A stretch of 34,190 nt of DNA. Origin: Nitrososphaerota archaeon (GTDB taxonomy: Archaea; Thermoproteota; Nitrososphaeria; Nitrososphaerales; Nitrosopumilaceae). Within the stretch, counting starts at the first letter, position 1, and each line of letters begins with the position of its first letter. A program made the translations under genes and the position numbers. The notes beneath the pieces are model-generated. The model made no database searches. It saw only the letters and a program-made list of their open reading frames with translations, and was not told where the DNA came from. This document shows positions 1-34,190 of this stretch, one piece after another. The DNA lies in contig JADFLN010000002.1 of the NCBI GenBank assembly GCA_022564385.1, positions 1 to 34,190 of the forward strand, read 5' to 3'.

Positions 1-109
1 GTGAATTTTCTTTTCCTTTAGTTTCACAAACTAAATTTTCAACAAAAAAGATCTTAAGCATTACGACAACCTAGCATGTTTCCACGAATGAATCGGGGGG
101 ATACCATTT

Positions 110-1123
110 TTAGAGATTGTCTGTAATCTGTTTGGTAAATTCTGAAGTAGACATATCTCCTCCAATATCCTTGGTTTTAATTCCTGTTTTTACCAAATCA
201 AAGATTGTAGACTCCAACTTTTCTCCCACTTCAATACATTTTGAATCATTATTTTTCACTCCAAGCCAATCACACATCATCTTAATTGATAACAAAAATG
301 ATGAAGGATTTGCAATGTTTTGTCCTGCAATATCAAATGCAGCTCCATGAACTGGTTCAAACAATGCAAAATTATCGCCAATATTTGCAGCTGGTGCCAT
401 TCCTAACCCACCTACAACCTGAGATGATTCATCAGATAAAATATCACCATACAAATTTGTAGTGACTACAACATCGAATTCTTGTGGTTGACGTATTAAA
501 TTCATCGCACAAGCATCCACATACATTTCTTCAAATACAATTTCAGGATAATCTTTTGAAACATCAGTACAAGCTTTTGCAAATAAGCCATCTGTTATTC
601 TCATAACATTTGATTTGTGAACACAGGTAACTTTTTTCTTTAAATTTCTCTGCTTTGCAGTTTCAAATGCATACTTGGCAATTCTTTTTGATGCAGACAC
701 TGAAATTATCCTTAGTGCTACTGCAGAATCTCCTACTCGGAACTCTTTCCCTGTGTAAAGATCCTCAGTATTTTCTCGAACTATCACCATATCAATATCA
801 TCACGTAATGCGGGCATATGGGGATATGATTTTGCAGGTCGGATATTGGCATAAAGATCAAGCATTCTCCTCAATACAACAATAACATCAACTGCACTTT
901 CACCAACAGGAGCTTTCAAACATGCATCAGACTGCTTTATTGCATTAATAGTCTCATCAGGAAGTGCCTTTCCTGTCTGCTCAAGTGCATTATCACCAGC
1001 TGATAATTTTGTGATATCAAATTTCAAATCAAGTTTGTCATGAATGGTATTTAGCACAGAAATTGCAGATTCTGAAATTTCAGGACCAATTCCATCACCA
1101 GTAATTAATGATATTTTGTACAT
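110..1123 (-). CDS. leuB: 3-isopropylmalate dehydrogenase (isocitrate/isopropylmalate dehydrogenase family)
   Basis: GDGIGPE, VRENTEDLY, HKSNV, NLYGDILSDE and FEPVHGAAFDIAG motifs; last gene of the ilvB-ilvH-leuA run. Confidence 0.88.
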   Translation of the reverse strand: MYKISLITGDGIGPEISESAISVLNTIHDKLDLKFDITKLSAGDNALEQTGKALPDETINAIKQSDACLKAPVGESAVDVIVVLRRMLDLYANIRPAKSYPHMPALRDDIDMVIVRENTEDLYTGKEFRVGDSAVALRIISVSASKRIAKYAFETAKQRNLKKKVTCVHKSNVMRITDGLFAKACTDVSKDYPEIVFEEMYVDACAMNLIRQPQEFDVVVTTNLYGDILSDESSQVVGGLGMAPAANIGDNFALFEPVHGAAFDIAGQNIANPSSFLLSIKMMCDWLGVKNNDSKCIEVGEKLESTIFDLVKTGIKTKDIGGDMSTSEFTKQITDNL

Positions 1124-1155
1124 AATGCTTCATCACAATAAGGGAATTTTAGGAT

Positions 1156-2670
1156 TTAGCTTACCTGTTTTTCTTTTAGCATCTTTTTGAGCATGATTCT
1201 ATTAATGCCATCAATCACAGCTTGAACACTTGTAGTTACAATATCCTCTCCAACTGATTTTGCTGAAACTTTATTTCCTTGTGCATCTTCTACACTAATT
1301 GTTACCTCACACAATGCAGATGAACCACCAGAGATAGATGCTAAAGCATAATCTTTAATTCGTATTTCTGAAATTTTACCAGTTATCTTTTGAATTGCAT
1401 TTAATGCTGCATCAACAGGACCTACGCCATGATCAGTTCCAGTAAACTCTTTTCCATCAATGTTTAATTTTACAAAGGCATAAGGTATTGTTCCAATTCC
1501 AGTGGAGACAGAAAATCCAGTTAATTGAACAATTCTTTGGATTCCTTTTTCACCCAAGACATCACTTGCAATAGAAAGTAATTCAACGTCAGTGATTTGT
1601 TTTCCTTGATCACCTAACACTTTGATTTTATCAAGAATTTGTTTTGATTGTTCTTCTGTTGGTTTGACTCCATATTCTGCAAGCATTGCATTCATTCCAT
1701 GAATTCCTGCATGTTTTCCAACACTAAGTCGTCTTTTTCTTCCAACTAATTCAGGACTGATTGGTTCGTATGTAAGAGGATTATTCAACACACCATGAGT
1801 ATGAATTCCAGACTCGTGACCGAATGCATTATCTCCAACAATAGCCTTATTTGGCTGAACTTTGATGCCCATAATTTTTGAAACATAGCGAGATGTATCA
1901 TAGATTAATTCAGATTTGATGTTAGTTTCATATTTTTGTTCATAAGGCAAGCATTGCAATGCCATTGAAAGTTCTTCTAATGATGCATTTCCTGCACGCT
2001 CACCAATTCCATTAATTGTAACATGTGCACAAGATGCTCCTGCATGAATTCCAGATAACGCATTAGCTACTGCCAATCCAAAGTCATTATGACAATGAAC
2101 ACTGATTGGGAGATTTGTTGCATCAATTGCATCACGAGTTATTTCTGCCATATACTCAGGAGTAGAGTAACCCACAGTATCTGGAATATCAATTCTATCA
2201 GCTCCTGCTTTTGCAACTTCACCAAACACCTTTTTCAAGAATTCCCTATCAGTTCTTGTTGCATCCTCAGCTGAGAATTCAACTTGAATGCCTCTTGATT
2301 TTCCATATTCTACTGCTTCAATTGCTTTTTCAAGTACTTGTTCTCTTGTCATTTTGAGTTTATACTCCAAGTGAATATCAGATGTTGCAATGAATGTGTG
2401 AATGGAATTTAATCCAGCATCAATTGCAGCATCAATGTCTCTTTTGTTAGTTCTTGCTAATCCAACAATCTCACAAGATAATCCTTCACTAGTAATCATC
2501 TTTATTCCTTTTAATTCACCATCAGAAACTATTGGAAAGCCTGCTTCAATTACGTCAACGCCAAGTGTATCAAGTTTTTTGGCAATAGAGAGTTTTTGAT
2601 CTGGGGATAAGGATACTCCAATAGTTTGTTCTCCATCTCTCAATGTTGTATCAAATATTCTAATTTTCAT
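1156..2670 (-). CDS. leuA: 2-isopropylmalate synthase (DRE-TIM family with C-terminal allosteric domain); citramalate synthase activity not excluded
   Basis: DTTLRDGEQ, HCHNDFG, GIGERAGNA, HESGIH, and C-terminal GVGPVDA regulatory domain; start overlaps the ilvH stop (ATGA). Confidence 0.85.
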   Translation of the reverse strand: MKIRIFDTTLRDGEQTIGVSLSPDQKLSIAKKLDTLGVDVIEAGFPIVSDGELKGIKMITSEGLSCEIVGLARTNKRDIDAAIDAGLNSIHTFIATSDIHLEYKLKMTREQVLEKAIEAVEYGKSRGIQVEFSAEDATRTDREFLKKVFGEVAKAGADRIDIPDTVGYSTPEYMAEITRDAIDATNLPISVHCHNDFGLAVANALSGIHAGASCAHVTINGIGERAGNASLEELSMALQCLPYEQKYETNIKSELIYDTSRYVSKIMGIKVQPNKAIVGDNAFGHESGIHTHGVLNNPLTYEPISPELVGRKRRLSVGKHAGIHGMNAMLAEYGVKPTEEQSKQILDKIKVLGDQGKQITDVELLSIASDVLGEKGIQRIVQLTGFSVSTGIGTIPYAFVKLNIDGKEFTGTDHGVGPVDAALNAIQKITGKISEIRIKDYALASISGGSSALCEVTISVEDAQGNKVSAKSVGEDIVTTSVQAVIDGINRIMLKKMLKEKQVS

Positions 2671-3149
2671 GATCCACTCCTTTGCAATGCAGCAACACCA
2701 GTCCGTGCCACATCAATAATGCCAAATGGCTTTATCAATTCCTCAAATGCCTGGATTTGATGAGGAGTTGCAGTTAATTCTATCATAAGTGATTTCTTTT
2801 GCACATCATGCACTTTTCCCCCATATGCATTGGCGATCTTGTTAAGTTCCATACTATCATTAGCGTTACTGAGTTTTATCATAAAAAGACAGAGTTCTCT
2901 ATACACTGTCTTGTGCTCGTCTAATTGCTTGACATCTACTGTATCAATCATTTTATCAAGTTGTTTTACAATCTGTGCAATCTGCTTTTCATCAGTATTG
3001 GTAGTAATAGTCATTCTAGAATAATCAGGATTCTCAGTTACCCCTACTGAGATGCTATCAATATTGAAATTTCTAGCTCTAAAAAGATTAGTTATCTTAA
3101 ACAAGACACCTGTTTTGTTTTCAACTAAAATAGAAATAATTGCCCACAT
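2667..3149 (-). CDS. ilvH: acetolactate synthase small (regulatory, ACT) subunit
   Basis: VENKTGVL..F..RNFNIDSI ACT motif, RELCL, ARTG; directly follows ilvB. Confidence 0.93.
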   Translation of the reverse strand: MWAIISILVENKTGVLFKITNLFRARNFNIDSISVGVTENPDYSRMTITTNTDEKQIAQIVKQLDKMIDTVDVKQLDEHKTVYRELCLFMIKLSNANDSMELNKIANAYGGKVHDVQKKSLMIELTATPHQIQAFEELIKPFGIIDVARTGVAALQRSGS

Positions 3150-3158
3150 GACTAATCA

Positions 3159-4871
3159 CTATGATGGTAATACCATATCTGCAAGCGAAGTTCCAGGAGC
3201 TACAAATGGCAATACATCTTCTAAAGGATCAATTGGAATATCGATTACAGTAGCAACATCACTGCTTAATGCAGTTTTAATTGCTTTATCAAGCTCATCC
3301 ATTGATTGTGCCCTAATTCCTTGTGCCCCATATGATTCTGCTAATTTTACATAATCAGGACAATGTTGTTGATCTACACCAATCATTCTTTTGTCATAGA
3401 AAGTTCTTTGCCATTGTGCAACCATTCCTAATGAAAAGTTGTTTAAGATAAACACGATTACTGGAATATCTTCCAATACTGCAGTTGCGAGTGAGTTTTC
3501 AGTCATACTGAAACTGCCATCTCCTGCGATATCCACTACTGGAACATCAGGTCTTGCAACTTTGGCACCAATTGATGCTGGAAATCCCCAACCCATAGTA
3601 CCAAGTCCAGTAGAACTAAAGAAAGTACCAGGTTGAATTACATCATAGAACAATGATGCCCACATTTGGTGTTGTCCTACTTCAGTAGTGATGATTGATT
3701 CAATTGGTAATAGTTCTCTGAGTTTACGTAAAATTTTTGCAGCCCCCATTTCACCTGAATGAATTTTTAAATTCTCTTTCCAATAAGCTTTAGTTTCTTT
3801 AACATGTTTTATCCATGTAGATTCTTCAGTTTTTTTGATTGAACGTTGCAAAAGTAATTTTATCATTATTCGAAGTGACGCTTTAACATCTCCAATAACT
3901 GCAATCTGTGCTGTTTGGTTTTTACCAATTTCTGCAGGATCTATATCCATGTGAATAATTTTGAGTCGCTTTTCAAAGGCTTCAAAGGTTCCAATTGATC
4001 TATCAGAGAATCTAGTGCCTATTGCTAATACACAATCAGCTTCTGTCATCATTTTGTTTGCCTCTGCATGACCATGCATTCCAATTGGACCTAATGACAA
4101 AGGATGATTTTCAGGAAATGCCCCCTTTCCTTTGAAAGTTGTAACTACTGGAAGCATGAGAGTTTCAGCAATAGATTGTAATTCAGCAAAAGCTGATGAG
4201 ATAATAGTTCCGCCACCAGCTAAGATGATTGGTCTTTCTGAATTAAGTAACATATCAACTGCTCTTTCACATGCAACAATATCAGGATCAGTCCAAGGAT
4301 GATAACCTTGAATTTTAAATTCATCAGGAAATTCCATCTCTGCTTCATTTTGTTGAACATCTTTTGGAATGTCAATAAGTACAGGTCCTGGTCGTCCAGT
4401 GCGTGCAATGTAAAATCCTTTTCTTACAGCTTCTGGAACTTCATTAGCTTTTCTTGGTTGAAATGCATATTTTACAACAGGGTTTGACATTCCAATAATA
4501 TCACTTTCTTGGAATGCATCTTTTCCAATCATTGCAACAGGTACTTGACCAGTTACAGCAACCATTGGTGAGGAATCAGCTTGTGCTGTTGCAAGTCCAG
4601 TCAATATGTTAGTGGCACCTGGTCCTGATGTTGCAAAACAAACACCAGGTTTTCTGCTTACTCTACCAAAACCATCAGCCATATGAGCTGCTGATTGTTC
4701 ATGTCTTGCCAAGATATGTCTAATATTACATCTAGCAAATTCGTCATACATTGGAAGATTTGCACCTCCGGGTATACCAAATACTTGCTTGACGCCTTCT
4801 TTTTCCATAGCCGTCATCAAGGCCTTTGCACCTGTCATAGTTTCCATTTTATCTATCAAATCAATCGCCAT
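3159..4871 (-). CDS. ilvB: acetolactate synthase large subunit (ThDP-dependent); alternative start ATG 4847
   Basis: FGIPGG, RHEQ, TSGPGATN, RPGPV, GLGTMGWG, GDGS..NN ThDP motif. Confidence 0.95.
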   Translation of the reverse strand: MAIDLIDKMETMTGAKALMTAMEKEGVKQVFGIPGGANLPMYDEFARCNIRHILARHEQSAAHMADGFGRVSRKPGVCFATSGPGATNILTGLATAQADSSPMVAVTGQVPVAMIGKDAFQESDIIGMSNPVVKYAFQPRKANEVPEAVRKGFYIARTGRPGPVLIDIPKDVQQNEAEMEFPDEFKIQGYHPWTDPDIVACERAVDMLLNSERPIILAGGGTIISSAFAELQSIAETLMLPVVTTFKGKGAFPENHPLSLGPIGMHGHAEANKMMTEADCVLAIGTRFSDRSIGTFEAFEKRLKIIHMDIDPAEIGKNQTAQIAVIGDVKASLRIMIKLLLQRSIKKTEESTWIKHVKETKAYWKENLKIHSGEMGAAKILRKLRELLPIESIITTEVGQHQMWASLFYDVIQPGTFFSSTGLGTMGWGFPASIGAKVARPDVPVVDIAGDGSFSMTENSLATAVLEDIPVIVFILNNFSLGMVAQWQRTFYDKRMIGVDQQHCPDYVKLAESYGAQGIRAQSMDELDKAIKTALSSDVATVIDIPIDPLEDVLPFVAPGTSLADMVLPS

Positions 4872-4903
4872 AATTTTAATGAAGTTAAAAATTTGAGCAC
4901 ACT

Positions 4904-4963
4904 TTACAGTAAAACAACAACTTGCAAATTCTTGCTAATTGGTCCAGTTACTTTTATGCTCAT
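4904..4963 (-). CDS. putative ilv/leu leader peptide MSIKVTGPISKNLQVVVLL (19 aa)
   Basis: Read directly: ATG at 4963, TAA at 4906-4904; 9 of 19 codons are Ile/Val/Leu, ending TTG CAA GTT GTT GTT TTA CTG; stop lies 32 nt before the ilvB ATG 4871; too short for the ORF track. Confidence 0.7.
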   Translation of the reverse strand: MSIKVTGPISKNLQVVVLL

Positions 4964-4991
4964 TGAAATCAAAAATAAAACCAATCAATAA

Positions 4992-4999
4992 TTAATAAA
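4992..4999 (-). promoter_or_regulatory. TATA box for the leader-ilvB transcript
   Basis: TTTATTAA on the minus strand ending 29 nt upstream of the leader ATG, the spacing expected for a near-leaderless archaeal transcript. Confidence 0.55.
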
Positions 5000-5073
5000 G
5001 ATTACCAGAAAAATAATCAGGATTTAATCATTTTCGAGTCAGAAGACTTAAACTGATAATTTACATATTTGAA

Positions 5074-5487
5074 ATGACTATATTGTTAGATCGTGAAGAA
5101 ATCATCAAAATTATTGAAACACTATTTGAAGCAGGAGTAACAAAAGATCTAACACAACTAAAAGACATACATCTTGATGATCCTAGATTTTCTAGCTTTA
5201 GTGATTTGCCACCATATGATCTTAAGGATTATAAAACTACAATAGAATTAGAAGAATTAAAATTTATTAGTATTTCAGACTATAGTTATGAAATTAAAAA
5301 TCTAAAAATTAGTATTTTTGGAGATGCTGCAATTGTGGCAATGGAGTTAATTCAACAAGGAATTATAATAGACAATAAAGCATTCACTGGTGAACACATG
5401 AAAATCAAAGGAAGGGCAACATTTGTTTTGATAAAACAACCAACATGGAAAATTGCACACATTCATCTCTCAAAGATAGAGGGATAG
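5074..5487 (+). CDS. SnoaL/NTF2-like fold protein
   Basis: C-terminal pattern IFGDAAIV...GRATFVL...WKIAHIHLS is typical of SnoaL-like proteins. Confidence 0.75.
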   Translation: MTILLDREEIIKIIETLFEAGVTKDLTQLKDIHLDDPRFSSFSDLPPYDLKDYKTTIELEELKFISISDYSYEIKNLKISIFGDAAIVAMELIQQGIIIDNKAFTGEHMKIKGRATFVLIKQPTWKIAHIHLSKIEG

Positions 5488-5488
5488 A

Positions 5489-6337
5489 TTATTTCTTAGT
5501 TGTATTAGGTTTGTTTTGATTAGGTTTGTTTTGATTAGGTTTGTTTTTTGGACCTTCACTAACTAGTTTTTTGTAATAGGCATATGCTTGATCAACAGTA
5601 GAATTTCCATGAACTATGGTTCTAACTGCTTTAATCATTTCAACAGGATGTTCTGATTGCCAGATATTTCTCCCCATGTCAACTCCAACGGCACCACCTT
5701 TGATTGAGTTGTATGTTAATTGTAATGCATCACGTTCTGGGATTTTTTTTCCTCCTGCAACAATAATTGGAACAGGACATGATTGAACAACTTTTTCAAA
5801 ATTTTCACAATAATATGTTTTAACAATATGTGCCCCTTGCTCAGCTGCAATTCTGCATGCCAAGGAAAGATATCTCGCATCTTTACCCAATTCTTTTCCA
5901 ACTGCAGTTACAGCCAATACAGGAATTCCATATTTTTCGGCTTTACTTACTAATTTTCCAAGATTCACAATAGTTTGATGTTCATATTTTGAGCCAACAA
6001 AAATAGACATTGCAAGTGCACTTGCATTGAGTCTAATTGCATCTTGAATTGAAACAGTTATTTCTTCTTGAGATAAATCCTCACCAATAATACTTGAACC
6101 GCCAGAGACTCTCAACACCATTGGGGTGTTAGTAGTTGCAGGAACACATGTTCTCTGAATGCCTCTTGTAACCATCAAAGAGTCACAATATTTCAAGAGA
6201 GGTGCAATTACTTTTTTTGGATTCTCTAATTTTTCAGTCGGGCCAAGGAAATATCCATGATCAACTGCTAACATTAATGCACGATTATCTTGTGGTTTAA
6301 TGATTTGTGAGAGTCTATTTTTTAATCCCCAATCCAA
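5489..6337 (-). CDS. lsrF: LsrF-like thiolase / DhnA-type class I aldolase family protein
   Basis: MDWGLKNRL, LAVDHGYFLGP, GAHIVKTYY (Schiff-base Lys), AGGKK, GVDMGRNIWQ; TTG start. Confidence 0.8.
   Translation of the reverse strand: MDWGLKNRLSQIIKPQDNRALMLAVDHGYFLGPTEKLENPKKVIAPLLKYCDSLMVTRGIQRTCVPATTNTPMVLRVSGGSSIIGEDLSQEEITVSIQDAIRLNASALAMSIFVGSKYEHQTIVNLGKLVSKAEKYGIPVLAVTAVGKELGKDARYLSLACRIAAEQGAHIVKTYYCENFEKVVQSCPVPIIVAGGKKIPERDALQLTYNSIKGGAVGVDMGRNIWQSEHPVEMIKAVRTIVHGNSTVDQAYAYYKKLVSEGPKNKPNQNKPNQNKPNTTKK
5504..5548. repeat. 15-bp tandem repeat x3 (ATTAGGTTTGTTTTG) encoding the NKPNQ tail of the LsrF-like protein
   Basis: Copies at 5504, 5519 and 5534 (last has one mismatch). Confidence 0.92.
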
Positions 6338-6383
6338 TTCTCTTCGATTTTGAAAGAATCGAAATACCTTTCTTAAGCCTTTC

Positions 6384-7412
6384 TTATTTTGTAATGATTA
6401 TTTTCATTGCATTATCACCACTACGTGCATGATCAAATGCTTTTTGGGAATCAACAATTGGGTAGGTATGTGTGATTAGTTGTTTTACATCTATTTGAGA
6501 AGATTCAATTAGATTAAGAGCTTCTTTAGTATCTTTATCAGATGCAGCATAACTAGTAACAAGAGTAATCTCTTTCGAATAGATTATACTCATATCAAAA
6601 TTTAATTTTGCTCCTTTTGAAGGAACACCAAACATCATAACAGTGCCACCTTTTCTTACCATATCAATAGCATCCTCAAGGGCATTCATACTACTAGTTG
6701 CAACAATTGCAACATCTACTCCTCGCCCATCAGTATGTTTCAAAATCTTTTGTTTTCTATCTTCATCCATTGAATTTATTGATTCAGTAATATTGAATTT
6801 TTTTACAAAACTTAATCTAAAGTCATTAATATCAAAACAGAAAATTTTTGAGAATTTCTTTATCAAAGATAACATTACATGTAACATTCCTGTCGGACCA
6901 ACACCAAAAATTGCAGCAGAATCACTTTCATTATAACAAAATTTGGTCCAAGCCCGCACACAACATGCTAGAGGTTCAATCATTGCAGCTTCTTCAAAGC
7001 TTAGAGAATCAGAAATTTTCAGAATGCCGCCATGTGAAACATTCCATGCAGGTACAACATATTCTTCAGATAACCCACAAGGAGAGAGATTTGTTTCATA
7101 GTATTTTTTACACATAGTTTCATTACCATGATTACATAAATGACAATCATAACAAGGAACATGATGATGAGTGAATACTCTATCACCTTTTTTAAATTCT
7201 GTAACATTAGAACCAACATCTAAAATTACACCTGCAGGTTCATGTCCTAAACGCATAGATGGTTGCCCATATTGACCAAAAACTTTTTCCAAATCAGAGC
7301 CACAAATTCCACAAGCATGCATCTGTACTAAAACATCACCAAGCCCCAATGTTGGCTTTTCTGTTTCATCAACAGAGATTACTGATGGTTCTTTAACAAA
7401 TGCTGTTTTCAT
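6384..7412 (-). CDS. Zn-dependent medium-chain dehydrogenase (sorbitol/threonine dehydrogenase-like)
   Basis: CGSD, GHE, structural Zn site CYDCHLC-x7-C, GVGPTG Rossmann motif. Confidence 0.9.
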   Translation of the reverse strand: MKTAFVKEPSVISVDETEKPTLGLGDVLVQMHACGICGSDLEKVFGQYGQPSMRLGHEPAGVILDVGSNVTEFKKGDRVFTHHHVPCYDCHLCNHGNETMCKKYYETNLSPCGLSEEYVVPAWNVSHGGILKISDSLSFEEAAMIEPLACCVRAWTKFCYNESDSAAIFGVGPTGMLHVMLSLIKKFSKIFCFDINDFRLSFVKKFNITESINSMDEDRKQKILKHTDGRGVDVAIVATSSMNALEDAIDMVRKGGTVMMFGVPSKGAKLNFDMSIIYSKEITLVTSYAASDKDTKEALNLIESSQIDVKQLITHTYPIVDSQKAFDHARSGDNAMKIIITK

Positions 7413-7453
7413 TATAAAACATTGTAATATTGATTATAAGTAGATTAAATGAA

Positions 7454-7747
7454 TCATACACCAAGAATCTTTTTTAGCATCGCTCTGTAATCAACTTCAG
7501 TTTTTTCACTTCCTATTGAAGGTAATGAAAAAACAAGAGTATCTTTTTCAGCTCGAAGTGCTGTTAATTCATCATCAATGGATTTTGTGATATCATCACT
7601 GACAAGAATCAATCCAACATTAGAATCATCCGTCAATCTCTTAATTTCATCCAAAGCTTTTTGTGGTGTTTCAGAAATAATTCCTGGAACTCCAGCTAAT
7701 TGAAAACTAGTTACAAATGATTTACTCCCAACAGTGAAGATTTCCAT
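7454..7747 (-). CDS. atpF: A/V-type ATP synthase subunit F
   Basis: 97 aa; V.SFQLAGV N-terminus, GLILV, and KKILGV C-terminus typical of the family. Confidence 0.85.
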   Translation of the reverse strand: MEIFTVGSKSFVTSFQLAGVPGIISETPQKALDEIKRLTDDSNVGLILVSDDITKSIDDELTALRAEKDTLVFSLPSIGSEKTEVDYRAMLKKILGV

Positions 7748-7835
7748 AGTTAAAATTTTGTCTATTCTAATTTAACCCTTTTTGGTAGGTAATAGATCAG
7801 GAAAGATTGATTTAGTTTGAAAAATTAGGGAATTC

Positions 7836-8135
7836 ATGACAGAAATCGATACTCAAAAAAATATCTATTTGTTCCTTCATGGAAGAATGGATCTGAAAGA
7901 AAAAGCAATGAATGGGCTTACAACAAAGGGATTTGCAAATGATAAAGTAATCATGGCTTTACCAAATGAAGTTGGAAATGTAGGAGATTACATGGCAATG
8001 TTATGGATGCCACCAAATCCAGACCACATTAAGATTCAACAAATTACAAAAATTGAAAAAGTGGAATCAGATGATGTAACTGGCCTTTGGAAAGGAGTCT
8101 CAAAAGATGATATAGATACTATTCCATTAGAGTAA
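7836..8135 (+). CDS. hypothetical protein
   Basis: 99-aa ATG ORF divergent from atpF, protein-like composition; no motif recognised. Confidence 0.75.
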   Translation: MTEIDTQKNIYLFLHGRMDLKEKAMNGLTTKGFANDKVIMALPNEVGNVGDYMAMLWMPPNPDHIKIQQITKIEKVESDDVTGLWKGVSKDDIDTIPLE

Positions 8136-8238
8136 GTTATCAGAAACAACCAACTAAAGTCAGTGCATTTTTTTCAATATATTTCTAGAATCAGAATTTT
8201 TTAATTTTCTAGAATAAAATATTCCAAAAATTAGTACA

Positions 8239-8294
8239 TTGAATTGTTACTAACCGAAATTGTCTATAAAATTTTTACTTAGTAACACATTCAA
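8239..8294. other. long imperfect inverted repeat (possible terminator or structured RNA) between convergent genes
   Basis: TTGAAT-TGTTACTAA (8239-8253) pairs with TTAGTAACA-C-ATTCAA (8279-8294). Confidence 0.55.
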
Positions 8295-8305
8295 ATAATA
8301 AATAA

Positions 8306-8608
8306 TTACAAATCAGAAAGCAATCCGGAAAGAAAATCAGAAAATTCTTCATCAGAGAAAACAATTTTCTCAATTTTATTTTCTCTTTGAGCAATCTTAG
8401 CAGATTCCAAATGATAGCAAGTGGTTTTTCCATTTAGTTGTCCAAAGTAAAATCCAGGACAAGAACAATAACCACCTTCAGGATCAAACCAGTATTCTTT
8501 TTCTTTCCCTACAACTGTCCAAATTTTTCGTTGACTGGGCTCAAAAATATGTAGTTTTATACGCTTTTCAGAAACTATTGTCTCAACTCTATCCGAGTCT
8601 TTATTCAC
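8306..8608 (-). CDS. SWIM zinc-finger protein
   Basis: YCSCPGF...CYHL (CxC-xn-CxH); GTG start. Confidence 0.85.
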   Translation of the reverse strand: MNKDSDRVETIVSEKRIKLHIFEPSQRKIWTVVGKEKEYWFDPEGGYCSCPGFYFGQLNGKTTCYHLESAKIAQRENKIEKIVFSDEEFSDFLSGLLSDL

Positions 8609-8642
8609 AAGGATTTAATCAGATATCTGTAGTATAACTTTG

Positions 8643-9393
8643 ATGTTACGAACTAGAATCATCCCATTGAAACCGGCATTGATTCTATAAGGTAAAAAAA
8701 AAGTATCTCATAGTTACCGACATTCACATAGGATTTGAAGATAGATTGACATCAAATGAAATTTTCATTGGTAAAAATTCCACCATAAATGAAACGATTC
8801 AAGATATTTTAGAAATCATTGATACAGAAAAACCAGATTCATTGATTTTACTAGGAGATATCAAATCAAGCATTAAAAATATTTCAAAAAGTGAGTGGAA
8901 TGAAATTCCAATGTTTTTTGAAAAAATTAGAGAAAAATGCGAGATAACTTTGATTCCTGGAAATCATGATGCAAATATTCAGAGGTTAATTCCTGATAAT
9001 ATTTCTATGATTAGCTCAACAGGCATGGTTGAAGAAAATGTTTTGTTGACACATGGACATACAATGCCTTCAGAAAATTTTTCTCATGTTGATAAAATTA
9101 TTATGGGTCACGTACATCCGGTATTTTTTCAAGAAGATTCGGTGATAAATGGGCAAAGAGTTTGGGTATCAATTAAGACAGAAAAGGAAAAAATTTTTCC
9201 AAACAAATCAGGTGAATTAGAAATAATCATAATCCCCTCATTTAACAAATATTTTTATGCAACACATAGAAAAAAATACAAAAAATCAATTTCACCAATT
9301 ATTGATAAAATCAAAAATATATCTACTGCAAAAATAGTCACACTTGACGGAGCGATTATAGGAAATGAGTCAATTATCAAACAGGTAATTTAA
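8643..9393 (+). pseudogene. calcineurin-like metallophosphoesterase, disrupted near the 5' end
   Basis: ATG 8643 reads MLRTRIIPLKPALIL then TAA (8688-8690); motif I (TDIHIGFE) and the rest (LGD, PGNHD, THGH, MGHVHP) are in the +1 frame across an A9 run (8694-8702). Confidence 0.75.
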
Positions 9394-12300
9394 TTAATCA
9401 AATTCATCATAAGGCTCAATTGGTTCTTTAGTGGTTTCATTATGTTCAAGCCACTCCAAAGTCTTCACAAAAGAATCTGCTAATTCAATAGTTGTTAAAA
9501 CAGGAACCCCTAATTCCAAAGATTTTCTTCTAATTTGATATTCATCATCCAACATTCCAACATATTTTTCCAATGTAGAAGTACTTGGAATGTTTATGAT
9601 AAAATCAATTTTTTGTTCATATAGAAGATCCGATATGTTTGGTTTTCTTTCTGGTTCTGAAATTTTGTAAACTATTTCCACTTGACCAATTTTTTCTTCA
9701 AAGAACTTTGCTGTATGTTCAGTTGCCAAAATTTTGAATCCAAGGTGTTTAAGTTTTGCAATACTTGCAACTAGTTTTTGTTTATTTTGATCACCACCAA
9801 CAGTTACAAGTGCAGTTCCTTTAACAGGTAAATGGTAACCAACAGATATCAAACCTTTTGCTAATGCATCATAGAAACTATTTCCAAAACAAGCAGCCTC
9901 ACCAGTGGATTGCATCTCAACTCCCAATGTAATATCTGCACCTTGTAGTTGCATAAAGGAGAACTGTGGAACTTTGATTCCATAGTTGTGAATCTTTTGC
10001 CATTTGTTTTCAGGTATTTTAGGCAAGGGTTTATCCAAAATAGCCTTAGATGCAAGAGAGATCAGATTCATTTTAACAAGTTTTGAGACAAATGGCATAG
10101 AACGTGATGCTCTAATATTTAGCTCAATCACATATACATGCTCATCATGAACTAAATATTGAAGATTGAATGGACCTTTAACATTAAAGGTCAATGCAAT
10201 TTTTTTTGTATATTCATTGATGGTCTCAATTATTTTGTTACTTAAACGCCATGGTGGAATACACATCATAGCATCTCCAGAGTGAACACCAGCACTATCA
10301 ATATGTTCAACGATAGCACCAATGATTACTTGTTTCCCATTACAGATTCCATCCACATCTACCTCTAGTGAGTTTAACATGAATTTTGAAATTACAACAG
10401 GATGATCAGGAGAAACATCAAATGCAGCCTTGACATATGTTTTTAGTTCTGTTTGAGACCAAACAACTTTCATGGCAGCACCAGAAAGAACGTAAGAGGG
10501 CCTTACAATTACTGGAAACTCTACTTCTTGTGCAAAGTTTTTGGCTTCAGTGAGATTTGAGAATTTTTGCCAACGTGGTTGTTGAATATGAAGTTTATCA
10601 AGTTCAGCACTAAATTTCGAACGGTTTTCTGCCCTATCAACATCAATTGCACTAGTTCCCAAAATGTTAACACCATGTTTAGCGAGACCAAGAGTTAGAT
10701 TATTTGCAGTCTGTCCTCCAACACAAGTAATGATTCCTTTAGGATTTTCAAATTCAGTAATATCTAAAATTCTTTCTTCAGTTAATTCTTCAAAATATAA
10801 TCTAGTACAAATATCATAATCAGTAGATACTGTTTCAGGATTACAGTTTACTACAGAGATATTTTTTTCACCATTTTCCTGTAAGCCCCAAACCATGTTG
10901 ACTGTACCCCAATCAAATTCTACACTACTACCAATTCTATAGGGTCCAGCACCGAGTACAACAATCGCTTTTTCATCAGATGGAATCTCAATATCATGAG
11001 AATGACCACCATATGTCAGATAAAGATAATTTGTAACTGCAGGGCATTCTGCTGAAAGCGTGTCAATTTGCTTAACAGAGGGCAAAACACCTAATTTTTT
11101 CCTTAAATTACGCACATAATCAGGGGTTTTGTCCTTTGCACGAGCAATCTGCTTATCAGATAAGCCCAGTTTTTTTGCTTTCCAAAGACGAGATTCTCCC
11201 AGTTCAGAATTTTTTAATTTTGATTCAATATTTACAATATTTTTTATTTTTTCAATAAACCAAGGATCAATTGTAGAGAGTTTGTAAATTTGTTCAACTG
11301 AAATTCCCATTTTCAATGCAATTGCAACATGATACAAAATGTGATCATCATGATAAGTAAGTTTGTTTTCAATTTCTTCTTCATTGTAAGTTTTTCCATT
11401 TACACGATTAAGAACTAATCCATCATTTCCAATATCTAACATTCGAATTGATTTTTGAAGTGATTCCTCAAAGGTTCTGCCTATTGCCATTACTTCTCCA
11501 ACTGATTTCATTGCAGGTCCAAGTTTTCGATTCACAAGTTCAAACTTTTCAAAGTCCCATCGAGGATGTTTACATACAATATAATCAAGTGATGGTTCAA
11601 AACATGCAGTAGTACTTTGTGTAATTCTATTAACTAGTTCTGATAAATTATATCCCAATCCAATTTTTGCAGACATGTATGCCAGCGGATAACCTGTTGC
11701 TTTACTTGCAAGAGCAGAAGAACGTGAAAGTCTTGGATTTATTTCAATTGCAACATACTCATCAGAGTTTGGTTCAAGTGCGTATTGGATATTGCATTCA
11801 CCCACAATTCCAATATTTTTAGTTGCACGCAATGCAGCAGAACGTAGCATATGATATTCATGATTATCAAGGGTTTGTGATGGAGCAACTACAATATTAT
11901 CACCAGTGTGAGCTTTCATAGAAAGAATATTTTCCATGTTACAAACAATTATGTTGTTTCCATCATAATCCCGCATTACTTCATACTCTATCTGTTTCCA
12001 GTGTCCAATGTATTCTTCAATTAGAACTTGACCAACAATACTTGCTTTAATGCCACGCTGTACAATCTCATGAAGTTCAATTTCATTATGGGCAACTCCT
12101 CCACCTCGTCCACCCAGAGTATATGCAACTCGAATTATTACAGGATATGATAATTCTTCAGCTGCATTTTTAGCATCCTCAAAATTAGTCACAGTTTTGC
12201 TGTTCAAAACAGGAACTTGAGATTTTTTCATAGAATCCTTAAAGAGTTGCCTATCCTCAGCTTTCTGGATTCCTTGAATTGATGTTCCAAGAACACGTAC

Positions 12301-12636
12301 ACCATATTTGTGAAGAATGCCAGATTCCCCTAGATTAACACCACAATTAAGAGCAGTTTGCCCACCATATGCTAGCATAATTCCATCTGGTCTTTCTTTT
12401 TCGATTATTGATTCTACATACTCTGGGTTTACTGGAAGTAGATACACTTTATCTGCAAATCTAGTATCTGTTTGGATTGTTGCAATATTTGGATTGATTA
12501 ATACACTTTTCAATCCATCTTCATGTATTGCTTTTAGACATTGACTTCCGGAGTAATCAAATTCACCAGCTTCTCCGATTTTAATAGCCCCACTTCCCAG
12601 TACAAGAATTTTCTTTAACGACTCATTCTTTGGCAA
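9394..12636 (-). CDS. carB: carbamoyl-phosphate synthase large subunit
   Basis: GSGAIKIGEAGEFDYSGSQ, two ATP-grasp halves, EINPRLSRSSALASKATG, C-terminal MGS domain; TTG start. Confidence 0.98.
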   Translation of the reverse strand: MPKNESLKKILVLGSGAIKIGEAGEFDYSGSQCLKAIHEDGLKSVLINPNIATIQTDTRFADKVYLLPVNPEYVESIIEKERPDGIMLAYGGQTALNCGVNLGESGILHKYGVRVLGTSIQGIQKAEDRQLFKDSMKKSQVPVLNSKTVTNFEDAKNAAEELSYPVIIRVAYTLGGRGGGVAHNEIELHEIVQRGIKASIVGQVLIEEYIGHWKQIEYEVMRDYDGNNIIVCNMENILSMKAHTGDNIVVAPSQTLDNHEYHMLRSAALRATKNIGIVGECNIQYALEPNSDEYVAIEINPRLSRSSALASKATGYPLAYMSAKIGLGYNLSELVNRITQSTTACFEPSLDYIVCKHPRWDFEKFELVNRKLGPAMKSVGEVMAIGRTFEESLQKSIRMLDIGNDGLVLNRVNGKTYNEEEIENKLTYHDDHILYHVAIALKMGISVEQIYKLSTIDPWFIEKIKNIVNIESKLKNSELGESRLWKAKKLGLSDKQIARAKDKTPDYVRNLRKKLGVLPSVKQIDTLSAECPAVTNYLYLTYGGHSHDIEIPSDEKAIVVLGAGPYRIGSSVEFDWGTVNMVWGLQENGEKNISVVNCNPETVSTDYDICTRLYFEELTEERILDITEFENPKGIITCVGGQTANNLTLGLAKHGVNILGTSAIDVDRAENRSKFSAELDKLHIQQPRWQKFSNLTEAKNFAQEVEFPVIVRPSYVLSGAAMKVVWSQTELKTYVKAAFDVSPDHPVVISKFMLNSLEVDVDGICNGKQVIIGAIVEHIDSAGVHSGDAMMCIPPWRLSNKIIETINEYTKKIALTFNVKGPFNLQYLVHDEHVYVIELNIRASRSMPFVSKLVKMNLISLASKAILDKPLPKIPENKWQKIHNYGIKVPQFSFMQLQGADITLGVEMQSTGEAACFGNSFYDALAKGLISVGYHLPVKGTALVTVGGDQNKQKLVASIAKLKHLGFKILATEHTAKFFEEKIGQVEIVYKISEPERKPNISDLLYEQKIDFIINIPSTSTLEKYVGMLDDEYQIRRKSLELGVPVLTTIELADSFVKTLEWLEHNETTKEPIEPYDEFD

Positions 12637-12640
12637 TTGT

Positions 12641-13780
12641 TCATTCCTCCATAAGGCGTTTTAGCTCTTCAAAGATAAACTTACAATCATAAGGACCAGG
12701 TGAAGATTCGGGATGAAATTGTACTGCAATACAATTTTGTTTTTTGTGTTTTATTCCTTCAATTGTTTTGTCGTCTACATTTGTAAACCATAATTTAAAT
12801 TCAGATTTCTCAAGTGATTCAGGAGTAATTCCATAACCATGATTCTGACTAGTAACATAAACTTGATTGTTTTCTACATTCACACAAGGCTTGTTTTGTC
12901 CTCGATGTCCATATTTTAGTTTGTATGTTTCAGTATTTCCTGCAATACCAATAATTTGTGCCCCTAAACAAATTCCTAATGTAGGAATATTATTTTCAAT
13001 TAATTTTTTTGCTGTATCTATTGTATCTGAACAATTCTGTGGATCACCAGGACCACTACTGAGTACAACACCTTTGGGATTGTAAGACATTATTTTTTCA
13101 TAAGTAGTATTCCAAGGAACTAAGATTACTTTATAACCCAATTGACGAAGATTTCTCAAAATTGCATTTTTTGCACCAGTGTCAATTACTACAACTGATT
13201 TTTCATCTTTGCCGTAAACTTTTTCTTGTTTTGTGGATACAATATCCATGAATTGTTCAGAATTATAATGAGGTGCAGATGAAAGCTGTTTTTTTATTTC
13301 TTCAACATCAATTTCAGAATCAGATACCACAAGAGCTGCCATCATAACGCCACCAGTTCGTAGTTTCTTTGTTAATTCACGAGTATCAATTCCAGAGATT
13401 CCAGGTATCTCTTCGTTGTGCATCCATTCATCAAGAGTCATTGAAAGATTCCAGTGACTAGCAGTCAAGGATAATTCGTGGACTACCAGACCTCTTATTT
13501 GGATTTTATCCGATTCAAAGAATTTGGGAATACCATCATCGTCTTTAACTGAAGGATCAGGAACCCCATAATTTCCAATTAGAGGATATGTAAGTGTGAG
13601 AATTTGACCATTATATGACGGATCGGTTAGTGCTTCAGGATATCCAACCATCCCAGTATTAAAGACAATTTCACCAAAAACAGTTGTAGAATAACCAAAG
13701 CCTAGACCATCAAGAACAGTGCCATCATCAAAAACCAGCTTTCCAAACTTGTTTGCGTGGTTTGATTTTTTGGTAGTTAT
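12641..13780 (-). CDS. carA: carbamoyl-phosphate synthase small subunit; start extended to a proposed ATA at 13780
   Basis: GPGDP, GICLG, QFHPE; the conserved N-terminus KLVFDDGTVLDG..GEIVFNTG lies in frame upstream of ATG 13651; exact start is inferred. Confidence 0.93.
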   Translation of the reverse strand: MTTKKSNHANKFGKLVFDDGTVLDGLGFGYSTTVFGEIVFNTGMVGYPEALTDPSYNGQILTLTYPLIGNYGVPDPSVKDDDGIPKFFESDKIQIRGLVVHELSLTASHWNLSMTLDEWMHNEEIPGISGIDTRELTKKLRTGGVMMAALVVSDSEIDVEEIKKQLSSAPHYNSEQFMDIVSTKQEKVYGKDEKSVVVIDTGAKNAILRNLRQLGYKVILVPWNTTYEKIMSYNPKGVVLSSGPGDPQNCSDTIDTAKKLIENNIPTLGICLGAQIIGIAGNTETYKLKYGHRGQNKPCVNVENNQVYVTSQNHGYGITPESLEKSEFKLWFTNVDDKTIEGIKHKKQNCIAVQFHPESSPGPYDCKFIFEELKRLMEE

Positions 13781-13871
13781 TGTTACCCTCGTAAAGTCCG
13801 AGTGAATGTGAATTTAAGTTTTGTGTGGAAAAGAAATAGAGAAATTTTGATCGCAGAAAAATATGTAATGT

Positions 13872-15065
13872 TTAGAGAGCTTTAAACTCTTCACTCCATT
13901 TGTGATAAGCCCGAACCATTTCAGTTGAAACACTTGGTTTTCTTCTTGCCATTATATCCTTAAAATCAGATGGCGTAAGTTCTCGGGGTTGAATAGGTGT
14001 TTCGCCTTCTATAGGTTCGTGATAGTCTGGAGAATTGAATATTTCATGAACTGTTTTAATTTGTGCTGCTTGACATATATCTTTGATATCGCTTGCACTA
14101 TATCCATCAAACATTTTTGCCAATTCAGCAGGGTTTACTTTGAAATTTTTTCGTAGAGGTTCAGTGTATTGCTTAAAGAGGTGTTCTCTAGCTTCTAGTG
14201 ATGGTAATGAAACATAAATTCTCTTTTGGAATCGTCTTAGGAAAGGCCAATCAAGACTCCAAGGTTTGTTTGTAGCTCCAATTACATAAAGCATCAAATC
14301 TTTTCCTTTACCATTAACACCATCCATCTCAGTTAGGAATTGATTTTTGGTTCTTACTTCTCCACCAACTTCACTATTTCTGGAACCCAATAAAGAATCA
14401 ACTTCATCTACAAACAAAATAACTGGTTTGCCTTCTTTTTCAGCATAATGTCTTGCCATAGAAAATAATTTTGAAACATTCTTTTCTGCTTCACCTAACC
14501 ATTTACTCATCATGGATGATGCATCTACATTGATAAAGTAACCATCCATCTCATTTGCAGTAGCAGCTGCAAGCATTGTTTTTCCGGTACCAGGAGGTCC
14601 ATAAAGTAACATTCCTTTTGGCCATCCAAGAGGGAATAAATCAGGTCTTTTAGCTGGATATATGATTGATTCACGTAATGCATTTTTAGCATCTTCCAAA
14701 CCAACTACTTGAGCCCATGTAACATTGGGTTTTTCTTTCATTATAAGATCTTCAAAGTCGTTTTCTGTTTCTTGTCTTTGCACAGATGCCTTTTGATCTT
14801 TTTCTGATGCTTTTGGATCAACTGCAGGCTCAACACCACCAGCTTGTTGTAGTGCATTAATTCGATTATGGTAAGAGCTACATCTTTCTTTGTAAATTTG
14901 GTTCAATTTGCTGTTAGGATAAAGTTTCAATAGTTTTACAAGGGCATCAATTGCATGCTGATAATGTGTGATTGCCATGCCACGTGCGCCCTGAGAATCA
15001 AATTTGATAGCCTCAGAGGCGTATTTACTAGCAGTATTTTCTAATTCTTGCGGTGCTAAACTCAT
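13872..15065 (-). CDS. cdvC: Vps4-like AAA ATPase CdvC (MIT + AAA)
   Basis: N-terminal MIT helices (A..AIKFD..G..AI.HY..AI), GPPGTGKT, SKWLGEAEK, FVDEVD, GATNKPW, RRFQKRIY. Confidence 0.92.
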   Translation of the reverse strand: MSLAPQELENTASKYASEAIKFDSQGARGMAITHYQHAIDALVKLLKLYPNSKLNQIYKERCSSYHNRINALQQAGGVEPAVDPKASEKDQKASVQRQETENDFEDLIMKEKPNVTWAQVVGLEDAKNALRESIIYPAKRPDLFPLGWPKGMLLYGPPGTGKTMLAAATANEMDGYFINVDASSMMSKWLGEAEKNVSKLFSMARHYAEKEGKPVILFVDEVDSLLGSRNSEVGGEVRTKNQFLTEMDGVNGKGKDLMLYVIGATNKPWSLDWPFLRRFQKRIYVSLPSLEAREHLFKQYTEPLRKNFKVNPAELAKMFDGYSASDIKDICQAAQIKTVHEIFNSPDYHEPIEGETPIQPRELTPSDFKDIMARRKPSVSTEMVRAYHKWSEEFKAL

Positions 15066-15070
15066 CTCAA

Positions 15071-15565
15071 TTACCTACACATATCTCCTGAAGAGTTTTG
15101 TTGGTATTCAGTTGTGTTAATCTCTGTACCAAAATGTGTTAAATTAATTGCACTTGTTTCGTGCTCATCATAATCAGGTCCATCATGAAATCTCTTTTTG
15201 AAATCAGATTTTTCAGATATATGTACATGCATGTCTTTTACTTTGTTTATCGAGTCTTCAGCTGAAATTATCAGTTCAGAGATTTCATCATCTAGATTCT
15301 CTAGTGAATTTGCAGTATCAGAGATTATAGATACAAAGTGCTTTAGAATTGAATGTATCTCTTTTTTGTCAGCATGTTTACATAGCATAAAATCAGCAAT
15401 CCCAACAATTTTGTTTAAATCCTGAAGTTCATCAAAAGTGAGTTTGTCTATTTTGTCATCATCAGAAGGTTTGATCTCGGATAATTTTTTATCAATTTTT
15501 GAAGATAGTGTTCGTATACGTTCAATATCCTTGAAAAAGTTTCGTTTAGAATTCAGTAAAATCAA
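15071..15565 (-). CDS. hypothetical alpha-helical protein in the cdvC operon
   Basis: TTG start overlaps the upstream stop (TTGA); stop is 5 nt before cdvC; heptad-like acidic helices. Confidence 0.75.
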   Translation of the reverse strand: MILLNSKRNFFKDIERIRTLSSKIDKKLSEIKPSDDDKIDKLTFDELQDLNKIVGIADFMLCKHADKKEIHSILKHFVSIISDTANSLENLDDEISELIISAEDSINKVKDMHVHISEKSDFKKRFHDGPDYDEHETSAINLTHFGTEINTTEYQQNSSGDMCR

Positions 15566-16125
15566 GCATTACATACTTTAAAAAAATTAAGATTAGGATA
15601 CTGCTTACTTATTTTAGAGTTTACCATCAACTTTACTCCATTAAGTAAAGTTGATGATTCTTCATTTGATTGACTAAAGTCAAATCTTGCCTTTGTAAGT
15701 ACAGCAGAATCTATCACTATACTTCCTAAATGAACAGATAGTTCAGACAGTTGATGGCTACAATTTGGAAGAATATCAAATAATTGTGCACTAACTGTTC
15801 TAATTAGTGGTATAACAGTAGGAAGAATTTTAGGAATGCTTCCCACATTAGATATTTTTCTGGTTCTTTTTTTAATTTGAGATAGGATTTCCAGAGAAAA
15901 GGCCATAATTCGTTCCAGTTCTATTGCTTTAAGATGACTGTTATCAGATTCATCAAGATTGTCTACCAGAAATATGTTTAATTTTTTCTGGTCATACATT
16001 TTTTTCTTAAGAATCTCAAAAACAACATCTAACAGATTTACAGAATATTCCAATCTAGGAACAAGTGTAACTGAGGTAGATATGTTAGCATATTCTAATG
16101 TGCTAACATCGCAGTTAATCAACAT
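15562..16125 (-). CDS. divergent ESCRT-III / CdvB-like (Snf7) paralogue
   Basis: Pattern SLE.L.QI..R...IS.VG.I...LP.VI.LIR.VS..L..I.P....L.E.S..LG.I..DS...EE....L....SK..YP.L resembles the CdvB core; two genes upstream of cdvC. Confidence 0.6.
   Translation of the reverse strand: MLINCDVSTLEYANISTSVTLVPRLEYSVNLLDVVFEILKKKMYDQKKLNIFLVDNLDESDNSHLKAIELERIMAFSLEILSQIKKRTRKISNVGSIPKILPTVIPLIRTVSAQLFDILPNCSHQLSELSVHLGSIVIDSAVLTKARFDFSQSNEESSTLLNGVKLMVNSKISKQYPNLNFFKVCNA
16082..16109. promoter_or_regulatory. 13-bp-arm inverted repeat, candidate operator or mRNA hairpin
   Basis: ATGTTAGCATATT-CT-AATGTGCTAACAT, one mismatch. Confidence 0.45.
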
Positions 16126-16178
16126 ACTATTTTATGATTCTAGATTTTGTATTTGAGGGTCTTGTAACAATTTATTCA

Positions 16179-16192
16179 GTAACTACAGTTAC
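16179..16192. promoter_or_regulatory. palindrome in the divergent cdvB-like/trmB intergenic region, candidate transcription factor site
   Basis: GTAACT-AC-AGTTAC with perfect arms; additional TGTAAC half-site at 16163. Confidence 0.4.
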
Positions 16193-16284
16193 ACCCATCT
16201 GCAGATACAATTTTGATTTTTTTTAAGTACTTGTTTAAAGGAATTTAGCTCTCAATTTTACCTAATAACAAATCAAGTAAAATC

Positions 16285-17445
16285 ATGGTAAATGAGCATG
16301 CATTAACAGTCAGTTTAGAAGAATTTGGATTAAGCAAATATGAGGCACAGGCATATGTATCTCTGATTGCCAAAGGGACAATCTCTGCTGGTGAATTAGC
16401 ATATTATGCAGATATTCCACGAACTAAAATTTATCCAACTTTACTGAAACTGGAAAAGAAAAAGCTGACAATAATTTCAAAGAGTAAGCCAATAATGTGT
16501 ACAGCAATTGCACCTGAAGATGCATTTGATGGAATCATTCACGAGCAAATCAATAAGGTAAATGCAATGAACACATTAGTTTCAAATTTAAAGAAAGCAA
16601 GTGAAGAGAGTAGAAAGTCAAGAGGGACTGAAGAAAAAAGATACTTTCAGATTAGTGCAAATAATGTTTTGACTCAACTCCAAACAATGATTGAGGGTTC
16701 AAAATCATCAATTAAAATAATGGCAGACCAATGGGGTTTTGGATTATTAGCCGAATGTAAAGAACAATTATTATCAGTTTTACGTCGAAATTTAGATGTC
16801 AAAGTACTTGTTGTACCAACACAAATTTGCTCGGAATCATATAGAATAATTCCTGATGGAGTAGAGATTAGAGCATCTGAAATTACTCAAAATTGTTTTA
16901 TTTTTGACGAGACTGAATTGTTAATGATAAATAATGAAAATGGGAAAGGGATAATTTTTTCATCAACTGAAATTCTTGGAGGTAATCAAGAAAAAGTATT
17001 TTCTAATATATGGAAGAACGCAATTAAAACTAAAGCTCTTGCAGACATGACAAAAACAGAAGCACAGGAAATTTATAAAATAATTAAAACTGTTAGTGAA
17101 TTGGGTTTAATGTATATTTTAAATTCTACAATGATATCAAAAAAACCAGAATTTGACATGTTCAAACTGTTGGAAAAAAATGGAATTTCTTTAAAGTCAA
17201 AATCACTTGATGACATCATAGAGATAATGGATGCAATTATGCAAATAACGTGCTCAGGACATGTGAACTTTAATGCAATTACCAAAAATATCACAATTGA
17301 GTCAAAACTAAACAGTAATCATTCACTACCTTGGGTTTCAATTTTGGATGGATTCCTACAAAAACAAGGTTACAAAACTAGAACAATTTATCAAAATAAT
17401 TCTAACAAAGGTGAAAAAGTTCACATTAAGATAAGTAAAAAATAA
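16285..17445 (+). CDS. TrmB-family transcriptional regulator
   Basis: LEEFGLSKYEAQAYVSL..G..SAGELA..ADIPRTKIYPTL..L wHTH followed by an effector-type domain. Confidence 0.92.
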   Translation: MVNEHALTVSLEEFGLSKYEAQAYVSLIAKGTISAGELAYYADIPRTKIYPTLLKLEKKKLTIISKSKPIMCTAIAPEDAFDGIIHEQINKVNAMNTLVSNLKKASEESRKSRGTEEKRYFQISANNVLTQLQTMIEGSKSSIKIMADQWGFGLLAECKEQLLSVLRRNLDVKVLVVPTQICSESYRIIPDGVEIRASEITQNCFIFDETELLMINNENGKGIIFSSTEILGGNQEKVFSNIWKNAIKTKALADMTKTEAQEIYKIIKTVSELGLMYILNSTMISKKPEFDMFKLLEKNGISLKSKSLDDIIEIMDAIMQITCSGHVNFNAITKNITIESKLNSNHSLPWVSILDGFLQKQGYKTRTIYQNNSNKGEKVHIKISKK

Positions 17446-17469
17446 ACAACCAATTTGGTGTTAGTTCCA

Positions 17470-17590
17470 AGATATAGGCATAAGAAAGATTTAGAGAATA
17501 AATAATGTGATCCAGGCTTTTCGGGTTTATTCCACAGAATACCTGAATCACATGTGATAGGACGTTTGTAAAATAACTAGAACAAAATCA
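17470..17590 (-). ncRNA. candidate small RNA with a 49-nt hairpin (17505-17553); ends approximate
   Basis: Minus-strand AUGUGAUUCAGGU pairs with GCCUGGAUCACAU (13 bp including 2 G-U pairs); lies downstream of a TATA-containing repeat copy; followed by a pyrimidine-rich tract; no credible ORF. Confidence 0.45.
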
Positions 17591-17660
17591 ACATTAACAT
17601 CTTGTCTATTTAATAAAAACAAACGATATCAAAATAAATAGCGAAACAAGAAGATTAGAA
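17580..17660 (-). repeat. direct repeat copy 1 (promoter/operator-like)
   Basis: 40/45 identical to 17960-18004 with similarity continuing to about 80 bp; contains minus-strand TTTATTAAATA and the AACATTAACATC core. Confidence 0.9.
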
Positions 17661-17664
17661 TAAT

Positions 17665-17946
17665 TTAGAGTTCCAGCCCAAATGAATCAGTTAAATTAGA
17701 AAATTGTTTGTATGATTCTAAATATTGTCTACCCTCGGATGTTATAACAAAGGTATTTTTTCCATCATATTCAATTTTGTTGATCAAATTTGCACCAGTT
17801 AAATTTTCTAAGAATTTTGATAATCTTGAATGTGAAAGATTTGCTTTGGTCAAAAGATGAGTGGTCTTGATTCCATCTAATCCAGATTGTTCAGTCACAA
17901 TTAGAAGATCGGCCATAATTTGTATCCCTGATCTATAATTATTCAA
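17665..17946 (-). CDS. small winged-helix transcriptional regulator (archaeal predicted-regulator type)
   Basis: YRS..QI.AD.L...G.K.T.L..KANLS..RL..FL..L...LI...F.IT.EG..YL pattern; TTG start. Confidence 0.88.
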   Translation of the reverse strand: MNNYRSGIQIMADLLIVTEQSGLDGIKTTHLLTKANLSHSRLSKFLENLTGANLINKIEYDGKNTFVITSEGRQYLESYKQFSNLTDSFGLEL

Positions 17947-17959
17947 ATCATACAGAAAT

Positions 17960-18043
17960 GAACAAAATTAACATTAACATCTTGCCTGTCTATTAAAAAC
18001 AAACAACATCATAATCAAATTTGGAAACAAAAAGAGTTGAGAA
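17960..18043 (-). repeat. direct repeat copy 2, promoter of the wHTH gene
   Basis: 380 nt from copy 1; minus-strand TTTTTAATA about 45 nt upstream of the wHTH start. Confidence 0.9.
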
Positions 18044-18104
18044 AAAACTAAAAAATTAAGAAATTAAGGTAAAACTAAAATCAGACAAAATATGATCAAT
18101 AGTC

Positions 18105-18563
18105 CTGATTGAAGAAAAACTTGAATCTTTGGGAATAAAGATTCCAAACCCCCCAACACCTTCAGGATCATATGTTCCGGTAGTAAGAACAGGAAATTTG
18201 CTGTACATTTCAGGACAAATTCCAATGGAAGATGGTAAAGTGATCTTTACAGGAAATGTTTCTGATGACAACTTGGAAATTGCTCAAAAATCTGCAAGAA
18301 TGTGCGCAATTAACATTTTAGCACAAATAAAAAGGGAGATAGGGGATTTGGACAAAGTTTCTAAAATAGTAAGATTGTCAGGATTTGTGAATTCTGTTTC
18401 AGAATTTTCACAACAACCCAAAGTCATCAATTCAGCTTCTGATTTGTTTTTTGAGATATTTGGTGAGAAAGGAAAACACACCAGAATTGCAGTTGGAGTT
18501 GCTAGTTTGCCATTAGACGCTATGACAGAAATTGATGCAATTATTGAAATTTCAGAACAATAA
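18105..18563 (+). CDS. RidA/YjgF family protein; proposed CTG start at 18105 (first canonical start is TTG 18129)
   Basis: GSYVPVVRTGNLLYISGQIP, INSASDL, GKHTRIAVG..LP; family-like N-terminus IEEKLESLGI is in frame upstream of 18129. Confidence 0.88.
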   Translation: MIEEKLESLGIKIPNPPTPSGSYVPVVRTGNLLYISGQIPMEDGKVIFTGNVSDDNLEIAQKSARMCAINILAQIKREIGDLDKVSKIVRLSGFVNSVSEFSQQPKVINSASDLFFEIFGEKGKHTRIAVGVASLPLDAMTEIDAIIEISEQ

Positions 18564-18599
18564 GAATAAACCTAAATTATTTAAAAAATACAACATTAC

Positions 18600-18968
18600 A
18601 TGTACAATTTAGAAAAATTAGAATCAGAAAAATGTATTTCACTTGAAACATTTAGAAAAAACAATCAGCCTGTTAGAACTCCTGTTTGGTTTGTAATCAA
18701 AAATGATTTGATTTATGTTGTTACTCGGGATCAAACAGGTAAAGTAAAACGTCTTAGAAATAATCTCCAAGTAAAAATTGCAACATGTAATTTCAAAGGA
18801 AAAATTAAAGGTGAGTGGATATCAGGAACTGCTAAAATTTTAACAGAAGAAGAAACGCAAGAAGCAGTAAAGTGGAGAGATAAAAAGTATGGACTAATGG
18901 CCAAAATTGCCAAATTTTTAAGTAAAGGTAAGGGTGAGCTTTGGGCATTCTCAATTAAAGTAGATTAA
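18600..18968 (+). CDS. PPOX-class putative F420-dependent oxidoreductase
   Basis: SLETFRKN..V.TPVWF, GKVKRLRNN, KKYG motifs. Confidence 0.85.
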   Translation: MYNLEKLESEKCISLETFRKNNQPVRTPVWFVIKNDLIYVVTRDQTGKVKRLRNNLQVKIATCNFKGKIKGEWISGTAKILTEEETQEAVKWRDKKYGLMAKIAKFLSKGKGELWAFSIKVD

Positions 18969-19444
18969 ATTATTTTTTGTAACTTTATCTCTTGCTTTAG
19001 TTTTAAAGCAGTCAATCCTGCAAATCCAAAAATAATTACAAGACCTACATAAGCCAAAATTTGACTGTATTCAATTAATACGGCAGTTGCACCGACTCCA
19101 ACAACACTTGGAAGTAAAGATAGTACATACAGAAACCAACCACAGCAACCTAGTGGTACTAGAGAGAAAAACGAAAAAAAGGATGTTGTAGCAACACTGC
19201 CCGAATTTCCTCCAAATGCTTTTCTTTTTATGTTCAGTTTGCACCCTAGCAATTTACTTTTCTCAGACAAGAAAATTTGTAATCCTATTCCAATTCCCAT
19301 GCCAATTATAACTATAGAATTTATTTGAAATGCTGCATTGATTGCTGCAAGTGGTTCTAATGCGGGGGTTGTAATTACAACCACTGAAAGATACACAACT
19401 ATTGTAATTATTCCAACAATGATTGCTTTTTGAATTGGTCTCAT
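18965..19444 (-). CDS. membrane protein (about 4 TM) with a GCCG motif
   Basis: Four hydrophobic segments, LVPLGCCGW; ATG directly abuts the DUF3179 stop. Confidence 0.8.
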   Translation of the reverse strand: MRPIQKAIIVGIITIVVYLSVVVITTPALEPLAAINAAFQINSIVIIGMGIGIGLQIFLSEKSKLLGCKLNIKRKAFGGNSGSVATTSFFSFFSLVPLGCCGWFLYVLSLLPSVVGVGATAVLIEYSQILAYVGLVIIFGFAGLTALKLKQEIKLQKII

Positions 19445-20566
19445 CTACACATCACCATAAACTAGAGTTTCTGGATGAAATGCAACCCATGCAAACCAAA
19501 ACCCAGGCTCAATTGGCATTCGCTCTAATTGTTTTCCTTCATATTCACCAGATATTGATAGACCGTCATAGTTCCATTCAGAATTTGTTAGAGTATCAAT
19601 AATTTTATTATCTTCATGTACAAAATCTAATACTTGATCATCTAGGGTTCTCTCAAAAGCACGAGAGTTTTGAGAAAATAGTGAAACAAGCATTACAGGT
19701 GTTTCACCAATGAAATCATTGATAATAATATTTGATTCAATGTCATTTTGCTTGTATGCTTTGTAGATACCGTCTTGATTAAATCCAATGATTATCTCTT
19801 TTGGATGCATTCTGTCATCTCTATGTTCTACTGGAAACATAATCCGTGGCTCTGTGTAATAACTTCCATAAGGGTCAGTTGTATACGAACGAACATACCC
19901 AGTATCAGTTGTTAATACCAAGGTATCTGGATGAAGTGTTTTCCAATCACCCCATGTAATGACATCAAATGGAATCAAATCAAGTTGGTATCCGCTTAAT
20001 TCTCCTTTAACTGCAATTCCAAGTGCTTGACTCCAATATGATTCAGTTAATCGGTCATACATCAACAAATTACTGTTGTATAGTTTTCCAGAAGTTCCAA
20101 ATTCTACTACTTGTCCATCAATAACTCTCTCAAAGACTTGATTTGTATAACACAAGGGACAATAAGTAATAGCTACAGGAGTTCCACCCACATTATCATT
20201 AATTATTTCATGCCAAACTAAAATAAAGATAGGATAAGCTTTTACTTCTCCGTTAATTTCCAATCCGATGATAATATCTGAGCCAGACATGAAATGAGAA
20301 CCTTGAACATTTGTAAATACAGGATTATCAATTGATGGGATTCCATCCTTTGGTGGTCCACCACCTCGGATCTTATCTAGTGGAATGAGATGCTTGATGC
20401 CATTTGTTTCCATTATACTGAGTCCTGTAGAATCAAAATCAATTGCAATAGATTCAATTTGATTAGAAATAGTAATTTCAGGAATAGGCTCACCGTGGAA
20501 TGAAACAGCTAACACTACAATTGTAACACCAATTAGAATTACAGGTGCAATAATCTTTAGATTCAA
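19445..20566 (-). CDS. DUF3179-domain membrane-anchored protein with CxxC
   Basis: GGPPKDGIPSID.P, AYP..IL.WHEI.ND, TYCPLC, FGTSGKLYNSNLLMYDR.TES.WSQ, FWFAWVAFHPET; N-terminal hydrophobic anchor. Confidence 0.88.
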   Translation of the reverse strand: MNLKIIAPVILIGVTIVVLAVSFHGEPIPEITISNQIESIAIDFDSTGLSIMETNGIKHLIPLDKIRGGGPPKDGIPSIDNPVFTNVQGSHFMSGSDIIIGLEINGEVKAYPIFILVWHEIINDNVGGTPVAITYCPLCYTNQVFERVIDGQVVEFGTSGKLYNSNLLMYDRLTESYWSQALGIAVKGELSGYQLDLIPFDVITWGDWKTLHPDTLVLTTDTGYVRSYTTDPYGSYYTEPRIMFPVEHRDDRMHPKEIIIGFNQDGIYKAYKQNDIESNIIINDFIGETPVMLVSLFSQNSRAFERTLDDQVLDFVHEDNKIIDTLTNSEWNYDGLSISGEYEGKQLERMPIEPGFWFAWVAFHPETLVYGDV

Positions 20567-20620
20567 TTTCAGATAATTATTGTTTGTGAAATATTAAAAA
20601 ATTTCTCCAACTTTATTTTT

Positions 20621-20634
20621 GATTTGGACAAATC
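20621..20634. promoter_or_regulatory. palindrome just upstream of the doxX TATA box in the divergent promoter
   Basis: GATTTG-GA-CAAATC followed by TTTTAATAA at 20636. Confidence 0.4.
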
Positions 20635-20665
20635 CTTTTAATAAGTTTCAAAAGTGTGTAGAATT

Positions 20666-21089
20666 ATGAACACAGAGGCAATTCTAAAGGGAAATGTATT
20701 ACATGATATTGCTTTCATGGGATTAAGAACTGGCTATTGGAGTAATTTTCATAGTTCATGGAATAGGAAAGTTTGATCCAAGTTTTGTAGGATTTCTTAC
20801 GGGGCCTCTGGGATTTCCTCCAGAGATGCAAATTCCAATTGCATTAGCAGAAATGATTCCAGGAATATTGTTAATCATGGGAGTTTTAACTAGAATTTCA
20901 TCATCATTATTATCCATAGTAATGTTGGGAGCTATATTTTACGTAAAAGGTGCAACAAATCTTACAGGAGAAAAAGCATTTGAGCTGGACTTGATACTTC
21001 TTGCTGCAAGTTTAGTAATTATTGTTGCAGGGCCAGGAAGAATATCAATTTCACACATAGTAAAAAAAATTCCTAGATTTTTACAATGA
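20666..21089 (+). pseudogene. DoxX-family membrane protein with a +1 frameshift
   Basis: ATG 20666 reads MNTEAILKGNVLHDIAFMGLR; removing one A at 20728/20729 restores LAIGVIFIVHGIGKF and joins the frame of ORF 20826-21089 (E..GILLI.G.LTR, GPG.IS). Confidence 0.8.
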
Positions 21090-22205
21090 TTACTTTATTT
21101 TTTTATTTAATTCTGTAATGAATTTTTTTATTTTCAGTTTTGGAATTATAGCACCACATGCCTTATCATGTCCACCGCCAGAACCACCAAGGTCAGTTGC
21201 TAAAATATTAACAATCCTGCCTAAGTGCACTTTACAATCCTTAGAACCTCTAACTGAAACTGCATAGATACCATGATCAACTCTCTCCTTGTATGCAACA
21301 CCAACATTTTTCCCAGATAACCCCATCACAAAATTAACAGCGCCGCTTGCTCCTGCATCTAGAATTTCCATATAGCCAAGATTTTTCATGGTTTTCATTC
21401 CTTGTTTTACTTTGGCAATCATTTGGGAGAGTTTTTCAACTTGGATTTGAGCAAACTCAAAAGTATTTGGAATGTCATGTGGGAATTTAGAATCTGCCAA
21501 TTCTTCTACTAAATACAACAAGTAATCGGGGTCTTTTTGATGTCCAACAATGTTGTATGTAAGTACTGTAGCATTGATTAAAGCAAATTGTCGATCATAA
21601 ATTTGTAGTAATTTGGAGCCAATTGGCCTATCTTCCATATAGTCAGTAATAGCTGCACATGTTGCTACAAATGATGCATGATCATTGAGTTTTGATTTGA
21701 ACGCAGTATAAACCTGAACAGTAGTACATTCATTGATATCATGAATTACTTTGACTTTGATTTTCTTCAATGATTTTACAATAGTAGGATCAATGTCATG
21801 ATGATCAATGTAAGTAACTGCAATTTTATTTTTTCTAAGAGTTGTCATAATATCTACAAATTTATCTTGGGTATTTTTGCTTAGGCCCAAATCACAAATA
21901 TATAGAGATTTTAGTTTTTTATCTAAAACCACTTGTTGTATAGCTTCCATTTGGCCTGGATAGTCCACAAGAATTGAATCCCCACCAAAGGCTTGTCTAA
22001 TTAATGCAGCAGAGCTGATTCCGTCATTATCTTCCTTATGAGAAATACAAACAACGTTTGTTCGTTGTGTCTTGATAGTTTTTTTAGTTGGTGTTTTTTT
22101 AGTTGGTGTTTTTTTAGTTGCTGTTTTTTTAGTTGCTGTTTTTTTAGTAAGAGTCTTTTTTACAGTTTTTTTGCTTATAGATTTCTTGCGTTTAGATACG
22201 GACAA
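21090..22205 (-). CDS. DHH/DHHA1 family phosphoesterase with a Lys/Thr-rich N-terminal tail
   Basis: H.ED.DG, DLG, IDHH, SVRG, GGSGGGH..ACG motifs. Confidence 0.92.
   Translation of the reverse strand: MSVSKRKKSISKKTVKKTLTKKTATKKTATKKTPTKKTPTKKTIKTQRTNVVCISHKEDNDGISSAALIRQAFGGDSILVDYPGQMEAIQQVVLDKKLKSLYICDLGLSKNTQDKFVDIMTTLRKNKIAVTYIDHHDIDPTIVKSLKKIKVKVIHDINECTTVQVYTAFKSKLNDHASFVATCAAITDYMEDRPIGSKLLQIYDRQFALINATVLTYNIVGHQKDPDYLLYLVEELADSKFPHDIPNTFEFAQIQVEKLSQMIAKVKQGMKTMKNLGYMEILDAGASGAVNFVMGLSGKNVGVAYKERVDHGIYAVSVRGSKDCKVHLGRIVNILATDLGGSGGGHDKACGAIIPKLKIKKFITELNKKIK
22078..22148. repeat. 15-bp tandem repeat x4.7 encoding TKKT[AP]
   Basis: GTTTTTTTAGTTG(G/C)T at 22078, 22093, 22108 and 22123, partial at 22138. 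Confidence 0.93.
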
Positions 22206-22249
22206 TACGATTGAAAAATTATTCCCTCATTTAAATGAAGAATGAAAAA

Positions 22250-22441
22250 TTAAGATTTTCTAAAAGACTTTTTGATGCCTTGATTAATCAAAGAACTAGA
22301 ATCAAGATAAACATCATAAAATGACAATCCATCCATTTGGGTTTGATGATCTACTTCTTGAATTTTTGTTAGTTTCTCGGGTGATGCATTTAATACCAAA
22401 TCATCTAATTTTTGTAAATCTCTACGCTCCTTGGGGGTCAT
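22250..22441 (-). CDS. small hypothetical protein
   Basis: 63-aa ATG ORF filling the gap, helical composition. Confidence 0.6.
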   Translation of the reverse strand: MTPKERRDLQKLDDLVLNASPEKLTKIQEVDHQTQMDGLSFYDVYLDSSSLINQGIKKSFRKS

Positions 22442-22544
22442 TTAATTTTTAATTAGAAATTTTCATTTATGACCAAAAGTTGTGATATTAGACTAATTGC
22501 TAAATTTCATAGACATGATTTTGGCAAAAATATAATAGAAGATT

Positions 22545-22558
22545 TTGAGTATGCTCAA
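22545..22558. promoter_or_regulatory. palindrome between the TATA box and the citrate synthase start
   Basis: TTGAG-TATG-CTCAA between AATATAAT (about 22529-22536) and ATG 22560. Confidence 0.35.
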
Positions 22559-22559
22559 T

Positions 22560-23723
22560 ATGGAGACCAAAAATATTGGTTTACGAGGAATTGAGATTGC
22601 AGATACTAAAATCTCAAAAATTGAAGGAGATAAGGGTAAACTCATTTATCGCGGATATGACATTTTCGATCTTGTAAAAAACTCAAACTTTGAGGAAACA
22701 GCATATTTGCTTCTTTATGATAGTCTACCAAACAAGCATCAACTAAACGAATTTAATGCAAAATTGATTGATGCAAGACAAATTCCAAAGCAAATGCAAA
22801 AGAACATTGGAAATTGGAGAAAAGATGCAGATCCTATGGATATGCTTCAGGCATTTGTTGCAGCACTTGCCGGATATTATGATGAAGAATTTTCAACTAA
22901 AGAGGCTAGTTATGACAGAGCAATTAACCTCATCGCCAAGGTCCCCACCATCATCGCAAGTTGGCAGAGAATAAGAAACGGATTAGAACTTGTAGATCCT
23001 GATTCTTCTCTAAATCATGCTGCAAATTTTCTATACATGATGTCTGGTGAAAAACCAGTTCAGGAAGTTGAAAAAGTCTTTGATATATGTTTAATTCTTC
23101 ATGCAGACCATACTTTCAATGCATCCACATTTACAGCAAGACAAGTTGCATCAACAAGAGCACATATGTATTCAGCATCAAGTGCTGCAATCGGAGCATT
23201 AAGTGGAGAATTACATGGGGGAGCCAATACAGAAGTTATGAAAATGTTGTTGGAGATGGAAAAAATAGAGAATGTTGAACCATGGATTAAAGAAAAAATG
23301 AGAAAGGGTGAAAGAATAATGGGAATGGGACATGCTGTTTACAAAACATATGACCCACGAGCACAGGTACTAAAAGAATTATCAAGAAAATTAGCAGAAC
23401 AAACCAATCAACCATGGTTTAAAATGACAGAAAAAATTGAAACCACTACCATTACTGAGATGAAATTGCAGAAAGACAGAGATATTTATCCAAATGTAGA
23501 TTTGTACAGTGCTTCAATCTATTACATGTTAAAAATTCCAGTAGATCTCAATACACCAATCTTTGCAATTTCAAGAGTTGTAGGATGGGCAGCCCATATC
23601 ATTGAAGAGAAGTTTGCAGAAGCTGCGCCAAAACCAGCACTGTATAGACCAAAAGCTACCTATGTTGGAAAGTATTGTGGTCCAGAAGGATGTGAATATA
23701 AAACACTAGACTTGAGAAAATAA
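22560..23723 (+). CDS. gltA: citrate synthase
   Basis: GLRG, LIYRGY, HADHTFNASTF, LHGGAN, GMGHAVYK.YDPR, YPNVD; ATG 22560 chosen from TATA spacing. Confidence 0.95.
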   Translation: METKNIGLRGIEIADTKISKIEGDKGKLIYRGYDIFDLVKNSNFEETAYLLLYDSLPNKHQLNEFNAKLIDARQIPKQMQKNIGNWRKDADPMDMLQAFVAALAGYYDEEFSTKEASYDRAINLIAKVPTIIASWQRIRNGLELVDPDSSLNHAANFLYMMSGEKPVQEVEKVFDICLILHADHTFNASTFTARQVASTRAHMYSASSAAIGALSGELHGGANTEVMKMLLEMEKIENVEPWIKEKMRKGERIMGMGHAVYKTYDPRAQVLKELSRKLAEQTNQPWFKMTEKIETTTITEMKLQKDRDIYPNVDLYSASIYYMLKIPVDLNTPIFAISRVVGWAAHIIEEKFAEAAPKPALYRPKATYVGKYCGPEGCEYKTLDLRK

Positions 23724-23726
23724 TTT

Positions 23727-23933
23727 TTAATTTCTTGTACTAAGCCATTCTTTTGCTTTAGAGTTTACGTCATGTTTGTACAACACTTCAAAAACCATAT
23801 CATAAAATGTAATACCTTTTTTTTGTGCTTGAACATCAAGCCATCTTATTCCGTCTGCTAATTCGGGATCATACTCAGAAAATTCTACTAGTTCGTCTAC
23901 CATCTTTGAGAAGAATGTGTGTGACTCAAGCAT
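23727..23933 (-). CDS. small hypothetical protein (68 aa, MLESHTFF...)
   Basis: 3' part of ORF 23727-24017; ATG 23933 avoids overlap with the divergent gene. Confidence 0.7.
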   Translation of the reverse strand: MLESHTFFSKMVDELVEFSEYDPELADGIRWLDVQAQKKGITFYDMVFEVLYKHDVNSKAKEWLSTRN

Positions 23934-24002
23934 GAATACACCTTTCAATCTATGATCATAAGGGGTATATTCAAAATATATAGACAAAAGACCCCTTTTT
24001 GG

Positions 24003-24419
24003 TTGACAATTGTCCATGTATTTTATTCATATGGAAATCCAAAAAAAATTTCATGGGTTATTCAAACTAGGAATTCAATAGTTGAACAAAATAGAGAACA
24101 TGCAGAAATCTATAAAGACAAAGTGACAAGTTTACAATCAAAATATATTGCATTACATGTTGGTTTATTTTGGAGAGTTGGAGTTTTTATTATAAAAAAT
24201 AAAGACATTGTTAAAATAAAATTTGATGAAAAAATAATGTATGATCATTTTACATCTAATTCAAAAATTGAAGATGAGTTCATAAAAAAACGAATACAAT
24301 TCATCAGACAATTAATTGAGCAGAGAAAATTAAAAATAGAGTTTCAAATGATTGATAAAGAAAAAAATTTAGCCAGAATGAATATCAATGCAAAAGAGCT
24401 TAAGACCAACAACGAGTAG
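24003..24419 (+). CDS. degenerate RNase HI-like fold protein
   Basis: T..QSKYIAL..GL, VKIKFD and IEF..ID.EKN.A match the RNase HI motif order; TTG start at 24003 inferred. Confidence 0.55.
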   Translation: MTIVHVFYSYGNPKKISWVIQTRNSIVEQNREHAEIYKDKVTSLQSKYIALHVGLFWRVGVFIIKNKDIVKIKFDEKIMYDHFTSNSKIEDEFIKKRIQFIRQLIEQRKLKIEFQMIDKEKNLARMNINAKELKTNNE

Positions 24420-24426
24420 TTACTTG

Positions 24427-24630
24427 GTGACAGCTCAGTTGCGATGTTAATTGTATTACGTACCAGATTCATAAAAGAAAGAATTGTTCAATATCATTGA
24501 CAATAGCCAATGTTTGATTAAAGCGATCATGTAAAATTTTCAATTGATTTTTGAAATTTTTGAAAATATTTGAAGAATAGCAAAAAAACAAGATTTCAGA
24601 ACGGAGATTAATGACAAAGAAATGAGATGA
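24427..24630 (+). pseudogene. possible decayed small gene
   Basis: GTG about 25 nt after a CTTAAG TATA-like box; protein-like frame (VTAQLRC*LYYVPDS*KKELFNIIDNSQCLIKAIM*...) with four internal stops. Confidence 0.3.
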
Positions 24631-24718
24631 CAAAATTCAAAATGTTTGTAAAAATGAAATTATGAACGTGATAATGACGATTAAGTTTATTTAGCATATA
24701 GCAAGTCATGGATCAATT

Positions 24719-25984
24719 ATGGTAAGTATAGACAAAGCCGCAATTGTTCTTACAATGGCAATTGTAGCTATAGCGTTAGGAGTTGCAGCTTCAGGGGATA
24801 TGACCCAGGATGCTGATCCAGCTGTCTTTACTCCTTCAACTGTTTCAACTGAAACTTCAGAGCCAGAAACATCAAGCTTTGGTGCAGATTTGGATGCTGA
24901 GATTATGGAGAAAGCAGAAAACCCATTGAAATCGGGTTGGGAGAGAACTACATCTATGCTAGACCCAGGTGTTGGACATGAAACACACCAAATAGCAATA
25001 CTATTGGCACCAAGTGACAAAGTATATTCAGGTACACTCAATTATGATGCATCTGAATCAATTCAACTAATTACATTACATGGTCCATTAGCAAATGGTG
25101 AAGACAAAGGTCAAGCAATTTGGACTCCAGATGGTGAAACAAAGTTTGCATTAACATTTGTTAATCCAAATAACGCAAAAGGCGAATGGGAATTTGCCGG
25201 AAATGCTTTAGCAGTACACACAATGAATACAGAACCATTCACAGTTGATTATAAAATCGATTATACTGAAAAACGAATGTCTGACACGGTAGTAACTAGT
25301 ACAACCATGTCAATGTTAGATCCAGGTATGGGACATGAATCACATCAAATTGCAATACTACTTGCACCATCAAGTGATGTGTATTCAGGAATTATTTCAT
25401 ACACTGCTTCTGAAAATATTCAACTAGTAACACTTCGAGGACCAATAGGTGCTGATGAAAAACCAGCAAAGACTTGGACGCCAGACGGTGAAACTATCTT
25501 TGAATTAACATTTGTTGATCCAAAGAATGCAATGGGTTCATGGGAATTCTCAGGTAATGCTTTAGCTGTTCACACAATGTACACAAACCAATTTACTGTC
25601 AGTTATTCTATAAGTGCAACTGCAACTGCAGGACAAACTATAGAGGTTGAAGACAAAGCAGACATGAAAGACACTTCAGAACCACAAACAATCCATGTAG
25701 AAATTCCAGTAGCAACTTCAGTTCCAGGATGTGAAGAAACTAACTCATGTTACTCACCAGCAGATGTTACAATTAAAGCTGGAGATACAGTACATTGGAT
25801 GAATGTTGACACAGCAGCACACACAGTTACTGGTGGAAGTCCAGCAGATGGCCCATCGGGCGTATTTGATAGCAGTCTAGTCATGGCAGATGCAGTTTAT
25901 GCATTTACTTTTGATGAGATAGGTAGCTATGATTACTTCTGCATGGTTCATCCATGGATGACTGGTACTGTCACAGTGAACTAA
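24719..25984 (+). CDS. secreted/anchored blue-copper (plastocyanin/azurin-like) protein with two tandem His-motif domains
   Basis: N-terminal hydrophobic anchor; 119-aa-period duplication; C-terminal N.D..AHTVT...YFCMVHPWM type-1 Cu site. Confidence 0.9.
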   Translation: MVSIDKAAIVLTMAIVAIALGVAASGDMTQDADPAVFTPSTVSTETSEPETSSFGADLDAEIMEKAENPLKSGWERTTSMLDPGVGHETHQIAILLAPSDKVYSGTLNYDASESIQLITLHGPLANGEDKGQAIWTPDGETKFALTFVNPNNAKGEWEFAGNALAVHTMNTEPFTVDYKIDYTEKRMSDTVVTSTTMSMLDPGMGHESHQIAILLAPSSDVYSGIISYTASENIQLVTLRGPIGADEKPAKTWTPDGETIFELTFVDPKNAMGSWEFSGNALAVHTMYTNQFTVSYSISATATAGQTIEVEDKADMKDTSEPQTIHVEIPVATSVPGCEETNSCYSPADVTIKAGDTVHWMNVDTAAHTVTGGSPADGPSGVFDSSLVMADAVYAFTFDEIGSYDYFCMVHPWMTGTVTVN

Positions 25985-25990
25985 CCAAAA

Positions 25991-26005
25991 CTTTTTCTTT
26001 TTTTC
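25991..26005 (+). terminator. oligo-T terminator-like tract
   Basis: CTTTTTCTTTTTTTC immediately after the cupredoxin stop. Confidence 0.55.
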
Positions 26006-27592
26006 TTATTTTAACTGATTTTTACGAATAGTTCTATTAAACGCGACTCCAAATCTATGAGATTCATCTCGTATATGTTGCAAAATTTTCAATGATGATT
26101 TATTTTTGGGAATTAGAACAGGGTTTTTATTTTTTGGTACAAAAATTTCTTCATTTTCTTTAGCCAAAGAAATACACGAAAGTTTCAATCCAAGTGATTC
26201 TAAAGATTTCATAGCTGCATTTAGTTGTCCTTTACCGCCATCAATTACTATTAGATCTGGAAGTTCAGAATTTTCTTCTAGTAATCTATAGTATCTTCTT
26301 TTAATAATTTCACCTATCATTGCAAAATCATCTCTTCCAGATACTGTTTTGATTTTAAATTTTCTGTATCCTGATTTATTTGGTATTCCCCCTACAAATC
26401 TTGACATTGAACCTACAGCAAAATCAGTACCGTGATTTGAGATATCAAAACATTCAATGATATTTGGGATTACAGGTAGATTCAGAATGTCTTTCAATTC
26501 AACCAATCCAGGTTCACCACCTTTAGAATGAATTAATTCAATATTTTTTAAGATTAATTTTATGATATCTCTTTTCGTTCCTTTGTTGGGAGCTAAGATT
26601 TTTACAGTAAATTCAGCTTGTTTTGAAAGTAATGATTCTAGTAATTTGTAATTATCTGGAATTTGACTAACTAAAATAAATTTTGGAATTTTATGTGTAG
26701 AATAATACTGATAAAGAAAATTTGAAAAGGAATTATCTCCAACAAGATCAAAAAAGAATTTATCACTATCTCTAATCACGCCATTAATCATTCTAAAATT
26801 CATTACGGTGGCAGTTTGTTCTTGAATACCTATCCCAAAATACTCCTCATCAGAATTTTTAACGTATTCCATTTTTTGTTTAGTTTGAAGACTTCCAAGT
26901 CTGAATAAAGTGTCACGTATGTCTTTTGCACGCTCAAATTGTTGGAGTTTAGCTGCTTGCTGCATTTCTTCTTTTAATTTTTTTGTAAAAATTTTAGACT
27001 GATTTTTACCCTTAAGGACTTCTTCTAATGCAGTAACATATTTTGGATATTTCTCTTGTGCGTCTTTAAATTCACATGGTCCTTCACAATTTCCCAAATG
27101 ATATTCTAGACATATTTTTTTTGGAAGAGTTGTACAAATTCTAATTTGAAACGCTTTTCTTAATGTACCAATTGTAAGTAGTTTTGAACTACCCTGAGTA
27201 AATGGTCCAAAAGTTTTTCCTTTGCCTAAAAATTTTCCATCCCTAGTTCTTCTGGACACTAATAATCTCGGATATTTTTCATCAGAAATTCTAAGATAGG
27301 TATATCTTTGTTGATCTTTTAATTCGATATTAAATTTTGGTCGATATTTTTTTATCATATTTGATTCTAAAAGAAAAGCTTCACTTTCATTATCAGTTAA
27401 AATAAATTCGATATCTGAAATGGTTTCCACTAGTTTTTGGGTCTTGTAATTTTGATTTTTCAAAAAGTATGACTTTACTCGATTTTTTAGATTCTTTGCT
27501 TTTCCAATATAGATAATTTTTCCTGCAGAATCTTTCATCAAATAGATTCCAGGATTAGGAGGAATTGTGATTTTAGAAATAACAAAAGTCAT
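26006..27592 (-). CDS. uvrC: excinuclease ABC subunit C (no C-terminal HhH domain)
   Basis: GIY-YIG (PGIYLM..YIGKAKNL), Cys cluster, FERAKDIRD, ECFDISN, IDGGKGQ, RDESHRF. Confidence 0.96.
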   Translation of the reverse strand: MTFVISKITIPPNPGIYLMKDSAGKIIYIGKAKNLKNRVKSYFLKNQNYKTQKLVETISDIEFILTDNESEAFLLESNMIKKYRPKFNIELKDQQRYTYLRISDEKYPRLLVSRRTRDGKFLGKGKTFGPFTQGSSKLLTIGTLRKAFQIRICTTLPKKICLEYHLGNCEGPCEFKDAQEKYPKYVTALEEVLKGKNQSKIFTKKLKEEMQQAAKLQQFERAKDIRDTLFRLGSLQTKQKMEYVKNSDEEYFGIGIQEQTATVMNFRMINGVIRDSDKFFFDLVGDNSFSNFLYQYYSTHKIPKFILVSQIPDNYKLLESLLSKQAEFTVKILAPNKGTKRDIIKLILKNIELIHSKGGEPGLVELKDILNLPVIPNIIECFDISNHGTDFAVGSMSRFVGGIPNKSGYRKFKIKTVSGRDDFAMIGEIIKRRYYRLLEENSELPDLIVIDGGKGQLNAAMKSLESLGLKLSCISLAKENEEIFVPKNKNPVLIPKNKSSLKILQHIRDESHRFGVAFNRTIRKNQLK

Positions 27593-30408
27593 TTTTTAAA
27601 TAATTTTTTCAAATATTTACCAGTGTAACTTCCAGGGGTATTTGCAACATCTTGTGGTGTTCCAGTTGCTACAATTCTACCACCTTCATCACCACCTTCA
27701 GGTCCAAGATCAATTAACCAATCAGAATTCTTGATTACATCCATGTTATGCTCAATTACCACCACAGTATTTCCCAAGTTTACTAATCTGTTAAGCACAT
27801 CTAGTAATTTTTGAACATCTGCAAAATGTAAACCAGTGGTAGGCTCATCTAAAATATAGAGAGTCTTTCCAGTATCACGTTTTGATAGCTCTGAGGATAG
27901 CTTTACTCTTTGAGCTTCACCGCCAGATAAAGTGGTAGAAGATTGTCCCAATTTGATATAACCTAACCCAACATCAAAAACTGTTTGTAATTTCCGTTTT
28001 ATGACAGGAATGTTCTCAAAGAAATGTAATGCCTCATAGACGGTCATGTCTAAAATATCTGAAATATTTTTACCCTTAAACAATACAGATAATGTTTCAG
28101 AGTTGTATCTTTTTCCTTTACATTCATCACATTTTACATAAACATCAGATAGAAATTGCATTTCAATTTGTTTGACACCATTTCCATCACATGCAAAACA
28201 TCTACCATTAGCTACATTAAATGAGAATTGACCCGGAGTATATCCACGTTCTTTTGATAATTCAGTATTTGCATAAAGTTCTCTAATAGGAGTAAAGGCA
28301 CCAATATACGTTGCAGGATTTGAACGGGGGGTCCTACCAATTGGAGATTGATCAATTGCAATTACTTTATCAATATTTTCCATACCAATAATTTCTTGAT
28401 GATTTCCTAGTCTAACATTTGATTTGTAAAAATGATTTTCTAATGTTTGTAGTAAAATATTATTTATAAGAGTAGATTTTCCAGAACCAGAAACTCCAGT
28501 AATTGCAACAAAAAGACCTAATGGGATTTCAACATCAATATCTTTTAGATTATTTTCTGACGCCTTTTTGATAATTAAGGAACCAGAACGATTACGAATT
28601 TTATTTTCTAGTTTTATCAAGGATTTGTTCTTAAGATAATTACCAGTGATTGATTTATGTCCATTAAGAATTTGGTCTATTGTTCCCTCAAAAACCACAT
28701 TTCCACCATGTATACCTGCACCAGGACCTAAATCCACTATCCAATCTGAATTTCGTATAATTTCTTCGTCATGCTCCACAATAATTACGGTATTTCCAAG
28801 ATCTCGTAATTTTGTTAGCGTTTTAATGAGTCTTTCATTATCACGTTGGTGTAAGCCAATTGTTGGTTCATCTAGAACATACAAAACACCAGTTAGATTA
28901 GAACCAATTTGTGTAGCCAATCGTATTCGTTGAGATTCACCACCAGATAAGGTGGAACTTGACCTGTTTAATGTAAGATAATTTAGCCCAACATTCATTA
29001 AAAATTCTAGACGTTCTTTGATCTCTTTGAGAATATCTCTTGCAATGTATTGTTCAGTTTCAGTTAATTTAAGAGTGGAAAAAAAGTCATAGCAGTGATC
29101 AATTGATAAATCACAAACATCTATGATTCCTTTGTTGTTAATTTTAACTGCAAGAGATTCTGGTTTTAGTTTTTTGCCATTACAGGTATTACAAGGTGTA
29201 TCTCGCATGAATTGTTTCAACCATTCACGTTTTGATTCAGAATCAGTCTCCATAAAGACACGTTGTAGATTTCCAAGTACTCCTTCAAATGCATTAGTAT
29301 ATTGCCAAGATGAATCTCCGGATTTTGAACGATATTTAAAATCAATCAAATCATCCGTTCCATGTAATATAATCTTCAGATGTTTTGATTTTATTTTTTC
29401 AATTGGAGTCATTAAATCAAAACCAAATTTCTTTCCAACAGATCTTAATGCTTGTCTTCTAAACGATGAAAACCGTCCACTCCATGGAACAATAGCGCCA
29501 TCTAAAATTGATTTACTTTTATCAGGAATTACTAAATCAGGATCAAATTCCATCTTTATACCCAATCCATTACATGTTTTACACATACCAAATGGAGAAT
29601 TAAAAGAAAAAGTTCGTGGCTCTAACTCACCTATAGTTAATCCACAATAAGGACATGCATTGTTTTGTGAGAAGATTTTTTCGGTTTTTTCAAATGCAAT
29701 CATCACATCACCTTTTGATGCTTTAATTGCAGTCTGGATTGCCTCAAAAAGTCTAGATCTTTCAGATTTTGCAGTTGTTATTCTATCAACAACAATCTCA
29801 ATATTATGCCATTTTTGTCTGTCTAATGGTGGAATTTCTTCATCTAGGCTCAAAATTTCTCCATTTAGGCGTATTCTAGAATAGCCATCTTTTTTGATTT
29901 GCCCAAATAGTTTCTCATATGTTCCCTTTTTTCTTCGAATTAGAGGAGATAAAATCAGTATTTTTTTTCCGTTAAAATCTTTGAGGACAGAATCACATAT
30001 TGTTTCAATGGATTGAGTAGAAATTTTTCTTTTACAGTTTATACAATATGGAATTCCAATTCTTGCAAAAAGTAGTCTCATGTAATCATAAATTTCAGTA
30101 GTGGTACCTACAGTTGAACGGGGATTTTTGTTAGTAGTTTTTTGTTGAATAGAGATTGCAGGAGACAAACCTTCAATAGAATCAACATCAGGCTTGTCCA
30201 TCATTTCTAAAAATTGACGTGCATACGCAGAAAGGGATTCCACATACCTTCTCTGACCTTCAGCATAAATTGTATCAAAAGCCAATGTAGATTTTCCAGA
30301 ACCGGACAAACCACTAATAACAACTAGTTTATTTTTTGGAATATCAATATCCAAATTTTTTAGATTATGTTGTCGTGCTCCACGAATCTTTAGTTTATTT
30401 TCTAGCAT
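27589..30408 (-). CDS. uvrA: excinuclease ABC subunit A
   Basis: GARQHNLKN, two GSGKS Walker A motifs, two LSGGE signatures, Zn fingers. Confidence 0.98.
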
Positions 30409-32347
30409 TTTTTAGTTGAATCTCCTTTTCTAGTCTTTTTATTCTATCTCTACATTCTATTGCTCGCTCAAAGTCTAAATCCTCAGAATATTTTTTCATT
30501 TGTGCATCAAGATCAATCATATCAGTGGTGAGATCATGAATAGACTTTAGTTTTGCTTCATCTAATGCTGTTTCTTGTTCTGGAACTGATTTTATAATTG
30601 TTTTAGGAATAATATGATGTTCCAGATTATATTGCATTTGTTTTTCTATACGACGTTTAGTTTCATCCACAGCATTTTTCATTGATTGTGTAATGGTATC
30701 AGCATACATTATCACAGTTCCATTTACATTTCTTGAAGCACGACCAAATGTTTGAATCAAGCTAGTAAAGTTTCTCAAAAATCCTTCCTTATCTGCATCT
30801 AAAATTGCTACCAATGAGACTTCAGGAATATCCAATCCCTCTCTTAAAAGATTAATTCCAACAAGAACGTCAAATTCTCCTAAACGCAATTGCCTGATTA
30901 TCTCAGTTCTTTGTAATCCTTCAATTTCTGAATGCATATAGCGTACTCTAACTTGTTTTTTTGAGAGATATTCAGCCAAATCTTCTGCCATTCTTTTGGT
31001 TAACGTCGTAACTAAAACACGCTCAGAATTTTCTGCTCTTTTGTTGATTTCTTTGATTAAATCATCAAGTTGGTTTTTAGTTGGTCTAATCTCAACTGCA
31101 GGATCAAGTAACCCAGTTGGTCGTACTAACTGTTCAGCAATTGTTGAGGAAATTTTTTTTTCATATTCAGAAGGAGTAGCAGATACAAATATTGTATTTT
31201 TGATATACTCTTCAAACTCTTCAAATTTTAATGGGCGATTATCATATGCACTTGGAAGTCTAAATCCATAAGTTATTAGTTCTTTTTTTCTTGAATGATC
31301 ACCTTTGTACATTCCATGAAGCTGTGGTAAAGATACATGAGATTCATCAATTATCAAAAGATAATCATCTCCAAAAAAATCCATCAAGCAAAATGCTTTT
31401 TCTCCAACCTTTCTTCCATCAAAATGCCTAGAATAATTTTCAATTCCAGAACAATAACCTAATTCCTCAATCATTTCTAAATCATAGTTTGTTCGCATCT
31501 CTAATCGTTGTCTTTCTAATTCATTTAATTCAGGTAAACGTTTTTCTAATTCTTTTTTGATAGATTTAATTGCTTTTTTTCTAACATCTTTTGTAATAAG
31601 ATAGTGTTTAGCGGGATAAATTTTAATTTGTGAAATTTTTTGTTTCTCCTTTAAAGATACATGATCAAGTAAAGTAATTTTTTCTATTTCATCGCCAAAC
31701 AGAGATATTCTAACTAGGTCTTCAGAATATGCAGGAGTGACATCAATTGTATCTCCTTTGACTCGAAAATTTCCGGGTGCAACAGTAGTATCATTCCGTT
31801 CATATCTAGCATCAACAAACTTTCGAATAATCTCGGTTCGTTTAATTTCATCACCAATCTTAATTTTTATTGCCAAGTCTTCCCAATCTCGAGGATTTCC
31901 GAGAGAATAGATACAAGAAACTGTAGATACAATTATTGTAGGCTCACCTGAAAGCAACATTGCAGTTGCCTCTAGTCTTAATTTTTCAATTTTTTCATTG
32001 ATTTGAGTATCTTTTTCAATGTAGGTATCAGTTTGTGGAAGATAGCATTCAGGTTGATAATAATCATAATATGATACAAAATATCCAACATTATTTTTTG
32101 GGAAAAATTGTTTTAATTCTGAATAAAGCTGTGCTGCAAGAGTTTTGTTATGAGAAATTACTAGAGTGTTTTTGCCAGTTCTAGCTATTACATTTGCAAC
32201 TGAAAAGGTTTTGCCACTTCCCGTGACTCCTAGTAAGGTTTGAACTGATCCTTTGTTAACACCTTCAACTAGTGTATCAATTGCTTGAGGCTGATCCCCA
32301 GTAGGAACAAAATCAGATTCTAATTGAAATTTGGATATTTGTTGCAA
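30395..32347 (-). CDS. uvrB: excinuclease ABC subunit B
   Basis: [43 protein letters not shown]. Confidence 0.98.
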
Positions 32348-32400
32348 CAGATTAGATCCTCAAAAACTAAATTTAAAGCAATGGTGATATCAAACTAAGA

Positions 32401-33033
32401 CTACCAAACAGGTTCATCAATCATTCTTAATCCGTCATCAGTTTCTTCAAAACCCATAATTTTTAGTGTTTGTTTAGCAGATGAAGAATTTCTTTTCAAA
32501 ATCTTTTGCGCTAAATCCAGTCTATCGGCAGAGTTCATGTTTTGACCAATTTTGTATTTTCCATGTATTGATTGTGGAGTTATTTTGAGTACAGTAACAA
32601 TGTCCAAAACTTGCATATCAGATTTTATTGGATCATACTGTCCTTCAGGTTGATATTTTTCCATTAATCCATTGAGTGCCAACGTCTTTTCTTTTCTATC
32701 AATGACAAAAGATCCAATTCCTTTGATTACAACGCTGATGTACAAAGTATCTGCAAGAGATGCATCATATGGATCCTCAAAATAAGAAGGTAAAAATTCT
32801 AGTTCTCGATCTGCCTCAAAACCTACTTTATTATTTCGAGAAATATTATCTAATTTCTCACCCTTAACATGAGAGTGTAAGTAGATAACATCATTTAGAA
32901 AAACAAAATTCATTGGAATTATTTGAGGAAACCCATTTTTATCAATGCTAGAAATTCTGCCAACATGTTCTTCGTTAAGAAATTCTTTAATTTTTTCAAA
33001 TGAACGAATTTGTAATTTTCCAACTAGTTGCAA
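32401..33033 (-). CDS. pyridoxamine 5'-phosphate oxidase-like flavin-binding protein
   Basis: GRI...GFP.IIPMNF...IYLHS...GEKL.NI..N.KV.FE, YISVVI.G. Confidence 0.85.
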   Translation of the reverse strand: MQLVGKLQIRSFEKIKEFLNEEHVGRISSIDKNGFPQIIPMNFVFLNDVIYLHSHVKGEKLDNISRNNKVGFEADRELEFLPSYFEDPYDASLADTLYISVVIKGIGSFVIDRKEKTLALNGLMEKYQPEGQYDPIKSDMQVLDIVTVLKITPQSIHGKYKIGQNMNSADRLDLAQKILKRNSSSAKQTLKIMGFEETDDGLRMIDEPVW

Positions 33034-33148
33034 TAGATAGATTATAAAAAATCATTTTATAAATCCAGAGTATAAATACTCAAAATATTCTAGTAGTGAA
33101 ATTGAGAGACATACTCAAACTAAAAAGCAGACTGACCAAAAAATAATT

Positions 33149-33241
33149 CTAAGTTTGTTCATCTAATTCTTTTGCCAATGCTTGGATATCTAAAATTCTG
33201 CATGCCAATTTGTCACATTCATTTTTTAATTCACTACTCAT
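33149..33241 (-). CDS. putative 30-aa helical peptide MSSELKNECDKLACRILDIQALAKELDEQT
   Basis: Read directly, ATG 33241 to TAG 33149; heptad-like hydrophobic spacing; may be a gene fragment. Confidence 0.4.
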   Translation of the reverse strand: MSSELKNECDKLACRILDIQALAKELDEQT

Positions 33242-33354
33242 AGTAAATCATTACAAAAATAATCAAAAATGAAGAACGTTCTAAAATTTGACTTTCCCCA
33301 TCCAAACTTTTCATTAATGGTAATTGATAAAACACAGGAATAATTCAAGAGTCT

Positions 33355-33774
33355 ATGTATGAAATAGATAAAGAGAAAGAAGAAATCACACAACAGGTTT
33401 TAGATATTCTAGAAAAATGGGGTGCCGAATCAAAATTCATTTGGTTTAGAGAGTTACACAGAATTACAGGAATTGACAAAGGAATACTTCGAAATATTAT
33501 CAATGAACTAAAAAAATCAAAAGAAGTCAAAGATATGCATGGGACAAATAATAGAATATTTTTTTGTCTCAAAAAATATTACATCAAATGCAGAGATATA
33601 GAATTTAGATTTAAAGGAAAAGAAATCATGTTAAGAGATGGGAGTAAAACAAAAATCATTCAAGGTGCAACAAAATCTACAGAGCGCACAAGAAAAAGAT
33701 TAGAAAAACAGCGGAACAAACGCAGAGCAAGATCATTTACAAAAGCAAAAAACAAAAGACCACACAAGTCATAA
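33355..33774 (+). CDS. putative winged-helix DNA-binding protein with a very basic C-terminus
   Basis: IWFRELHRITGIDKGILRNIINEL HTH-like segment plus wing-like strands; Lys/Arg-rich tail. Confidence 0.6.
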   Translation: MYEIDKEKEEITQQVLDILEKWGAESKFIWFRELHRITGIDKGILRNIINELKKSKEVKDMHGTNNRIFFCLKKYYIKCRDIEFRFKGKEIMLRDGSKTKIIQGATKSTERTRKRLEKQRNKRRARSFTKAKNKRPHKS

Positions 33775-33775
33775 A

Positions 33776-34009
33776 TTATAAAGAATATTCTGCTTGTCTT
33801 CTTAAAAAATTAGATTCAGCACGTTTGAGTTTTGTATATTCAAAAACGTCTTCAGTCATATCATATAGTTGATGAAGTTCCATATTTGGGGTCAATTCAT
33901 CTTCGTTCTCAGATTCTAAGTCAAATTCTAGATTTGCCAAAATTTCAATATTCTCATCTAAAATATCAAGACACTCTTTTACTGTCTCAAGAAGTTCTTC
34001 ATCCATCAT
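33776..34009 (-). CDS. small acidic hypothetical protein
   Basis: 77-aa Asp/Glu-rich helical ORF, stop 1 nt from the convergent gene. Confidence 0.65.
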   Translation of the reverse strand: MMDEELLETVKECLDILDENIEILANLEFDLESENEDELTPNMELHQLYDMTEDVFEYTKLKRAESNFLRRQAEYSL

Positions 34010-34063
34010 ATTTTCTAAGAACTAGTAAGTAAATAATTTTCTTTGTGTTATTGAATATAGCGC

Positions 34064-34190
34064 CTATTGTTTTGCCTTTTCTCTAAGTACTGGCATTACA
34101 CTACTTGCAAATTTGTCAATAGAGCCAAAGTAATTCTTTCCCCAGAATCGAATTACAAAGTGATTAACACCTGCTTTCATAAATTCCTCA
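34064..34190 (-). CDS. 3' end of a probable LLM-class flavin/F420-dependent oxidoreductase (partial, enters from the window edge)
   Basis: Open frame EEFMKAGVNHFVIRFWGKNYFGSIDKFASSVMPVLREKAKQ*, resembling the AGV.HF...F...V.P.L C-terminus of luciferase-like proteins. Confidence 0.65.
   Translation of the reverse strand, partial: EEFMKAGVNHFVIRFWGKNYFGSIDKFASSVMPVLREKAKQ

What the first reader, a model, noticed from the sequence alone, without database searches (positions are those of the whole stretch)
4872..4999. Candidate Ile/Val/Leu-sensing leader peptide (attenuator-like system) ahead of an archaeal ilvB-ilvH-leuA-leuB operon
Seen: on the minus strand a TATA box (4999-4992) is followed 29 nt later by a 19-codon ORF, MSIKVTGPISKNLQVVVLL*. 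Six of its last seven codons are Leu/Val (TTG CAA GTT GTT GTT TTA CTG) and 9 of 19 overall are branched-chain residues, the products of the downstream operon. Established: bacterial ilvBN, ilvGMEDA and leu operons use such control-codon leader peptides; archaea couple transcription and translation and terminate at U-tracts via FttA/aCPSF1. To my knowledge leader-peptide control of BCAA synthesis is not established in Nitrososphaerota. Inference: ribosome stalling on the VVVLL run under BCAA limitation switches ilvB expression on.
Basis: partly seen in the sequence, partly recalled or inferred. Interest (0 to 1): 0.9.

Follow-up and report, generated by a model that had tools for sequence, protein, structure and literature searches.

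The report
Archaeal leucine/valine-sensing leader peptide
A tiny 19-codon reading frame ending in leucine and valine codons sits just ahead of the genes that make these amino acids in this archaeon and most of its close relatives, and likely lets the ribosome gauge their supply and switch the genes on when they run short, a control familiar from bacteria that I did not find described in archaea.

Summary
Real and conserved. The 19-codon ORF (4963-4904, minus strand) lies 36 nt behind a TATA box, ahead of ilvB-ilvH-leuA-leuB. A like ORF precedes ilvB in 132 of 170 loci across the class, against about 3% in controls; a hold-out family had none (0 of 14). It evolves like a translated frame: the first ATG after the box is in frame in 114 of 120, and changes are biased to synonymous. 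The tail is 50% Leu, 21% Val, 9% Ile and 1% Phe, and favours the rare codon CTG. So it is a Leu/Val gauge; Ile is minor. A helix ends shortly after the stop, often before a short U-run. No anti-Shine-Dalgarno switch or antiterminator was found. Best model (inferred): a stalled ribosome blocks hairpin/aCPSF1 termination. Sensing is about 75% likely, and this output step about 50%. The A/T box at 4880-4873 is probably a second, basal promoter. Ten literature searches found no archaeal report. This scan noted similar leaders before on other archaeal DNA, including another ammonia oxidiser. No experiment has tested it.

The parts
4992..5006 (-). Upstream promoter P1: BRE-like GGTAATC plus TATA box TTTATTAA (4999-4992); transcription start predicted near 4970
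   Evidence: Sequence; TATA-like box 29-40 nt before the uORF start in 124 of 132 loci; genome-wide box-to-ATG peak at 29-33 nt
4904..4963 (-). Leader ORF, 19 codons, MSIKVTGPISKNLQVVVLL*
4907..4927 (-). Putative control codons L-Q-V-V-V-L-L, ending in the rare Leu codon CTG
   Evidence: CTG is 4.4% of Leu codons in this genome and 67 of 104 last codons in distinct blocks
4908..4952 (-). Predicted inner helix pairing the body of the leader ORF with the control codons
   Evidence: Fold; native pairing beats foreign pairing in 28 of 33 genera
4955..4962 (-). 5' arm of the predicted closing helix (covers the uORF start codon)
   Evidence: 5 of 7 pairs show two-sided changes, 62.8% of cells paired, in a 50-row alignment
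4894..4901 (-). 3' arm of the predicted closing helix, just after the stop codon
4887..4891 (-). U5 run two bases after the closing helix (candidate pause, termination or cleavage signal)
   Evidence: Sequence; first U-run ends 9-22 nt after the stop in 20 of 33 genera vs 29% in shuffles, window chosen after looking
4873..4880 (-). Second A/T box P2 (ATTAAAAT), probable basal promoter for leaderless ilvB mRNA
   Evidence: Fixed spacing of about 33 nt to the ilvB ATG in many genera, kept in uORF-less genera; no compensatory change in its palindrome, 0 of 8 pairs
3159..4847 (-). ilvB, acetolactate synthase large subunit (longest ORF begins at 4871; 4847 is the likelier start)
   Evidence: TIGR00118 over cut-off
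2667..3149 (-). ilvH/ilvN, acetolactate synthase small subunit
   Evidence: TIGR00119 and PRK11895 over cut-off
1156..2670 (-). leuA, 2-isopropylmalate synthase
   Evidence: PRK00915.1-2 and TIGR02090 over cut-off
110..1123 (-). leuB-type isopropylmalate/isohomocitrate dehydrogenase
   Evidence: TIGR02088 409.4 bits vs cut-off 409.8

Best explanation
A conserved 19-codon ORF ending in Leu/Val codons heads the ilvB-ilvH-leuA-leuB operon and likely works as a ribosome-read gauge: when charged Leu- or Val-tRNA is scarce the ribosome would stall on the last codons, which would keep the transcript from being terminated before ilvB. Shown here: the ORF, its promoter spacing, selection on its frame and codons, and a predicted helix ending soon after the stop. 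Inferred: with ample Leu/Val the ribosome finishes and leaves, the vacated leader folds (in this genome one stem-loop closed by 4962-4955 with 4901-4894), and RNA polymerase is released or the RNA is cut at the short U-run with help from aCPSF1/FttA. A stalled ribosome would hold the helix open and cover the U-rich control codons, which lie where FttA would grip if polymerase paused at the U-run. Promoter P2 would supply basal, leader-free ilvB mRNA. I put the sensing step at about 0.75 and sensing plus this termination output at about 0.5.
For: Conservation in 132 of 170 loci vs about 3% in three controls, on both sides of the midpoint root of an ilvB tree of 85 proteins. First ATG after the box in frame with the stop in 114 of 120, over 15 different lengths. 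Column entropy 1.46/0.77/1.64 bits at codon positions 1/2/3. Synonymous events 40 of 81 vs 0.32 expected, 10 of them first-position Leu swaps; shifted frames 13 of 94 and 17 of 84. Tail is 50% Leu, 21% Val, 1% Phe vs 7%, 9%, 4% in ilvB; CTG is 50% of tail Leu codons vs 7% in ilvB. The operon holds both committed steps, AHAS and IPMS. A stop-proximal hairpin beats the shuffle mean in 46 of 54 loci and loses pairing as the modelled ribosome reaches the last three codons (0.76 free, 0.49 at -3, 0.18 at -1; 26 genera, partly by construction). aCPSF1 is encoded. FttA contacts RNA from -1 to -36 and prefers U at -23 and -30 to -36 (PMC11616081, passages). In 2 of 8 runs laid, an RNA-library contig of a relative joins the leader to ilvB and ends inside the start of the uORF (weak hint).
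Against: No experiment. U-runs in the spacer are only 1-6 long and absent in several genera. In this genus the local stop hairpin is weak (-0.7 to -1.2 kcal/mol), and the whole-leader fold has z = -1.6 (12 of 200 shuffles as good). The helices differ between genera, and in one 33-row alignment only 1 of 16 pairs has a two-sided change. A ribosome stalled at codons -8 to -5, which hold the most constant Leu-Leu-Val, leaves the stop hairpin formed in the model. The inner helix would hide the control codons from FttA after release. G/C-rich codons such as CTG may be kept for pairing, not rarity. In Streptomyces coelicolor, changing similar ilvB leader codons had no effect (as cited in PMC1262725 section 7). 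P2 could carry most transcription. Family f11 lacks the leader (0 of 14).
Confidence: 0.5

Rival explanations
1. Same Leu/Val sensing, but the output is translational or acts on mRNA stability: ribosome position changes access to the ilvB ribosome-binding site or to a nuclease, and polarity follows.
For: The spacer from stop to ilvB start is short (26-69 nt) and often carries a GGTGA-type site close behind the hairpin. A tested precedent exists in mycobacterial polycysteine leaders (10.1101/834739, passages). A few genera show 1-3 kcal/mol shifts.
Against: Mean cost to open the ilvB binding site stays at 4.2-4.8 kcal/mol at every modelled ribosome position over 121 leaders. Control codons pair with their own SD no better than with foreign ones (13 of 33 genera) or shuffles (0 of 33 under quantile 0.1).
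Confidence: 0.2
2. Nascent-peptide arrest: free Leu/Val in excess stalls the ribosome at the stop of an LL(L)V(D/E)LxL-type peptide and so shuts ilvB off, as TnaC or the fungal arginine attenuator peptide respond to free amino acid (recalled).
For: Run sits directly before the stop; an LLVDL-like motif recurs in family f1, with D/E in 52 of 104 blocks at position -4.
Against: The order of residues differs freely among families (ALIVLLIVV, LIVLLSPLI, VPLLVLLL) and the N-terminal part is not conserved. Composition matches the pathway products, and codon choice is biased.
Confidence: 0.1
3. The leader is translated and structured but not codon-sensing: it couples polymerase to a ribosome or is a site for a protein regulator, and P2 with a DNA-binding factor does the regulation.
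For: The S. coelicolor ilvB and leuA leaders behaved this way (PMC1262725, passages). P2 is highly conserved and partly palindromic.
Against: It does not explain a Leu/Val tail kept across at least seven families with unrelated RNA sequences, nor the Phe depletion (11 seen vs 33 expected). Nine f1 genera (g6, g9, g11, g12, g18, g19 aside, g20, g25, g26) and the distant families show the uORF; most of these have no P2 box.
Confidence: 0.12
4. The product is a small hydrophobic peptide acting in trans (membrane or AHAS partner), or the ORF is a chance or relic frame.
For: Hydrophobic C-terminus; T-rich DNA yields such tails in 0.44% of small ORFs.
Against: The hydrophobic block is only about 8 residues, broken by D/E, and lacks Phe, Met, Ala and Trp. 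Length varies from 12 to 30 codons. Conservation and codon-level selection exclude chance.
Confidence: 0.05

Closest known systems
Actinobacterial ilvB leader-peptide attenuators (M. tuberculosis ilvB1 uORF with LVVI codons, PMC13236596 passages; Corynebacterium/Streptomyces candidates, PMC1262725 section 7)
   Same: Short ORF with branched-chain codons near its end, directly ahead of ilvB; codons overlap or abut a hairpin followed by U residues.
   Different: Archaeal TATA/BRE promoter; Leu-dominated; weak, variable hairpin; U-run 1-6; no antiterminator found; no sequence likeness tested or seen; a second promoter lies between leader and ilvB in many genera.
Enterobacterial ivbL, ilvL and leuL classical attenuators (recalled, textbook)
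   Same: Cognate control codons, rare Leu codon use, a helix pairing the ORF body with the control codons.
   Different: No spaced 2:3 antiterminator and 3:4 terminator; the hairpin begins at or overlaps the stop; spacer to the first gene is only 26-69 nt.
Mycobacterial polycysteine leaderless sORF attenuators (10.1101/834739, passages)
   Same: Leaderless or near-leaderless sORF, cognate run at the C-terminus, first in the biosynthetic operon.
   Different: There the run pairs with the downstream SD; here that pairing was tested and not found.
E. coli tnaC / Rho-occlusion leaders (recalled; mentioned in PMC1262725)
   Same: Proposed logic: a stalled ribosome shields RNA from a termination factor (FttA in place of Rho).
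   Different: TnaC senses free Trp through the nascent chain for a catabolic operon; here codon composition points to tRNA charging.
Met-Trp minigene before trpY in Methanothermobacter (Xie and Reeve 2005; recalled, paper not held)
   Same: A cognate-codon upstream frame in an archaeon, as I recall proposed to link expression to Trp supply.
   Different: Two codons before a repressor gene, not a 12-30 codon structured leader before the biosynthetic operon. Not checked.

Membership tests
Ribosome-mediated leader-peptide attenuators (broad sense) | Short ORF at the head of the biosynthetic transcript | tested here: met
   TATA-like box 29-40 nt before the start in 124 of 132 loci; start site itself not mapped
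Ribosome-mediated leader-peptide attenuators (broad sense) | ORF is under selection as a translated frame | tested here: met
   Frame test 114 of 120, codon periodicity, synonymous excess
Ribosome-mediated leader-peptide attenuators (broad sense) | Run of codons for the pathway's end products | tested here: met
   Leu 50%, Val 21% of the last 8 codons; Ile 9%, not enriched. Loci were selected for at least 5 of 8 I/L/V, so the split among residues is the informative part
Ribosome-mediated leader-peptide attenuators (broad sense) | Expression depends on the control codons and on amino-acid supply | not testable with these tools
   Needs reporters or Ribo-seq
Classical transcription attenuator (E. 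coli trp/ilv, M. tuberculosis ilvB1) | Intrinsic terminator: stable hairpin plus long U-tract | tested here: inconclusive
   Hairpin stronger than shuffle mean in 46 of 54, than all 6 shuffles in 28 of 54; U-run 1-6; archaeal terminators need no hairpin (PMC7515710, passages)
Classical transcription attenuator (E. coli trp/ilv, M. tuberculosis ilvB1) | Mutually exclusive antiterminator downstream of the control codons | tested here: not met
   Control or body segments pair with the post-stop segment no better than foreign ones (17 and 13 of 33 genera)
Translational attenuator (polycysteine sORFs, LEU element) | Control codons pair with the downstream Shine-Dalgarno site | tested here: not met
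Rfam leader/attenuator families | Match to a covariance model | tested here: not met
   Only sub-threshold snoRNA/miRNA hits in 4700-5200; 0 hits at gathering score in 17 loci
aCPSF1/FttA-dependent terminator | Factor present, accessible U-rich RNA, mapped 3' end | tested here: inconclusive
   Gene present; geometry compatible; no 3' end data

The most novel reading that the evidence does not exclude
Nitrososphaeria carry an ancestral, class-wide leader-peptide attenuator in which a ribosome stalled on Leu/Val codons excludes aCPSF1/FttA from the nascent RNA. It would be a natural gene switch built on archaeal transcription-translation coupling and a cleavage-type terminator related to eukaryotic CPSF73, with no bacterial antiterminator.
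Probability: 0.35. Interest if true: 0.9.

Novelty: new variant of a known kind. Interest (0 to 1): 0.75.

Why it matters
Leader-peptide control of amino-acid synthesis is textbook in bacteria, but I found no description for archaea in ten searches of the held library (most subscription papers are not held). A 2025 commentary calls direct evidence for archaeal transcription-translation coupling scarce (PMC13681488, passages), and the FttA structure paper leaves ribosome/FttA exclusion as a hypothesis (PMC11616081). This roughly 130-nt element is a compact natural test of both. It is present in ammonia-oxidising archaea, including the cultured Ca. Nitrosotalea devanaterra (L175), and it comes with natural loss variants as controls.

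Tried and rejected
Anti-SD switch: no signal. Classical antiterminator: not found. RNAalifold on 33 leaders kept only a 5-bp core with no two-sided change. Rfam: nothing. No second copy of the leader DNA in the genome, only matches of 30 nt or less. Other cognate leaders in this genome: the first scan missed its own positive control and was discarded. The second ranked the ilvB leader 7th of 220 and first of the Leu/Val class; I recognised no other cognate leader in the top 40, judged by eye without annotation. No such leader was seen by eye before ilvC, ilvD, leuC or trpE; hisG was not found in this 91%-complete genome. Wider spread with the same rule: family f11 0 of 14; other Thermoproteota 3 of 40, two of them inside an upstream gene; 7 euryarchaeal records 0 of 7. 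The rule needs at least 10 codons and looks only before ilvB, so shorter leaders or leaders before leuA would be missed. RNA runs: all 8 laid were contigs, mostly of relatives, so they show no start, end or level. X5 and X6 cross the whole intergenic region (probably DNA). X7, X10, X13 and X14 do not reach the leader; X10 stops at 4846, next to the predicted P2 start, as a single contig. Three papers asked for by id were not held. No supplements were read; the uORF tables of the M. mazei and Haloferax Ribo-seq papers could bear on the novelty claim.

Full report
Observation. The minus strand carries GGTAATC-TTTATTAA (5006-4992), an ATG at 4963 and the 19-codon ORF MSIKVTGPISKNLQVVVLL ending at 4904. 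Downstream lie ilvB, ilvH, leuA and a leuB-type gene. Within one T-rich genome such a tail is not extraordinary: 69 of 15,537 small ORFs have it. The question is settled by relatives.

Sampling. I searched 151 genomes of the family, 201 of the class, 17 of family f11 and 161 of the phylum with the ilvB protein. The main set is 170 loci: 130 of the 143 genomes with a match (13 not fetched, two of them lacking the 5' end), 5 more of the window's genus, 21 of other families of the order and 14 of other orders of the class. The rule was set after I had seen these sequences: an ORF of 10-30 codons, stop 30-90 nt before ilvB, at least 5 of the last 8 codons I/L/V. It is met in 132 of 170 loci: 112 of 135 in the family, 7 of 21 in the rest of the order, 13 of 14 in other orders. 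Controls gave 108 of 3,400 dinucleotide shuffles, 3 of 170 reverse complements and 28 of 981 upstream regions of the genome's own ORFs. Kin are not independent, but positives fall in seven families and on both sides of the midpoint root of an 85-protein ilvB tree (FastTree, at most two rows per genus and state). The tree has 20 negative clades under the strict rule. Several still have a TATA-anchored ORF ending in FLLL, TLLVLS or the like, while genera g2, g5, g8, g13 and g19 show none (the one g19 hit has no TATA box). Hold-outs went against a wider spread: f11 0 of 14, other Thermoproteota 3 of 40 (two inside an upstream gene), euryarchaeal records 0 of 7. Named family records gave 9 of 13, including Ca. 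Nitrosotalea devanaterra, but may overlap the main set.

Is it translated? A TATA-like box lies 29-40 nt before the start in 124 of 132 (79 of them at 36-38 nt; 118 ATG, 6 TTG; 12-30 codons). The first ATG after the box, taken in any frame, is in frame with the stop in 114 of 120, across 15 lengths. In 104 distinct 8-codon tails, entropy is 1.46, 0.77 and 1.64 bits at codon positions 1, 2 and 3. Single-base differences within genera are synonymous in 40 of 81 cases against 0.32 expected (nominal p 0.001), and in 13 of 94 and 17 of 84 in the shifted frames. Selecting for I/L/V tails favours this result somewhat. Translation is inferred from these patterns; no footprint or peptide data were available.

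What is sensed? Weighted by genus, the last 8 codons are 50% Leu, 21% Val, 9% Ile, 1% Phe and 1% Met, against 7%, 9%, 8%, 4% and 4% in ilvB. Phe codons number 11 where 33 are expected from base composition. So the tail is not merely U-rich or hydrophobic, and Ile is not enriched (5% in the family, 15% elsewhere). CTG makes up 50% of tail Leu codons against 7% in ilvB and 4.4% genome-wide. This fits tRNA-charging control, although RNA pairing may also favour it. The operon holds both committed steps, AHAS and isopropylmalate synthase; ilvC, ilvD and leuC lie elsewhere and show no such leader by eye.

RNA anatomy. In this genome the leader folds into one stem-loop (-19.4 kcal/mol, z -1.6, 12 of 200 shuffles as good), closed by 4962-4955 with 4901-4894 and followed by AA and U5. 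Pairing of native against foreign segments over 33 genera supports an inner helix between ORF body and control codons (28 of 33), a helix of the last codons with the post-stop segment (24 of 33) and, strongly in g1, g3 and g17, the start region with the post-stop segment (22 of 33 overall). It does not support pairing of control codons with the ilvB SD (13 of 33) or with the post-stop segment (17 of 33). A hairpin starting within -10 to +4 nt of the stop beats the shuffle mean in 46 of 54 loci and all six shuffles in 28; in distant families it is often strong (-12 to -20 kcal/mol) and unrelated in sequence. Named-structure counts gave 92.9% of cells paired but one two-sided pair of 16 in a 33-row set, and 5 of 7 two-sided pairs with 62.8% paired for the closing helix in a 50-row set. 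Walking a ribosome footprint along 121 distinct leaders changed the cost of opening the ilvB binding site only from 4.2 to 4.8 kcal/mol, whereas the stop hairpin fell from 0.76 to 0.49, 0.18 and 0.04 with the A site at -3, -1 and the stop (partly by construction). The longest U-run in the spacer is 1-6; the first run of three or more ends 9-22 nt after the stop in 20 of 33 genera against 29% in shuffles, with the window picked after looking.

A second promoter. ATTAAAAT at 4880-4873 lies 33 nt before ATG 4847, close to the genome-wide box-to-ATG peak of 29-33 nt. It keeps that spacing in many genera, including loci of uORF-less ones, and is missing from g6, g9, g11, g12, g18, g20, g25, g26 and the distant families, which have the uORF promoter only. 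Its palindrome shows no compensatory change. I read it as a basal promoter giving leaderless ilvB mRNA. That is inferred from spacing alone.

Transcripts. Nineteen runs hold the stretch or part of it, all as contigs; I laid 8. In X8 a contig of a relative covers 4672-4950 with no cover from there to about 5450. In X11 a contig runs 74 letters past 4881 into a leader like that of genus g22, judged by eye. Both join leader to ilvB and end about 10 nt inside the uORF, while X5 and X6 go straight on. This is a weak hint that P1 is used and read through; four other runs do not reach the leader.

Mechanism. Best model: sufficiency lets the ribosome leave, the leader folds, and polymerase terminates or the RNA is cut at the U-run; limitation stalls the ribosome on the last codons, holding the helix open and shielding the RNA. 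aCPSF1 is encoded, a thaumarchaeal orthologue terminates transcription in a heterologous host (PMC7515710, passages), and FttA grips positions -23 to -36 of the nascent RNA (PMC11616081, passages), which would be the control codons if polymerase sat at the U-run. All of this is inference. Against it: weak and variable terminator signals, early control codons that do not reach the hairpin, the inner helix hiding those codons, and the S. coelicolor precedent in which similar codons did not matter (PMC1262725 section 7).

Comparison and novelty. It works like the actinobacterial ilvB attenuator (PMC13236596, passages) and resembles leaderless polycysteine sORFs (10.1101/834739, passages), but fails the antiterminator and anti-SD tests, so I do not file it under either. 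Rfam has no match. Ten searches found no archaeal case (listings and abstracts). Passages of two reviews (PMC8116511; PMC13675443), two archaeal Ribo-seq papers (PMC11456600; PMC10117724), PMC6393860 and a marine small-protein preprint describe none; the Ribo-seq papers mention uORFs only in general. I recall a Met-Trp minigene before trpY in Methanothermobacter as a partial precedent but could not retrieve the paper. Earlier notes of this scan report similar leaders in another ammonia oxidiser, Bathyarchaeia, Methanomassiliicoccales and haloarchaea; these are unchecked and not counted as support.

Verdict. A real, selected, previously unannotated leader ORF; a Leu/Val gauge at about 0.75; termination output at about 0.5. 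New variant of a known kind; interest 0.75.

Noticed in passing
L138, L139, L142 (family f2, genus g28), 160-20 nt before ilvB: The TATA-anchored upstream ORF is longer and Met-rich (for example YCSMMMMVGIII, YCMMRMMMVCMI) instead of ending in Leu/Val; it may be a drifted leader or sense another signal.
   Followed up: no
L146-L150 (family f3, genus g29): Upstream ORFs of about 25 codons with two conserved Cys and a terminal FLLL/LLL; most miss the strict rule but look like the same element reduced to Leu only.
   Followed up: partly
G000:C128:4002-5675 (L253): ilvD is interrupted by one in-frame TAG, giving frames of 443 and 113 aa; assembly error or broken gene not resolved.
   Followed up: no
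G000:C31:12196-15133 (L254): An archaeal-type leuC-like large and small subunit pair is followed at once by a second, more distant large-subunit gene.
   Followed up: no
window 5047-5487 (+): A divergent promoter (CTTAAACT at 5047-5054) and a 137-aa ORF with no NCBIfam match at E 1e-10 sit back to back with P1 in many relatives.
   Followed up: no
window 5489-5560 (-): The aldolase/thiolase-like gene ends in a short repeated tail (NKPNQNKPNQNKPN) that differs in length in relatives' contigs.
   Followed up: no
L258-L271 (family f11); genera g2, g5, g8, g13, g19: Lineages without the leader mostly keep a single A/T box about 33 nt before ilvB; g5 genomes are small (0.8-0.9 Mb) and g2/g13 ilvB genes are GC-rich. 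A link to lifestyle was not tested.
   Followed up: partly
L272 (family f32, outside the class): An upstream ORF ending NVVILK followed by a strong hairpin precedes ilvB; a possible independent case.
   Followed up: no
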